Part shown: positions 1 through 64,000 of the stretch, piece after piece | How positions within the stretch are numbered: position 1 is the first letter of the stretch | Layout: each line of letters begins with the position of its first letter | Notes under the pieces: model-generated | The model's input: only the letters and a program-made list of their open reading frames with translations | What the model was told of the DNA's origin: nothing | The model's database searches: none | NCBI RefSeq assembly: GCF_039982295.1 | Contig: NZ_JBDWYP010000069.1 | Span: 4,964-68,963 of the forward strand | Length of the DNA: 64,000 bases | Direction: 5' to 3' | Source: Roseibium sp. | GTDB taxonomy: Bacteria; Pseudomonadota; Alphaproteobacteria; Rhizobiales; Stappiaceae | Program-made: the position numbers and the translations under genes

Positions 1-104
1 CCATGAAGTTTTGTCCTCGGCGCGCCTTTTAGAGCTTTATCGACTGCGGCCAGCCAAGCGTCTTCCGACTGAGACAAAAAGTTCTGGGGTATGTTCAACG
101 TCAT
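1..104 (-). CDS. mutA: Methylmalonyl-CoA mutase small (beta) subunit family protein, N-terminal 34 codons only; runs off the window
   Basis: Not in ORF track. ATG at 104 with GGGAG RBS; hand translation MTLNIPQNFLSQSEDAWLAAVDKALKGAPRTKLHG matches the F..s.e.W...v.k.LKGap..kL N-terminus of alphaproteobacterial mutase small subunits; meaB lies 9 kb away. Confidence 0.6.
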   Translation of the reverse strand, partial: MTLNIPQNFLSQSEDAWLAAVDKALKGAPRTKLH

Positions 105-643
105 CTCGATCTCCCAACGCCATCCGTTTTAGTCCCTGACGGGAAGGCAAGGCAACTCAGTAGATCGGTTAAGATTGCGGACGGCGCCAGATCGCCCGAA
201 ACACGCCTACGACGGCTTCTGCGGATTGCACCTCGGAAGAATCACCAGAACGCCCGCCTACGCGAATGCACCGTGCTGAGGATTTTCTGCGCCTCGATTT
301 GGTAAACGAACCCTTTCAAAACTACCCCTGGGGCAGCGCTATTTTTGCCAGTGGTATTCCATCAGAAACAAATAGACAAAAAACTGGCGTGACAGGCCAA
401 GTTTGAGCGCTTTAAGTGATGGCATGCCGGATATTTCTAATGTAACTTCTACATATTGCCGCACGGGAAGGTAACAACCTATGCAACCCATAAACCGGAA
501 ACATCTTTAAAGGTGAGGAAAGGAGCCAACAAAAAACTTCCAACAAATCCCATCTGCAGCAACTTGCTAAGCAATCGTAAAAATACGACTGGCAATGAAC
601 TGCACAAGGCGAGAATAGATCGCCACAACAACGGATGTGCACA

Positions 644-1345
644 ATGCTTGATCAAATTGAACTCAAGAATAAACTACGCGCAATTGCGGAAGCCAACGCC
701 GCTCATCATGTACTCGATATTCTCGAATCCAATCTGCGCCGCATGGGAGCGACCCACGTTCTCGTCACCGGCCTCCCGATGCCCAACAGACCAATCGACA
801 GTCTCGTTCATCGCTTCCGCTGGCCCGATCAGCGCAACGACGGCATCGAAAGCACCTCCCTGTCCGCCAACGACAGCGCGTTGATGCTGGGTCTTGCGTC
901 CAACAGAGCAAAGGTCTGGGACATTTCGGCTGGCGACATGGAGCACTCCGATCTTCTGGCCGCCGCAGGTGAAGGCAATCAGGTTGTCATCGTTCCGGTG
1001 ACCGAGCTGCATCCTTTCCAGGCGTTTGTCTTCGCAGCAGGCCCATCGATCCAGGCGACCAAGTGGGAGCTGAATGCTCTTGAACTTCTGTCCGGCGCGG
1101 CTCTCGCCCGTCTTCGCGATCTGGGTGTCGTCTCTGGCCAGCGTCCAGGGGCACTTTCGACCCGCGAACGCCGCGTTCTCGAGCTGACTGCATTCGGCAA
1201 GACCGCTGGTGAAATCGCGGATGTTCTCGAGATCTCACAGCGGACCGTGCATGCGCATCTGCAGAACGCAAGCGTAAAGCTGAATGCCTCGAACAAGACA
1301 CACACCGTTGTCGAAGCGCTGCGCTACGGTCAAATTCGGGTCTGA
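644..1345 (+). CDS. LuxR-family transcriptional regulator (C-terminal HTH, degenerate autoinducer-binding-like N domain)
   Basis: LSTRERRVLELTAFGKTAGEIADVLEISQRTVHAHLQNASVKLNASNKTHTVVEAL is a LuxR HTH; start taken at ATG 644. Confidence 0.9.
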   Translation: MLDQIELKNKLRAIAEANAAHHVLDILESNLRRMGATHVLVTGLPMPNRPIDSLVHRFRWPDQRNDGIESTSLSANDSALMLGLASNRAKVWDISAGDMEHSDLLAAAGEGNQVVIVPVTELHPFQAFVFAAGPSIQATKWELNALELLSGAALARLRDLGVVSGQRPGALSTRERRVLELTAFGKTAGEIADVLEISQRTVHAHLQNASVKLNASNKTHTVVEALRYGQIRV

Positions 1346-1683
1346 TCCGAAAACGGTGACTGCCAGCAGCTTCATTTGATTGCGCGCTGGCTTCCAAAGA
1401 GCCTGAGCAAATAAGCTCTGGCCACCTTTTGGGAGGAAACGATACGCGTCGACGAGTTTTTGCCGACGCGAGATATCAAAGACCTCATTCGCGAGGCCTC
1501 TTTCTGGCCAAGGCCGGGTCGGAATCAAACCCCGAGAAATTTTCGCGACATTCAGCAACCTGAGCGAAGTTTGCCCTGCGCTCGTCTACTTGCATTCACT
1601 CGCGAGGCCTTCTGTTCCTCATTGTCATGCGTGCGCTTCCAAACTGCGGAGATAGCTGGCGTCAATTTTCCACGCTGGCGCAC

Positions 1684-1714
1684 AAAAAAGGCGAGACGTT
1701 TCCGCCTCGCCTTT
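1684..1714 (-). terminator. Rho-independent terminator of the DUF4332 gene
   Basis: AAAGGCGAG...CTCGCCTTT stem followed by a T6 tract on the minus strand, 25 nt after the stop. Confidence 0.75.
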
Positions 1715-1739
1715 CTGAATTGTTCCATATCAAAAGCGG

Positions 1740-2147
1740 TCAGTAGGTCATCATCGCAGGCAATTCCTTGGCCTGCTCGACCCACTTGGTCACCTGTGCC
1801 GTGCCTGGCACCTGACGCACAAGCTTCTTTTCAGAGTTCACTTCAGACATCTTGTCCGCAAGGTTTTCCGCATTGCGATGCTTAAGTTCCTTGACCGTGT
1901 CCACGCCTGCAGCTTCCAGAAGCTCGGAATACTCCTCACCTACGCCGCTGATGCGCATCAGGTCGGCCATGTTGGCCCACTTGAGAATACGGCTTGCCTC
2001 GATGCCGGTTTCGTCAGCGAGCGCCTTCCGGCCCTTTGGGTCCTTTGCCCGCTCAAGATAGGCTTCCGTGGTCTTGATCCCAACGGCGCCAAGCTTTTCA
2101 GCGTATACCGGACCAATTCCCTCGATTTCAGAGATGGAATACGACAT
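1740..2147 (-). CDS. DUF4332 (helix-hairpin-helix) domain protein
   Basis: ISEIEGIGPVYAEKL...WANMADLMRISGVGEEYSELLEAAGVDTVKEL pattern; AGGGAG RBS. Confidence 0.8.
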   Translation of the reverse strand: MSYSISEIEGIGPVYAEKLGAVGIKTTEAYLERAKDPKGRKALADETGIEASRILKWANMADLMRISGVGEEYSELLEAAGVDTVKELKHRNAENLADKMSEVNSEKKLVRQVPGTAQVTKWVEQAKELPAMMTY

Positions 2148-2191
2148 TTTCAAAGTTACTCCCTAATTTCCCCGAACTCCATTTGGGACAA

Positions 2192-2581
2192 CTAAACGAT
2201 CTGGCTCAATCCCGGGATCTTCGAAATCACTTCGTCTACTGCGTCATCCCCTGCTTTTTCCTTAGCATAGCCCACGAGCTGGCGCACAACAGATTGTACT
2301 TCGCTCATGCCCAGGCCTTCAGAGGTCAGTTCGTTCAATGCGCCCATGGCGCCCATTCCAGGGACCATGCCGCCCAAACCGCCGAGCAGGCCGCCGCCCT
2401 TGGAGCCTGCCTCACGTTCTGCAACAAGTTCAGCGGCACCCGGCAGAGCGTCAAAAATCTGTTGCATCTGTTCGGCAGGACCATCCTTATTGAGAAACTT
2501 GAGGATAATTGCCACGGCGTTGCGTGCGACATCCTCACTGATCCCAGTAGCGGATACGATACGAGTGATGAGTTCTTCCAT
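2192..2581 (-). CDS. Conserved Hyphomicrobiales small protein (DUF2267/DUF2780-like)
   Basis: MEELITRIV...IILKFLNKDGP...GLGMSEVQSVVRQLVGYAKEKAG...IPGLSQIV; GGGAG RBS before ATG 2581. Confidence 0.65.
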   Translation of the reverse strand: MEELITRIVSATGISEDVARNAVAIILKFLNKDGPAEQMQQIFDALPGAAELVAEREAGSKGGGLLGGLGGMVPGMGAMGALNELTSEGLGMSEVQSVVRQLVGYAKEKAGDDAVDEVISKIPGLSQIV

Positions 2582-2754
2582 TTCGGTCTCCCAATGAAGG
2601 CGGGCCAGACGGGAACGTTCGGCCAAGATGATGACAAGGGCTATACACTGAGTAACAGCCCGACGTCGACGGGAACGTGACGTATTGGGAAGGCTTTTTC
2701 GTCTCGTTTTGTATCGTGCGAGACTTGGGCAGGCACCGGGGAGACTGGAGCGGA

Positions 2755-4305
2755 ATGGACAGCATTTATATTGGTGGCAGCACCAAAGACGAAAAACTTC
2801 TGCTCAAGCTTGCAAACCGGCATGGGTTGATTACCGGTGCCACCGGAACCGGCAAGACGGTCTCGCTCCAGATCCTGGCAGAAGGCTTTTCCTCAGCTGG
2901 CGTCCCCGTCTTCTGCGCTGACATCAAGGGAGACCTTTCCGGCCTGTCGACAGCAGGCACTGAAAAGGACTTTCTGGAGAAACGGGCCGCCGACATCGGC
3001 TTCTCAGATCGATACACCTACGAGGCCTTTCCCACCGCCTTTTGGGACCTTTACGGCGAGCAGGGCCATCCGGTTCGCACAACCGTCAGCGAGGTTGGCC
3101 CGCTGCTGCTGGCACGGTTGCTGGAACTAAACGACACCCAGGAAGGTGTGCTGAACATCCTTTTCGAGCTTGCCGACGATGAAGGCCTGCTGCTGCTCGA
3201 CCTGAAGGACCTTCGAGCGATGCTCGCGCATGTCTCCGACCGGGCATCCGAGCTTTCGCGGCTTTATGGCAATGTGTCGAAGTCGTCGATCGGCGCCATT
3301 CAGCGGCGTCTTCTGGTTCTTGAGCGTCAGGGCGGCGACAATCTGTTTGGCGAGCCCGCGCTTGATATACGCGACTTCATGCGCACGGCCCATGACGGAC
3401 GCGGCATGATCAACATTCTTGCCGCCGACAAGTTGATGAATTCGCCAAAGCTCTACGCTGTGTTTCTACTCTGGTTGCTGTCGGAACTTTTTGAAGAACT
3501 GCCCGAGGTCGGAGATCCGGAAAAGCCGAAGCTCGTCTTCTTTTTCGATGAAGCGCACCTTCTCTTCAACGACGCACCAAAGGCCCTGATTGAAAAAGTG
3601 GAACAGGTCGTGCGCCTGATCCGCTCAAAGGGCGTGGGCGTCTACTTCGTCACCCAAAACCCGCTGGACGTTCCCGATACCATCCTGGCGCAATTGGGCA
3701 ACCGTGTTCAGCATGCGCTGCGCGCTTTCACCCCTCGTGATCAAAAGGCCGTTCGCGCAGCCGCGGAAACCTTCCGGCCAAATCCCAAGCTCGACACCGA
3801 ACGCGTGATCACCGAACTTGGCGTCGGCGAAGCGCTCGTCTCCACGCTCGAAGGCAAAGGCATCCCGTCAATTGTCGAACGGACGCTGGTGCGCCCGCCC
3901 TCTTCCCGACTTGGGCCGGTGACCAAGGCGGAACGGCGCGAGTTGATCCAGTCGAGCGCGGTGTTCGGGCTTTACGAGCGGCTCAAGGACAGGCACTCGG
4001 CCTATGAAATGCTGGAACAGCGCGCTCAGGACGAGTTGCGGCAAGAAGAAAAGCAGCGGAGCAAGGAGGAACGCCACGCCCAAAAGCATGGCGAACCCCG
4101 GCGAACACGTTCAGGCTTCGAACTGCCGGACTTTGGCCGCGACGACCGCCCACGTCAGGAAAGCAGACGGAAGACCAGCAGCCGACGCAGCAATCGCGAC
4201 AGTGTTCTGGAGGCCGGCATGAAGTCGGCTGCGCGCAGCCTCGGGTCGTCCCTTGGCCGCGCTTTGGTACGCGGCCTTCTGGGCTCCCTCAAGCGAGGAT
4301 TTTAG
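2755..4305 (+). CDS. HerA-like ATPase (DUF853/YjgR family)
   Basis: [15 protein letters not shown] Walker [13 protein letters not shown] Walker [16 protein letters not shown]; GGAG RBS before ATG 2755. Confidence 0.9.
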
Positions 4306-4320
4306 AAGGCCAGCCCTGTG

Positions 4321-5277
4321 ATGAACAGAAAATCTTCTGCTACGGAGGCTCAAGAACTGGAACAAAAGGCTCTTGCTATCGGGAAATGGGCCAATCTCTT
4401 TATGGCGTTCGCTGGCATTGCGGCATCCTGGGCCTCCAACTCCAATGCACTGCTTGTCGACGGCCTCTTTTCAGGTGTGAATTTCCTTTCGGCTCTTGTC
4501 GCTGCGCGTATCGGCCAAAACGTTGGCCGACCTGCGACAGCGTCACGGCCCTGGGGACAGGATTACGACGAAACTCTGTTTGTGACGTTCAGAAGCCTGG
4601 TGCTGATCGGCATTCTCACCTTCGCCGCGTTCGTTAGCGGCTCCAAGATCTTTAATTTCGCGACCGGGGGTGTCGTCACACCTCTCATTTTCGGACCAAT
4701 CGCGATCTACTCTGCCATCATAGTGCTTATATGTGTTGCTCTGGCGATCATCTATCGTCGTGCATATGTGAAGAGCGGACGCCGCAGCTCGATTTTGAAC
4801 ACCGAGAGCCGTGCGGCCATCATCGACGGGGCGCTTAGCATTGGTGCTGGTGCAGCACTTCTCAGCATTCCCTTCCTCGATGGAACAGCGCTCGAACCCT
4901 ACTTGCCAATTGGTGACGCTGTCGTTGCCCTTCTTCTTGTTGGCATTGTCATTTGGCAGCCGTTGGCGACCTTCCGTCGGACACTTTCCGAGCTCGCAGG
5001 TGTCAGCGCACCGCGAAAAACCGTGTTGCTTGTGACCAGGGCAGCCCGCAAGTTGGCAAAAGCTGACGGCTTTGTGTTCCATCGCGCCTCCGTGCTGAAT
5101 GCCGGGCGCTACCATTTTGCAGCGGTGTATCTCGACCCGGCGCGGCCGGTCGACGCCGCAGAAGTGGACGCTTTTGAGGAGAAGCTGAATGCCTGTTTGG
5201 CTGATATCCTTGGGCCCACCAGAACCGAGATCATTGTCACTGCAAGAAAAAACAGCCCTCCTCCTGAACGCCGTTAG
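4321..5277 (+). CDS. Cation diffusion facilitator (cation efflux) family transporter
   Basis: About 6 TM helices, SNALLVDGLFS and RPWG..YDE motifs, C-terminal soluble domain. Confidence 0.7.
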   Translation: MNRKSSATEAQELEQKALAIGKWANLFMAFAGIAASWASNSNALLVDGLFSGVNFLSALVAARIGQNVGRPATASRPWGQDYDETLFVTFRSLVLIGILTFAAFVSGSKIFNFATGGVVTPLIFGPIAIYSAIIVLICVALAIIYRRAYVKSGRRSSILNTESRAAIIDGALSIGAGAALLSIPFLDGTALEPYLPIGDAVVALLLVGIVIWQPLATFRRTLSELAGVSAPRKTVLLVTRAARKLAKADGFVFHRASVLNAGRYHFAAVYLDPARPVDAAEVDAFEEKLNACLADILGPTRTEIIVTARKNSPPPERR

Positions 5278-5419
5278 CGCACAGCGCTCTGTGTTTCGGC
5301 GGCAAACATTCAAATCACCTGCTTTCGATTTGCACCGCGCTCGAAGATGTGGCCAATTAGGCTTCCTCTTCGGAGCGCAATCCGAATCTCAAATCTTAAG
5401 ACAACTCCAAGGATGACCG

Positions 5420-6808
5420 ATGAGCACCATCGAGAAGGTCCTCACACGGATCGACGCCGATCTGGACAACTCCCTTTCGCGCCTGTTCGATCTGCTCAAA
5501 ATCAAGAGCATCTCGACCGACCCAGCCTATAAGGACGAATGTCGTACGGCGGCGGAATGGCTGGCGAAGGAACTGACCAGCATTGGCATCGACGCCACAG
5601 TCCGCAGCACCGAAGGCCACCCAATGGTGGTCGGTCACCGCAAGTCCGGCAAGCCCGGACCACATGTTCTGTTCTACGGCCACTATGACGTTCAGCCGGT
5701 CGACCCGCTGGAACTGTGGGACACCGCCCCCTTCGAACCACGGATCGCGACCCGCGAGGACGGCACGAAAATCATCGTTGCCCGCGGTTCGGCAGATGAC
5801 AAGGGCCAGCTGATGACCTTCGTCGAGGCGGCCCGTGCGTTCATTGCCGAGACGGGCGACCTTCCCATCGACGTCTCGGTTCTGTTCGAGGGCGAGGAAG
5901 AATCCGGATCGCCGTCCTTGCATCCTTTCCTGACCGCCAACAAGGACGAGTTGTCCTGCGACCTGGCTCTTGTTTGCGACACGGGCATGTGGGACGCCGA
6001 CACTCCAGCCATATCGATCATGCTGCGCGGCATGGTCGGCGATGAGGTGATCGTAAAGGCGGCCTCCCGCGATCTGCACTCCGGTCATTATGGTGGCGCA
6101 GCCCAGAACCCGAACCACATCGTCGCCAGCATCATTGCCGGGCTTCACGACGAAAACGGCAGGATCACCCTGCCGGGCTTCTATGACGGCGTCATCGACA
6201 TGCCCGAAGAGGTCACTGCCATGTGGGACAAGCTCGGTTTCTCCGCCGAAGACTTTCTCGGCGACATAGGGCTGAAATACATGCGCGGCGAAAAAGGTCG
6301 TCAGGCCCTGGAGCATATCTGGACACGTCCGACAGCCGAAGTGAACGGCATGTGGGGCGGTTATCAAGGCGCAGGGTCCAAGACGGTGATCCCGGCAGAA
6401 GCTCACGCCAAGTTCACATTCCGCCTTGTTGGGGATCAGGATCCGGACAAGATCCGCGACGCCTTCCGTGCGTATGTGCAGTCCAAGATCCCGGCAGATT
6501 GCACTGTCGATTTCATTGCGAAGGACGGCAGCCCGGCCCTGCGTCTCGACTTCGACATGCCGGCTCTTGCCAAGGGACAGGCGGCGCTCAAGGCCGAATG
6601 GGGCAAAGACGCGGCCCTCATCGGCATGGGTGGGTCCATCCCGATCGTGGGTGACTTCAAGCGCATGCTCGACATGGATTCCCTGTTGATCGGTTTTGGC
6701 TTGGAAGATGATCAGATCCATTCGCCAAACGAGAAATACAACCTCAAGAGCTTTCACAAGGGCATACGGTCCTGGGCTCGTGTGCTTGACGAGTTGGCAA
6801 AGGACTGA
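5420..6808 (+). CDS. M20 family metallo-dipeptidase
   Basis: YGHYDVQP, ARGSADDKGQ, EGEEESGS, IHSPNEK motifs. Confidence 0.92.
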   Translation: MSTIEKVLTRIDADLDNSLSRLFDLLKIKSISTDPAYKDECRTAAEWLAKELTSIGIDATVRSTEGHPMVVGHRKSGKPGPHVLFYGHYDVQPVDPLELWDTAPFEPRIATREDGTKIIVARGSADDKGQLMTFVEAARAFIAETGDLPIDVSVLFEGEEESGSPSLHPFLTANKDELSCDLALVCDTGMWDADTPAISIMLRGMVGDEVIVKAASRDLHSGHYGGAAQNPNHIVASIIAGLHDENGRITLPGFYDGVIDMPEEVTAMWDKLGFSAEDFLGDIGLKYMRGEKGRQALEHIWTRPTAEVNGMWGGYQGAGSKTVIPAEAHAKFTFRLVGDQDPDKIRDAFRAYVQSKIPADCTVDFIAKDGSPALRLDFDMPALAKGQAALKAEWGKDAALIGMGGSIPIVGDFKRMLDMDSLLIGFGLEDDQIHSPNEKYNLKSFHKGIRSWARVLDELAKD

Positions 6809-6816
6809 CGACTTTG

Positions 6817-6848
6817 AGCGGGCCGCTGGCGCGGCCCGTTTTCTTTTG
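6817..6848 (+). terminator. Rho-independent terminator
   Basis: CGGGCCGC-TGG-CGCGGCCCG stem plus TTTTCTTTT after the peptidase stop. Confidence 0.75.
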
Positions 6849-6880
6849 AACGCGATATCTCAGCAATAGTGAGACCTCAC

Positions 6881-7462
6881 ATGAAATCTGTTTGCGTCTT
6901 CTGTGGTTCCAGCTACGGATCGAACCCGGTCTATACTCAGGCCGCCAATGAAACCGGTACGCTGATCGCGAAGCAGGGCCTTACTCTGGTCTATGGCGGC
7001 GCAAAAGTCGGGCTTATGGGCACCGTCGCCGATGCGGCACTCGCCGCTGGAGGCCAAGTCATTGGCGTCTTGCCTACCTCGCTGCAGGAAAAAGAGCTCG
7101 CTCACGATGGGCTGTCCGAACTCCACATCGTAAGTTCTATGCACGAGCGAAAGGCCCTGATGGCGGAGCTGTCCGACGCTTTCCTGACACTGCCCGGTGG
7201 GGCCGGAACCATGGAAGAACTGTTTGAAGTCTGGACGTGGGGCCAGCTCGGGCTGCACAATAAGCCATGCGGTTTTCTCAACACCCAGGGCTTTTATGAC
7301 AAGCTTCTCAGTTTCCTGGACTTTCAGTCTCAAGAAGGCTTCATGAAACCTGTGATGCGCGACATGGTCCAGGCGGCCGACAATCCGGCTGATCTCCTCA
7401 AGATGTTTCGGGCCTATCAGCCGCCCGCCACACCAAAGTGGATTAAAACCGACGAAACCTGA
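6881..7462 (+). CDS. LOG family nucleotide 5'-monophosphate phosphoribohydrolase (TIGR00730-like)
   Basis: VCVFCGSS, LVYGG, MHERKA, PGGAGTMEE motifs. Confidence 0.92.
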   Translation: MKSVCVFCGSSYGSNPVYTQAANETGTLIAKQGLTLVYGGAKVGLMGTVADAALAAGGQVIGVLPTSLQEKELAHDGLSELHIVSSMHERKALMAELSDAFLTLPGGAGTMEELFEVWTWGQLGLHNKPCGFLNTQGFYDKLLSFLDFQSQEGFMKPVMRDMVQAADNPADLLKMFRAYQPPATPKWIKTDET

Positions 7463-7609
7463 CGTCTCCTTTTCCACCACCGAGGTGTCACACAATCCAT
7501 CTGTCGACAATCTTAAAACCCGTCTTTGCATGATGCATGGCCGGGTGTTAAGAGCTGGCTTCGCTGGAATAGTTCCTCCAGTCAGTTCCTTTCCGGAGTT
7601 TCCTGTTTC

Positions 7610-8197
7610 ATGCGTTCACCGCTCCTCGGTTTTGCCTGTCTTTTCGGTCTTCTTGCCGCTGCGTGTTCTCCGACCGTCGACTACGACGGCCCCGTCCAGA
7701 TCGCCAGAACATCAAATGTGACGCTGGTGCAGATCAACGACGACACCGTTGGCGGCATCACAGCAGAAACGACCTATGGCGAAAAGTCGATCGCGGCAGC
7801 CCTGCCCGGCTTCACCACCGAGGGCGTTCAGACCGCCGTGGAAGACACCACTGAATGGGCGATCGCAGCATTCAATTCGGACGGTTTTCAGGTTCTTCAG
7901 GTTTTTAAAGGAAAAGGCGGCAAAGTGCGCACCGTCCATGGCGTCACTCACCACCTGCAGGGACCAAATGGCGAGCGGATCGGCATGACCTTCTCCGAGA
8001 TCGGCTCCGCCCGTGCGGACTGCCGCGTCGGACGCAACTTGTGGCGCGGAATGGCGATCTGTAGATCCAAGGGACACGAGAACGTTGAACTCGTCTACGC
8101 GATCCCCGGATACCAAGGACCCTTCGACCAGCTTCCGCCGTCCAAAGAACTTTTCGACGCCCAATTGCAGCGGATTGTCTGGACGCCCCGTACCTGA
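7610..8197 (+). CDS. DUF1131 (YfeY-like) lipoprotein
   Basis: Lipobox LAAAC after a hydrophobic signal; two later Cys (ADCRVG, AICRS); C-terminal LQRIVWTP. Confidence 0.65.
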   Translation: MRSPLLGFACLFGLLAAACSPTVDYDGPVQIARTSNVTLVQINDDTVGGITAETTYGEKSIAAALPGFTTEGVQTAVEDTTEWAIAAFNSDGFQVLQVFKGKGGKVRTVHGVTHHLQGPNGERIGMTFSEIGSARADCRVGRNLWRGMAICRSKGHENVELVYAIPGYQGPFDQLPPSKELFDAQLQRIVWTPRT

Positions 8198-8224
8198 TCC
8201 AGAGGTCACGGTCCCTCGAGTTGA

Positions 8225-9256
8225 CTAGACGTGCGGCTCCGAGTTCACCGGCACCGCACCGACCGGTCGCCAGACGTTACGCTTCTTGGCGTATTTCTCC
8301 ATCGCATCTGCAACGGGCATGAAAAGCTGCAACTCCCGCTCACGGATGCCAGGCAAGGACTTGGGATCAAGCCCTGTCCACGGCAGGAAGGGGTTCCGGC
8401 GCATGTGCCAATGCACTTCGCAGCGCACGGTCGGCTTGTCTGAAGGCGTTCGCCCATGAAAAGCAAAGGTATCTGCCACAACCAGCGTGTTGGCGGGGAC
8501 GGCCATGCGCTTTGGCTGCGGCAAACCGAGTTGCTCCAGTTCCTCTGCGCTGATCCGGAATGACCCGCTGGCATGATGGGAATCCTGCCCTCGACTTGCC
8601 GACATGGAACACTGATGCTGCCACTCGAGGCGTTTTTCAGTCAATTTATGCGAGCCTGGAACGAAGCAGAAGGGCCCATCGTCCTCGCCAACATCCTGCA
8701 AAAAGAGCCAGGCTTTTGATGTGGCATGAAAGGTGTCCGCGTGGACATTTGTCTGCGGATCTTTCTTGCCAGAAGGCTGGGCGATGACAGTCTGCAGAAA
8801 ACCCATGGGCTGTCCGCTCTGAGAAGCAGCATAGCGGATCTGGGCCACCGCTCTTGGATCTCGAAGTGCGCGAGCAATTGCTGGATTGACGTTCAACACG
8901 GCCGGGGGCAAGGGCGTCATCCGCGTGACGGCCGCACCCTGGCGCATCTCACGAGCCTCAAACGGCTGTCCGAAGATCTCCTGTTTCAGGGCTTCGAAGT
9001 CCGCGTCGGGCAGGAAATTACGCGTAACAAAATAGCCATTTTCATCGAAAAACGCGCGATCTTCGGAATTCAGTGTCGTAGCCAGCCTCTTGCGCCGTGC
9101 AGCTGCAAGATCGGCCGCGATCTGAACCCGCTTTTTATGCAGGCCCCAACGGTTGAGGGTCTCGCTGCCCAGAATCGGGTTTTTCTTCAAGGATTTTTCG
9201 GCTCCGACAACACCCATCAACCAGAAGGGTGCGTTCAGATAGGAAAGGGGTTTCAT
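8225..9256 (-). CDS. Phytanoyl-CoA dioxygenase-family Fe(II)/2-oxoglutarate oxygenase
   Basis: HADTFH (HxD) and distal FHGR facial triad; KAWLFLQDV.EDDGPFCFVPGSH. Confidence 0.85.
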   Translation of the reverse strand: MKPLSYLNAPFWLMGVVGAEKSLKKNPILGSETLNRWGLHKKRVQIAADLAAARRKRLATTLNSEDRAFFDENGYFVTRNFLPDADFEALKQEIFGQPFEAREMRQGAAVTRMTPLPPAVLNVNPAIARALRDPRAVAQIRYAASQSGQPMGFLQTVIAQPSGKKDPQTNVHADTFHATSKAWLFLQDVGEDDGPFCFVPGSHKLTEKRLEWQHQCSMSASRGQDSHHASGSFRISAEELEQLGLPQPKRMAVPANTLVVADTFAFHGRTPSDKPTVRCEVHWHMRRNPFLPWTGLDPKSLPGIRERELQLFMPVADAMEKYAKKRNVWRPVGAVPVNSEPHV

Positions 9257-9395
9257 TGAATTCCTCGACAAAGACTCAAACCAACAATGGTCGAAGTTAC
9301 CATCCGGCCTTCGCTTTCAACAGCCTTTCAAACCTCAACTTCGAAAGACCAACTTCCACCGTGACGGCAGCTGATTCCTCGGATAAGCCTTGAGG

Positions 9396-10394
9396 ATGAC
9401 CGAGACAGCACCTCGCAAATCTCTCGACCCCAAGGCTTTGGCTACCGGCATACGCGCGGGAAACCGGGCAAGCCTTGCACGCGCGATAACGCTCGTTGAG
9501 TCGCGCAAGGCAGAGCATCGCGCCATCGCCCGTGGTCTGATCCAGGACTTGCTGCCACTTACGGGCAAGGCACAGCGCGTTGGGATTACTGGCGTTCCCG
9601 GCGTTGGAAAGTCGACCACGATTGATATGCTCGGTTCCAATCTGACGGCCCAGGGGCACAAGGTAGCCGTTTTGGCCGTGGATCCGTCCTCGACGCGCAC
9701 TGGAGGTTCCATTTTGGGCGACAAGACCCGAATGGCCCAGTTGGCGGTGGACCAGAATGCTTTTATCCGGCCCTCCCCCTCAGCCGGCACGCTGGGAGGC
9801 GTTGCCGCCAAGACGCGCGAAACCATGCTGCTGTGCGAAGCTGCAGGCTTTGACATCATCCTGGTGGAAACGGTTGGCATCGGACAGTCGGAGACCACTG
9901 TCGCCGACATGGTGGATTTCTTTCTTGTGCTGATGCTGCCAGGGGCTGGCGACGAACTTCAGGGCATCAAGAAGGGCGTGCTTGAGATCGCCGACATGAT
10001 CGCGGTGAACAAGGCAGATGGCGAAGGCGCGCTTCGCGCCCAAAGCGCTGCGTCGGACTATCGCGCAGCCCTTCATATCCTCGCACCGCGCTCGCCAACC
10101 TGGAGCCCGCCCGTGGTGACCATTTCAGGCCTCGCGAATGAGGGGCTGGGCGCCATGTGGGAGCAGGTAACTCACCACCGTGACAAGATGAGCGCGACCG
10201 GTGAATTTCAAAAGCGCCGCGCGGACCAGCAAGTCGCCTGGATGTGGGACCTGTTGCAACAACGCATGATGGAAGCTCTGACGGGCAATGCGCAGATAGC
10301 CGAACGGCTCAAGCGCCTCGAAGGTGAAGTGCGCGACGGGCAAACCGCCGTCTCCGTCGCCGTTGAGGAAATATCCGACCTGATCGGCGTTTGA
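9396..10394 (+). CDS. meaB: Methylmalonyl-CoA mutase-associated GTPase MeaB
   Basis: GITGVPGVGKST, AVDPSSTRTGGSILGDKTRM, ETVGIGQSE, NKAD. Confidence 0.95.
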   Translation: MTETAPRKSLDPKALATGIRAGNRASLARAITLVESRKAEHRAIARGLIQDLLPLTGKAQRVGITGVPGVGKSTTIDMLGSNLTAQGHKVAVLAVDPSSTRTGGSILGDKTRMAQLAVDQNAFIRPSPSAGTLGGVAAKTRETMLLCEAAGFDIILVETVGIGQSETTVADMVDFFLVLMLPGAGDELQGIKKGVLEIADMIAVNKADGEGALRAQSAASDYRAALHILAPRSPTWSPPVVTISGLANEGLGAMWEQVTHHRDKMSATGEFQKRRADQQVAWMWDLLQQRMMEALTGNAQIAERLKRLEGEVRDGQTAVSVAVEEISDLIGV

Positions 10395-10405
10395 AGAGAA
10401 GCCTT

Positions 10406-10999
10406 ATGAGCAAAACCATTCTCGTCACCGGCTTTGAGCCCTTCCCCGGCATGCCGATCAACCCAACAGCGCAACTGATTGCTCGTCTACCAAGACGCCT
10501 GGCCCCAAGAACCGGGGTCCGGTTCGAGTTCGTTCGTCTGCCGACCACCTGGGCAGGACGTCAGGCAGTCACCGACCAGTTGCGCAAAGATCTGAAGCCC
10601 TCTGCAATCATCCACTTCGGCGTTGACGGAACACGGCGTTGCATCAACATCGAGACCCGCGCCGTCAACCGTGCGACACAGGTCAAGCCAGACGCCAAAG
10701 GCTATCACGCCGCCCCCGGCCCTCTGGAACAGGACGGGCCTGCGGCCAAGACATCGACCTTGCCGGTGCGGGCATTGAAAGATGCCGCAGCACGCAGCGG
10801 AGTGCCCGTTTCCCTGTCACGTGACGCCGGCACCTATCTTTGCAACGCCACGCTCTGGGACAGCATCTCGAGCGGCATTCCGAGCGTCTTCATCCACGTG
10901 CCGCCACTGCCGCGTGGAAGGTTTGACACGAGGCCTTCCCTGCAAGACATCGAAGCATCCGCGGTTCAGATTCTGTATGAAGTCGCGCGGCGGATCTAA
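10406..10999 (+). CDS. pcp: Pyroglutamyl-peptidase I (C15)
   Basis: ILVTGFEPF, NIETRA (Glu), DAGTYLCN (Cys), FIHVP (His) triad. Confidence 0.88.
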   Translation: MSKTILVTGFEPFPGMPINPTAQLIARLPRRLAPRTGVRFEFVRLPTTWAGRQAVTDQLRKDLKPSAIIHFGVDGTRRCINIETRAVNRATQVKPDAKGYHAAPGPLEQDGPAAKTSTLPVRALKDAAARSGVPVSLSRDAGTYLCNATLWDSISSGIPSVFIHVPPLPRGRFDTRPSLQDIEASAVQILYEVARRI

Positions 11000-11056
11000 G
11001 GCGAGCAGTTTCCGAACCGCAACTCCATCCGGCACAGGCGTTGCAATGATCTCCGC

Positions 11057-12469
11057 ATGAGCCGATTTTTTTCCAGATCCGGGACGCAAGTCCCCTCGCC
11101 TGCCGACTTGAGCCGTCGCACGTTTCTTGCTGGCACATTGGGTGGCACAGCCTTGTGCCTATCCGGGACGGCCTCGAGCGCGGCCATCCAGATCGCAGAC
11201 CTGCGCGGTTCCATGGACGCCGGCGAGCTGGGACTGGTTCCAAATGCCTCGGACGATCAGACGGCGCTCTTCCAAAATGCGATCAACCGGGCGGTCGAGA
11301 AAGGCCGTGCGCTGTTTCTGCCGGCCGGCAACTATCCGGTTGCCAATCTGCGTTTTCCCTCAGGCACCCTTATTGTTGGTGTTCCTGGGCGCACCCGCCT
11401 GATCTACCAGGGCGGCGGCGGACTGCTTGCCACAGCAGAAGGTGTTTCCAATGTCTCGCTGTCTGGCCTCACATTTGACGGAGCTAACCGTAGCATTGGC
11501 GGTCACACCGAAGGCCTCCTGCATTTCGTTGGCGTTCGCGAACTGTCTTTGACGGACAGCTCCATTGTCGGATCAGCTCAGAGCGGTGTTGTGGCCGACA
11601 GGTGTTCGGGCCGGATTTCGGGTTGCATCATCACAGGCGCCGCAGAAGCGGCCATCCGCTCGAACGAAGCCACCGGGCTTCAGATTACTGACAACGTCAT
11701 TACCGATTGTGCCAATGGTGGCATCTGGGTGCACCGCTGGAAGCAGGGCGAAGATGGCACCCTGGTCTCCGGCAACCGGATTGAACGCATCGGCGCGAAA
11801 CACGGCGGGACAGGCCAGTGGGGCAACGGCATTAATGTATTCCGCGCAGACGGCGTAGTCGTCTCCGGCAATCGTATCGCTGACTGTGCTTTCTCCGCGA
11901 TCCGGTCCAACACAGGCTCAAACGTTCAGATCATCGGCAACTCCTGCCTGCGCTCCGGCGAAGTCGCGATCTACTCGGAATTCGCCTTTCAGGGCGCGCT
12001 GATTTCCAACAACCTGATAGACGGCGGCACAACCGGCATTTCGATCGCCAACTTTATGGATGGCGGTCGGCTGGCTGTCTGCTCAGGAAATCTGATCCGT
12101 AATCTGTCTGCGACGGGCCCCTATCCGCCAGAAGTTGCAGGTTTCGGCATCGGCATCGCTGCTGAGGCGGACACCACCATCACGGGCAATGTGATCGAAG
12201 GCGCTCCGCGGTTTGGTCTGTTGCTTGGCTGGGGCCCCTACATGCGCAACATCGTAGCCTCGCAGAATGTTCTGCGCTCTTGCGGCACCGGCATCGCTGT
12301 TACCGTGGTGGACGGGGCCGGTTCAGCCGTGATCAGCAACAATGTGATTCAGGGATCCGACAAAGATGCAATCGTCGGCTACCGCTGGCTCGACAAAGCC
12401 ACCCGTGAACTCAACAACACACAGGACTGGTCGCATCTAGCAGTGATGGGCAACCAGATCGCTGCCTAA
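11057..12469 (+). CDS. Tat-exported right-handed beta-helix repeat protein (TIGR03808-like)
   Basis: SRRTFL Tat motif; repeated I.GN.I beta-helix coils; GQWGNGINVFRA. Confidence 0.85.
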   Translation: MSRFFSRSGTQVPSPADLSRRTFLAGTLGGTALCLSGTASSAAIQIADLRGSMDAGELGLVPNASDDQTALFQNAINRAVEKGRALFLPAGNYPVANLRFPSGTLIVGVPGRTRLIYQGGGGLLATAEGVSNVSLSGLTFDGANRSIGGHTEGLLHFVGVRELSLTDSSIVGSAQSGVVADRCSGRISGCIITGAAEAAIRSNEATGLQITDNVITDCANGGIWVHRWKQGEDGTLVSGNRIERIGAKHGGTGQWGNGINVFRADGVVVSGNRIADCAFSAIRSNTGSNVQIIGNSCLRSGEVAIYSEFAFQGALISNNLIDGGTTGISIANFMDGGRLAVCSGNLIRNLSATGPYPPEVAGFGIGIAAEADTTITGNVIEGAPRFGLLLGWGPYMRNIVASQNVLRSCGTGIAVTVVDGAGSAVISNNVIQGSDKDAIVGYRWLDKATRELNNTQDWSHLAVMGNQIAA

Positions 12470-12477
12470 GGCTGAAA

Positions 12478-13278
12478 TCAATCGAGACTGAAACGCAAGG
12501 ACAGGCAGGACAGGCCACCGTCGACCTTGCGGGCTTCGTGGGTCGGCAAAACGACAGTCTTGAAGCCGGCTGCCTCAACGGCATCTCGCGTCTTCGGATA
12601 ACCCTCTGGCACCAGCACAACGTCGTTCACCCGGATGACGTTTGCCGCATACTCTTCATCTTCCGGCACCTGGACGGTCTTGCGATCACCGAAAAATTCG
12701 CTGTCGATCATGACCTTGGTCGCGAGGATGACACCCTCGCCAAGGGTCGAACAGGCGGTCTTGAAATGCAGCACCCCATCGGGCGTTTCCGCTACGCGGG
12801 CATTGTAGCCCCATTCTTGTAAAAGCGCTGCGAAAGCGTCCGCACCAAGCCGGTCTGTACGGGCGGACAAGCCAATCAGAATTTCATCATCCAGCGTCAG
12901 GACGTCACCGCCGTCAACGTGGCCGTCTCCAGGAATCTCGACAACATTGTCGAAACGCGCCTCAAGCGCGGCGCGAATTTCAGCCGCTTCGCTCTTTCGG
13001 CTGGCAGCACCGGGACGCAGGAGAATTGCACCTTCGGGCAGGCAAAATGCCGGATCTTCCACAAAGCAGCTGTCAGGGAAACCTTCCAGTCGTGGCAGAA
13101 CATCTACCGTCAATCCGGCCGATTTCAGTGCATCGATATAAGCGGTGTGCTCAGCGCGAAAGGCTTCGCCACTGGGGTTGCCCGTATCGACGGCTCTCAG
13201 GCCATCGGCAACACTGTCGGCAGGAACGCGCGTGATTGCGTGGGTGAAATGCCAGGAAAGACCTTCACGATGCGGCAT
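12478..13278 (-). CDS. ddaH: Dimethylarginine dimethylaminohydrolase (amidinotransferase superfamily)
   Basis: DSCFVEDP, VDGGDVL, VLHFKT (His), DGGLSCLSLRF (Cys). Confidence 0.88.
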   Translation of the reverse strand: MPHREGLSWHFTHAITRVPADSVADGLRAVDTGNPSGEAFRAEHTAYIDALKSAGLTVDVLPRLEGFPDSCFVEDPAFCLPEGAILLRPGAASRKSEAAEIRAALEARFDNVVEIPGDGHVDGGDVLTLDDEILIGLSARTDRLGADAFAALLQEWGYNARVAETPDGVLHFKTACSTLGEGVILATKVMIDSEFFGDRKTVQVPEDEEYAANVIRVNDVVLVPEGYPKTRDAVEAAGFKTVVLPTHEARKVDGGLSCLSLRFSLD

Positions 13279-13308
13279 TGGGCTAAACCTTGAGTTTCCA
13301 GACTGAGC

Positions 13309-14337
13309 TCAGACGAGCGCAGCCTTGAGGGCGGAGAGGAAGGTTTCGGACGGACGAACTTCCCCAGCTTCGAAACCGGCGCGAGTGCGGATCGCCGGAT
13401 TGACATAAGCATCCAATGCCTTGGCCTCCTCTTCGCTCTTGTCGAGCAGAACTTCAAGGACAGCGCCCATCATGACTTCCGCGCCGCGTGTACCGCCGTC
13501 GTCGCACTTCAGCGCAATGCCAAGCCCCTTTTCAGGGACCGACGCGCAGAAGACGCCTTCAGCGCCGAACTTGACGAAAACGCGCCCCTTGAAAGCCGCC
13601 ATGATGTCGGAACAGAAGCGCTCCGTGCCTGCCACCATAAAGGGCTCATTGACACAGGCTTCATACAGACGCTCGCAAGCCTGCGCCCGGTTGGGTTCCA
13701 GGTCATTTCCTGTGCCGAAGACGGCAAAGGCGCGCGCAATACCCTTCAACGGGCTGGCATAGGTCGGGATCGAGCAGCCGTCTGTCCCGCAGACATCTGC
13801 CGTCAATTCCTCCCCCGTGAATTCTTCGACTGTGGACTTGATTTCCTGCTGCACCGGATGGTCCGGCAGCACATAGCCCTTGGTGGCAGCCCCCAGAACC
13901 TTGGCCAGACCAAGAAACCCGGCATGTTTGCCCGAACAATTGTTGTAGAGCGCGCCCGGCTCCTCGTCGGCCCGAACGAGATCGGCGATATCCTCGAGCC
14001 GTTTCGGCCACTGAGAGCCGCACTCCAGATCATCCTCGCTCAGACCCGCCTTGATCAGCATGACGCGGGCAGATTTGACGTGCACACTTTCGCCGTTGTG
14101 AGATGCACAGCAAAGCGCCAGTTCCGCGTCATCGAAATCCAGAGCGTCGGCGGCCCCACTCTCGACCAGCGGCAAGGCCTGAAGCACCTTGATGGCAGAG
14201 CGCGGAAAAACCCGAGCCTCTGCATCTCCAATCGCGCAGACAAGCTTGCCACTGTCGTCGACAATCGCCACAGACCCGCGATGGCGGCTCTCCACCAACT
14301 TGCCGCGCGTGACTTCAACGGTGACTGGATTGGTCAT
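13309..14337 (-). CDS. L-asparaginase II (Rhizobium AnsA type)
   Basis: VESRHRG, FPRSAIK, CCASHNGE, NNCSGKHAGFL, GTDGCSIPT, KFGAEG. Confidence 0.9.
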   Translation of the reverse strand: MTNPVTVEVTRGKLVESRHRGSVAIVDDSGKLVCAIGDAEARVFPRSAIKVLQALPLVESGAADALDFDDAELALCCASHNGESVHVKSARVMLIKAGLSEDDLECGSQWPKRLEDIADLVRADEEPGALYNNCSGKHAGFLGLAKVLGAATKGYVLPDHPVQQEIKSTVEEFTGEELTADVCGTDGCSIPTYASPLKGIARAFAVFGTGNDLEPNRAQACERLYEACVNEPFMVAGTERFCSDIMAAFKGRVFVKFGAEGVFCASVPEKGLGIALKCDDGGTRGAEVMMGAVLEVLLDKSEEEAKALDAYVNPAIRTRAGFEAGEVRPSETFLSALKAALV

Positions 14338-14377
14338 GAACGACACTCCTTGGTCAAAATTTGAATGGCTAGGCGGC

Positions 14378-15562
14378 CTAGTGGGCTGCTGCTTCCTGAA
14401 GATCAGCTGTCATCCAGCCTACCAAGCGGCTCATGGCTTCATCAATCACGTGATCCTGTTTGCAGAAACAGAAGCGGATGAAGTTGGTCGGCGCATCACC
14501 ACCATAGAAGGCGGACACTGGTACAGCTGCGACACCGGCCTCCTTGACCATGCGCTGGCAGGCATCGACATCTGTGTCGCCTATGCCGAGACCCGTGATA
14601 TCGCAGGTCAGGAAATAGGTCGCTGCGCAGGGCAAAACGCCAAAACCCAGTTTTTCAAGCGCCGCGGCCATGCGATCGCGTTTGGCGGCGAGTTCCGAGG
14701 CAAGGCCTTCATAGTAGGCATCATCCTTCGCCAGCCCCGTCGCGACTGCCTTTTGGAGGTTCGGCGGCGTGGTGAAGGTGACATATTGATGGGCCTTGGC
14801 GATCGGGTCGATCAGCTGTGCCGCGCCCGTGATGTAACCGACCTTCCAGCCGGTCAGTGAGAAGGTCTTGCCGGCGGACCCAATACGCAGAGTTCGCTCT
14901 GCCATGCCGTCAAAGCTCATAAGCGGATGGTGGCGCGCACCGTTAAAGACCAGATGCTCGTAGACTTCGTCGCAGATCGCATAGACGTCGTGCCGAACAC
15001 AGAGCTCTGCGATGGCCTTGAGTTCTTCTTCAGAGAAAACCTTGGCAGCCGGGTTCATCGGATTGTTGATCAAGATAGCCTTGGTTTTTTCCGTGAAGGA
15101 GGCCTCCAGCGCGGCAAGATCCAGAGACCAGCTTGGCGGCGTAACCCTTAGACGCACAGGGGCGCCGCCAGCGCGCTTGACCAGCGGCAGATAGCAATCA
15201 TAAAGCGGCTCGATCAGGATGACCTCGTCACCGGGTTCGACGAGCGCAAGGATACAATCATTCAAGGCTTCGGTCGCACCAGAGGTCACGACAACCTGGC
15301 TCTGCCAATCAATGTCCAGGCCATAGAATCGTTTGTTGGCGGCGGCAACCGCCTGGCGCAATTCCGGCAGGCCCAGCATCGGCGGATATTGGTTGGGCCC
15401 ATCAACCAGCGCCCTCGCCGCGGTCTCGCGAATGTCCAAGGGGCCGTCGACATCCGGAAACCCCTGGCCCAGATTCACGGCTTCATGCGCCATTGCCAGC
15501 CGCGACATGGTTTCGAAAATCGTGGTTTCCAGTCCTGTGAAAACGGGATTGGTGGATTTCAT
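14378..15562 (-). CDS. Class I/II PLP aminotransferase (YbdL/kynurenine aminotransferase-like)
   Basis: VNLGQGFPD, NNPMNP, DEVYEHL, SAGKTFSLTGWKVG. Confidence 0.9.
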   Translation of the reverse strand: MKSTNPVFTGLETTIFETMSRLAMAHEAVNLGQGFPDVDGPLDIRETAARALVDGPNQYPPMLGLPELRQAVAAANKRFYGLDIDWQSQVVVTSGATEALNDCILALVEPGDEVILIEPLYDCYLPLVKRAGGAPVRLRVTPPSWSLDLAALEASFTEKTKAILINNPMNPAAKVFSEEELKAIAELCVRHDVYAICDEVYEHLVFNGARHHPLMSFDGMAERTLRIGSAGKTFSLTGWKVGYITGAAQLIDPIAKAHQYVTFTTPPNLQKAVATGLAKDDAYYEGLASELAAKRDRMAAALEKLGFGVLPCAATYFLTCDITGLGIGDTDVDACQRMVKEAGVAAVPVSAFYGGDAPTNFIRFCFCKQDHVIDEAMSRLVGWMTADLQEAAAH

Positions 15563-15869
15563 CTTGGGACCTCCCGGCCGATCGCGGTTTTCACGCGATT
15601 TCTAGTATCGAATTTCGCGTTGTAGCCTTGAAGATGAACCACGTCGAGTGGGTTTTATTTCGCGTCTCAAGACCATCTGACGCCGAGCCTTTGACGAGCC
15701 AAAGCACCAGCGACAACCAGTCGGTTTTTGCATAATGGGAAACCGCTTCCTCCAGTGGATAAATGCAGCGTTTACAGCAACACCCCGTCTTCACGGCGAC
15801 GTGCTTTGGAAGTTCTCTTACGCAAACGCATTCGGCGGCGGCCCGGCAATAAAAGCCGATCTTGCATGC

Positions 15870-15900
15870 AAAAAGCCCGGAGCAATTTGCCCCGGGCTTC
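15870..15900 (-). terminator. Rho-independent terminator of the usp-AGCS operon
   Basis: AAGCCCGG...CCGGGCTT stem with T-tract on the minus strand just after stop 15928. Confidence 0.7.
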
Positions 15901-15927
15901 TTGTTTATCCGTGCTGTTTCCCAGGGC

Positions 15928-17469
15928 TCAACGGCTCTTGAACTTGCGGATCTCGCCTGATTTCAAGCGTCCCATGTAGCTAACCATCTCTCGCTTCACC
16001 ACCGGCATCAGGACATAGAGACCAATGATGTTGACGACGGCCATGGCGAAGATGGCCGCATCGGAGAAATCAATGACCGGGCCGAGATTGGCCGCGGCAC
16101 CGATGACGACGAAGATGCAGAACATCACCTTGAAGACCAGCTCCTTGGACTTGCCTTCGCCGAACAGATAGGTCCAGGCTTTCAGACCGTAGTAGGACCA
16201 GGAGATCATCGTCGAGAAGGCGAAGAGGATCACGGCGACAGCCAGGACATAGGGGAACCAGCTGAAGGCGCTGCCGAAGGCCGCCGAGGTCAGACCAACA
16301 CCAGATGCACCGGAAGCCGTTACAATGTTGCCATTCTCGACCATGTAGTTTCCGGTCGCCGGATCAATGACCAACTGCTGCGTGATGATGATCACCAACG
16401 CGGTCATTGTACAGATGACAACCGTGTCGATGAAGGGTTCAAGCAGCGAGACAACGCCCTCGGTGATGGGTTCCTTGGTACGGACCGCCGAATGCGCGAT
16501 GGCCGCAGAACCAACGCCTGCTTCGTTGGAGAAGGCTGCGCGTTTGAAACCCTGGATCAGGGCCCCGACGAAACCGCCCGCGATGCCCAGACCGGTAAAG
16601 GCACCTTCGAAGATCTGGCCAAATGCCCAACCGACCTTGTCCAGGTTCATCAGGATGATGACCAATGCGGCCAGCACATAGAGAATGCCCATGAAGGGCA
16701 CGACCTTTTCAGTCACGCTTGCGATCGACTTCAGGCCGCCGATGATCACGGCAAAGACCACACCAGCGAAAATGACTCCAGTGATCCAGCCCGGGTAATC
16801 ACCAACGATGCCAGCGATCTGCTGGTGCGCCTGGTTGGCCTGGAACATGTTGCCGCCGCCAAGCGAGCCAAGGATACAGAAAACCGCGAAGAAGACAGCG
16901 AGGATTTTCCCGCCCGGAACGCCGCGTTCGGCAAAGCCTTTGGTGATGTAATACATCGGACCGCCGGAGACCGTACCGTCCGCATATTCATTGCGGTACT
17001 TCACGCCAAGCGTACACTCGGTGAACTTGGAGGCCATTCCCATCAAGCCCGCAAGGATCATCCAGAACGTCGCGCCCGGTCCGCCAATGCCGACCGCAAC
17101 CGCAACGCCGGCGATGTTCCCGAGCCCGACGGTTCCCGAAAGGGCCGTGGCCAGAGCCTGAAAGTGGCTAACCTCCCCTGCATCATTTGGATCCGAGTAG
17201 TCGCCCTTCACGAGCGAAATCGCATGACCGAAGGCGCGGAACTGAATGACGCCGAAATAAACAGTGAAGATGGTGGCGGCGATGACCAGCCAGGCAACGA
17301 TCCAGGGAAAGCTGGTTCCTGGAAAGGGACTAAAGATCAGGCTGACAAACCAGCCTGTTGACGCAGAAAACAACGCATTGACCTGCTCATCAATGGATTG
17401 CGCGACCGTTGGACCTGCTGAAAGCACAAGGGCCGCAGCGCCGAGTGCTACTTTTCTGATTGTTTGCAT
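15928..17469 (-). CDS. Alanine/glycine:cation symporter (AGCS)
   Basis: SHFQALATALSGTVGLGNIAGVA, GPGATFWM, FSNEAGVGS. Confidence 0.93.
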   Translation of the reverse strand: MQTIRKVALGAAALVLSAGPTVAQSIDEQVNALFSASTGWFVSLIFSPFPGTSFPWIVAWLVIAATIFTVYFGVIQFRAFGHAISLVKGDYSDPNDAGEVSHFQALATALSGTVGLGNIAGVAVAVGIGGPGATFWMILAGLMGMASKFTECTLGVKYRNEYADGTVSGGPMYYITKGFAERGVPGGKILAVFFAVFCILGSLGGGNMFQANQAHQQIAGIVGDYPGWITGVIFAGVVFAVIIGGLKSIASVTEKVVPFMGILYVLAALVIILMNLDKVGWAFGQIFEGAFTGLGIAGGFVGALIQGFKRAAFSNEAGVGSAAIAHSAVRTKEPITEGVVSLLEPFIDTVVICTMTALVIIITQQLVIDPATGNYMVENGNIVTASGASGVGLTSAAFGSAFSWFPYVLAVAVILFAFSTMISWSYYGLKAWTYLFGEGKSKELVFKVMFCIFVVIGAAANLGPVIDFSDAAIFAMAVVNIIGLYVLMPVVKREMVSYMGRLKSGEIRKFKSR

Positions 17470-17488
17470 GACACCCTCTGGATTTTTC

Positions 17489-17923
17489 TTATGGAACGAT
17501 GGTCACAGGCACGTCGGCATGCTGGGCAAGACTGCCGGCAACCGAACCAAACACGCGGGTCGACAGGCTGCTGTGGCCCGTACGACCAATGAAGATCTGG
17601 TCTGCACCACAATCGGTCGAAATGGACATCAAAGTATCGACGATGTTGCCATAGCGGATCACGCTTTCGACTGCGGCATGTTCAGATTTGATCTTCGCAA
17701 TCAAGGGGCCAATCAATGCCTGTTCGGCACGCTTGAGTTCCTCGTTGCGCCGTTTGTGTCGCTCTTCAATTTCGGTGGGGGTCAAAAAAGAATAGGGAGA
17801 CCATTCAAGTACATGCGCCACAACCAGAACTGCATCACAGCTCTTGGCCAGGGCTATGGCAAAGCGAATTGCACCCTCGGATGCCTGGCTGCCATCGTAG
17901 CCGACAACATATTTAACGCTCAT
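17489..17923 (-). CDS. Universal stress protein (single USP domain)
   Basis: VVGYDGSQAS, IFIGRTG.S...VFGSVAGSLAQHADVPVTIVP; start at ATG 17923. Confidence 0.9.
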   Translation of the reverse strand: MSVKYVVGYDGSQASEGAIRFAIALAKSCDAVLVVAHVLEWSPYSFLTPTEIEERHKRRNEELKRAEQALIGPLIAKIKSEHAAVESVIRYGNIVDTLMSISTDCGADQIFIGRTGHSSLSTRVFGSVAGSLAQHADVPVTIVP

Positions 17924-18056
17924 AATTTGCCCCTTCCTGACAACTTTAACGAAGTCACGAAAGCACAATGTAACCGGACTGTCACCAATCCTTAATAAAT
18001 CATGTAGAGTTACTTCTCTTGCTGCGATGCGAAACATTGGCTAAAAGTCGGGCAAA

Positions 18057-18070
18057 TTGATTTGGATCAG
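18057..18070. promoter_or_regulatory. FNR/FixK-like box between divergent usp and sulP
   Basis: TTGAT-TTGG-ATCAG, one mismatch to TTGAT-N4-ATCAA. Confidence 0.5.
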
Positions 18071-18156
18071 AACATGGCACCCAGGCCAGATCGGCGCCAT
18101 TTCCAAACTCTGCCGAACAAATTGAACGCAACCGAGTAGCGGTTGCCAAAAACAGA

Positions 18157-19752
18157 TTGGAGTTGTCCTTGTCCGCACGCGCCGAGGCACCTGTCCCCGT
18201 CACATCGACCAAACTGACCCCGAACCGCATCAAGATCGAGCTTCTCGCAGGCCTGACGGTCGCGCTCGCATTGGTTCCCGAAGCCGTTGCCTTTGCCTTC
18301 GTTGCCGGTGTCAATCCGTTGGTGGGTCTCTATGCCGCCTTTTTCGTCGGCCTGATCACAGCCTGCTTTGGCGGCCGTCCGGGCATGATCTCCGGCGCGA
18401 CCGGGGCGCTCGCCGTGGTGATGGTTTCCCTGGTCGCCCGGCATGGAGTTGAGTATCTCTTTGCAACGGTCGTGCTCATGGGGTTCATCCAGATCGCCGT
18501 TGGTCTTTTGAAGTGGGGCAAGTTCATCCGAATGGTGCCGCATCCCGTAATGCTTGGCTTCGTGAACGGTCTGGCGATCGTCATCTTCCTTGCCCAGCTT
18601 GGCCAGTTCAAGGTCGACGACGGCGCGGGTGGCCTGAGCTGGATGACCGGTTCCGATCTCTATCTGATGCTCGGCCTTGTGGCCCTCACGATGGCTGTCA
18701 TCTGGTTCCTGCCCCGGCTCACAGGCGCGTTTCCGGCGCCACTTGCCGGCATTCTGGTGGTGTCGGCACTGGTTCTCGGCTTCGGCCTCGACACGCGCTC
18801 GGTGGGCGATCTCGCCTCGATCGCCGGCGGTTTGCCGGAGTTCCACATCCCGATGGTTCCCCTCACCTGGGAAACGCTTGAAATCATTCTGCCCTATTCG
18901 GTGATTCTGGCTGCCATTGGCCTGATTGAATCGCTTCTGACACTGAACCTTGTGGCAGACATGACAAACACCAAGGGCGGCGCATCTCGCGAATGCGTGG
19001 CGCAGGGTGCCTCAAACGTGGTGACCGGCTTCTTCGGTGGCATGGGTGGCTGTGCCATGATCGGCCAGTCGATGATCAATGTGAAGTCCGGCGCGCGGAC
19101 CCGTATTTCGGGCATCGCTGCAGCCCTCTTCCTGTTGTCTTTCATCCTCTTTGCAGCCCCCTTGATCGAGCAGATCCCGGTCGCAGCGCTCGTCGGCGTG
19201 ATGTTCATGGTCGTGATCGGCACCTTCGCCTGGACCAGCTTGAAGATCATGCACAAGATCCCGATGACCGACGCTCTGGTGATCGTGATTGTGACGTGCG
19301 TGACGGTGTATGCGGATCTGGCCATGGCGGTGGTCGTCGGCGTCATCATCTCCGCGCTCGCCTATGCCTGGAACGCTGCCAGTCGGATTGATGCGCGCAC
19401 CGGTGTTTCCAAGGAAGGCTGGAAGGTCTACCGGCTGTCAGGTCCGCTCTTCTTTGGCTCCGTGACAGGCTTTCAGGACCTCTTCGACATCAACACTGAT
19501 CCAGACGACGTTGTCGTTGATTTCATGGACAGCCGTGTTGTCGATCACTCGGGTCTCGAGGCCATTGACGCGCTCGCCTCCAAGTATGTGGCAGCCGGAA
19601 AGCGCCTTCACCTTCGTCACCTTTCGCGCGATTGCCAAAAGCTGCTCGAAAAAGCCGGCAACCTGATCGAGGTTTCGGTTCTCGAAGATCCGGACTATGA
19701 GGTTGCCGTCGACTATGGCGACAAGTTCGAGACACCACAGAAATCCAGCTGA
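18157..19752 (+). CDS. SulP family anion transporter with STAS domain (start may be TTG 18169)
   Basis: ELLAGLTVALALVPEAVAFA, GRPGMISGATGA, GPLFFGS, DHSGLEAI. Confidence 0.93.
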   Translation: MELSLSARAEAPVPVTSTKLTPNRIKIELLAGLTVALALVPEAVAFAFVAGVNPLVGLYAAFFVGLITACFGGRPGMISGATGALAVVMVSLVARHGVEYLFATVVLMGFIQIAVGLLKWGKFIRMVPHPVMLGFVNGLAIVIFLAQLGQFKVDDGAGGLSWMTGSDLYLMLGLVALTMAVIWFLPRLTGAFPAPLAGILVVSALVLGFGLDTRSVGDLASIAGGLPEFHIPMVPLTWETLEIILPYSVILAAIGLIESLLTLNLVADMTNTKGGASRECVAQGASNVVTGFFGGMGGCAMIGQSMINVKSGARTRISGIAAALFLLSFILFAAPLIEQIPVAALVGVMFMVVIGTFAWTSLKIMHKIPMTDALVIVIVTCVTVYADLAMAVVVGVIISALAYAWNAASRIDARTGVSKEGWKVYRLSGPLFFGSVTGFQDLFDINTDPDDVVVDFMDSRVVDHSGLEAIDALASKYVAAGKRLHLRHLSRDCQKLLEKAGNLIEVSVLEDPDYEVAVDYGDKFETPQKSS

Positions 19753-19759
19753 CTCTTTG

Positions 19760-19794
19760 AAAGGCGGGCCTTGCACGGCCCGCCTTTGTTCTTT
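19760..19794 (+). terminator. Rho-independent terminator
   Basis: AAAGGCGGGCC-TTGCAC-GGCCCGCCTTT perfect 11-bp stem plus T-rich tail. Confidence 0.8.
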
Positions 19795-19887
19795 GGCGCC
19801 CAGTGGCAAAGGCACCAGACACCTTTACCTGCAAGGGTTCTTCGGACGATACTCGCCCCGGCTCAAACACCGGACGGATTCGGCGAC

Positions 19888-21696
19888 GTGAAATTGCGCA
19901 GACGCATCAAGCTCACACCAACCTTGACGATCGTCATAGGCGCCTTCGTTCTCGTGACGGCAGCACTTGTGCTCGTGGTCCAGGTCATCACGTCGGAAAA
20001 AATCGTCCGAACGCTTGGCGGCACCCTCGTCGACATCGGCATGGACGCGCTTCAGAGCGACTTCGCCTCACAGCTTGATGCAATCGAGGAACAGGCGGCG
20101 TTTACGGCCAGAGCCGTTATCGCCGGGTCGGTTCTCATCGATGACGTGGAGGAGCTTTCCACCTTCACCTACGGTGCTCTTGCCGGGACACCGCAGGCAT
20201 CGCTTCTGATTGTTGCCTCGAGTGACGGCGACGCAGTTCAAGTTGACAGGGGCGCCGGCGATGGCGTGATCGTGCCGTTCAGGGCTCCTGCCGCGAAACT
20301 GCCGAACCTTGCCCCCCAGATGCAGAAAGCGAGAGACGCGACCGCGGGTTTCTGGACACCCGTTCAGTTCATCCCGGGGCGCGGCCACAGCTATGTCGCC
20401 TATGTCACCCCCATTCGAGATGGTGACATGTTTCTGGGAGCCGTGTTCGTGGGCGTTTCTCTTGAACGTCTCTCCGAGATTACCAAGCAGATCTCGACGG
20501 ACGATCTCACTGTGTTTCTGACGTATGGCGCAGGCCAACTATTGGCGCACCCTCGCCTGGACGAGGTCGAGGATCAGCTTTCGCCCAACACTCCGCTGAT
20601 CGAAATGACGTCCATCCCCGATACCTTCCTGGCGAACTTCGAGGATCATGAGCCACAAGATACTGAAGGCTATCATTTTACCGGCGAGATCGAACTCCTA
20701 GCCGGTTTTGATGCCTACGGTACCCGCCGGTTTGTTGTTTATGAAGACAGTGGCGAGAAATTTGGAACGCTGCCGATCAAGATTGGCGCCCATTTTTCCG
20801 CCAACGTCCTTGAACAGCCGCTTCATCTGCTCACGCGCTCCATTCTCATCGGACTTTTGCTCCTGGGCCTTTCACTTGTCGCAACAGGTTTTCTCGCCCA
20901 CTACATCGCGCGTCCGATCAAGCGCGCAGCAGATGGCGCCCGCTCGGTCGCGCGGCTTGATTTCGACGCTGTCAAACCTTTGCCAGGAAGTGCCGTTCGC
21001 GAATTGGAAGATCTTGCAAACGGCTTCAACGCAATGCTTGGGGGACTGTCCGCCTTCATGCGCTACGTGCCAAAATCCCTCGTCAATCAGCTGATAGGGG
21101 AAGGACGAGCCGACGCTCCACCCGAAGAGCGGGAGCTGGCGGTGCTCTTTACCGATATCGTCGGCTTCACGACCTTGTCGGAGACCATGAGCACCGGCGA
21201 AATCGCGACGTTCGTCAACCAGCACCTTTCGCTGATCGGGGCCGAGATCGACGCACATCATGGCACCATCGACAAGTATATTGGTGACAGCGTCATGGCC
21301 TTCTGGGGCGCCCCGCAGCGCATGGATGCACCCGATATTCCTGCAGCCGAGGCCGCAATCGGCATTGCAAGAGCGATCATGGCTGACAACAAGGAACGTC
21401 GTAAAAACGGTTTGCCACCTGTCCGCATCCGCATCGGGCTACACAGGGGACCGCTTGTGGTCGGAGATATCGGCGCCATAGGCCGGGTTAATTACACGGT
21501 GATCGGAGATACCGTGAATGTGGCGTCCCGCCTCGAATCCCTTGGACGGGAGGTGGATCCGGACGCGGAGGCAATCATCCTGGCGTCCGGCGATATCGGA
21601 GCGCACCTTCCCTCATCGATCACTTATGATCGCCTGGGAGCTCACAAGGTCAAGGGCAAGGACGCACTCGTGGATGTCATCAGGCTAACCCCCTGA
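19888..21696 (+). CDS. Membrane class III adenylate cyclase (periplasmic Cache-like domain, HAMP, catalytic domain)
   Basis: Two TMs; LFTDIVGFT, IDKYIGD, YTVIGDTVNVASRLE; Lys/Thr specificity residues favour ATP; GTG start inferred. Confidence 0.88.
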   Translation: MKLRRRIKLTPTLTIVIGAFVLVTAALVLVVQVITSEKIVRTLGGTLVDIGMDALQSDFASQLDAIEEQAAFTARAVIAGSVLIDDVEELSTFTYGALAGTPQASLLIVASSDGDAVQVDRGAGDGVIVPFRAPAAKLPNLAPQMQKARDATAGFWTPVQFIPGRGHSYVAYVTPIRDGDMFLGAVFVGVSLERLSEITKQISTDDLTVFLTYGAGQLLAHPRLDEVEDQLSPNTPLIEMTSIPDTFLANFEDHEPQDTEGYHFTGEIELLAGFDAYGTRRFVVYEDSGEKFGTLPIKIGAHFSANVLEQPLHLLTRSILIGLLLLGLSLVATGFLAHYIARPIKRAADGARSVARLDFDAVKPLPGSAVRELEDLANGFNAMLGGLSAFMRYVPKSLVNQLIGEGRADAPPEERELAVLFTDIVGFTTLSETMSTGEIATFVNQHLSLIGAEIDAHHGTIDKYIGDSVMAFWGAPQRMDAPDIPAAEAAIGIARAIMADNKERRKNGLPPVRIRIGLHRGPLVVGDIGAIGRVNYTVIGDTVNVASRLESLGREVDPDAEAIILASGDIGAHLPSSITYDRLGAHKVKGKDALVDVIRLTP

Positions 21697-21746
21697 CAAC
21701 CGGACTCGTGAGCAGTCAGCGCGATGTCGATTCTGGTGGCAGGTTC

Positions 21747-22877
21747 CTAGATGACGTGTGATGCCAACGGCGCAAAGCCGTTGAAGCCGACACTCGAATA
21801 GGTGGTCGTATATGCGCCACAGGCCTCGATCAGCACCTTGTCGCCAATGGAAAGCGAAACGGGCAGCTCGTAGGGCGTCTTTTCGTACATGACATCAACG
21901 CTGTCGCAGGTCGGACCAGCCAGAACGCAAGGCGCTGTCACATCACCATCGCGCGGTGTGCGGATCGGATAGCGGATCGCCTCGTCCATGGTCTCGGCAA
22001 GACCGTGGAATTTGCCGATATCTAGATAGACCCAGCGGACCTCGTCCTCGGCCGACTTCTTCGAGATCAGCACGACTTCCGCTTCGATCAAACCAGCGTT
22101 GCCGACCATGCCGCGCCCCGGTTCGATGATCGTGGAGGGCAAACGGTTGCCGAAGTGCTTGGTCAGAGAGCCGAAAATGGCTTCGCCATAGCTCGGAACG
22201 CCGGGCACGTCCTTGAGATAGCGGGTCGGGAAGCCCCCACCCATATTGACCATTTTCAGCTCGATGCCGCGGAGCGCCATCTCCTGGAAAACGCCCGCTG
22301 CCATGGCGAGAGCGAGATCCCACGCGCCGAGGTTGGCTTGCTGGGAGCCGACATGGAAGGAAACTCCGTGTGCGGTGAGGCCGTTTTGATGGGCGTGTTC
22401 GAGCACATCGGGTGCCATGGCAGGGTCGCACCCGAATTTGCGCGAAAGCGGCCATTCTGCTCCGACGCCGTCGCAGAGGACGCGGCAGAAGACTTTGCTG
22501 CCGGCTGCAACACGAGAGATTTTTTCGACTTCTTCGACGCAATCGACCGCGAAGAGGCGGACGCCGAGCTGATAGGCACGCGCAATGTCACGCTCCTTCT
22601 TGATGGTGTTTCCATAGGAAATGCGGGCAGCGTCGGCGCCAGTGGCCAGAACCATCTCGATTTCGCCAACAGATGCACAGTCGAACGAGGAACCGAGGCT
22701 TTCCAGCAAGTTGAGGATCGCCGGATCGGGATTTGCCTTCACGGCATAGTAGACCGAGGTGTCTGGCAGGGCCTTGGCAAAGGTCTCGTAGTTGTCGCGC
22801 ACGATATCGAGGTCGACAACAACACAAGGGCCGTCGGCATCACGTCGTCGCAAAAAGTCCAGAATGCGTTCGCTCAT
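21747..22877 (-). CDS. speF: Fold-type III PLP decarboxylase (ornithine/lysine decarboxylase)
   Basis: YYAVKANP, FDCASVGE, SFHVGSQ, EPGRGMV, GPTCDSVD, GAYT. Confidence 0.9.
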   Translation of the reverse strand: MSERILDFLRRRDADGPCVVVDLDIVRDNYETFAKALPDTSVYYAVKANPDPAILNLLESLGSSFDCASVGEIEMVLATGADAARISYGNTIKKERDIARAYQLGVRLFAVDCVEEVEKISRVAAGSKVFCRVLCDGVGAEWPLSRKFGCDPAMAPDVLEHAHQNGLTAHGVSFHVGSQQANLGAWDLALAMAAGVFQEMALRGIELKMVNMGGGFPTRYLKDVPGVPSYGEAIFGSLTKHFGNRLPSTIIEPGRGMVGNAGLIEAEVVLISKKSAEDEVRWVYLDIGKFHGLAETMDEAIRYPIRTPRDGDVTAPCVLAGPTCDSVDVMYEKTPYELPVSLSIGDKVLIEACGAYTTTYSSVGFNGFAPLASHVI

Positions 22878-22878
22878 C

Positions 22879-23310
22879 GGGGTCGTCCCCTTCCAATTCA
22901 TGAAGACCACGCCATTTCGTTTCCGGCGGGCCTCAGGTTCACGTCGCAGGGTGCTGAAAGTGCAGAGCAGCGGCCCCGGGATGGAACCGGAGCGCGGAAT
23001 ACGACTTGCAGCGACGGTTTGGCGATGCTGTCCTGAAAGACAACAAAGCTTTCCCGCGTCGGGAGTGCCGTTGATTGGATCGGAAGACCGAACCGCACGT
23101 CGGGCAAGGATGTAACAAGTGCCTCATCAGTGACGCCGGAGGTTGGAGACCCCAGCCGAGACCAAAAGGCCCTCTTACGTCGTTGCTTTAAGCCGTCCGG
23201 ATTTGCTGCCCCGCCCCTTGGCGGTGTTATTTGGCAGCTACCCCTTAAGAGGCCTCCTTTTCAGGGACCCCATGAACGGCCTCGGGCACGTGCGAATTTG
23301 GGCAAGACGT
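22879..23310 (-). ncRNA. Long structured 5' leader of the decarboxylase (candidate speF-leader-type cis element)
   Basis: Nested helices seen: 23094-23100 with 23288-23294; 23156-23160 with 23281-23285; 23164-23177 with 23246-23261; inner GCTGCC/GGCAGC. A speF leader RNA is described upstream of this gene in alphaproteobacteria; Rfam match not verified. Confidence 0.5.
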
Positions 23311-23436
23311 AGATGCGATGAAATCCTGTCATGATCAAGGGGAAATTTGCATCGCGCGCATTTTTTTGAGTGGAGCTTTTCTGCTCGAAAGCCGAGAGAC
23401 AAGGCAACGCCTTGAATGGTGCCGGGAGACTGGCCC

Positions 23437-23470
23437 AAAAGAAAAAGGGGCCGCGAAAACGCGACCCCTC
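23437..23470 (-). terminator. Rho-independent terminator of the EF-hand gene
   Basis: AGGGGTCGCG-TTTT-CGCGGCCCCT stem plus TTTTTCTTTTG on the minus strand. Confidence 0.7.
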
Positions 23471-23545
23471 TCATGATGAAAGCTGGAAACCTGCGGGGGC
23501 ATCAGGTGGACCCGCTTTCATCTTGCTACGGCAAGCGGTTGAGCA

Positions 23546-24616
23546 TCAGCCCCGCTGCTTGCGACCTTCATGGTCGTGATGGCCTTTGCCATGACGAGCC
23601 TTCTTGCCACGCTTGAAGTCCGCCTTGGTCACAACGTCATCGCCGTTGCGGTCCATACGCTCGACCAGATTGGCGCTGCGCTTGGCGTGTTCTTCTGCCG
23701 TGATGGACAGATCGCCATCGGCGTCGAGCTTCTGGAACATCCGAACGACGCGACCTTCGTTCATGGTCATCCAGATCGTGCTGAAGTCGGTCAGTTCAAA
23801 ACCGCCGGAGCCATCGGTATCAGCCGATGCGAAGAGCTTGCCGCGGACATCTTCAAACTCGGCGCGGGTGACCTTGCCGTCCTTGTCGGTGTCGAGCATG
23901 GTGAAGATGTTCTCCATCATGCGGCCTCGCATTCCGCCTTTTCCGCCCTTGGAACCGTGCCGGCCTTCATGACCGCGCTTTTCCATTTCGTGACGCGGTG
24001 CATGTGCCTCGCGACCCTTGCCTTTTTCCTCGCCATCCGGGCCTTTGCCCTTACCGGCCTTCTGGTCAGGACCACGGTCGCCGTCTTCCTGGCCCATGCG
24101 CTTGCCCTGCTCAGGCTTGCCGCCACGCGGCCTGGACATACGCTCCAGCTCGCCGTTGCCGTCGCGATCCAGTCGCGAGAACATGCGATCGGTCATACCG
24201 TTGAATTCTTCGGTCGTAACCGTGCCGTCTCCATCCTTGTCGAGACGCTGGAAAACACGAACGCGCTGGCGGGAGGTCTTCTCTTCAAAGCCGGTCTTGA
24301 ATTCAGCCAGGTCGATCGCGCCGCTTGTATTGGTGTCGCCTTCTGCGAACCGTTTGGCGACGACTTGGTCGACTTCAGCCTGGTTCACGACGCCGTCCGT
24401 GTTGACGTCAAAGCGTTCCATGAACTTCCGGCCCTGGTGACGGCCGCCTTTGCGTCCGTGCCCCATGCCGCGCCCCATTTCGTCACCGCCCATGCCACCG
24501 TTCATGGCATACTGGCCCTTCACCGGCGCCGGGCTTTCTGCCTGAACTGCGGTGATTGCAACGCTGGCGACGCCAGCGGTCAGGGCAGCGATTGCGATTT
24601 TCTTCATGGGTTTCAT
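23546..24616 (-). CDS. Secreted multi-EF-hand calcium-binding protein (8 EF loops)
   Basis: Signal peptide; loops DVNTDG, DTNTSG, DKDGDG, DRDGNG, DTDKDG, DTDGSG, DADGDL, DRNGDD; AAGGAG RBS. Confidence 0.88.
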   Translation of the reverse strand: MKPMKKIAIAALTAGVASVAITAVQAESPAPVKGQYAMNGGMGGDEMGRGMGHGRKGGRHQGRKFMERFDVNTDGVVNQAEVDQVVAKRFAEGDTNTSGAIDLAEFKTGFEEKTSRQRVRVFQRLDKDGDGTVTTEEFNGMTDRMFSRLDRDGNGELERMSRPRGGKPEQGKRMGQEDGDRGPDQKAGKGKGPDGEEKGKGREAHAPRHEMEKRGHEGRHGSKGGKGGMRGRMMENIFTMLDTDKDGKVTRAEFEDVRGKLFASADTDGSGGFELTDFSTIWMTMNEGRVVRMFQKLDADGDLSITAEEHAKRSANLVERMDRNGDDVVTKADFKRGKKARHGKGHHDHEGRKQRG

Positions 24617-24730
24617 GATCTGTCAGCTCCTTGGTTGCTGCGTTGATGAACAGAACATAGGAACGACTTGTCGCAAAAATACGGGCCAAAACAGCGACAA
24701 GTGTCGCGGTGTGTGCCGGTTGGCGGGCGG

Positions 24731-24746
24731 GTTACATCTTGTTACA
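24731..24746. promoter_or_regulatory. GTTACA-N4-GTTACA direct repeat, candidate OmpR-family operator
   Basis: Perfect hexamer repeat with 10-bp period in the divergent intergenic region. Confidence 0.45.
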
Positions 24747-24864
24747 AGATTGCGCTGTCCGACCGCAGAATTCACTTTAGCTATATGACAAGAGCTTTTC
24801 CGACGTTGGCAAACAAATGCCGGCATCGGACCATGAGGACCAGGGCAGACTTCCGGAGACCCAC

Positions 24865-25593
24865 TTGAGCGAACCCAGCCCCCACATTCTGGTCGTAGAC
24901 GATCACCGCGACATTCGCGAGACCCTCGCGCGCTATCTCGTAAAGAACGGCATGCGTGCGACGACCGCGGAAAGCGCCGCCCATGCCCGCAAGGCGCTCA
25001 AGGCAGCGTCCATCGATCTGGTCGTTCTCGACATCATGATGCCGGGCGAGGACGGCCTGTCGCTGTGCCGCCATCTTGTCGAAGGCAGCTCCCTGCCCGT
25101 CATTCTCTTGACGGCCATGGCCGAAGACACCGACCGGGTCATTGGTCTTGAGATCGGCGCTGATGACTATGTCACCAAGCCCTTCAACCCGCGTGAGCTG
25201 CTTGCGCGGATCAGGGCAGTTCTGCGCCGAACCAGTGCGGTGCCCAAAGAGCGTGACCCGCTTGAAGAAGAGAAACTGGCATTTGAAGGCTGGACATTGA
25301 ACGTCCCCAAGCGGGAGCTGATCGACCCGGAAGGTGTCGGCGTTTCCCTGTCCAGCGGCGAGTTCCAGCTGCTTTGTGCATTCCTGAAGCGGCCGAAGAT
25401 GGTGCTGAACCGCGATCAATTGCTGGACCTGACCACCGGCCGCACGCCAAATGTATTCGACCGGTCGATCGACAACCAGGTTTCAAGACTTCGCCGGAAG
25501 ATCGAGAGCGATCCCAAGAACCCGACCCTTATCAAAACGGTCTGGGGCGGAGGCTACATGTTCACATCTGATGTGGACGGAGTTCACGGATGA
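24865..25593 (+). CDS. OmpR/PhoB-family response regulator
   Basis: ILVVDD, VLDIMMPGEDG, GADDYVTKPF, winged helix RSIDNQVSRLRRKIE; TTG start with GGAG RBS. Confidence 0.93.
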   Translation: MSEPSPHILVVDDHRDIRETLARYLVKNGMRATTAESAAHARKALKAASIDLVVLDIMMPGEDGLSLCRHLVEGSSLPVILLTAMAEDTDRVIGLEIGADDYVTKPFNPRELLARIRAVLRRTSAVPKERDPLEEEKLAFEGWTLNVPKRELIDPEGVGVSLSSGEFQLLCAFLKRPKMVLNRDQLLDLTTGRTPNVFDRSIDNQVSRLRRKIESDPKNPTLIKTVWGGGYMFTSDVDGVHG

Positions 25594-27002
25594 TCAGATG
25601 GATCACAGATCGACTGAGGGCGACGAGCCTCGGCACTCAGCTTGTGGGCCTCTTGTTGCTCGCGGTCGTCGCCGCCCAGATCATCAGCATCTGGCTCTTT
25701 CATGACGAACGTAGGCTCGCGCTCCTTGAGGTCGCGCGGGACAATATCCTGATGCGGTCAATTTCGATGGTCCAGCTTCTGGAAAGCACGCCGACCACAT
25801 ATCATGCGAAGATCCTGAAGGCTTCGAGCAGCCGGTTCACCGCCTTCTGGACAAGTGAAGAACCAGTCGTCAAGGAAGACGCCGATACCCAGACCGAACA
25901 GCGTCTCGAGACCTATCTTGGCAGCCGGTTGACGCCGGACCGTGAGGTTCACCTGGACCTGCTTGCGATTGGCCATGGCAAACAGCCGAACCGCCAGAAC
26001 GCCGACCCGTCACAAGTCAAACGCGATTTTCCGGCACGTTTGAAGCGGCTTGCGAAACGGCAGGTCGATCTTGTTCTATCGATTCAGCTCGCTGACCATG
26101 GCTGGCTGAACGTGGCGACCGACTACAAGCCGCCGCCCCGGACCTTGTATCCCTTGCTGGTGCAGATGGCGCTCACAATCGGCGCGATCTTTGTCATCGT
26201 TTTCCTGGCGGTCCGCCGTGTGGCCAAGCCCCTGCGCCATCTCGCCGGCGCAGCTGAAAAGCTTGGCCGCGGCGAGGACCTGCCCGCATTGACCGTCGAA
26301 GGTCCTAGCGAAGTCAGGGCGGTGACCCGGGCGTTCAACGAGATGCAGGACCGCCTCACCCGCTTCGTGTCGGATCGCACCAGGATGCTGGCGGCGATAA
26401 GTCATGATCTGCGGACTCCGATCACGTCGCTCCGCCTGCGCGCCGAATTCATCGATGACGAGGAAAATCGCGAGAAGATCATCGAAACGCTCGATGAAAT
26501 GAGCCAGATGACGGAAGCGACGCTAGAATTTGCGCGTGACGAGGCGAACAAGGAAGATGCGGTCCGCACGGACCTCACCAGCCTTTTGGAGAGTATTGCC
26601 GCTGACCAACAAGATCTCGGCCATGCCGTTTCGGTCTCGGACGGCGACAGGATCATCTTGTCCTGCCGACCGCTTTCCCTCAAGAGAGCGATCCGAAACC
26701 TGATTGAAAACGGCATCCGTTATGGCGAAAGGGTCGAAGTCACCATCGCACGCGATGACAGAAAAGCCGTCATCCGGTTCCGGGACTTCGGTCCGGGTAT
26801 TCCGGCGGCGCGGCTGGCAGATGTGTTCGAGCCGTTCGTTCGCCTGGAGGAGTCACGCAGCGAGGAGACGGGCGGCATCGGACTTGGCTTGTCCATTACG
26901 CGCTCCATCATTCATGCGCACGGCGGCGAAATCACGCTTCGGAACCATCCGGACGGCGGCCTGGAAGCAACGGTTCGGCTTCCCGTCGAACCGTCTCCCT
27001 GA
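25590..27002 (+). CDS. Sensor histidine kinase (2 TM, periplasmic domain, HAMP)
   Basis: ISHDLRTPIT H-box, NLIENG, DFGPGI, GGIGLGLSI; ATGA overlap with the regulator. Confidence 0.93.
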   Translation: MIRWITDRLRATSLGTQLVGLLLLAVVAAQIISIWLFHDERRLALLEVARDNILMRSISMVQLLESTPTTYHAKILKASSSRFTAFWTSEEPVVKEDADTQTEQRLETYLGSRLTPDREVHLDLLAIGHGKQPNRQNADPSQVKRDFPARLKRLAKRQVDLVLSIQLADHGWLNVATDYKPPPRTLYPLLVQMALTIGAIFVIVFLAVRRVAKPLRHLAGAAEKLGRGEDLPALTVEGPSEVRAVTRAFNEMQDRLTRFVSDRTRMLAAISHDLRTPITSLRLRAEFIDDEENREKIIETLDEMSQMTEATLEFARDEANKEDAVRTDLTSLLESIAADQQDLGHAVSVSDGDRIILSCRPLSLKRAIRNLIENGIRYGERVEVTIARDDRKAVIRFRDFGPGIPAARLADVFEPFVRLEESRSEETGGIGLGLSITRSIIHAHGGEITLRNHPDGGLEATVRLPVEPSP

Positions 27003-27015
27003 TGGCCACGAGGCC

Positions 27016-27357
27016 CTAAAGCACAACGCAGCTGTCGCTTGGGGCCTCGTCCCGCTCAGTCATGCCGTAGTCGCGAATAACGCCGGTGACACGGAGCCGG
27101 TAGTCCTTGAACAAGACATTGCGGCCTGCTGTTTGCGCCTTGCGATGGGCCATGACATTTCGCCAGTCACAAAGGGCCTTCTCGTCGCGAAAGACCGAAA
27201 GAGACAGCAATTTTCCAGGTGTGGTCAGGCTTTCGAACCGCTCGACTGAAATGAAGCCGTCGATCTCCTCGAGAACCGGGCGCAAGCTGGCAGCGATGTC
27301 CAGATAGCGTGCCTTGTGCTCCTCATGTGGGTATACTTCGAAAATCACGGCAATCAT
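27016..27357 (-). CDS. Antibiotic biosynthesis monooxygenase (ABM) domain protein
   Basis: [34 protein letters not shown]. Confidence 0.88.
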
Positions 27358-27698
27358 GATTGACCTTCTTCCGGTGCCATTTGGCTTGGTTGCGGAGATG
27401 ACGCGAGCTTGAGGAACGTCCTGTCCTCTCTCAAGAGAAATTTCTCACGCTGCGCAAATTCATAGTTCTCCCGGCCAAGCGGATCCTCCGACAAGCGCTT
27501 GCGATATGCCTCATAGGCGGCAAGGCTCTCGATGTTGTAAACGCCGTAGGCCAGAGTGCTCGAGCCTTCATGCGGCGCATAGTAGCCGATGAGGTCGGCC
27601 CCGCAGCGGGGGATGGCGACGCCCCAGTTACGGGCATAGGTCTCAAAAGCCTCCCGTTTGGTCGGATCGATGTGGTAGCGAATGAAACAGGTGATCAT
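27354..27698 (-). CDS. NIPSNAP family protein
   Basis: [38 protein letters not shown]; ATGA overlap with ABM gene. Confidence 0.85.
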
Positions 27699-27775
27699 GG
27701 CGGTTCTCCATTGCGTTCGAGATCGCATCTCAATGCCATGTTGAAGACGCACTATGCTTCGACTAGGATCGAAGT

Positions 27776-28468
27776 ATGAGAGACGGACCTGATATTGCCC
27801 TCATCGGCTCGCTGATTGGCGACCCTGCCCGCGCGAACATGTTGACCGCGCTCATGAGCGGCAAGGCACTAACGGCCAGCGAGCTTGCTGCGGAAGCAGG
27901 CATAACGGCTCAAACGGCTAGCTCTCACCTGGGCAAACTGGCCAATGCCGGACTGATCAACCAGCGCAAACAGGGGCGTCATCGTTACTATGTGCTGTCC
28001 GATGACGATGTTGGCCAGGCACTCGAAAGCCTGATGGGCCTGGCGGCCAGGAAGGGCCATTTGAGGGTGCGCACAGGCCCCAATGATCCGGCGCTGCGAA
28101 AAGCAAGGGTCTGCTACGATCATCTGGCAGGCGATTTGGCCGTGCGCATCTATGACAGCCTGCTCTCGCACAACCATGTTGCGCCTGCGGATGATGGTGG
28201 TCTTCGTCTGACCGAAAGCGGTCATGCCTTTTTGCAGTCGTTTGGCGTCAATCCGGCACAACGATCGCGATCCCGCAGACCTGAATGCCGGTCCTGTCTC
28301 GACTGGAGCGAACGGCGTTACCATCTGGCAGGCTCCACGGGCAATGCAATCTACGTGAGGCTGCTTGAGCTTGGCTGGGCGCAGCGCCTGGAGACATCCC
28401 GCGTGGTCCAGTTTTCCACCGCTGGCGAAAAGAGCCTGGTGGCCCAGTTTCCGCTCCTGAACGGCTAA
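27776..28468 (+). CDS. ArsR/SmtB-family regulator with C-terminal Cys-containing domain
   Basis: [43 protein letters not shown]. Confidence 0.88.
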
Positions 28469-28482
28469 CAGCTGCAGAATAC

Positions 28483-28510
28483 AAAAAACCCGGCACAAGG
28501 CCGGGTTCTT
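28483..28510. terminator. Bidirectional terminator
   Basis: A6-CCCGGC-ACAAG-GCCGGG-TTCTT between convergent genes. Confidence 0.75.
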
Positions 28511-28571
28511 GAGTTTGAACGAATGCGTCCGATGGGACCCAGGCATTCGAGCGCTCTATCCTGACTTGAAG

Positions 28572-28700
28572 TCAGCTGTTCTTGTTTTTGTTCACTTCCG
28601 AAAGGAAGCGATAGAGCTTTTGGGGAAGCCATGGCAGGCGGTCACGATTGAAGTCCTGACGATGGTTCACCAGCAGTGTTCGGGCGGTATGCACATTCAT
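28572..28700 (-). CDS. Unannotated 42-aa small protein
   Basis: Hand translation MNVHTARTLLVNHRQDFNRDRLPWLPQKLYRFLSEVNKNKNS; AAGGAG RBS 8 nt upstream; own promoter and downstream terminator. Confidence 0.55.
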   Translation of the reverse strand: MNVHTARTLLVNHRQDFNRDRLPWLPQKLYRFLSEVNKNKNS

Positions 28701-28750
28701 TTTCGGTCTCCTTCAACTTCTTTTTTTCGTTTTGTTCGACCTTACTCCGT

Positions 28751-28803
28751 ATAATATGCGCACTTTGTGCACTTTTTCAAGGCGTACCTGGTGCACTTTT
28801 CAA
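28751..28803 (-). promoter_or_regulatory. Sigma70-like promoter with repeated AAAGTGCAC elements
   Basis: TTGAAA (28780-28775), 18 nt, TATTAT (28756-28751); TTGAAAA(A)GTGCAC occurs twice and AAAGTGCGC once. Confidence 0.55.
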
Positions 28804-28923
28804 TTATTTTTCTGCTCGTTTGTCTGAAAGCTGACGTTAAGCGCTGCTACGAAAACAGCCTCCACACTCAATGCGTGAAGGCTGCAAAAGTTTCAAAAAA
28901 TCGGCTCAGACCGGAAGGCCCGA

Positions 28924-31086
28924 TCAGGCAGCGGTCTTCGCCTTGAACTCGATCCGGCGCCGATGCAGCACCGGCTCGGTGTAACCGTTGGGCTGTTCAG
29001 TGCCCTTGAAGACAAGGTCGCACGCGGCCTGGAAGCCAATGGAACCGTCAAAATCCGCTGACATCGCCTTGTAGAGCGGATCACCCGCGTTTTGCTCATC
29101 GACAAGCTTGGCCATGCGCTTCATGGTTTCCATGACCTGATCTTCGGTACATACGCCGTGGCGCAGCCAATTGGCGATATGCTGCGACGAGATGCGCAGT
29201 GTTGCGCGGTCTTCCATCAGGCCGACATTGTTGATGTCAGGCACCTTGGAACAGCCGACACCCTGCTCGACCCAGCGCACCACATACCCAAGGATGCCTT
29301 GAGCGTTATTGTCGAGCTCCGCCTGAATATCTTGCGCAGACCAGTTTGGGCGGGTTGCGACCGGTACGGACAGGATGTCCTCGAGCTTCGCAGCCTCGCG
29401 GGATTTCAGCTCGGCCTGACGCTCCGCGACATTGACCTTGTAGTAGTGCATGGCGTGGAGCGTGGCGGCGGTCGGTGACGGCACCCAAGCCGTGTTCGCG
29501 CCTGACATCGGATGGCCGATCTTCTGCTCCAGCATCGCTTCCATCAGGTCCGGCATGGCCCACATGCCCTTACCAATCTGGGCGTGGCCCGGCAGGCCGC
29601 AGGCAAGACCGACGTCAACGTTGTTGTTCTCGTAGGCGCTGATCCAGGTGGCGGCCTTCATGTCACCCTTTCGGATCATCGGACCAGCTTCCATGGAGGT
29701 GTGCATCTCGTCGCCAGTGCGATCCAGGAAGCCTGTGTTGATGAAGAACACGCGATCCCTGGCGGCGCGGATGCATTCCTTGAGGTTGACCGTCGTGCGG
29801 CGCTCCTCATCCATGATGCCCATCTTGAGAGTGTTGCGGGCCATGCCCAGCGCATCCTCGATCCGGTCAAACAGTTCAACCGCGAAGGCGACTTCTTCCG
29901 GGCCGTGCATCTTCGGCTTGACGATATAGACAGACCCGGCGCGGGAGTTCGTGTGGCGGCCGTTCGGGCCGATGTCATGCAGGCCGATCAGCGACGTGAT
30001 CATACCGTCCAGAATGCCTTCCGGCACCTCGTTGCCGTCCTTGTCCAGCACGGCGTCGATGGTCATCAGGTGACCGACGTTTCGGACCAGCAACAGGGAG
30101 CGGCCATGTAAGGCCACCTCACCGCCGTCCGGGGCTGTGTAGACACCATCCCCGTTCATGCGGCGGGTGATGCTCTTGCCGCCCTTCTCGAAGGTCTCTT
30201 CCAGATCGCCTTTCAGCAGGCCAAGCCAATTGCTGTAAACAACAACCTTGTCTTCGGCGTCGACAGCCGCGACTGAATCCTCGCAGTCCATGATGGTGGA
30301 CATGGCAGATTCCAGAATGACGTCGGCAATGTGAGCCTTGTCTGTCTTGCCGATCGGATGTTCTGCCTTGATGACGATTTCCAGATGCAGCCCATTCTTC
30401 GATAGCAGTACCTTGGACGGCGCGTCTGCCTCCCCAACATAACCGACAAATTGGGCCGCATCCTTCAGAGCCACGGCTCCTGAAGAGGTCGCAACTTTCA
30501 GGGCGGCGCCCTCTACTGACAGACCGGTGATGTCGGACCAGGAACCGCTGGCCAGTGGAGCGCTCTCGTCGAGAACCTTGCGGGCATAGGCTATGACTTC
30601 TGCGCCGCGGGCCGCATCGAAGCCACCGGCCTGCGGCTTCGAACCCATGGCGTCCGTACCGTAGAGCGCGTCATAAAGAGAACCCCAGCGGGCATTGGCG
30701 GCGTTTAGCGCATAGCGGGCGTTCATCACCGGAACGACGAGCTGGGCCCCGGCAACAGTGGAAATTTCAGGATCGACGTTATCCGTCGTGACCGAGAACA
30801 CCTCGCCCTCTGGCACAAGGTAACCGATTTCAGTCAGGAATGCCTTGTAGGCTGCCATGTCCGGCACCCCAGGATTGGCCTTGTGCCAGGCATCGATCTT
30901 GGCCTGAAGGTCGTCGCGCCTGGCAACCAGGGCACGGTTCTTGGGAGCGAGGTCATGAACGATTGCCGAAAGAGCCGACCAAAAGGAGGCTTGCTCTACG
31001 CCGGTTCCCGGCAACGCCTTGTCATTGACGAAGTCATATAGTTCCTGTGCAACCTGAAGGCCGTCTGCGTCAATGCGCGCCGTCAT
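28924..31086 (-). CDS. glcB: Malate synthase G
   Basis: 720 aa; [60 protein letters not shown]. Confidence 0.97.
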
Positions 31087-31111
31087 ATCCCTGTCTCCTT
31101 GTTCGCTCAGT

Positions 31112-31156
31112 CTTTTCGATCATTCGATCGTGTTCTGGCTTTTCGATCATTCGATC
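31112..31156. repeat. 18-bp direct repeat (2 copies, 27-bp period) in the glcB upstream region
   Basis: CTTTTCGATCATTCGATC at 31112-31129 and 31139-31156. Confidence 0.85.
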
Positions 31157-31433
31157 TTTTTTTGGTCAGCGAGACGGGTGGTTCTCGCAAGCACGCGATC
31201 CCACCCATCGATATCTTCTTTTTCGCGGGAACGGCCTGCTGCGTCAATCCAGCGAGGACTGCAAGTACCTTTTCTATTTTGGAAAAGATAATTTTTATTT
31301 TCTCCTAACAACTTAGTTCGGAACCCTTATCAAATGCGCTTGCAACACTTCGCTATTTCTGCGAAGCCGTTCAGGCGGCCGTATTCCGCCGCCAGCTGCT
31401 CCGACATTCACGCCAACCATTTCCGGTAATCCC

Positions 31434-32351
31434 ATGAGCTTCGCCACCACGCTCTTTCGAGGCTATATTTTCGGCAATGCCACGCTGCTTTTGATCCTCA
31501 CGACCTTGATGTGGGGCGGCAACACCGTGGCCGGTCGGCTTGCGATCGGCGATGTCTCTCCCTTGGCGGTCGTGGCGCTGCGCTGGATCATCGTCAGCGT
31601 AGTCATGATCAGTCTGACCCTGCCAAAGCTCAAGGCGGAAATGCCTCTCATAAAGGCTCATCTGGGCCGTCTGTCGCTGATGGCCATCTTCGGCTTTACG
31701 GGCTTCAACTCGCTCTTTTACATCGCGGCCCATCGCACGACGGCCGTGAACCTCGGGATCATTCAGGGCTCAATGCCTGTTCTTGTCCTGATTGGCGCCG
31801 TGCTGGCCTTCGGAGTCCGGGTGCGGCCCTTGCAGGTCGTCGGCATCCTGATCACGCTTGCCGGTGTGGCAATGGTCGCAGCTCAAGGAGACCTGGACGT
31901 CCTGCTGCATCTGTCGATCAATCCCGGCGACGGCATCATGCTGATCGCCAGCCTGTTCTATGCGGGCTACACGCTTTCGCTTCGAAACCGCCCGCAGGTC
32001 TCGGGCATGGTTTTCTTTGCCGTCCTATCCGTCGTGGCCGCACTCACCTCCATTCCCGGACTGTTCTACGAGCATTCCATTGGCACTCTTCAATGGCCGA
32101 CGTTTCAGGGCTGGCTCGTGGTCCTCTACATTTCGCTTTTCCCGTCGAGCCTTGCCCAGATCTTTTTCATGCGCGGCGTCGAGCTGATCGGGCCCGCACG
32201 CGCTGGCGTCTTTATCAATCTGGTGCCGATCTTCGCAGCAGGCCTCGGCATTTTGATCCTGGGCGAGCCGTTTCATGCCTATCACGCAGTTGCCCTTGTC
32301 ATGGTGCTGGGCGGCATCTGGCTGTCAGAGCGAAAGAGCGAAAAAAAGTAA
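31434..32351 (+). CDS. DMT/EamA family transporter
   Basis: 10 TM, WGGNTVAGR, AGVFINLVPIF, GEPFHAYH. Confidence 0.9.
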   Translation: MSFATTLFRGYIFGNATLLLILTTLMWGGNTVAGRLAIGDVSPLAVVALRWIIVSVVMISLTLPKLKAEMPLIKAHLGRLSLMAIFGFTGFNSLFYIAAHRTTAVNLGIIQGSMPVLVLIGAVLAFGVRVRPLQVVGILITLAGVAMVAAQGDLDVLLHLSINPGDGIMLIASLFYAGYTLSLRNRPQVSGMVFFAVLSVVAALTSIPGLFYEHSIGTLQWPTFQGWLVVLYISLFPSSLAQIFFMRGVELIGPARAGVFINLVPIFAAGLGILILGEPFHAYHAVALVMVLGGIWLSERKSEKK

Positions 32352-32437
32352 TAAATTCCAAATCATAATGCCATTTGCCTCGCAATTGACCCACCGCGGC
32401 CTTGGCATTACCGCAAGGGCTTGGCAAATTAGCGGAT

Positions 32438-34969
32438 ATGGAAACACCGATCATTGTTGCGGCCTTTGCCGGCCTGCTTGTCACCATTTCCCTTTTGCAA
32501 CCACTGGCCAGAAAGCTCGGGCTTTCTCCCAGCGTGCTTCTGGCTATGGTCGGCACCCTGATCGGTATCGCGGCGACCTATCTTCTCTACACGCCGCGCA
32601 CTGACGCCTTCAACGACCTTGCCCTCGTCTTCGTCGATCCACCGATCGATTCAGAAAAGATCCTCTATATCTTCCTTCCGATCCTGCTGTTTCAGACCAC
32701 TTTGACGCTCGACGTCCGGCGGATCTTTGAGGACATCGGCCCGATTTTGGTAATGGCGATCGTGGCAGTCTTTGTCGCCACCTTCTTCATCGGGTTCGCG
32801 CTTTATCCGCTTGCAGGTTTCTCGCTGGTAACTTGCCTTTTGCTTGGCTCGATCGTCGCGACCACGGACCCGGTCGCGGTGGTCGGCATTTTCCGGGACA
32901 TCGGCGCGCCTCCCCGTCTTGGACGTATCGTCGAGGGTGAAAGCCTTCTGAACGATGCGGCCGCGATCGTGCTCTTTGTCATCCTGCTCGGCATCCTGAC
33001 CGGCACCCAGTCGCCTGATGCCGGCGAGGCGGCAATCGCCTTTTTGAGATCCTTCATCGGCGGGGTGATCGTCGGCACATTGATGGCCCGCGCCTGCGTC
33101 ATGGCTCTGCCGATCATGCGCGATCTGCCACTGGCGCAAGTGACGCTCAGCCTCGCCCTGCCCTATCTCATTTATGTCATATCGGACCAATTCGCTGATG
33201 TTTCGGCCGTGGTTGCCGTTGTCGCCGCCGGCATCGTGTTCAACCTCTATGGTCCCTCCCGTATTGCGCCCAGGAGCTGGACCTTCCTTCAAGATGTTTG
33301 GGAGCAAATCGCATTCTGGGCCTCGTCACTGATCTTCGTGCTGGCATCGATCATGATCCCGCAGCTGGTCGCCGGCTTCACGGAGCTTGATATTCTTCTC
33401 CTGCTCATCCTCGTGGTTGCCGCCCTTGCAGCCCGTGCGGTCGTGATCTTTGGCCTCTTGCCGATCCTTTCAGTCCTCAAGGTCGGCGAACGTGTCAACG
33501 TGAAGTTCAAGACGGTGATGCTTTGGGGTGGCATGCGCGGCGCCGTCACGCTGACGCTCGCTTTGAGCGTTTCGGAACATGCTGCCCTGAGCGACGAGAT
33601 CTCGTCCTTCGTCACCAAACTGGCCACGGGCTTCGTGCTGTTCACGCTCCTTGTCTATGGCTCCAGCCTGAAGCCTTTGATCAAGCTGCTGAAGCTGAAC
33701 CGGCTGTCGCCGCGTGATGAAGCTCTCAGAAACCAGTTCCTCGTCCTGGCCCTTTCGGACGTCCGACAGGGTATCACCGAAGCTGCCGAAGACTATCATA
33801 TTGCGCCCGAACTGTCCGAGCGGGTGACAAGCATCTATGAAGAGCGCACCAAGAACGCGTCGGAATCCTCGGTATCGCTGAAGGACCTCAAGGACAAGGA
33901 GCGCGTCATCCTGGGCCTCGTTGCGCTGGCCGACCGGGAACGCGAGCTGGTGCTCAAGCACTTTCACGAGAAAACGATTTCCAATCGCGCCGTCTCCAAA
34001 CATCTGGCGGCGGCCGGACGGATTGGCGACCTCACTAGAACCGAAGGTCGTGCCGGCTACAATCGGGCGACCCGTGCGCCGCTGCAATTCGGTCTTCGCT
34101 TGCGCTTCGCTCAGTGGCTGCATCGCAGGCTGAAAATCCAGTGGTTTCTATCGAACCAGATATCGGACCGGTTCGAATTCCTGCTGGTCAGCCGGATCGT
34201 CGCGGGGGAGCTTATTGCGTTCAACCAGCGGCGGATCCGGCCTCTGGTCGGAGATCGCGTCGGCGGCATTCTCAATGACACGCTCTGTGCCCGGCGCGAA
34301 GAGATCCTGCGCGCCGTTGAGGCCCTTCGATTGCAGTATCCGGACTATGCCGATGCGCAGGAAGTGCTTTTCCTCCGCAACACCGGCCTGCGGCTGGAGG
34401 AGACGGCCTACGCCGATGCGCATTCGCAAGCGCTGATCGGAGCCGAACTTTACAATGATTTGACAGGGGAACTTTCAAACGCCCGATTGAAGACCCATCA
34501 GCGACCCAAGCTCGATCTTGGCATGAGGACCGAAGACCTTCTTGCGCAACATGTGCTGTTCTCGAGCTTGAGCGACGCCCGGAGGCGAGCTATCGCCAAA
34601 TTGATGCGGCCCAGATTCGCCATTCCCGGAGAGAAGCTGATCCAGATGGGCGACAAGGGCGACACGGCCTTCTTTATCTCTTCCGGTGCTGTCGAAGTGC
34701 GGACCGCGAACAGCTCTTTCAGGCTTGGGCGCGGCGAGATGTTCGGGGAAATCGCCCTGATTACGGGCAGGCCGCGAAGCGCGGATGTAAAGGCGCTTGG
34801 CTATTGCCAGCTGCTGACGCTTTCGGCTGCGGACTACCGGACGCTCATGGACCAAGCGCCCGACATCAAGGCTCATATGGACAGTCTCTCGTCACGGCGT
34901 CAAAGCATCAATGCTGGTAACGGCCTGGAAGCCGACGCCGGCGAAGGTGCAGACACGACGGCGACCTAG
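32438..34969 (+). CDS. CPA1 Na+/H+ antiporter with C-terminal cyclic-nucleotide-binding domain
   Basis: FLPILLF, ATTDPVAV, EGESLLNDA, WGGMRGAV; C-terminal FGEIALITGRPRSADV phosphate-binding cassette. Confidence 0.92.
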   Translation: METPIIVAAFAGLLVTISLLQPLARKLGLSPSVLLAMVGTLIGIAATYLLYTPRTDAFNDLALVFVDPPIDSEKILYIFLPILLFQTTLTLDVRRIFEDIGPILVMAIVAVFVATFFIGFALYPLAGFSLVTCLLLGSIVATTDPVAVVGIFRDIGAPPRLGRIVEGESLLNDAAAIVLFVILLGILTGTQSPDAGEAAIAFLRSFIGGVIVGTLMARACVMALPIMRDLPLAQVTLSLALPYLIYVISDQFADVSAVVAVVAAGIVFNLYGPSRIAPRSWTFLQDVWEQIAFWASSLIFVLASIMIPQLVAGFTELDILLLLILVVAALAARAVVIFGLLPILSVLKVGERVNVKFKTVMLWGGMRGAVTLTLALSVSEHAALSDEISSFVTKLATGFVLFTLLVYGSSLKPLIKLLKLNRLSPRDEALRNQFLVLALSDVRQGITEAAEDYHIAPELSERVTSIYEERTKNASESSVSLKDLKDKERVILGLVALADRERELVLKHFHEKTISNRAVSKHLAAAGRIGDLTRTEGRAGYNRATRAPLQFGLRLRFAQWLHRRLKIQWFLSNQISDRFEFLLVSRIVAGELIAFNQRRIRPLVGDRVGGILNDTLCARREEILRAVEALRLQYPDYADAQEVLFLRNTGLRLEETAYADAHSQALIGAELYNDLTGELSNARLKTHQRPKLDLGMRTEDLLAQHVLFSSLSDARRRAIAKLMRPRFAIPGEKLIQMGDKGDTAFFISSGAVEVRTANSSFRLGRGEMFGEIALITGRPRSADVKALGYCQLLTLSAADYRTLMDQAPDIKAHMDSLSSRRQSINAGNGLEADAGEGADTTAT

Positions 34970-34998
34970 AAACCCAACGTGTCCTGTTCCGCTGAGAC

Positions 34999-35205
34999 CT
35001 ACCCTGCCGTGGTGCAGATGACGGACAGAGACTTGAGCATGGCCGCCTCAGCGCCGAAGCAACATGCGTGCAGCGTGAAAAAACCGACAGAAAGAAGCGT
35101 GCCCGTCGCAAGTGCGCCAAGCAACCAGGGATCCTGACGGATTTCTTCCAGGATATTATCGGCCTCAAGTTCCTGTGACAGCGCTGCCTGTGCGTATGCG
35201 CTCAT
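34999..35205 (-). CDS. Hypothetical 68-aa single-TM protein after coxG
   Basis: GAGGGG RBS; TM WLLGALATGTLLSVGFFTL followed by HACCF...IC. Confidence 0.55.
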   Translation of the reverse strand: MSAYAQAALSQELEADNILEEIRQDPWLLGALATGTLLSVGFFTLHACCFGAEAAMLKSLSVICTTAG

Positions 35206-35264
35206 TGTATTCCCCTCCACTCAGTGACAAGAGATCAGGCGCATGGCGCCTGATCAAATGATCG

Positions 35265-35810
35265 TCAGGCGTCTTCTTCCGCCGTGTTGTCCTTCTTGCC
35301 GAACATGCCCGACAACCAACCTTTTTTGTCCTCGGCCTGTTTTTCGTCAGCTCCGTCTCCAGACTTATTTGGCGCAACGGTTTCGCCAAACGTCTTGAAG
35401 AACTCCCCGGCGAGACGCTTTGCGGTCGAGTCGATAAGCCGGGAACCGAGCTGTGCAAGCTTGCCGCCGATTTGCGCATCGACATCATAGTGAAGAATGG
35501 TCGCGTCCGGACCATCTTCTTCCAGACGGACAACCGCTCCTCCCTTCGCAAAGCCGGCAACACCGCCGGAGCCTTCCCCGACGATGCGATAGCTCTCTGG
35601 CGGATTAAGATCCTCCAGGGTGACCTTGCCGCCGAACTTGGCCTTGACCGGGCCGACCTTCAGCAGAACCTTGGCTTCCATTTCCGTATCGGAGTGCTTT
35701 ACCAGCTCCTCACAGCCAGGGATGCAGGCCTTCAAGACATCCGCATCGTTGAGTGCCGCCCAAACGGTCTCGCGCGGAGCCTCGATGCGTTGGCTGTCTT
35801 CCATTTTCAT
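35265..35810 (-). CDS. coxG: CO dehydrogenase accessory protein CoxG (SRPBCC)
   Basis: VWAALND..VLKACIPGCEE, KVGPVKAKF.G, GKLAQLGSRLID. Confidence 0.9.
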   Translation of the reverse strand: MKMEDSQRIEAPRETVWAALNDADVLKACIPGCEELVKHSDTEMEAKVLLKVGPVKAKFGGKVTLEDLNPPESYRIVGEGSGGVAGFAKGGAVVRLEEDGPDATILHYDVDAQIGGKLAQLGSRLIDSTAKRLAGEFFKTFGETVAPNKSGDGADEKQAEDKKGWLSGMFGKKDNTAEEDA

Positions 35811-35837
35811 GAGAAATTTCTCCAGTTTTCTTGAACG

Positions 35838-36707
35838 TCAGGCGTAAGCGGTTTCATTCACATTGCCGCGCTGGTCTTTGCGGCGGATGCGAAGAATTTC
35901 GGCGAGGATGGAGAGAGCGATCTCCTCAGGTGTAATCGCACCAAGGTCAAGCCCGGCGGGAGCCTTTACCCGGTCAAGCGCTGCCGGATCGACGCCCTCG
36001 GCCAGCAACTTGGCCCTTAAACTTTCAGCCTTCCTGTGACTTCCGACAAAAGCCACGTGCTCGGCCCCGACAGAAACAGCGGCCTTGAGCGCCGCCTGAT
36101 CGCCGCGCCCCTGTGTCGCCACGACGAGATAGCGACACGCGGTTGTCTCAACAGGAAGAGCATAGCCTTCAATGCGTTCATTGGCGGCGGCAAAAGCGCC
36201 CTGATCCTCGGACGGTGCACAAACGGTGAGATCGAAACCGACGCGCGGTCCGAGATCGGCAAGGGCAATCGCGACCGGGCTGGCTCCAAGGATCACGAGA
36301 GACGGACGCGGCAGAACCGGCTCGACGAAAATATCCATGGTTCCCTGGCTCGGACACATGTTGCTGGCGAAACGGATGCCGTCCTTTTCCTCCCCGGCGG
36401 CAACACCGCGATCCTTGAGAAGCTCCTCCGGCTGAATGGAAACCAGACGCGTTTCGCCGTCTGCCAGAGCTTCGCGTGATGCCTTGAGCACAGCCCCACG
36501 GGCACAGCCGCCGCCGATCCAACCGCCTGCGATCGAGCCATCGGCACGGATCACCGCTTTCGCACCGGCCTTGGCGGCGGTGACGGAAATCGTCCGAACG
36601 ACTGTCGCGAGGCTGAATGGCTCGCCGGCGCGCCGCAGTCGGCTCATGAGATCATGCAGATCCTCGTTCTCTCGTTGAGGCAAATCGAGGCTTTGGGAAG
36701 GTGTCAT
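35838..36707 (-). CDS. coxF: CoxF (XdhC/CoxI family maturation factor)
   Basis: TAAKAGAKA, GWIGGGCA, CPSQGTMDIFVEP, APAGLDLGAITPEEIALS. Confidence 0.9.
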   Translation of the reverse strand: MTPSQSLDLPQRENEDLHDLMSRLRRAGEPFSLATVVRTISVTAAKAGAKAVIRADGSIAGGWIGGGCARGAVLKASREALADGETRLVSIQPEELLKDRGVAAGEEKDGIRFASNMCPSQGTMDIFVEPVLPRPSLVILGASPVAIALADLGPRVGFDLTVCAPSEDQGAFAAANERIEGYALPVETTACRYLVVATQGRGDQAALKAAVSVGAEHVAFVGSHRKAESLRAKLLAEGVDPAALDRVKAPAGLDLGAITPEEIALSILAEILRIRRKDQRGNVNETAYA

Positions 36708-36717
36708 CGGATTGTCC

Positions 36718-37920
36718 TCACAGCTTCGCGAGATAGGGTTCGAGAGCGGCCAGGCTGTCCAGATTGTGTGCCGGTGCAAACAGATCAACGTGGGGAAGAG
36801 CAGCGGACATGCCCCCTGCCGTCGGCTCGTATCCCTGCCATCCGATCAAGGGATTGAGCCAGACGATGCGCTTGCACCTCCGTCGCAGTGCGGCCATTTC
36901 AGCACCAAGCTGCTGCGGATCGCCGGTGTCATAGCCATCGGACAGGATCATGACGCACGTACGAGAATGAATAACCCTTGCCGCATGCCAGCGATTGAAC
37001 TCGGCGATGGCCTCGCCGATCTTGGTGCCTCCGCCGACGCCCTGCGCCATCAGCCCCATACGATCGAGCGCTCTTGCCGCATCGCGTTCGCTCAACGCCG
37101 ACGAGACATGCACGAGACGCGTGTGGAACAGAAACGCTTCTGCCTCGCGGAAATTGTCTAGAATACCGTGAACAAACCGAGTGAAGACACCGGTGTAATT
37201 GTTCATCGACCCGGAGGCATCAAGAAGCACGACCAGACGCAACTGACGCTCCCGTGGGCCCTTTCGGATCAATTCGATTGGTGTGCCGCCGTGCGAGATC
37301 GAATGACGAATGGTCCGGCGCAAATCAAGGCGTGGGCCCTTACGTTTTTGCCGATCACGACGGGTCAGCCGAACCCGCATGGAGTGTGCGAGACGTTCGG
37401 CGAGCTGATGTGCCCGTTCCATGGCCTCTGGGTCGTGGATCTTTCGGAAGTCGGTCTGACCAAGATTGTCCGCAATGCTTGCGCCCTCGCGCTTCGCATC
37501 GGTCTCGGCCTCGCTGTCTTCGTCTTCCTCCTCGCCGGCCGTCCGCTCGACATCCCCAGCGGGACCGTCGGTGGTTTGAACGCTCGCATCAGTCAACTCG
37601 CGGATCGTCTTTACGCCCTTCTTGGGACTATCGCCGACGCTCTTGATCGCCCCCTTGAGGCCCTTGGCAAACCAGTAGGCGTCGAAGATCTCGTCAAAGG
37701 CCTGCCAGTCCGAACGGCGCCCGCAGAACAGTGCCCGGAAGGCACCCTTCAGCTCGTGCGGCCGAGAAGACAGGTGAGATCTGAGCAACGCAAGCGCATC
37801 ATTTGTTTCTGCCAAGCCGACCTTGAACCCGCTGTCACGCAGCGAACGCACGAAGCCTGCAAGCCGCATGCGCAATGCGGCGCCGATGTCATCGCGGGTT
37901 TCAAGGACAAGGGCGGCCAT
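36718..37920 (-). CDS. coxE: CoxE von Willebrand A domain protein
   Basis: LLDASGSM (MIDAS), GGGTKIG, ILSDGYDTG, WLNPL. Confidence 0.92.
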   Translation of the reverse strand: MAALVLETRDDIGAALRMRLAGFVRSLRDSGFKVGLAETNDALALLRSHLSSRPHELKGAFRALFCGRRSDWQAFDEIFDAYWFAKGLKGAIKSVGDSPKKGVKTIRELTDASVQTTDGPAGDVERTAGEEEDEDSEAETDAKREGASIADNLGQTDFRKIHDPEAMERAHQLAERLAHSMRVRLTRRDRQKRKGPRLDLRRTIRHSISHGGTPIELIRKGPRERQLRLVVLLDASGSMNNYTGVFTRFVHGILDNFREAEAFLFHTRLVHVSSALSERDAARALDRMGLMAQGVGGGTKIGEAIAEFNRWHAARVIHSRTCVMILSDGYDTGDPQQLGAEMAALRRRCKRIVWLNPLIGWQGYEPTAGGMSAALPHVDLFAPAHNLDSLAALEPYLAKL

Positions 37921-37921
37921 G

Positions 37922-38806
37922 TCAGGCCACCTTGCCCAGGAGCCGGTCGGTCACATCCTTGGTGACACGTGCCTGGTCTTCTCTAGTCTTCAGCACGCAA
38001 GCCAGCGTTTCAAAGACGAGCTCACGCTGATCGTGCAAATTGTTGCGACCACCAAGACCAATCAGCGCCGATGCCCAATCTATGGTCTCGGCAACCCCGG
38101 GCACCTTGGCAAGGTCTTCCTTGCGCAGGTTGCCCATCAGTTCCGCGATTTGCAGCGCCAGCTTGGCATCGAGGCCCTCGACACGGCTGAGCAGGATCCG
38201 CGCCTCACGATCAGGAGCCGGATAGTCGACATAGTGATATAGACAACGGCGACGCAAAGCATCGGAGAGCTCGCGCGTGCCATTGGAGGTTAGAACGACA
38301 CGGGGAATGCTCCTCGCCTCGACCGTCCCGAGCTCCGGGATAGACACCTGATAGTCCGACAGGATTTCGAGGAGGAAGGCTTCAAACTCCTCATCAGCGC
38401 GGTCAATCTCGTCGATCAACAGAACCGGGGCCTTGTCCTGCCGGATGGCCGCCAACAAGGGCCGCTCCAGCAGGTATTTTTCAGAAAACACCGCCTCCTC
38501 GATCGCATTGGCGGTTTCGCCGGAGCCTTCATGGGCCTTGATCGCAAGGAGCTGGCGTTGATAATTCCATTCGTAGATCGCATCCGAACGATCCAGGCCT
38601 TCATAGCACTGCAAGCGGATCAGATCGGTGTTTTCGAGCTTAGCCAAGGCCTTGGCAACTTCGGTCTTGCCGACGCCAGCCTCGCCCTCAAGAAGCAATG
38701 GCCGCTTCAGCATTTCAGTCAGGACCAGCGCTGTCGCGAGACCTTCATCTGCCACGTAGCCGGTTTCGGCCAGTGCCGTCGCCAGTTGCTGCTTGGTTGT
38801 TGTCAT
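37922..38806 (-). CDS. coxD: CoxD MoxR-type AAA+ ATPase
   Basis: LLLEGEAGVGKT, RLQCYEGLD, LLIDEIDRAD, DALRRRC. Confidence 0.93.
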   Translation of the reverse strand: MTTTKQQLATALAETGYVADEGLATALVLTEMLKRPLLLEGEAGVGKTEVAKALAKLENTDLIRLQCYEGLDRSDAIYEWNYQRQLLAIKAHEGSGETANAIEEAVFSEKYLLERPLLAAIRQDKAPVLLIDEIDRADEEFEAFLLEILSDYQVSIPELGTVEARSIPRVVLTSNGTRELSDALRRRCLYHYVDYPAPDREARILLSRVEGLDAKLALQIAELMGNLRKEDLAKVPGVAETIDWASALIGLGGRNNLHDQRELVFETLACVLKTREDQARVTKDVTDRLLGKVA

Positions 38807-38888
38807 GGGACTGACTTCATCGTCACAGAGTGATCATCGGGGCGGAGCAACCGGCCGCGGGTCAAACCCGCGACCGGTGACTTCAAAC

Positions 38889-41309
38889 TCAGCCGTGTGC
38901 GCCCAGGTTCTTGGCGACCTGCCAGACACGCCACGCATCATGCGGCATCTGTATGTGGATCGAGCCAAGGAAGCCAAACGCATCGTTGACCGCGTTGGAG
39001 AAGGCCGGGACACCTCCCACATTGGGGCTTTCGCCAACGCCCTTTGCACCAATGGGGTGATGCGGGCTTGGTGTCACCGTGTGGTCTGTCTCCCAATGCG
39101 GGGTTTCCACCGCAGTTGGCAGGAAGAAGTCCATAAAGGACGCTCCCATGACATTGCCCATCTCGTCGTAGCTGATTTCCTGACCCATCGCGATGGCGAA
39201 GGCTTCAGTCAGGCCGCCGTGGACCTGCCCTTCAATGATCATCGGATTGATGCGTGTTCCGCAATCATCCAAAGCATAGAAGCGACGGGTTGTGGCAACG
39301 CCAGTGTCGACATCAATATCCATGACACAGAAATAAGCGCCGAAGGGATAGGTCATGTTGGGCGGGTCGTAATAGGACACCGCCTCAAGGCCCGGTTCCA
39401 TGCCGGGGGGCGGTGCGTTATAGGCCGCCCAGGCGATCTCCTTCATCGACTTGCGTGCTTCCGGATTGCCTTTCACCTGAAACCCGTCGATGTCCCATTC
39501 GAGATCGAACTCCGAGACTTCAAGCATATGCGCTGCGATCATCTGCGCTTTCGCACGGATCTTGCGGGCGGCAAGGGCTATGGCCGCGCCTGCAACCGGT
39601 GTCGAACGCGAGCCGTAGGTCCCAAGCCCATATGGTGCAGTGTCCGTATCACCTTCCTCGACCATGATGTCCGCTGCCGGAATACCGATCTCGGTTGCAA
39701 TGATCTGAGCCCAGGTGGTTTCGTGACCCTGGCCCTGGGACTTGCTGCCCATGCGAGAAATCACGGACCCGGTGGGATGAATGCGGATCTCCGCACTGTC
39801 GAACATGGCCACGCCAAGAATATCGCAGTTCTTGGAAGGGCCAGCACCGACGATTTCGGTGAAGAAGCAGACGCCGATACCCATGATTTCCCGGGTTTCG
39901 CCGCGCTTGAATGCTTCCTGCTTGGCCTTTTGTTCCTCGCGAAGCCCGCGGTAGTCGATGGCATCCATGGCCTTGTGCATGGCGGTATGATAATCGCCGC
40001 TGTCATACTCCCAGCCGAGGGCCGAGTTGTAGGGAAACTGCTCCGGCTTGATAAAGTTCTTCAGACGAAGGTCGGCAGGATCCATCCCAAGCTTTTGCGC
40101 CAGAACATCCATACCGCGCTCGATGCAGTATGCTGCCTCGGTCACGCGGAAGGAGCAGCGATAGGCCACACCGCCCGGCGCCTTGTTGGTGTAAACACCA
40201 TCGACGGAAAGATGCGCGACCGGGAAGTCATAAGACCCCGTAACGATGTTGAAGAAGCCTGCAGGCCACTTGCTCGGATCGGCGCAGGCGTCGAAGCCAC
40301 CATGGTCACCCAGAACGTGAACCTTGAGGCCGGTCACAGTGCCGTCCTTCTTGGCCGCGATCTCGGTGGTCATGTGATAGTCACGTGCAAAGGACGTGGT
40401 GGAGAGGTTCTCCATGCGGTCCTCAACCCACTTCACAGGCTGGCCGGTCACAATAGAAGCGACGATCGAGCAGATGTACCCCGGATAGGCACCCACCTTG
40501 TTGCCGAAGCCGCCGCCGACATCGGGCGCAATCACATGGATCTTGTGCTCGGGGATGGTCGAAAGCAGAGAGGCGACCGTGCGAATGACATGAGGCGCCT
40601 GGAAGGTACCGTAAAGGGTCAGCTCACCTTTCACCTTGTCCATGGCCGCAAGGCACTGGCAGGTCTCCAGCGGAGATGGGTGTGTCCGGTGATAGGAGAT
40701 CATCTCCTTGACCGTGACCTCGGCCTCGGCAAAGGCCTTGTCCGTTGCGTCTTCATCACCAACCGACCAATTGAAGATGTGGTTGTGATGCTTACGCGGT
40801 CCGTGCGCACCTTCCATCTTGCCTTCCAGATCCGGCCGCAGCACCGGCGCATCGGGGTCCATCGACTTGAACGGATCGATCAGGACAGGCAGTTCCTCGT
40901 ACTCGACCTCGACCAGCTGGATCGCGTCGTCGGCGATATAGCGGTCTTCGGCGACGACGAAGGCGACTTCCTGGTTCTGGTACAGCACCTTGCCGTCGGC
41001 CAGAACCATCTGAACGTCACCGGCCAATGTCGGCATCCAGGCCAGGTTCACACCCTTCAGGTCTTCCGCAGTCAGCACCGCGATCACGCCAGGTATTTTC
41101 AGGGCCTCGGTCGCATCGATCTTCGTGACCTTGGCGTGGGCGTAGGGAGAGCGGACGAAATCGCCATGCAGCATGCCGGGCATCTTGATGTCGTCGACAT
41201 ACTTGCCCTTACCCTGGGTGAAACGAATGTCTTCAACGCGCTTGCGCTTGCAGCCCATGCCTTCGAGGGCGGCTTCGCGCTGTTCCCGTGACGGGGTCAT
41301 GTCATTCAT
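38889..41309 (-). CDS. coxL: Aerobic CO dehydrogenase large subunit, form I
   Basis: Active-site AYRCSFR (form I signature); GGGFGNK; [10 protein letters not shown]. Confidence 0.97.
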
Positions 41310-41815
41310 TCTGCAGCCTCCTGATAGTCACGGCCGTTCAGCTTCGCTGCGGCGTATTGGATGGCCTTCACGATGTTCTGATAACCGGTGCAACGACACA
41401 GGTTGCCCGCAATGCCAAAGCGAATTTCCTCTTCGGTCGGATCCGGATTTTCCTGAAGCAAAGTATGCGCACGGGTGATCATGCCAGGCGTACAAAAGCC
41501 GCACTGCAGCCCATGCATCTGGCGAAAGCCTTCCTGGAGCGCAGACAATGTGCCGTCCGCGTTTGCCATACCCTCGATCGTGGTCAGCTCCGCGTTGTTC
41601 GCCTGGGCGGCAAAGAGCGTGCAGGACTTGACCGACATGCCGTTCATATCAACGGTGCAGGCGCCGCAATGGGACGTCTCGCAGCCGATGTGCGGGCCGG
41701 TCAGGTTCAGGTCCTCGCGCAAAAAATGGATCAGAAGCGTACGTGGCTCAACGAAGCGCTGCACCTTCTTGCCGTTGACGGTCATCGTCACCGGGATCTG
41801 TTCAATCTCGCTCAT
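41306..41815 (-). CDS. coxS: CO dehydrogenase small 2Fe-2S subunit
   Basis: [30 protein letters not shown]. Confidence 0.97.
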
Positions 41816-41829
41816 GGTGTCTCTCTCCC

Positions 41830-42696
41830 TCAGCCTTTAGCGCGTTCTGCGGCACGAGCCAGAGCTCGCTCCAGCATGACGCCAGCCATTTTCGTGCGAT
41901 ACTCGGCAGGTCCACGGCCATCGGCGGCCGGCATGGTGATGGCTTCGGCTGCTGCGACAGCGCGCTTGACCGTATCTGCATCGAGTGCCGACCCGTTGAG
42001 GATCTCACTCGCCTCAGCGGCATAAAGCGGTGTGTCAGCCACATTCGTCAGCGCGACCGAACAGCTTGAAACCGTGTCGCCGGACATGGTGACCAAAACG
42101 GCGGCTGCAGCGGTGGCATAGTCGCCAACCTTGCGTTTCAGTTTTTCATAGGCAAAGCCATGCCCTGCTGGCGGGGTCGGAATTTTGACTGCCGTCACCA
42201 GCTCTTCAGGAGCAAGTGCCGTGAAGTAGGCCGCCTCGTAGAAGTCACGAGCTGCGACTTCCCGCTCACCATCCGGACCAGCGAGTACGTAGACCGCGTT
42301 CAGACATTGCATGAGGCCGGGCATGTCGTTGCCCGGATCGCCGTTGGCAACATTGCCGCCAATTGTGCCCATGTACCTGATTTGAGGGTCTGCGATCATC
42401 AGGGACGTTTCGCGAATGATCGGCAGCTTGGCGATCAGCAGATCCGAGTTGACCAATTCGTGCTGGGTGGTCATGGCGCCGATAACGATCGTGTCGCCGA
42501 CTTCCTGAATACCCTTTAGATCCGCAACGCCGCTCAAATCAATGAGATGTTCAGGCGCTGCCATCCGCAGCTTCATCATGGGGATCAGACTGTGTCCGCC
42601 AGCCAGGGGCCGAGCTTCATCGCCGTGGCTGGCGAGAAGCGCAACGGCTTCCGCAACAGACGACGGCCTGTGATAGATAAACTCTCCGGGGATCAC
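41830..42696 (-). CDS. coxM: CO dehydrogenase medium FAD subunit
   Basis: [34 protein letters not shown]; GTG start at 42696 with GGGAGGG RBS. Confidence 0.95.
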
Positions 42697-42940
42697 GTGC
42701 TTCCCTCCCTCATACGCCAAACCGCCAGGCAATGACGATCAGCTGAACCTCTCCAAGGCGGTCACCGCGATCCCAGTTCGCTGGCCTGCGGATCCGCTCG
42801 CGTATGCGGATTGAACCAGAGGCGTTACAGCACGAACTGACCTAAATGCGACAACCGACCACAGGGTGCAAAGCAGTGCACCGCAAAAACAACGATGCCT
42901 GCACAGACGGAGTGAAAAACGCATGGATTGCGCGGTTTGC

Positions 42941-42977
42941 GCACGAAATGCGTCAGCTATATTGACGCATTTCATGC
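42941..42977. promoter_or_regulatory. 15-bp inverted repeat upstream of coxM
   Basis: GCACGAAATGCGTCA-GCTATAT-TGACGCATTTCATGC (14/15 complementary). Confidence 0.6.
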
Positions 42978-43185
42978 CCTCAACTAAAAGCACCACTGAT
43001 TTTAATCACATATATTTCAGGCACTTAAAATGCCACGTCAAAATTTGGAAACGATAGAGCCCCTGGCACCGGCAGCTTTGAGCTCACCTGCACGAAATGC
43101 CGCACTTGGGCATTTCTGATGCAGCGCACATGCACCTTATACGCGCATTGATAGGAATGAAGTCACGAATCCTGACGCTGATCTG

Positions 43186-44460
43186 CTACTGCGCAGCCGC
43201 CGTTGACTGAAGCTCATCGTCCCGCTCACCGCGATCGGCGAGACGGGCCTTTACCCGGCTCCAACGGGAACGGCTGACGGGAACCTGGTGCGGCTCTTCA
43301 CCCCGCAAGGTCAGCACGCCACTGTCGCCTGCGCGCTTGTAACCATCCACGCGCGTAAGGTTGACGATATGGCTGCGATGAACCCGGCTGAACAGTTTTG
43401 GATCCAGAAGCCGCTCAACTTCACTGATCGCCAGCGGACAGAAGAGCGTTCGCGTTCCATCGAACAACCGGGTGTAGTGAGCATCGGCCTGCACAGAGAC
43501 AACGTCCTGAATACCAACGTGGCATTTCACACCATCACGTTCGACCGGCAGCGTCCTTTTGAAACCGGAGTTCCCTCGTTGACCGGACACGGCCTGCAAA
43601 CCGGCTGGCGGCCGTTTTGCATCAACGTCTACCGGCGTCGCGCGCGCCTCGTCGGAGGTAGCACCCGGCATCTCCGCATCAACATCATTTGCAGCAAGGT
43701 TCTGCGCCGTTTCTTCAAAATCTTCGGCTCTGTTGTGCGACGCGGACACAGCGTCCTGACGTGCAGGCACCAAGGCAAGAAGGAAGAGACCGGAGACCAA
43801 GAAGGCGACACAAGCCACCACAATCGCCAACGTGCCGGGCGAAACCGATGGTGACTTGAAGCCAACAGCCGCATCGTGCGGGGTGAGCGTCATGCCCGCC
43901 ATGGCCGTATAATGCATCGCCGAAATCGCAAGAGCCAGCACGAGAGCAGAAACAACCATCGGTGGCTGCCGACCAACGCCGAAGGAGAGCCAGAGCGCCA
44001 GGCCGGCGGCGTTAAAGGCAACGAGAAAACTCGCGACGATATAGACCGGATCGTGGCTCATGTTCGAAGACGCATGCAGGGCATACATGCCCAGATAATG
44101 CATGATGCAAATGCCCGCTCCCATCACCAGAGCCGACAGGCCGAGACGAATAGCCGTGAGAGAGCCATGACTGGCTGCGAACACGGCTAAACCAACAACA
44201 AGAACACACACCAGAAAGGAAAGCAGTGTCGGCAACACAAGAAAATCGACGGCCACGGGCAGTTGGGCGGCGAGCATGCCGACGAAATGCATCGACCAAA
44301 TCGCCAGGGCCAATGTCAACGCAGCGCCGGCAAGCAGCAAACGTCGGCGCGGATCAACCGCATCTGTCACCTGAACAGAAAGGCTCAAGCCAACAAAACT
44401 TCCTTGAAAAGCCACCACTAGGGACAATGCTACGAGCCAAGGCTCGTGCGAAACGGACAT
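43186..44460 (-). CDS. coxC: CoxC-type MHYT sensor with LytTR DNA-binding domain
   Basis: MHFVGM, MHYLGM, MHYTAM repeats in TM domain; C-terminal ADAHYT...FSRVHRSHIVNL...VPVSRSR. Confidence 0.9.
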   Translation of the reverse strand: MSVSHEPWLVALSLVVAFQGSFVGLSLSVQVTDAVDPRRRLLLAGAALTLALAIWSMHFVGMLAAQLPVAVDFLVLPTLLSFLVCVLVVGLAVFAASHGSLTAIRLGLSALVMGAGICIMHYLGMYALHASSNMSHDPVYIVASFLVAFNAAGLALWLSFGVGRQPPMVVSALVLALAISAMHYTAMAGMTLTPHDAAVGFKSPSVSPGTLAIVVACVAFLVSGLFLLALVPARQDAVSASHNRAEDFEETAQNLAANDVDAEMPGATSDEARATPVDVDAKRPPAGLQAVSGQRGNSGFKRTLPVERDGVKCHVGIQDVVSVQADAHYTRLFDGTRTLFCPLAISEVERLLDPKLFSRVHRSHIVNLTRVDGYKRAGDSGVLTLRGEEPHQVPVSRSRWSRVKARLADRGERDDELQSTAAAQ

Positions 44461-44830
44461 GCAGGCTCTCCTCCCTCATGTGGTCGTTCAAGCGTCTTGC
44501 CAACCAAATCGAAGTTTAGACTATTGCAGTCGCGCCACCAAGCAATGAGACCTAAACAAATTTTCAGATCAAAGAATAACAGTGTTTCATCACGCTGTTC
44601 AAAATTAAATTTCGCCTGAAAAACAAAGGGGCATTTCAAGTGATACTCGTAGAAAACGGCGAAAATCTCCGCGCGGGAAAAGAAATTGGCAGGACCTCAC
44701 AACCGAAACTTCGCGTAAAAGCTGTTGGCTGATTTCAAGGACAAAGTTGCAGTCCCTTTGCCGCCCTTGTCCCTCCGGCTTTTGACAAGGTATCTCTTGT
44801 CTCTCAACCATCCATCTGGAGGAAATTGCG

Positions 44831-45580
44831 ATGGCTCTTGCAGGAAAAACCGTTCTCGTCACCGGTGCAAGCTCGGGAATCGGACGGCAAACAGCCAAGG
44901 CGTTTCTGAAAGCTGGGGCGAGCGTCATCCTCACCGGGCGGCGCCTGGAGCGTCTTCAGGCAGCTGCCGATGAATGCGGGGGCGATGCGTTCTGCGTGCC
45001 CTGCGACGTTGCGAACGACGAGCAAATCGGGGACCTCTTCAAGGCGATCAAGGATCGATTCGGCCGACTGGACGTCTGCTTCAACAACGCGGGAAACAAT
45101 GTCGCAGCGAAGACCATCGACGAGATCACGGTGGCGGAATGGCGGACCGTGCTGGACGTTAATCTGCATGGCGCATTTCTCATCGCACGCGGGGCCTTCG
45201 AGATCATGCGTCACCAGTCCCCGCAGGGCGGACGCATCATCAACAACGGTTCGATCTCCGCGCATGTACCGCGACCCGGCTCGGCTCCCTACACTGCAAC
45301 GAAACATGCCATCACCGGACTGACCAAGAGCCTATCCCTGGACGGACGGCCGTTCGACATTGCATGCGGCCAGATAGATATTGGCAATGCAGCGTCTGAG
45401 ATGACCGCCAACTTCTCGCAAGGCCTGCCACAGGCGAATGGCAGCGTCATGCCCGAACCGGTCATGGATGTGTCCCATATCGCCGACGCGGTGCTCCATA
45501 TGGCGGATCTCCCTCTGTCGGCCAATGTGCAGTTCATGACCATCATGGCGACGAAAATGCCGCTCATTGGACGCGGCTGA
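44831..45580 (+). CDS. Short-chain dehydrogenase/reductase
   Basis: [18 protein letters not shown]. Confidence 0.92.
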
Positions 45581-45583
45581 GCC

Positions 45584-46324
45584 TCAGCCTTTCTTTCCGA
45601 CCACCATCTCCCGCTTGCCGGCGAAACCCTTGCATTTGTCGATGGCGAAACCGGCAGCCTGAAGATTGCGGCGAACCCAACCGGCGGAGGTGTAGGTCGC
45701 GAGCGTGCCGTCAGCGGCAGTGAGTTTGAAAGCCGCTTTAAGCAAGTCCTCGCCCCAAAGCTCCGGGTTTTTCGATGGGCTGAACCCGTCGAAAAACCAG
45801 GCATCGATTTCAGGCATGGCGACCTTTTCGCTCACAAGGTCATCAACCATCACACGCGCATCACCGACTGCCAAAAGCAACTCGGCATCTTTAAAAGCGC
45901 AGCGACACCAACCGGGTTCCGGAGCCCATGTCTGCAGGAGCTCTTGTGTTTCGTCTTCCAGATCCGGAAATGCACCAAGCGCGCGTTCCAACTGGTCTTT
46001 GGACAGTGGAAGCAGTTCGAACGACAGAAATGTCAGCTTTGGAGCCGTGCCAACGCGACGCAGCGCCTGAAGCGTGGTGAGAAAGTTAAGCCCCGTTCCA
46101 AAGCCGAACTCTGCGATTGCAAAAGTCTCACGCCCATGCCAGCGCTCCGGAAGGCCATTCCCGCCAAGAAAAACGTGGCGTGTCTCTTCCAGTCCTCCCG
46201 CGCGAGAGAAATAGGTATCCTGAAAGGCTGACGCCCTTGGCACATCCCCCTCAAGCCATTCAAGGTCAGGTGCTGAATGCAACGCCGATCCAGCGTCAGG
46301 CGGCTTTGGTGTCGTTCTACTCAT
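45584..46324 (-). CDS. mnmD: tRNA mnm5s2U34 methyltransferase (stand-alone MnmC N-domain, MnmD)
   Basis: FQDTYFS..GGLEETRHVFL.GN.LPERW, AEFGFGTGLNF, DAWFFDGFSP.KNPELW. Confidence 0.88.
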   Translation of the reverse strand: MSRTTPKPPDAGSALHSAPDLEWLEGDVPRASAFQDTYFSRAGGLEETRHVFLGGNGLPERWHGRETFAIAEFGFGTGLNFLTTLQALRRVGTAPKLTFLSFELLPLSKDQLERALGAFPDLEDETQELLQTWAPEPGWCRCAFKDAELLLAVGDARVMVDDLVSEKVAMPEIDAWFFDGFSPSKNPELWGEDLLKAAFKLTAADGTLATYTSAGWVRRNLQAAGFAIDKCKGFAGKREMVVGKKG

Positions 46325-46444
46325 CAGGCAGCGTCCGGTAGCTCTTGAGTTCTTCCGCCCGTCCTTTTATGCGGGCAGCTCCAGCGGATAAAGTCCGTTG
46401 CCTGTCTGTCCACCGTCCCCAGCTTGCTGGGCGAAAGGCCTGCC

Positions 46445-47605
46445 ATGTCCACGACCCTGCCCAAACGCCATGACCTTGCCGTGGTCGGCGGAGGTATATT
46501 CGGGCTCTCGATCGCCTACGAAGCTCTTCGCTATGGCATGAGCGTTGTCGTGCTGGAAGCAGATCACGTTGGAGCCGGTGCGAGCGGCGGACTTCTCGGA
46601 GCACTCATGCCGCATATGCCGGCGCGCTGGAACCCCAAAAAGGAATTTCAGTTCCAGGCACTCTCCAGCCTCGAAGCACACACGCGCATGCTGGAGGATG
46701 AGACAGGCCTTGGCACTGGCTACAAGCGCTGCGGTCGGATCCTTCCCCTGACCACTCAGGATAGACTTGACCATCACATTGAGCGCGCAGAGGAAGCGCT
46801 GGACCGCTGGCACCCCCAAAGCACCGGCTTCACCTATGAAGTCGAACATGTAGGCAGTCGATCTGATTGGCTGTGCGCTGATGCTGCGCCTTTCGGAATT
46901 GTCTATGAGACCCTTGCGGCCCGGATCTCGCCAAGGGCTTACCTGGGGGTGCTTGCCTCTTATGTTCGGGACCATGGCCTGCTGCTCGAGGACACGGCTT
47001 TCGAGGGCTACGATCAAACCTCTGGCGCATTGCTCACAACAACCAAGGGACAACAGCTTGCGGCCGACAGGTTGGTTCTGGCGAGCGGCCCTGCCTGTTT
47101 CGAGCAGATAGCAGCCTTCACCGGCGAGATGATCGGGCGTGGTGAAAAGGGCCAAGCGCTCCTTCTGGAAGGTGCGGGTCTCGAAGAGAACCCGGCCATC
47201 TATTGCGACGGCCTCTATGTGGTGCCCCATGATGATGGAACAATCGCGGTCGGCAGTACATCGGACCGGGACTTTGCGACTTCGGCCGTTGACCCTGCAC
47301 GCACTGATGAGCTGATACGACGCGCCACAGCGTTCTGCCCAGCCCTCAAGGGGCGCAAGCTTTTAACGGTTTGGGCAGGCATTCGCCCTCGCTGCAACAA
47401 GCGCGACGCCTTGGTCGGGCGATTGCCCAACAGTTCACGGGTCTTTGCAGCCACGGGCGGTTTCAAGATTTCGTTCGGCATCGCCCATCTGATCGCAAAA
47501 TGCCTCGTCGTAGATCTTATGGGACAAGAAGCCGAGATTTCGCTCCCGCCGAGCTACTTGCCTGAGCATCATTTTTCGGACATCGGCCAAGACCGTTCGC
47601 CCTGA
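46445..47605 (+). CDS. FAD-dependent oxidoreductase (DAO/MnmC C-domain-like)
   Basis: VVGGGIFG, GAGASGG, WAGIRPR, TGGFKISFG. Confidence 0.85.
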   Translation: MSTTLPKRHDLAVVGGGIFGLSIAYEALRYGMSVVVLEADHVGAGASGGLLGALMPHMPARWNPKKEFQFQALSSLEAHTRMLEDETGLGTGYKRCGRILPLTTQDRLDHHIERAEEALDRWHPQSTGFTYEVEHVGSRSDWLCADAAPFGIVYETLAARISPRAYLGVLASYVRDHGLLLEDTAFEGYDQTSGALLTTTKGQQLAADRLVLASGPACFEQIAAFTGEMIGRGEKGQALLLEGAGLEENPAIYCDGLYVVPHDDGTIAVGSTSDRDFATSAVDPARTDELIRRATAFCPALKGRKLLTVWAGIRPRCNKRDALVGRLPNSSRVFAATGGFKISFGIAHLIAKCLVVDLMGQEAEISLPPSYLPEHHFSDIGQDRSP

Positions 47606-47688
47606 CGAAGGCCGTTCCTGAATTGCTGGATCAAAATAGATAAGGCGCCCGATGGGCGCCTTGCACAAACTCGTGACTGAAGCTGGTA

Positions 47689-47838
47689 TCAGCCCATCAC
47701 CAAGCTTGCCATGAAAAACAGAAGATAGCCGGTCAACGCCATTGAGCCCCAGAACAGAACATTCTTGACGACCAGGAAAGCAGGCGCGGGTAGCGATTTC
47801 CGTCTGGTTTCGCCGATGTGTGCAGCCGTGAGTGCCAT
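47689..47838 (-). CDS. Hypothetical 49-aa protein with C-terminal TM helix
   Basis: GGAG RBS before ATG 47838; MALTAAHIGETRRKSLPAPAFLVVKNVLFWGSMALTGYLLFFMASLVMG; the track's longer start runs through AT-rich promoter-like DNA. Confidence 0.45.
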   Translation of the reverse strand: MALTAAHIGETRRKSLPAPAFLVVKNVLFWGSMALTGYLLFFMASLVMG

Positions 47839-47895
47839 GGCCAGGAAACTCCGAAGTACGGGTGTTATCTGTTTCGTCACCCTAGCCAGGCCAAG

Positions 47896-47935
47896 TTTAA
47901 CAGCGCGTAAAACAGGTTGGTTAATCTCTTGTAAA
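47896..47935. promoter_or_regulatory. Two tandem CtrA-like boxes
   Basis: Minus strand TTTA-CAAGAGA-TTAAC (47935-47920) and TTTA-CGCGCTG-TTAAA (47911-47896) versus TTAA-N7-TTAAC. Confidence 0.45.
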
Positions 47936-48050
47936 TTTTCAAAATCAAATACCACCTAAAAATGGCGTACCGCTTTTGCCCCCTTCGTCCTTGTTCACTT
48001 CCACCATGGTATTACTCTCTTCTGCTCAAGTGCAATCAAGGAAGCTTCAG

Positions 48051-48521
48051 ATGAGCCTCAACAGTGTCCGCGACCACCTTGCCGAGGCTGCGCCGGAGCT
48101 TCGCGTTCTCGAGACAGACGCCAGCAGCGCCACGGTTGAGCTCGCGGCTGCAGCCCATGGTGTTGAGCCGGCGCAGATCGCAAAGACACTGTCCTTTCGG
48201 TTGAAGGACGAGGTTTTTCTCGTCGTTACGCGCGGCGATGCGCGACTGGACAACAAGAAGGCCAAGGCCGCATTTGGCGGTAAGGTCAAAATGCTTGGCC
48301 GTGAAGAGGTCGAGGAGATAACGGGTCACCCTGTCGGCGGTGTCTGCCCCTTTGGTCTCGCCAATTCTTTGAAAGTCTACCTGGACGAGAGCCTCAGGGC
48401 CTTTGACGAGGTCATACCGGCGGCAGGTGCAACCAATGCAGCTGTCCGCGTCTCCCCCCTCCGCATGGCGGAGATTACGTCAGGTGCCTGGGTCGATGTT
48501 TGTCAGGACCCTGCCAACTGA
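48051..48521 (+). CDS. YbaK/EbsC aminoacyl-tRNA deacylase family
   Basis: QIAKTL, TGHPVGGVCPFG, VYLDESL, PAAG. Confidence 0.9.
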   Translation: MSLNSVRDHLAEAAPELRVLETDASSATVELAAAAHGVEPAQIAKTLSFRLKDEVFLVVTRGDARLDNKKAKAAFGGKVKMLGREEVEEITGHPVGGVCPFGLANSLKVYLDESLRAFDEVIPAAGATNAAVRVSPLRMAEITSGAWVDVCQDPAN

Positions 48522-48643
48522 GAACTGCCGGCGTGCCAGCAAATCATATGTCAGCAGATGCGGCGATTGGGCGCTTTTGAACTCGTTGCAGGAAAACTTG
48601 AGCCTGCTAGGATAGTTTTCATCAACAAACGACGAGGCCTCAA

Positions 48644-50029
48644 ATGCTTGGCATGTCCCGCCGGGAGTTTCTCCTTGGCAGCGCAGGAACCCTGTCGGCG
48701 TTCGCCGGCGGCAGTCTGATTGCGAACCAGGCGAACGCTGCGGATCTCACGCTCCCGATCAAAACGCTGAGCCACAGCCTTCTGCCCGATACCGTCACGG
48801 ACAACATGATGGGTTTCGGGACAGACGGGCCGCCACCTGTGCTTCGGCTCAAACAAGGCGAAGCTTTCACCATCGATGTCGTCAATGAGCTGGATGATGC
48901 GTCCATCGTGCATTGGCACGGCCTGCGCATCGACAACCGCATGGATGGTGTCCCCTATCTGACCCAACAACCGATTGAGCCAGGCGAGCAGTTTCGCTAC
49001 ACGCTCAAAGCACCGGACGCGGGTACTTTCTGGTACCATCCCCATTGCAACACGCTGGAACAAATGGCCAGGGGCCTGACCGGCGTCATGGTTGTCGAAG
49101 AGGCAGAAGATCCCGGCTTCGACCAGGATCTGCCGCTGAACATTCGTGACTTTCGCCTGGCGGGTGACGGACAATTTACGAGCTTCTTCAAGCCGCGCAA
49201 TGCCGCAAGAGGCGGTACGCTCGGCACCGTGTCGACAGTAAACTGGCAGAGCGAACCGATCTATGACATGCCTGCCGGCAGCCTCACACGACTGCGGCTC
49301 GCCGTCACTGACCTCACGCGGGTTGGCACTTATGATCTCAGCAAGGCTGAGGCGGTCGTCATCGCACTTGATTCCAATCCGCTTTCGAACCCGATTGCAC
49401 CGGAAGGCATCGTGCTGTCGCCAGGTCAAAGGGCGGACATCGCCCTGCGTGTTCCCGAGACCGAGGGCGAGATCGTCACCTTGACACGGCGCTCAGCCAA
49501 GGGCCCGAAGGTCATCGCCCATTTTCGCGCAATTGGAACCAGCTCGGGCAGAAGCCTTTCAGAACTCCGCCCCCTCGCGCCCAACCCCGTGCCAGAAGCA
49601 GATCTCGCGAATGCAGAAGTGCTTGACTTCGTTTTCGGCTGGTCACCGGAAGGTACTGCACCCCAACCCGGCATTTGTGGCAGCCTCGGATACACATTCT
49701 GGTCGATCAACCGTGTCGCCTGGGAGGGTGATACGCCAAATCCGATCGAGCCGCTTGCGCTCATGCGGCTTGGAAAGTCCTATATCCTGCGGTTCCGCAA
49801 CGAGACGCCCAACGCCCACCCGATCCACCTGCACGGTCTGTCCTTCAAGCTGCTGCGATCGAACAAGCGGTCCTTGCCGCCGCTGGTGACCGATACAGCT
49901 CTGCTCCTGGCCGAAGAAACCATGGAAGTCTCTCTTGTGGCCGACAACCCAGGCAACTGGGCATTCCATTGCCACGTGATCGAACATCAGAAGACAGGTC
50001 TCACAGGCTACGTCCGCGTTGATGCCTAA
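48644..50029 (+). CDS. Tat-exported three-domain multicopper oxidase
   Basis: SRREFL; HWHG, WYHPH, HPIHLHG, HCHVIEHQKTGL. Confidence 0.93.
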   Translation: MLGMSRREFLLGSAGTLSAFAGGSLIANQANAADLTLPIKTLSHSLLPDTVTDNMMGFGTDGPPPVLRLKQGEAFTIDVVNELDDASIVHWHGLRIDNRMDGVPYLTQQPIEPGEQFRYTLKAPDAGTFWYHPHCNTLEQMARGLTGVMVVEEAEDPGFDQDLPLNIRDFRLAGDGQFTSFFKPRNAARGGTLGTVSTVNWQSEPIYDMPAGSLTRLRLAVTDLTRVGTYDLSKAEAVVIALDSNPLSNPIAPEGIVLSPGQRADIALRVPETEGEIVTLTRRSAKGPKVIAHFRAIGTSSGRSLSELRPLAPNPVPEADLANAEVLDFVFGWSPEGTAPQPGICGSLGYTFWSINRVAWEGDTPNPIEPLALMRLGKSYILRFRNETPNAHPIHLHGLSFKLLRSNKRSLPPLVTDTALLLAEETMEVSLVADNPGNWAFHCHVIEHQKTGLTGYVRVDA

Positions 50030-50155
50030 AAACTCGACGCAGACCCAGGCAATCTAAAAAATGCCAGGCGTTGATACATTTTATTGCGACTGATCCTCTG
50101 GTCTCTCGGCGCAAGGCCATTATAACCTTATGTCAGGATCATCGGGGTTTTGGCC

Positions 50156-50983
50156 ATGATTAGGCAAATATCGACTTTTTTCGCAATCAGTCTGCTATCG
50201 CTTTCGCCGCTCGGAACACACGCGCAGGAATTGACAATCGCGGATGCGCACATTCACTACAGTCACGACGCCTGGGACATTTTCCCGCCTGAGAAGGCTG
50301 TTGAAATTCTCAGGAACGCCAACATCCGAAAGGCTTTTGTTTCAAGCTCCAGCGACGATGGCACTCAGATGCTATACCAGGAAGCGCCTGACCTGATTGT
50401 GCCGGTCCTGCGCCCCTATCGGCGTCGCGGCGAGACCCGCAGCTGGCTGCATGATCCTACTGTCCTCGATCACGTCCGCAGCCGTCTGGAAGTCAATGAA
50501 TACGCCGGCATCGGTGAGTTTCATGCCTACGGCGAGGACATCAACGGCGACGTGATGCAAGGCATCATCGCTCTGGCACGGCAGTATGATCTCTTCCTTC
50601 ACGCCCATTCAGACGCTGAAGCCGTCCACCTGATTTTCAAGCATTTTCCGGGAGCTCGCGTTCTTTGGGCTCACTCGGGGTTTGACAGCCCGGATGAGAT
50701 CCGCGCTGTTCTGGAGCAGTATGACAACCTCTGGGCGGACCTTGCATTCAGATCCGATCACGCGTCAGGCAGTGCGGTAGACGACGACTGGCAAAAACTC
50801 TTTGAAGATTTCCCGGACCGCTTCATGCTTGGAACAGACACCTACACGCCCGAACGCTGGCCCTATATCGCTGCCCACGCCGACTGGAGCCGGGAATGGC
50901 TTGCGACACTGCCATCGGAGCTTGCGGCAAACATCGGCCACCGCAATGCGGAGGCACTCCTGACGGCGTCGAACAGCCAATGA
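50156..50983 (+). CDS. Secreted amidohydrolase-superfamily metalloprotein
   Basis: Sec signal; DAHIHY, GIGEFH, HAH, WAHSG, MLGTD. Confidence 0.82.
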   Translation: MIRQISTFFAISLLSLSPLGTHAQELTIADAHIHYSHDAWDIFPPEKAVEILRNANIRKAFVSSSSDDGTQMLYQEAPDLIVPVLRPYRRRGETRSWLHDPTVLDHVRSRLEVNEYAGIGEFHAYGEDINGDVMQGIIALARQYDLFLHAHSDAEAVHLIFKHFPGARVLWAHSGFDSPDEIRAVLEQYDNLWADLAFRSDHASGSAVDDDWQKLFEDFPDRFMLGTDTYTPERWPYIAAHADWSREWLATLPSELAANIGHRNAEALLTASNSQ

Positions 50984-51390
50984 CAGGAAATATCACCAGC
51001 GCAATCTGCTTTGTCGCGACGACGATTTGCCTTGCAAGCGCACCGGCCCTGGCCGATTGCGGAGATGCGTCGGGTTTTTTGATCAAGGGTGACACCGCTG
51101 TCTTGCACCTCACCCCGCCCCCCGCCGCTCTCAAGGTCGGTGAACCCTTTGCGCTGGCCCTTGAGATCTGCGATGCCCCCACTGGCATGGAGGTTATCAG
51201 GCTGGACGCCCGCATGCCGGCCCACGGACATGGAATGAACTATGTGCCGGAACTCTCTCATATGGACGATGGACGATATCTCGCTGAGGGGATGCTCTTG
51301 CATATGCCCGGGGAATGGGAGTTTGTCGTCGATGTCCGCAGCCCTGATCAAAGCGAGCGACTGACTGCGGCGGTTGACCTGAAGCCATGA
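50980..51390 (+). CDS. Secreted YtkA/FixH-like protein
   Basis: Signal peptide; DARMPAHGHGM and LHMPGEWEF; ATGA overlaps on both sides. Confidence 0.7.
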   Translation: MTGNITSAICFVATTICLASAPALADCGDASGFLIKGDTAVLHLTPPPAALKVGEPFALALEICDAPTGMEVIRLDARMPAHGHGMNYVPELSHMDDGRYLAEGMLLHMPGEWEFVVDVRSPDQSERLTAAVDLKP

Positions 51391-52568
51391 TCTGCCGGGC
51401 AGCACCCATTGCCCTATTGATCTGCATTGCGAGCTTGCCCTTTTTCGAAGGGATAACGGCCCACGCCAATGATCGTTTCACCGCCGAGGAACGATCGATG
51501 ATACGCGCGCATGGCCCCTGGCCACTCAAGCCGTCCCCCGACCCTTCCAATCGCTTTTCCGGCAATCAAACCGCGATTGCATTCGGCAAGGAGCTGTTTG
51601 AGGACCCTCGACTTTCGCGCGACGGAAACCTCTCCTGCGCAAGCTGTCACGTGCCCGAGCTAGGCTTCACCGATGGTCTGAAGAGAAGTACCGGTATAGG
51701 CGAAGTCGATCGGAATGCCCCGGCAATCGCCAATCTGACAAGTTTGCGCTGGTTTGGATGGGATGGGCGGTCCGACACACTTTGGGGCCAAAGCATACAC
51801 CCCATTCTCAACGATCTGGAGATGGCGGCAACGGCCGCTGACATCGCGGCTCAAATGGCTGATCAGGAAGATCTGGCTGCGCGCTATGAGCAGACGACCA
51901 AGATCAACCCAGCTGATGAGCCATCAGAGACCATTCTCGTCAACACCGGCAAGATCCTGGCGGCCTATCAAGAGACCCTGCGCACCCCTCGCACGCGGTT
52001 TGATGACTATCGTGATGCACTCATCTCAGGTGACATAGTCGGTCTTGCGGCCTACCCGGACGCGGCCAAACGCGGCCTGAAGATCTTCACCGGCAAGGGC
52101 AAGTGCAGCATCTGCCATTTCGGGCCGTTGTTCACAAATGGCGAGTTCCACAGCATCGGCATCAAGCACTTTGCGGAAGCTGGCCGGGTCGACACCGGGC
52201 GGTACGGAGGCCTTAAAGCCTTTCGCACCAGCAAATTCAACCGTCTCGGGCCCAATAGCGACGAAGATCAGGCGCGCGCAGCAAAGGCGCCCAGCGCTTA
52301 CGTTGCCTTCCTTCACAGCAATTGGGGCGCCTATCGCGTACCCTCCTTGCGCAATGTTGCCGCGACAGCTCCCTACATGCATGACGGCAGCCTGGCGACG
52401 CTTGAGGATGTTGTCGACCATTACTCCGACATGAACATGGACCGTCTCCACTCGGACGGAGAAACCCTTCTGAGGCCGCTCGATTTGTCGGCGCGAGAAC
52501 GTGCGGACCTCGTTGCGTTTCTGCACACACTGACCGCCGCGCCTGTCGCTCACGCCGCCGGCGATTAG
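51387..52568 (+). CDS. Diheme cytochrome c peroxidase superfamily protein, MauG/MbnH-like
   Basis: CASCH and CSICH; GWDGR; VPSLRNVA.TAPYMHDG...VVDHY. Confidence 0.88.
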   Translation: MICRAAPIALLICIASLPFFEGITAHANDRFTAEERSMIRAHGPWPLKPSPDPSNRFSGNQTAIAFGKELFEDPRLSRDGNLSCASCHVPELGFTDGLKRSTGIGEVDRNAPAIANLTSLRWFGWDGRSDTLWGQSIHPILNDLEMAATAADIAAQMADQEDLAARYEQTTKINPADEPSETILVNTGKILAAYQETLRTPRTRFDDYRDALISGDIVGLAAYPDAAKRGLKIFTGKGKCSICHFGPLFTNGEFHSIGIKHFAEAGRVDTGRYGGLKAFRTSKFNRLGPNSDEDQARAAKAPSAYVAFLHSNWGAYRVPSLRNVAATAPYMHDGSLATLEDVVDHYSDMNMDRLHSDGETLLRPLDLSARERADLVAFLHTLTAAPVAHAAGD

Positions 52569-52747
52569 TCCGCGCTGTCGGTCAACAATCTTGTTCGAGA
52601 AAACGTGAAGAGAAATCCCTGCCGCTGACATTACTTCGGCCCGCAAGAGCTCTATACTTACACCGTGGTGTTTCCATTCGCGCCCCCGCCGCTCTCGGTT
52701 CATTTGGCATCGGGCAAAGCGTCATGTTATTCGAAGGAGAAACAGGC

Positions 52748-53245
52748 ATGAAAGCCCCAGCCTACAACCGTCGTTCCTTTCTGATCGGCGCGGGTCTCTG
52801 CAGCGCCTCCCTCATCCGCCCTCCTTTCAGCCTCGTTTCCGCAGCCAATGCGGCAACCGGTTTGGCTCCGACGGCATCCATGCGCGGTGGCAGCAACAAT
52901 TACCGTCCGAACGCACCGCTGGTCGAAAATCTAGGCAAGGGTTTCTGGGTCTCCGGAACAGTCAGAAATGCCGGCAACGGCGAGCCGCTTTCAGATGTTC
53001 GCATTCAGATCTGGGCAGCAACCGAGCGCGGCGGCGAACGTGAACCGAGCAACCATGGCAGCGTTTTGACGGCCCCCGATGGCACCTTCCGGCTTGAGAT
53101 GTCGCAGATCCTGCCCAATTTCGGCCAGCCCCATGCGCATCTCGCCTATGATGACGGCGCCTTCAAAACCGTTTTTCTGCGCCCGGTGATGGGCAGCAGG
53201 AGCGATACCAGCGTCGAGGCTCATTTCGTCCTTGCATCAACCTGA
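52748..53245 (+). CDS. Tat-exported intradiol-dioxygenase-fold protein
   Basis: NRRSFL; VSGTVR...PLSDVRIQIW, APDGTFRL, PHAH. Confidence 0.75.
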   Translation: MKAPAYNRRSFLIGAGLCSASLIRPPFSLVSAANAATGLAPTASMRGGSNNYRPNAPLVENLGKGFWVSGTVRNAGNGEPLSDVRIQIWAATERGGEREPSNHGSVLTAPDGTFRLEMSQILPNFGQPHAHLAYDDGAFKTVFLRPVMGSRSDTSVEAHFVLAST

Positions 53246-53249
53246 CGCC

Positions 53250-53927
53250 GTGCGCCAACGCATTCTGCCAAACAACAAGCGCTCCCTCATCCGCAGCCTT
53301 GTCGTCGGGCTGATCTGGGCCACAATTGCAGGCCTTGCGCTGTGGCCAATACTGATCGCGGCAACGAGCCCATACCTCGTTGGCCGCAGCGCGATCTACA
53401 TCGCAGCAGGACTTGCCGGCGCTCTGTCTCTGGCGCTTCTCTTCATCCAACCCCTGCTGGCTGCGGGTTTTCTTCCTGGCCTGATGGGTCCACGTGGTCG
53501 CCGGTGGCATCGTGTCGCCGGGTTTCTGATTGCGGCAGCCGTGGCGGTTCACGTTGGCGGGCTTTACATCACCAGTCCACCGGACGCACTTGATGCCCTG
53601 CTTCTGATTTCGCCAACCCCGTTTTCCATTTATGGTGTGGCCGCCATGTGGATCCTCATCCTGACGGTCGCGCTGGTGGCGTTTCGCAAGTACCTCCACA
53701 TTGCTCCATTGACCTGGCGCATCATCCACAACGTGCTGGCCGCGAGCGTGGTGGTGACCAGTGTCGCCCATGCGTTTCTGATCGAGGGCACGATGGGAAC
53801 TGTATCGAAGACCATTCTCTGCGGCTGCGCAGTGCTCACCACAGCTGCCGTGACCCTTTACCTTCGAGTGTTCAAACCACTCCGCATGCACAGAATTTCG
53901 ACCCCGAAATCCCGTAGCGCGCCCTGA
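53250..53927 (+). CDS. Ferric-reductase-like TM domain protein (MsrQ-like, no FAD/NAD domain)
   Basis: About 6 TM; two His pairs 14 residues apart (WHRVAG...VH; IHNVL...AH); GTG start inferred. Confidence 0.75.
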   Translation: MRQRILPNNKRSLIRSLVVGLIWATIAGLALWPILIAATSPYLVGRSAIYIAAGLAGALSLALLFIQPLLAAGFLPGLMGPRGRRWHRVAGFLIAAAVAVHVGGLYITSPPDALDALLLISPTPFSIYGVAAMWILILTVALVAFRKYLHIAPLTWRIIHNVLAASVVVTSVAHAFLIEGTMGTVSKTILCGCAVLTTAAVTLYLRVFKPLRMHRISTPKSRSAP

Positions 53928-54079
53928 CCCTCACTCAAAGTCGCGACCACCTCGATTTGAGGCCTGTCTTTGCAGTGAAAAATCTCAAGCCTGTTTTCTG
54001 GGCAGGCCCAGATCATTCAAACAACGTTTGAAGTTTTCCATCAATCAGTCTAGATCCATGATGGGAATCGGGAGGGGAA

Positions 54080-54709
54080 ATGGACTCGGAAACAACGGCA
54101 CAGCGCATTCTTCGGAACGCAGAACATCTTATGGCATCAAATGGGATTGCGTCGACTTCGGTCCGACAAATTACGGACGCCTCGGAAGCCAATGTCGCTT
54201 CAGTAAACTACTACTTCGGCAGCAAGTCAGAGCTCCTGCTGGAATTGTTGAAAGACCGGTTCTCACAATTAGATGCTGAGCTACTGGCAAGAGTAAATAC
54301 CGTCGAGAAGAATTCTGCGGGAACACGTCCCAAGGTGCGGGATCTGACAGCAGCCTACTTTGACGCTCTTGCCCATCTGGGTTTCAATTCGGAAACCGGG
54401 AAGCTGGATCCTTTCATCCTTCTCATTCAACGGGCCGCTGCTGAACAGGAAGAAGTTCTCGATAAAGCACAGGATTTCAACGCCCCTGGCCTATCAAAAT
54501 TGATGTCTTTATTGGCTGACAGCATTCCAGAGCACCAAGGCCGGGAAATTGAAATCAAAACACTTCTGCGCCTAATGTTTACGACATCGGTTGCCGCAAT
54601 GCCGACGATGGGCGCAGCGCGCAAAAACGACATGCAGTTTTCAGCTGTTCGGGACTTCCTGTTTGCAGGCGTCGAGGCCTACCTGATGCGGATAGAAGAT
54701 AAATCCTGA
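54080..54709 (+). CDS. TetR/AcrR family regulator
   Basis: RILRNAEHLMASNG..STSVRQIT.ASEANVASVNYYFGSK. Confidence 0.9.
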   Translation: MDSETTAQRILRNAEHLMASNGIASTSVRQITDASEANVASVNYYFGSKSELLLELLKDRFSQLDAELLARVNTVEKNSAGTRPKVRDLTAAYFDALAHLGFNSETGKLDPFILLIQRAAAEQEEVLDKAQDFNAPGLSKLMSLLADSIPEHQGREIEIKTLLRLMFTTSVAAMPTMGAARKNDMQFSAVRDFLFAGVEAYLMRIEDKS

Positions 54710-54721
54710 GTTTAATTCTCT
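54707..54721. promoter_or_regulatory. RirA/IRO-like box upstream of the iron ABC operon
   Basis: TGA-GTTTAATTC-TCT, one mismatch to TGA-N9-TCA; near-identical to the box at 60630. Confidence 0.5.
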
Positions 54722-54847
54722 TGTAAAATCAGCCCAATTTTGGCATCACCAGATGACTTCAATGTCAGGCTTTTGCAAAGCCGCAATTCAAAACGAACGC
54801 TCAGCCAAGCAATAGACATAGCCAGGCGTCCAGATATGGAGACGACA

Positions 54848-55756
54848 ATGCGCGCACTTCGTTGGGCTGCAGTTACCTTGGTGTGTGGGCTTGGGAGTCA
54901 AATCGCGCTCGCAGATACCTTGTCGATCGAGACTGCAAGAGGAAATATCGACGTCTCGCGCGATCCCCAAAAGGTGGTTGTCTTCGACATTTCGGCTCTG
55001 GACACACTGAACGCTCTCGGGGTTCCAGTCGCAGGTACACCCGAGCAGGTTTTTGTAGACTACCTGAAGCCAGTGGCTGAAGACGCCGAGAAAGTAGGAT
55101 CGCTCTTCGAACCGGATTTTGAGGCCATAAATGCGCTGCAGCCTGATCTGATTGTTGCAGGCGGCCGATCATCCAAACAAGTCGAAGCTCTTTCGGAATT
55201 CGCACCGACCGTTGACATGACGATTTGGGGCGATGGTCTTTTGACGCAAGCGATTGCGCGCCTTCACGCCTATGGCTCGCTGTTTGGCAAGGAAGACGCT
55301 GCTCAAAAGTTGGAAGATGATCTGAATAGCGCCGTCAATGCGTTGAAAAAGCAGGGTGCCGGTGCCGGAAAAGCTCTCATCGTTCTAACAAACGGGCCAA
55401 AGATCAGTATCTACGGCAAAGGTTCTCGCTTCGGTTGGCTCCATACAGAACTCGGAATTGAGCCAGCGGTCGAAGATGTTGACTCTTCGACCCACGGTGA
55501 GGCGGTTTCCTTCGAGTTCATTCGAGATGCCAACCCGGACTGGCTGATTGTGATTGATCGTGCTGCCGCGATTGGTCAAGACGCGGCGTTGGCCGCCGAA
55601 ACGCTCAACAATAAACTGGTTGCTGAAACCACGGCCTGGAAGTCCGGACAGGTTATCTTTCTTGACGCAAGCAAGGTTTATATCGCAGCAGGTGGCTATC
55701 AATCGTTGATGGGTACCTTGACCGAAATTTCGGCGGCATTCCAGAAAGCCGACTAG
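54848..55756 (+). CDS. Siderophore ABC transporter substrate-binding protein (FatB/FetB/YclQ type)
   Basis: PQKVVVFD, VGSLFEPDFE, GSRFGWLH, HGEAVSFE, NPDWLIVIDR; GGAGA RBS before ATG 54848. Confidence 0.9.
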   Translation: MRALRWAAVTLVCGLGSQIALADTLSIETARGNIDVSRDPQKVVVFDISALDTLNALGVPVAGTPEQVFVDYLKPVAEDAEKVGSLFEPDFEAINALQPDLIVAGGRSSKQVEALSEFAPTVDMTIWGDGLLTQAIARLHAYGSLFGKEDAAQKLEDDLNSAVNALKKQGAGAGKALIVLTNGPKISIYGKGSRFGWLHTELGIEPAVEDVDSSTHGEAVSFEFIRDANPDWLIVIDRAAAIGQDAALAAETLNNKLVAETTAWKSGQVIFLDASKVYIAAGGYQSLMGTLTEISAAFQKAD

Positions 55757-55771
55757 GCGGACACCCATTCC

Positions 55772-56761
55772 TTGCGCCCTCACCCTGCTCCCTTGCACCG
55801 GACATCGGCACTCTGGCCGATCGTCCTGTCGGTTCTCCTTACCGGGCTGATCGTCGGGAGCCTTGTGACCGGAGCAGCGAATGTGTCAGCTCTCGATCTC
55901 TTTCGCCGCGGCGAAAGTGGCGACATCTTGCTTGTCAGCAGATTGCCCAGGACACTGGCGACCATCCTTACTGGCGCGTCTCTCGCCGTTGCCGGCGTCA
56001 TCATGCAAACGCTTGTCCGCAACCGTTTTGTGGAACCGGCAACGACCGGGACCGGCCAATGCGCATCGCTTGGGCTTCTGGCAACGTTGATTCTGGTTCC
56101 TGGCGCTCCCCTCCTCGCCAAGATGGCGATTTCCAGTGCTGCAGCATTTGCGGGAACAGCAATCTTCCTGGTATTGGTGCGCAGACTTCCCCCGACCCAA
56201 CCTCTCCTCGTTCCCCTGACTGGCATCGTCTACGGCGGAATAGTCGGATCTATCTCGATTTTCATAGCCTATGAAAATGACTTGCTTCAAAACATCTCTG
56301 TCTGGATGAATGGCGAGTTTTCCGGGGTTCTCCAAGGCCGCTATGAATTACTATGGGCGTCCGGAGCGGCTGCCCTGGCTGCCTATTTCTATGCAGACCA
56401 ATTCACGGTCGCAGGGTTCGGGAAAGATACCGCGCATGGTCTCGGGCTTAGCTACCGCTCCGTGATGATCGCTGGCCTGGGCATCGTCGCCCTGATTACA
56501 TCCTTTACGATTCTCACGGTTGGCATGCTGCCCTTTGTCGGGCTTGTCGTGCCGAATATCATCAGTCGGTTCCGGGGAGACAATACGAAGGAAACCTTGC
56601 CACTTGTGGCCATTCTAGGGGGCATTCTTGTGCTCGCGAGCGATCTCATTGGCCGCTTGATACGCTATCCCTACGAGATTCCTGCGGGAACGATCTTTGG
56701 CGTCCTCGGCACAGTCGTTTTTCTCTGGCTGTTGTTTGCAAGGCCAACGCGCCGTGGTTAG
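55772..56761 (+). CDS. Iron-chelate ABC permease (FatD type)
   Basis: SRLPRT, MQTLVRNRFVEP, PFVGLVVPN, RYPYEIP. Confidence 0.92.
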   Translation: MRPHPAPLHRTSALWPIVLSVLLTGLIVGSLVTGAANVSALDLFRRGESGDILLVSRLPRTLATILTGASLAVAGVIMQTLVRNRFVEPATTGTGQCASLGLLATLILVPGAPLLAKMAISSAAAFAGTAIFLVLVRRLPPTQPLLVPLTGIVYGGIVGSISIFIAYENDLLQNISVWMNGEFSGVLQGRYELLWASGAAALAAYFYADQFTVAGFGKDTAHGLGLSYRSVMIAGLGIVALITSFTILTVGMLPFVGLVVPNIISRFRGDNTKETLPLVAILGGILVLASDLIGRLIRYPYEIPAGTIFGVLGTVVFLWLLFARPTRRG

Positions 56762-57695
56762 AACCTTCTGTATTCTTGGCTTGTGCACTGTCCTCTCAAT
56801 CACTGCTTTCATGGTCCTTGGCGCCCGCGGAAATTGGGATTTCATCCTGGTTTTCAGAGGCACGAAGCTGCTGGCTCTCGTCATTGTCGCCACAGCGATC
56901 GCGGTTGCCACCATCCTCTTCCAGACGTTAACGAGCAACAGGATCCTTACCCCATCGATCATGGGTTTTGATGCACTCTACGTTCTGTTTCAGACCGCGC
57001 TGATTTTTACCCTTGGCGGCTTTGGATTTTCGTCTCTCGCTCCGGAGTTAAAGTTCGCCCTGGAACTCTGCCTGTTGTCCGCAGCATCCCTCATGCTGTT
57101 CGGAAGCCTGATTGGCCAAGGTATGCATGACCTGTTTCGCATGTTGCTGGTTGGCGTTGTGTTCGGGGTCCTTTTTCAAAGCCTTACGGTGCTCTTGCAG
57201 CGCATGATCGACCCGAATGAGTTTTCGGTGCTTCAGGGATCTTTATTCGCCAGTTTCAACAAAGTGGACACCACTCTTATCGCTCTCGCAACACCGTTGG
57301 TTCTCGCGTGCTGCGCTTTGGCCTGGCACAAGCGCAACGTCTGGGACGTTATGGCTCTGGGGCGTGAACAGGCCATCAGTCTTGGCCTGAACTACAAACG
57401 CGAGCTGTTGATTGGGCTCGCCTTGGTCACAGCGTTGATCGCCACATCAACGGCGCTGGTCGGGCCAGTAGCTTTCTTCGGCCTTTTGGTCAGCGCAATC
57501 AGCTATGAAGTCACGAAAACTCATCATCATGGCCCGATTTTCCTGTCGTCCATCCTGATTTCCATCATCGTTCTCGTCGGCGGTCAGGCCATTTTCGAAC
57601 GCGCACTCGGGTTGGGTGCGACCTTGAGTATTGTCGTCGAATTCCTGGGTGGATTGGTGTTCCTGTTTTTGATCCTGAGGAGGGTTCGAGTTTGA
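56754..57695 (+). CDS. Iron-chelate ABC permease (FatC type)
   Basis: FQTLTSNRILTPSIMGFD, ALVGPVAFFGL; GTG start overlapping the upstream stop. Confidence 0.9.
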   Translation: MVRTFCILGLCTVLSITAFMVLGARGNWDFILVFRGTKLLALVIVATAIAVATILFQTLTSNRILTPSIMGFDALYVLFQTALIFTLGGFGFSSLAPELKFALELCLLSAASLMLFGSLIGQGMHDLFRMLLVGVVFGVLFQSLTVLLQRMIDPNEFSVLQGSLFASFNKVDTTLIALATPLVLACCALAWHKRNVWDVMALGREQAISLGLNYKRELLIGLALVTALIATSTALVGPVAFFGLLVSAISYEVTKTHHHGPIFLSSILISIIVLVGGQAIFERALGLGATLSIVVEFLGGLVFLFLILRRVRV

Positions 57696-58450
57696 TCGGA
57701 ATCGAAAATGTCACCTTCCATCATGGCAAGTCTCCAATCTTGAAGGACGTATCTCTCACAATCAAAAAAGGTGGCATCACCGCTCTGATTGGTCCAAACG
57801 GCGCAGGCAAATCAACACTGTTTGCACTGATGTCGAGGTTGCTCCCCCTTCAGTCTGGCAAGATCTCTTTCGATGCGATGGACATCCGTCAGACAGCTTC
57901 AAGGGAACTTGCGAAAAAGCTGGCGATCTTGCGGCAGGACACCCATGTGGCGTCGAGAATTACCGTGCAGGACATGGTCGGGTTTGGGAGGTTCCCACAT
58001 CATCAGGGTCGTGCGACACGCGTGGACCACGACAAGGTTAGTGCCGCACTGGAGGTGTTCGACCTCACAGCCATTGCAGAGCGCTTCATCGACGAATTGT
58101 CCGGCGGACAGCGCCAACGCGTACTTGTGGCGATGGCCTATGCCCAGGACACGGAATATCTTCTTCTGGACGAACCTCTCAACAATCTGGACATGCATTT
58201 TGCCCGCAATCTGATGCATCAGTTGCGCGATCTTGCTGACAACCACGGCAAGACCGTCGTCGTCGTGCTGCATGAGATCAACTACGCAGCAGCGCATGCA
58301 GACACAATCATCGCCTTGAAAAACGGTAAGGTCGCCTCGCACTCAAAAACCGATGAGTTCATGACCGAGGAAACCCTTTCCAGGATCTATGACATGCGGG
58401 TCAAAGTCAGGACCGTCGACGGTCTGAAAGTGGCATTACACCACGTCTGA
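57692..58450 (+). CDS. Iron-chelate ABC ATPase (FatE type)
   Basis: GPNGAGKS, LSGGQRQR, LLDEPLNNLD. Confidence 0.95.
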   Translation: MIGIENVTFHHGKSPILKDVSLTIKKGGITALIGPNGAGKSTLFALMSRLLPLQSGKISFDAMDIRQTASRELAKKLAILRQDTHVASRITVQDMVGFGRFPHHQGRATRVDHDKVSAALEVFDLTAIAERFIDELSGGQRQRVLVAMAYAQDTEYLLLDEPLNNLDMHFARNLMHQLRDLADNHGKTVVVVLHEINYAAAHADTIIALKNGKVASHSKTDEFMTEETLSRIYDMRVKVRTVDGLKVALHHV

Positions 58451-58454
58451 GATA

Positions 58455-58495
58455 AAAAAAGCAGCACCGGCTAGACCGATGCTGCTGTCTTTTTC
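58455..58495. terminator. Bidirectional terminator
   Basis: A-tract, AGCAGCA...TGCTGCT stem, T-tract between convergent genes. Confidence 0.7.
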
Positions 58496-58556
58496 TTAAG
58501 CAGCTGATTTGATCGGCCCCTTCTTGAGGCCGATCTCATCGCGAGATTGAAGACAA

Positions 58557-60524
58557 TCAATACCGCAGTTTCGCCATCAGACGGAATGAACGGCCCGGTT
58601 CATACAGAGGCGTGATCGAGTCGTATTCCGCACCATAGGTTGCGCGATCGGAGTATGTCTGGTCGAAGATGTTGTTCGCCTCGAGCCTTAGAGACAGGAA
58701 CTCAAACTGCTCAGGCTTGTATTCCGCATAGGCATTGACAACCGTGTAGGGATCGATCGTCCCATACCCCGAGGAGACAAAGCCATCGTACGCCAAAGCA
58801 GCATCAAGTGTGGCTCCGAGGGTAAGGTCGTACTCATTAAACGTATGAGCTATTTCGCCTGAGATGATCTGGCCAACCGGGGCGCCTATGTTGATCAAGT
58901 AGTAGGATTGAAACGCAGTATCCGCAAGGCTGAGGCGTGTATCCGCGTAAGACAGTTTTAGAAAGCCATTGCCCCAGTTATAACCGCCCGAGAGCTTGTA
59001 GCCCCAGCTGCTGAAGTCAATGTTGCTGGCGCCATCGCGATAATCGAAGAACCGAGTGTTGAACACATCAGCACCAGCAAACAAGCCCATGTTTTCATAT
59101 TTCACGCCGGCGGTCACGTTGTCTGAACGAACTGGTTCCAGATTCGAATAATCCCAAGTCCGCCAATATTCAAAAGTCTCCTCGAGATCGATACCACCAA
59201 ATACGTTGGAGTAACCGGCATTTACAGACAAACCTTTGAAGACTTCGACTTCAGCTGAAGCGTTACCACTTAAGCCAAAATTGTCGAGGTTGGTTCCATC
59301 CTTACCCTCGAAATGGTTACCGTCAGCTCGGCCACCGAACGAAACCTTTAGACGGTCAATCGGGGTCAAACGGGCCTGCGCGAAGCCGCCGACATTTGAG
59401 CCTTTTTCGGTGTAAGCTGAGCTTGTGTCAATGTAGTCCGAGGTTTGAGAAAGGAAATCGACGCCGGTTGTGACTGTGTTTCCTTCGCTGATTTCGAAGA
59501 CATTCTCCGCCTTGGCAGTCCAGGTGCCACCGGTGGATTCACTGCTGTAAGGCTCGGGAATCTTGAAGCTGTTCTCGCTGTAGCCAACGACGACCTTTGG
59601 ATTCCAGAGGCCTTCAATCTCTTCCTTGCCAAAGTTGAAGGAAAAATTGCGCCGCGTGGTATCGTAAACGCGTGTGGAAGACGTTCCGTTCAATCCACCA
59701 ATATTGGCGCGGTACGGACGAAGCGCATCATCGACGATTTGCTGCGCGCTAAGCTCAAACCGATAGCCCGTACCGGTTTCATAAGCGCCTTTCGCTAAAA
59801 GGCTGGAGAAATCAGCAGCAGTGCCTGGGACCGCCCATCCATCGCCATTCTCATAGTCGTCGCCATTTGCAAACTTGGCGAAACCGAGCAACTCAAAACC
59901 CTCATAGCGCCCATAAGCTGCAGCGCTCTCGGTGAATGTGTTGCCGTTGGTCTCATAGCTCAGAGTCGCAAATGCGCCAAAGTTCCGATCATTGATCAGA
60001 AGATCCTGGACATCGACTGTCTCATAGGCAATAGAGCCGCCGAGAGCACCGAAACCAGCATCCGCAGGCGCTACGCCCGGATCAACGCGAACCGCTTTCA
60101 GGAGCGCTGGGTCAATGTAGTTCGTGCTCGTGTGATGAAAGATCCGGTTTCCCTGTTGGACGCCGTCGACCGAGACCGCCAGGTTGTTTTCGTCGATACC
60201 GTTTACAAACACTTTCTGAGCGGTCGGAATGCCGCCACCGACTGAAATCGAAGCGTTCCCCGCAAACAGGTCGCGCAGGGTCTGGGGATCCGTTCGCTGG
60301 ATTTCCTCAATCGCGATGTAGATTGACTGCGCCCGGTCCGCACTGCCTTGATGCTTGTCAAACCGGTCGGCCGCATTTGGCGACACTCGAATAGTGTCCA
60401 GGGTCACTTCGCCGCTGGCCGTGGAGGTATCTGATGCATCCTGTGCATTTACGCCCCCGACAAGAAGCGCTGATTGTAAGACAGTGCCGGCAAGCAGCAG
60501 CGAAAGACGCACGCGATCAAGCAT
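58557..60524 (-). CDS. TonB-dependent receptor, FetA/FrpB-like
   Basis: Signal peptide, TonB-box-like DTIRV, IDPALLKAVRV.PG, GALGGSIAYETVD, C-terminal EPGRSFRLMAKLRY; start at ATG 60524. Confidence 0.92.
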   Translation of the reverse strand: MLDRVRLSLLLAGTVLQSALLVGGVNAQDASDTSTASGEVTLDTIRVSPNAADRFDKHQGSADRAQSIYIAIEEIQRTDPQTLRDLFAGNASISVGGGIPTAQKVFVNGIDENNLAVSVDGVQQGNRIFHHTSTNYIDPALLKAVRVDPGVAPADAGFGALGGSIAYETVDVQDLLINDRNFGAFATLSYETNGNTFTESAAAYGRYEGFELLGFAKFANGDDYENGDGWAVPGTAADFSSLLAKGAYETGTGYRFELSAQQIVDDALRPYRANIGGLNGTSSTRVYDTTRRNFSFNFGKEEIEGLWNPKVVVGYSENSFKIPEPYSSESTGGTWTAKAENVFEISEGNTVTTGVDFLSQTSDYIDTSSAYTEKGSNVGGFAQARLTPIDRLKVSFGGRADGNHFEGKDGTNLDNFGLSGNASAEVEVFKGLSVNAGYSNVFGGIDLEETFEYWRTWDYSNLEPVRSDNVTAGVKYENMGLFAGADVFNTRFFDYRDGASNIDFSSWGYKLSGGYNWGNGFLKLSYADTRLSLADTAFQSYYLINIGAPVGQIISGEIAHTFNEYDLTLGATLDAALAYDGFVSSGYGTIDPYTVVNAYAEYKPEQFEFLSLRLEANNIFDQTYSDRATYGAEYDSITPLYEPGRSFRLMAKLRY

Positions 60525-60625
60525 GGCCAATTCCTTTGTTTTTGAATTTTCAAGATCAGCTGAATTCGGCAGAACACCCGAACATGGCTCGAACCGCCCC
60601 CAGTTGCACGGCACAGTCAGGCTTA

Positions 60626-60648
60626 TACATGAGTAAAATTCTCATGTA
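60626..60648. promoter_or_regulatory. RirA/IRO-type operator
   Basis: TACATGAG-TAAAATT-CTCATGTA palindrome containing TGA-N9-TCA (60630-60644), about 100 nt upstream of the receptor. Confidence 0.65.
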
Positions 60649-61034
60649 AAACACTGTTTGAAATAATGTTTGCATGCATCAAAAACACGAAAATCAAGCT
60701 AAAAATGGTGAATTGCTCGGATTTAAATAACTAATTCAATACCCTAACGCCTATCCACGAAGCTCGGCCAGGTCATGGGCGTCATTCTTGCAAGGCAACT
60801 GTCTCGTCGAAATAGGGTGTTCACTGGAAATGCCAGCTGCACCTCCCCCGCATCCTGGCTCCGCAGACGCCGGAGATATGTTCTCCTGCGAGCCGCGCAT
60901 GCGTCATGCCCCCGCGTCCTGACAGAAACGGGCACTGGGCAAAACGGAGGAAAATTCAGAGGCTTCACTCAGACCTGCCTGGCTCAGCTCGGATCAGCTC
61001 CAGGGCAGAGCAGTTTGCCAAGAGCACAACCTAT

Positions 61035-61071
61035 AAAAGGCACGCAGCGTCTCTTCGACTGCGCACCTTTT
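61035..61071 (-). terminator. Rho-independent terminator after the DUF2218 gene
   Basis: AAAAGGTGCGCAG...CTGCGTGCCTTTT stem on the minus strand. Confidence 0.7.
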
Positions 61072-61104
61072 CCGCTAGAAACTGACCCAATTAATCCGGC
61101 GTTT

Positions 61105-61392
61105 TTACGCTGTCACACGCCATTCAAGCTTGAGCTTTTCTCGCCAGGCAAACCGCTCAATGTGACTGTCGATGACCCCCTTCATCCGGGCCATGTTCTG
61201 ATCTTCATCCGCCTCGCAACGGATCGTGAGGCTCGCGTCGGTGGCCACCATCTAGCAGAAGCCGAAGGGAAATGACACCTCGCCCTTGCTGGCATCCCAA
61301 TCCGCGGGAACCTTGTGCGCAAAGTGCTTGCAAAGCTGCTGGAGGTATTTTGAGGCTGAGGCGGTATGCGCTGTCGATGTGACGACTATCAT
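61105..61392 (-). pseudogene. DUF2218 gene interrupted by one in-frame TAG (61254-61252)
   Basis: MIVVTSTAHTASASKYLQQLCKHFAHKVPADWDASKGEVSFPFGFC*MVATDASLTIRCEADEDQNMARMKGVIDSHIERFAWREKLKLEWRVTA; both halves fit the family pattern in one frame. Confidence 0.8.
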
Positions 61393-61415
61393 TGCCCTGG
61401 CTATCCATTTTTTAT

Positions 61416-61446
61416 TGAAAAAGTGAGCCGGGAAACCCCGGCTCAC
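61416..61446 (-). terminator. Terminator between the receptor and the DUF2218 gene
   Basis: GTGAGCCGGG-GTTT-CCCGGCTCAC perfect stem plus TTTTT. Confidence 0.75.
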
Positions 61447-61466
61447 GCGAAATCAGATCTGCAGAC

Positions 61467-63449
61467 CTAAAATTTGGCGGTAGCCGTCAAAAAGAAGCTC
61501 CGTCCTGGCGAGTTGACCGGCGTCACACGACTGGTCGTGCTGTAGCTGCCTCGACTGTAATAGGTCTCATCAAACAGATTGTTGACTTCGCCGCGAAGCG
61601 TAAAGTCCGTTTCACCGAACTTCGGCGCCCATTGAGCGAAGATGTTTACAACCTCATACCCCGGAATGGGGTTGTCGTATCCGTTGTCCTCAAGAGCCTG
61701 ATTGGAATACTCAAACGCTATTTCCGCATTGGCTCCAAGCGTCAAATTCCAGTCCTGGAACGTGTATCCCGCACCAAGCGACAGCATGTCTCCTACCGGA
61801 ACGCCGTTGTTGGAGTCTCCAAACAGCGGAATGCGATCTCCATACTCGACGTCTGTGTGGGTGTAAGCCGCGGAAACGTAAGCGTTCTGCCAGTTGTAGC
61901 GGGCAGAGATGTCGAACCCCTTGGAAATCAAATCATCGCCGTTGACCCGCTCTGCCGTCGTATATCCCGAACCATATTCATACGTGGTCGTATCGAACAT
62001 CTTCGTATAAAAAAGATCGGCGCCGACAACGAGCCCCTTGTACTCGTAGGATAGTCCAACTTTCGCGTTATGCGCTGTCGTCGGGTTCAAATCGTCTGCA
62101 TAGGTATAATCAATGGAGTGGAACAGAGCTGTTTCAGCTTGCTCGATGCCTCCAAATACATACGCATAGCCACCTGTAAGTGTCAGGCCATCGATGATCT
62201 CATAGCCGAGGTTAATGTTGGGCGAGAGACCGAAATTGTCGAAAGTCTGGTCGTCTACCGAATGGTAGCTCTGGAAATCGGCTCGCAGCCCGGCCGAGAC
62301 ATCCAGCTTCTCGATCGGGGTTAGACGCGTCTGCACATATGCGCCCACATTGGTAATGTCTTCAGACGCATCTGTCGAGAAATGGAACCGTTCGATATCA
62401 GCCTGGTCATGGTAGAAGTCGACACCGGCCGTCACCGTCCCAAGACCGAAATGAAACCGGTTCTGCAGATGGCCGCCGATCGATTGCAGGTCGGAGTTGA
62501 AATCCCCGCTTGCCCGCGTGTAACCGGAATTGTTGGGACGGTTGAGTTTGTTCTGATTGTAATAAAGCAGCACCTCTGGGTCGAAGTTACCGCTCGCCCC
62601 CTCCAGGGTGTACTTGAAGGTCGCCGTCAGGCGCTCGTAAAGGTTCTCGTTGAAGTCCGTACCAACGGCCCCCATGTTGGTACGCAGGCGCCGATAGCCG
62701 TCATCCCTGTAGTATTCGCCGGACGCTTCAAACCTGTGTCCTTCAGTGCTCTGATAAGCCAACTTGCCAAGGCCGTTCCAGAGGTCGGCAGCCGTACCCA
62801 GCTCGGTGAACCCGTCACCGTCATCATAGTCCTGGCCCTCAGCCCGGGTGATGGTTCCCAGATATTCAAACCCCTGGGAAACGCCGTAAGCAGCAGTTGT
62901 TCCGGTCAGCGTCATCGAATTGGTATCATAGCCGAACGAAACCAATCCACCCAGCGTCTGGCCTTCCTTGAGAAGATCCACTGCATCGACGGTTTCAAAA
63001 ACGACGCTGCCCCCGAGCGCGCCAGGTCCGCCATCAGCTGGCGCCACACCGTCATTTATGCCAACAGATTTCAGGAATAACGGGTTGATGCCCAGGGTTC
63101 CATTATGATGCCAGACATTGTTTTTCTGCCGGGCTCCATCGACGATTACATTGAGTTTGGATTCGTCAATGCCGTGCACATAGAGTTTTTGAGACGCCGA
63201 ACTGCCACCTGCGGTCGCCACTGATGGCGTGCCCTGGAAGAGCTGCTTCAGGTCAACCGGCTGCGATTGTTCTATGTCATCGCGGCTGATATTGCTGCTG
63301 GTTTCAAGGGACTTGAATTCTTCAGAGCTGTCATCTTTGACGACAATGGTCTCCAGCTCCTGGACATCCTGAGCGGCGGCTACTGCCGAAAGGGCAAGAC
63401 CACTGACGGATGCCAAGACGGCCGCTTGCCTTACGATTCTACACTTCAT
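61467..63449 (-). CDS. TonB-dependent receptor, FetA/FrpB-like (paralog of 58557-60524)
   Basis: ETIVV TonB box, QKLYVHGIDESKL, GALGGSVVFETVDA.DLL, C-terminal SPGRSFFLTATAKF. Confidence 0.92.
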   Translation of the reverse strand: MKCRIVRQAAVLASVSGLALSAVAAAQDVQELETIVVKDDSSEEFKSLETSSNISRDDIEQSQPVDLKQLFQGTPSVATAGGSSASQKLYVHGIDESKLNVIVDGARQKNNVWHHNGTLGINPLFLKSVGINDGVAPADGGPGALGGSVVFETVDAVDLLKEGQTLGGLVSFGYDTNSMTLTGTTAAYGVSQGFEYLGTITRAEGQDYDDGDGFTELGTAADLWNGLGKLAYQSTEGHRFEASGEYYRDDGYRRLRTNMGAVGTDFNENLYERLTATFKYTLEGASGNFDPEVLLYYNQNKLNRPNNSGYTRASGDFNSDLQSIGGHLQNRFHFGLGTVTAGVDFYHDQADIERFHFSTDASEDITNVGAYVQTRLTPIEKLDVSAGLRADFQSYHSVDDQTFDNFGLSPNINLGYEIIDGLTLTGGYAYVFGGIEQAETALFHSIDYTYADDLNPTTAHNAKVGLSYEYKGLVVGADLFYTKMFDTTTYEYGSGYTTAERVNGDDLISKGFDISARYNWQNAYVSAAYTHTDVEYGDRIPLFGDSNNGVPVGDMLSLGAGYTFQDWNLTLGANAEIAFEYSNQALEDNGYDNPIPGYEVVNIFAQWAPKFGETDFTLRGEVNNLFDETYYSRGSYSTTSRVTPVNSPGRSFFLTATAKF

Positions 63450-63515
63450 TTTTCAAACCCCAACCAGCGTCAAGTCTGCCCCGGCGGCTTAGGCCTTTTA
63501 TGCAAGACATAAACT

Positions 63516-63530
63516 TGACTAAAAACATCA
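63516..63530. promoter_or_regulatory. RirA/IRO-type operator
   Basis: TGA-CTAAAAACA-TCA exact N9 spacing, 66 nt upstream of the receptor start. Confidence 0.6.
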
Positions 63531-63715
63531 TGTATTTGATAAAGGCAGCGTCACAATCAAACAATTCCGAAGGCGTTTGCGTGTCACTCAAACTCTTTTG
63601 CGAAACTGAATTTCTGGCAAAAGCGCTTTTTCCATTCTGACCTAATGGGAAACGTCAGTGATTCAGCGAAGGTGCCCCGCCCCTCGGCTTGCCCAGTTCT
63701 GGACACTTGAAACTC

Positions 63716-64000
63716 ATGTTCGTTCCGCTTGATCGTCATAAACGCTACGTCACAAAAGAAGACCTTCTGGATCAACCTGACGCTCAACACATGCGCTGGG
63801 TCGGCCCCTCGCTTGAGACAAGCGATGAAGTCCTCCGCGGAGCAATCGGGTTTATGGACGTCGAGGAAGGGCTATCGGTTCATTATTCGAACGCTGAAGA
63901 CCTGCACGACCTCAAAATAGAGACAGAGTGCGGCCCCAGATTAAGTGCCTCCGTCTTTCTGGAGGGTCAGGTCGACGCCTTTGTCGGCGACTTCAAAATT
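63716..64000 (+). CDS. Probable AraC (PchR/YbtA-like) regulator, N-terminal part; runs off the window
   Basis: Not in ORF track. Open frame MFVPLDRH...EEGLSVHYSNAEDLHDLKIETECGPRLSASVFLEGQVD...; resembles N-domains of siderophore-responsive AraC regulators; divergent from the TonB receptor; HTH not visible. Confidence 0.55.
   Translation, partial: MFVPLDRHKRYVTKEDLLDQPDAQHMRWVGPSLETSDEVLRGAIGFMDVEEGLSVHYSNAEDLHDLKIETECGPRLSASVFLEGQVDAFVGDFKI

Follow-up and report, generated by a model that had tools for sequence, protein, structure and literature searches.

The Met of classical cytochrome c peroxidases (CcP) and the Tyr found at the aligned position in MauG-type diheme enzymes both serve as heme ligands. 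The BthA paper describes them in the same way and links Tyr/His ligation to the bis-Fe(IV) state in MauG and BthA (PMC6405878), and an equivalent link has been made for MbnH (PMC11892367). According to these two papers, MauG, MbnH, and BthA are the only MauG-type dihemes characterized so far, and no function has yet been assigned to BthA (PMC6405878, PMC11892367). There are three precedents for a diheme enzyme paired with an adjacent copper protein that carries a Trp-derived kynurenine, namely MbnH/MbnP, SACCP/MopE, and CorB/CorA, although the diheme enzyme is the established modifier only for MbnP and is a suspected one for MopE and CorA. In the MbnH/MbnP pair of Methylosinus trichosporium (6e1c, 7L6G), MbnP is a periplasmic copper protein whose site combines His and Met with a residue that MbnH derives from Trp. 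In the SACCP/MopE and CorB/CorA pairs of methanotrophs, a diheme CcP-like gene lies beside the gene of a secreted copper protein, and the copper site of MopE and CorA consists of two His and a kynurenine. Among CrdA/YtkA periplasmic copper proteins, Helicobacter pylori CrdA has a Met-rich segment that is a proposed Cu(I) site, and YtkA/CtaK, which has conserved His and Met, acts in CuA assembly.

The window (the whole stretch of Roseibium sp. DNA analyzed here, 64,000 nucleotides in length) encodes three consecutive genes on the forward strand. An amidohydrolase gene of the Amidohydro_2 type (50156..50983, +) is followed by a gene for a small CrdA/YtkA-like protein (50980..51390, +; start ATG, 136 aa) and by a diheme enzyme gene of the CCP_MauG superfamily (51387..52568, +; 393 aa). 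Both junctions are ATGA stop/start overlaps read in the sequence, one where the amidohydrolase gene meets that of the small protein (50980..50983, +) and another where the latter meets the diheme gene (51387..51390, +). The ORF list and the sequence agree with the original prediction on the positions, the shared orientation, and both overlaps. The ORF lister started the amidohydrolase at TTG 50150, while counting from ATG 50156 gives 275 aa, which is the length of the Roseibium polysiphoniae orthologue. Export of all three products had also been proposed, and their N-termini indeed resemble Sec signal peptides ending in THA/QE, ALA/DC, and AHA/ND, as judged by eye, with the slash marking the cleavage site as read. 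A promoter/terminator scan of the locus gave output no better than that from shuffled sequence, and three RNA-seq runs with the same organism label gave zero reads. In runs X1-X4 the region is present solely in the form of contigs, which provide neither local depth nor strand and thus do not bear on transcription.

The diheme protein matches Pfam PF03150 (CCP_MauG) with 130 bits and is labelled "cytochrome c peroxidase" in public records. Its closest homologue is from R. polysiphoniae (87% identity), and its best PDB sequence match is MbnH (6e1c). It misses the cut-offs of the NCBIfam models for MauG (TIGR03791, 182.1 vs 443.85 bits, with residues 64-268 as the best-matched stretch) and for the MbnH family (TIGR04039, 153.5 vs 362.85 bits). 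Two heme attachment motifs are present in the sequence, C84-A-S-C87-H88 (51636..51650, +) and C240-S-I-C243-H244 (52104..52118, +), which by homology would hold the peroxide-reactive heme 1 and the six-coordinate heme 2, respectively; C84, C87, H88, and the residues of the heme 2 motif are invariant in 28 homologues.

The residue 14 positions past the His of the PYMH motif was correctly read as a Tyr, here Tyr346 (codon 52422..52424, +), and both H345 and Y346 are invariant in the 28 homologues. Of 85 related loci, 78 have a Tyr at the corresponding site. HMMER alignments pair Tyr346 with the Met of "NTM" or "ETM" in CcPs of Shewanella and Nitrosomonas and with a Tyr of MbnH 6e1c, and a MAFFT alignment pairs it with the Tyr of "EHY" in a genuine MauG from Methylobacterium, which was taken from a complete mau cluster (locus L086) and is 37% identical to the diheme protein. 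The alignments thus place Tyr346, and not the Met that would have counted against the original prediction, as the predicted distal ligand of heme 2. Moreover, the distal residues Q135, P139, and E145 are invariant in the family and common to genuine MauG, and the inter-heme Trp125 is likewise conserved with it. G238, the Gly that the original prediction set at the place of MauG Trp199, is indeed invariant; it is aligned with an Ala in the Methylobacterium MauG, an enzyme that differs in length from that of P. denitrificans. The invariant N-terminal motif HGPWP...PDPSNR is specific to the diheme family. The ligand position and the residues conserved with MauG support assignment of the protein to the MauG/MbnH type, rather than to the classical peroxidases, with a predicted His/Tyr heme 2.

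The protein resembles MauG in its six-coordinate heme with predicted Tyr/His ligation, in the Gln/Pro/Glu triad on the distal side, and in the Trp between the hemes; unlike the MauG setting, however, the window has no mauA/B/D/E or amicyanin genes, in addition to the score below the MauG profile cut-off. BthA from Burkholderia is also of the MauG type, with a Tyr/His heme and a stable bis-Fe(IV) state (PMC6405878), but its similarity to the diheme protein is weak (44 bits), and it is larger and has a C-terminal disulfide. The available part of that paper makes no mention of a CrdA-like or amidohydrolase partner (PMC6405878).

The small protein scores below the cut-off of the Pfam YtkA family PF13115 (21.4 vs 25.9 bits), and a PF13115 match is precomputed for about one third of its listed homologues. 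No NCBIfam model matched it, including TIGR04052 (MbnP), and a single-sequence PDB search returned only noise. The AlphaFold2 model (pLDDT 87) has H. pylori CrdA as its top PDB fold match (E 7.5e-5, 22% identity), with FetP and CopC ranking after CrdA, and CrdA was the only PDB match of the family profile, at a marginal E of 0.03. The two motifs named in the original prediction are present. MPAHGHGM (Met79-Met86; 51214..51237, +), a candidate metal-binding loop, contains the invariant residues M79, P80, H82, H84, and G85, and HMPGEW (His108-Trp113; 51301..51318, +) contains the invariant M109, G111, and W113; A77 is also invariant (30-81 sequences). At least 90% of sequences retain H108, and W113 is the sole Trp of the protein. 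The two Cys residues of the small protein are missing in the deeper clade. In a library of 50%-identity representatives, the family has 4049 matches at E ≤ 1e-3.

By both profile and fold, the small protein is closest to CrdA. MPAHGHGM, which has the family form MPxHxHGM, aligns with the CrdA Met-rich segment "MMPEM-PGM" and HMPGEW with "SMNGTW," such that the patterns M-P-x-x-x-G-M and M-x-G-x-W correspond. CrdA lacks His, however, and the two invariant His of the small protein replace positions of the Met-rich loop. Their settings also differ: CrdA is associated with an RND efflux system, CtaK with the assembly of cytochrome oxidase, and the small-protein family with a diheme enzyme. From the modelled fold and the motifs, the small protein appears to be an exported beta-sandwich protein, distantly related to CrdA, and a putative copper binder.

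The amidohydrolase matches Pfam PF04909 (Amidohydro_2) with 40.3 bits against a cut-off of 26.4. Its AlphaFold2 model is a TIM barrel (pLDDT 90), and it has the superfamily pattern of HxH on strand 1, Glu on strand 4, His on strand 5, His on strand 6, and Asp on strand 8, where the assignment of H34, H36, E123, H151/H153, H175, and D230 to the strands is a reading of the secondary structure. Across 59 homologues there is no variation at D32, H34, H36, H39, D40, E123, H125, H151, H153, D155, H175, D197, or D230, and the sequence is predicted to provide a complete set of binuclear-type metal ligands. Foldseek matches include the uncharacterized amidohydrolase CAC3332, TatD, and LigI/LigJ, along with the dimetal oxygenases SfbO, TruffO, and AibH1H2. 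Because the amidohydrolase fold also houses dimetal oxygenases, the label "hydrolase" is uncertain. NCBIfam has no model for this protein, and a single-sequence PDB search with it returned only noise. Its description as Trp-rich amounts to 8 Trp in 277 aa (2.9%).

The three genes keep this order in Alpha-, Beta-, and Gammaproteobacteria, Rokubacteria, Methylomirabilota, and Entotheonella, and the trio was present in three of three loci when the search began from amidohydrolase homologues. The trio, whose conservation as a unit had been made a point on which the original prediction could fail, is conserved in this way, and its arrangement is more than chance. The 4-nt overlap recurs at the junction between small protein and diheme enzyme in 19 of 31 homologous loci, and at the junction between hydrolase and small protein in 13 of 23. 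The order of the small-protein and diheme genes is kept in approximately 26 of the 32 loci with a diheme protein at least 40% identical, and it is still seen at 33-37% diheme identity in Myxococcota and Phycisphaerales. Several loci (L008, L016, L026, L037, and L039-L042) have the pair without the amidohydrolase. Two fusions join the small protein to the diheme enzyme (P0429 and L036, the latter without the amidohydrolase), and three join the hydrolase to the small protein (L012, L024, and P0427). The ligand-position Tyr tracks the presence of the small-protein partner, as it was found in all 27 partnered diheme genes versus two of six orphans (Fisher p = 4e-4). The deeper core of the module is thus the pair of small protein and diheme enzyme, whose partnership is obligate. 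The gene coupling, its conservation, and the fusions are direct observations, as are the ligand-position residues and the folds. Since the trio is adjacent, and occasionally fused, across several phyla, it constitutes an uncharacterized periplasmic system. The fusions to either enzyme are no less compatible with a stable complex, a permanent subunit, or a carrier domain than with a transient enzyme-substrate pair.

The genes flanking the trio are unrelated between genomes. A census of the 101 ORFs that flank the trio at 20 loci found every Pfam family in three loci or fewer and brought out no common theme of copper, regulators, or transporters. A larger conserved copper operon was therefore rejected, as the 20 genomes showed no copper-gene enrichment around the trio. 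The proposed copper link gained support from the remote CrdA homology and the CrdA/CopC/FetP-like fold of the small protein, but lost it as regards a copper-gene neighbourhood outside the trio. In agreement with the original prediction, neither mau genes nor mbnP adjoin the trio among the window ORFs searched with Pfam and NCBIfam profiles. The trio shares with the MbnH/MbnP system a partner gene directly upstream of that for the diheme protein, of which MbnH is the best PDB match, with a Tyr aligned to Tyr346. On the other hand, the small protein has a 136-aa CrdA-like fold, without a TIGR04052 match or a WxW motif, the trio is found without a TonB-dependent transporter or mbn genes, and MbnPH has no amidohydrolase.

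The trio is probably a periplasmic system that matures or works on a copper site. By analogy, and as a tentative reading to which we give slightly less than an even chance, it may be an MbnP/MbnH-like module in which the diheme enzyme oxidizes a residue of the small protein at its copper site, with the amidohydrolase as an accessory. Such a module would be self-contained and centered on the CrdA/YtkA-like beta-sandwich protein, which, we infer, most likely binds copper via Met79, His82, His84, and Met109 (with His108), beside Trp113. Heme 1 would react with H2O2, and the His/Tyr-ligated heme 2 may allow two oxidizing equivalents to be stored as bis-Fe(IV) and spent on a partner protein, as opposed to peroxide scavenging. 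The diheme enzyme would dock on the small protein encoded just upstream, in analogy to MbnH/MbnP, SACCP/MopE, and CorB/CorA. There, we infer, it may oxidize Trp113, the leading candidate, or another residue in or next to the metal site, such that a copper site is created or tuned; in an alternative wording, the target would be the copper protein itself or its bound copper. The amidohydrolase would have joined the pair in one large clade and could act on the small protein, for example by hydrolyzing an oxidation intermediate. The two invariant His and one invariant Trp of the small protein recall the two His and kynurenine of the MopE/CorA site, although the partner folds in those systems are unrelated to the small protein. 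As MbnP, MopE, and CorA are not in the top 50 fold matches of the small protein, the analogy is one of logic and not of ancestry.

The suggestion that the small protein is the substrate is weakened by the presence of its invariant Trp113 also in CrdA, which has no diheme partner. Trp113 may accordingly have a structural role or act as a Cu(I)-pi cap, and not be a modification target.

The diheme enzyme could instead be a peroxide-driven cuprous oxidase or detoxifier, which we consider unlikely. The small protein would then capture periplasmic Cu(I), as CrdA, CopC, and CusF do, and the diheme enzyme would oxidize it to Cu(II) with H2O2, removing both Fenton reactants and modifying no residue. 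The CrdA-type homology and the Met/His site of the small protein fit this reading, and a metal-binding domain fused to the diheme enzyme would suit substrate presentation. A CueO/CopA-like multicopper oxidase encoded directly upstream of the trio points in the same direction, but it was seen beside the trio solely in the window and R. polysiphoniae and is absent at the other trio loci. In addition, an easy one-electron oxidation needs no invariant Tyr-ligated heme, which in the characterized enzymes marks bis-Fe(IV) protein chemistry (PMC6405878, PMC11892367), and the amidohydrolase would be left without a role.

Another reading, which we regard as quite improbable, is a three-step pathway that would build a kynurenine-type copper site in a new fold. 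The diheme enzyme would convert Trp113 to N-formylkynurenine, and the periplasmic binuclear amidohydrolase would serve as a deformylase dedicated to protein N-formylkynurenine; we know of no dedicated enzyme for this activity. A small domain shuttling between oxidant and hydrolase would explain its fusion to either enzyme.

Alternatively, the amidohydrolase could be the protein that is matured, as the original prediction had also allowed, with the diheme enzyme installing a Trp-derived or other oxidized cofactor, as MauG does in methylamine dehydrogenase, and the small protein serving as a metallochaperone or docking adaptor. The amidohydrolase is the most conserved of the three proteins, has several invariant Trp (W99, W173, W214, W237, and W250), and appears in three fusions with the small protein. 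However, it is unlikely as the primary substrate because the pair of small protein and diheme enzyme lives without it in several lineages, in the loci listed above and in the L036 fusion, and its own complete metal-ligand set means that no extra cofactor is obviously needed. We give this alternative little credence.

Very little likelihood is left for a carrier-protein cycle, in which the diheme enzyme would oxidatively attach or transform a small substrate on the beta-sandwich protein and the binuclear hydrolase would release the product. Such a cycle would formally resemble SoxYZ, SoxAX, and SoxB, and it would agree with the fixed order of hydrolase, carrier, and oxidant and with the fusion of the small domain to one or the other enzyme, depending on lineage. 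Against it stand the nature of the invariant residues, His, Met, and Trp, which typify metal sites, the absence of the two Cys from the deeper clade, and the lack of conserved transporter or substrate-related genes near the 20 trio loci. Finally, an ordinary periplasmic CcP placed beside unrelated genes by chance, as the public annotation and the intact P-heme pocket might suggest, is already disfavoured and scarcely credible with an invariant Tyr in place of the Met ligand, a gene order kept across phyla, and existing fusions.

Our literature search found no paper on the module, in line with the original view that the pairing is unlike any characterized pathway, and none on the combination of MauG-type chemistry, a CrdA/YtkA-class copper protein, and an amidohydrolase. 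The module offers a fourth, widespread MauG-type subfamily, with a partner family of about 4000 representatives at 50% identity, and links MauG-type chemistry to CrdA/YtkA periplasmic copper proteins and to an amidohydrolase. As the likely partner is identified by synteny and natural fusions, the question of the diheme substrate is directly testable. If the chemistry holds, protein-derived copper sites would be made far outside the methanotrophs as well, in marine Alphaproteobacteria, soil Betaproteobacteria, Rokubacteria, and Entotheonella. The genes upstream of more distant Tyr-type dihemes are heterogeneous, encoding a PhsA-like multicopper oxidase, YceI, a SorB-like cytochrome, and, in one case, MbnP.

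The trio is encoded by three ORFs on the + strand at 50150–52568 of the window, which correspond to an amidohydrolase of 277 aa (275 aa from the ATG at 50156), a small protein of 136 aa, and a diheme enzyme of 393 aa, and the raw sequence contains ATGA stop/start overlaps at 50980–50983 and 51387–51390 (+ strand). Pfam assigned the first ORF to Amidohydro_2 (40.3 bits, over threshold) and the third to CCP_MauG (130 bits), while the YtkA match of the second fell below threshold (21.4 vs 25.9 bits). Residues 84–88 and 240–244 of the diheme protein form CxxCH motifs, and the small protein has the motifs MPAHGHGM (79–86) and HMPGEW (108–113), with W113 as its sole Trp. Since the ORFs, overlaps, Pfam matches, and motifs are all present as described, the original prediction gave an accurate account of the three genes. 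Read by eye, all three proteins have a hydrophobic N-terminus that looks like a signal peptide.

The suggestion that the three genes belong together is borne out, as the trio is a conserved, autonomous unit with the same gene order across phyla and unrelated flanks. Genes for Amidohydro_2 (~275 aa), a ~140-aa protein, and CCP_MauG occur in this order, with unrelated flanks, at all three diverse diheme homologues examined, including those of Candidatus Entotheonella and a Paracoccaceae MAG. A scan of one genome per species, in which the trio proteins of the window were placed by tblastn, yielded 80 loci; where the diheme protein is at least ~44% identical, the majority of loci have the full trio, and full-trio loci occur in Alpha-, Beta-, and Gammaproteobacteria, Methylomirabilota, and Rokubacteria. 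MAGs make up many of the loci compared. Three loci (L008, L016, and L026) have the small protein and the diheme enzyme without the hydrolase, and at 33–37% identity this pair is still present in others (L037, L039–L042), among them one Myxococcota and one Phycisphaerales MAG. The small-protein and diheme genes overlap by 4 nt in 19 of 31 cases, and the hydrolase and small-protein genes do so in 13 of 23. A search begun from the amidohydrolase also found the trio in 3/3 loci, one with a truncated diheme gene. At locus L091 (6322–7110), the hydrolase and small-protein genes are intact and the diheme match covers residues 31–293 only, with no gene called, which is possibly a pseudogene or an assembly error. 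Two other loci from related genomes, L001 (9311–10453) and L089 (8309–9451), have a paralogous second diheme gene after the trio (380 aa, ~29% identical) with no obvious partner; this paralogue also has Tyr at the ligand position ("PYMHNGVFEDLRTVMLFYN") and is therefore a second MauG-type enzyme.

The Met of the NTM/ETM segment in peroxidases is an axial heme ligand. Among solved structures, the diheme protein matched MbnH (6e1c) best, followed by classical peroxidases and MauG, and in the HMMER alignments its residue Tyr346, the predicted distal ligand of heme 2, lies opposite this Met in the Shewanella and Nitrosomonas peroxidases and opposite a Tyr in MbnH. A bona fide MauG, encoded in a complete mauFBEDA-amicyanin-mauJG cluster on a Methylobacterium plasmid, was included in a MAFFT alignment; all sequences have Tyr in the Tyr346 column, this MauG with "EHY", and distal Gln135, Pro139, and Glu145 and the inter-heme Trp125 are likewise invariant. 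The predicted MauG/MbnH-type character of the protein is thus upheld. His345 and Tyr346 are invariant among 28 homologues (51–87% identity), and of 85 related loci, 78 have Tyr at this position. The protein widely missed the NCBIfam cut-offs for MauG (182 vs 444 bits) and the MbnH family (153.5 vs 363 bits), and an invariant N-terminal motif (HGPWP...PDPSNR.SG) is peculiar to its family. The missed thresholds and this motif place the enzyme outside both families, in a subfamily of its own on the Tyr-ligated branch.

The small-protein family is large and wholly unannotated, with 857 clusters in a word-indexed search and 4049 representatives at E ≤ 1e-3 (2070 at 1e-10) in an exhaustive search. 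In the deepest alignment, A77, M79, P80, H82, H84, G85, M109, G111, and W113 are invariant and D76, M86, and H108 nearly so; C27 and C64 are conserved in the main clade only. The confident AlphaFold model is an eight-stranded beta-sandwich (pLDDT 87, ~95 in the mature domain), for which the top Foldseek matches were apo and Ag-bound Helicobacter pylori CrdA (E 7.5e-5, 22% identity), followed by the copper proteins FetP and CopC. CrdA was likewise the sole match of the family profile against the whole PDB (E 0.03), with "DArMPaHrHGM" of the small protein aligned to CrdA "FMMPEM-PGM" and "HMpGrW" to "SMNGTW". The Met-rich segment of CrdA is a proposed Cu(I) site with an MxxMPGM motif that CopC and PcoC also have, and the Pfam namesake YtkA/CtaK, with conserved His and Met, supports CuA assembly. 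From these matches and the YtkA/CtaK role, putative periplasmic copper binding is the best-supported reading. The invariant Trp alone is not evidence of modification because it is inherited from the CrdA-like fold.

The amidohydrolase is the most conserved protein of the trio (55–95% identity among the matches listed) and has more than 6000 relatives at E ≤ 1e-5. The residues H34-x-H36, E123, H151/H153, H175, and D230, together with D32, H39, D40, H125, D155, and D197, are invariant, a pattern that we read as a probable TatD-type binuclear centre. Structure prediction gave a TIM barrel with high confidence (pLDDT 90), which resembles in fold an uncharacterised Clostridium amidohydrolase, TatD nucleases, and LigI/LigJ, as well as the dimetal oxygenases SfbO, TruffO, and AibH1H2, which have an amidohydrolase fold. 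Because of these oxygenases, a hydrolytic function is likely but not certain.

In a Bryobacterales MAG (L036, 460 aa) and the database protein P0429 (495 aa), the small domain precedes the diheme enzyme as an N-terminal fusion, and in an Afifella MAG (L012), a Burkholderiaceae MAG (L024), and P0427 it follows the amidohydrolase as a C-terminal fusion. The small protein therefore lies physically at the centre of the system, in contact with both enzymes. Six diheme genes of the clade (L019, L022, L027, L029, L032, and L034) lack the upstream partner, with the motif altered to PYG[RH]DG or the Tyr region lost. Tyr is kept in 27/27 partnered dihemes vs 2/6 of these orphans (Fisher p = 4e-4), but this tracking of Tyr with the partner is suggestive only because the sample is small and from MAGs. 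The orphans L019, L022, and L029 (diheme at ~7000–8100; L029 at 863–1975) lack the hydrolase as well and have PYG[RH]DG for PYMHDG, CHSGP for CHFGP, and a common distinctive C-terminal tail (NPWRP.D...C). A different recurrent diheme-enzyme/copper-enzyme pairing occurs in two Acidobacteriaceae MAGs (L044, 5311–6870; L052, 5288–6880), where a PhsA-like multicopper oxidase (O-aminophenol oxidase model, E 1e-90) is encoded immediately upstream of a distant Tyr-type diheme protein (34–35% identical).

The Tyr/His diheme enzymes characterised so far generate bis-Fe(IV) and employ H2O2 as an oxidant instead of scavenging it (PMC6405878, PMC11892367). Three pairs of a diheme gene and a secreted copper protein with a Trp-derived kynurenine in the metal site are known, MbnH/MbnP, SACCP/MopE, and CorB/CorA; MbnH is the established modifier of MbnP, whereas for MopE and CorA the diheme enzyme is only a suspected modifier. 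The window pair is translationally coupled and follows the same logic, with the partner gene first, the diheme gene second, an overlapping start/stop, and a partner with two invariant His, two Met, and one Trp, although the partner fold is unrelated. By this analogy we tentatively favour, at somewhat less than even confidence, a reading in which the diheme enzyme would oxidise the small protein and so mature or tune its copper site, while in the clade that has the amidohydrolase this enzyme would process the same small protein. The fusions and the Trp common to CrdA also keep alive two other readings, a cuprous oxidase, driven by peroxide, with Cu(I) carried by the small protein as its substrate, which we consider unlikely, and a Sox-like carrier cycle, which seems very improbable. 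Maturation of the amidohydrolase itself is improbable, as small-protein/diheme pairs exist without the hydrolase. That the Tyr-bearing diheme enzyme is an ordinary peroxidase is scarcely credible.

No paper describing the pairing was found in open-access full text, and databases name the proteins "cytochrome c peroxidase", "amidohydrolase", and "hypothetical/YtkA-like". In a 2025 paper, MauG, MbnH, and BthA are still the only MauG-type enzymes given as characterised (PMC11892367). The trio is a MauG-type enzyme with a dedicated partner and is not categorically new. All sampled words of window 47900–54100 (100%) are present in four sequencing runs (X1–X4) with one organism label, which contain the trio region as contigs only and so are uninformative on transcription; no reads from the trio region were present in RNA runs under the same label. 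Oligo-dT RNA-seq and very large PacBio genome data are among the other runs under this label, from which it appears that the bacterium came with a eukaryotic host sample, as an associate or a contaminant.

When 101 ORFs flanking the trio at 20 loci were assigned to Pfam families, none of the families recurred in more than three loci and copper genes were absent. In the window, a CueO/CopA-like multicopper oxidase with a Tat signal and Cu-oxidase_3 and Cu-oxidase_2 domains (48644–50029, +) precedes the trio by 120 bp. The diheme gene is immediately followed by genes for a 173-aa protein with a Tat-like signal and a weak CarboxypepD_reg match (52724–53245, +) and a 231-aa ferric-reductase-like (YedZ/FRD-type) membrane protein (53232–53927, +), with a 14-nt overlap between the two; together they could be a membrane electron supply for a periplasmic partner. 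The oxidase and this pair accompany the trio only in the window and in Roseibium polysiphoniae, whose genome is syntenic with the window throughout, and are absent at other trio loci. About 6 kb upstream of the trio (43186–44460, −), a 424-aa protein appears to have an MHYT-type membrane-sensor N-terminus and a LytTR DNA-binding domain, and its R. polysiphoniae orthologue has Pfam MHYT and LytTR matches. At 54080–58450 (+), a TetR-family regulator precedes a siderophore-type ABC importer (Peripla_BP_2, two FecCD permeases, and an ATPase), identified from its homologues at the syntenic R. polysiphoniae locus, where a TonB-dependent receptor gene comes after the importer.
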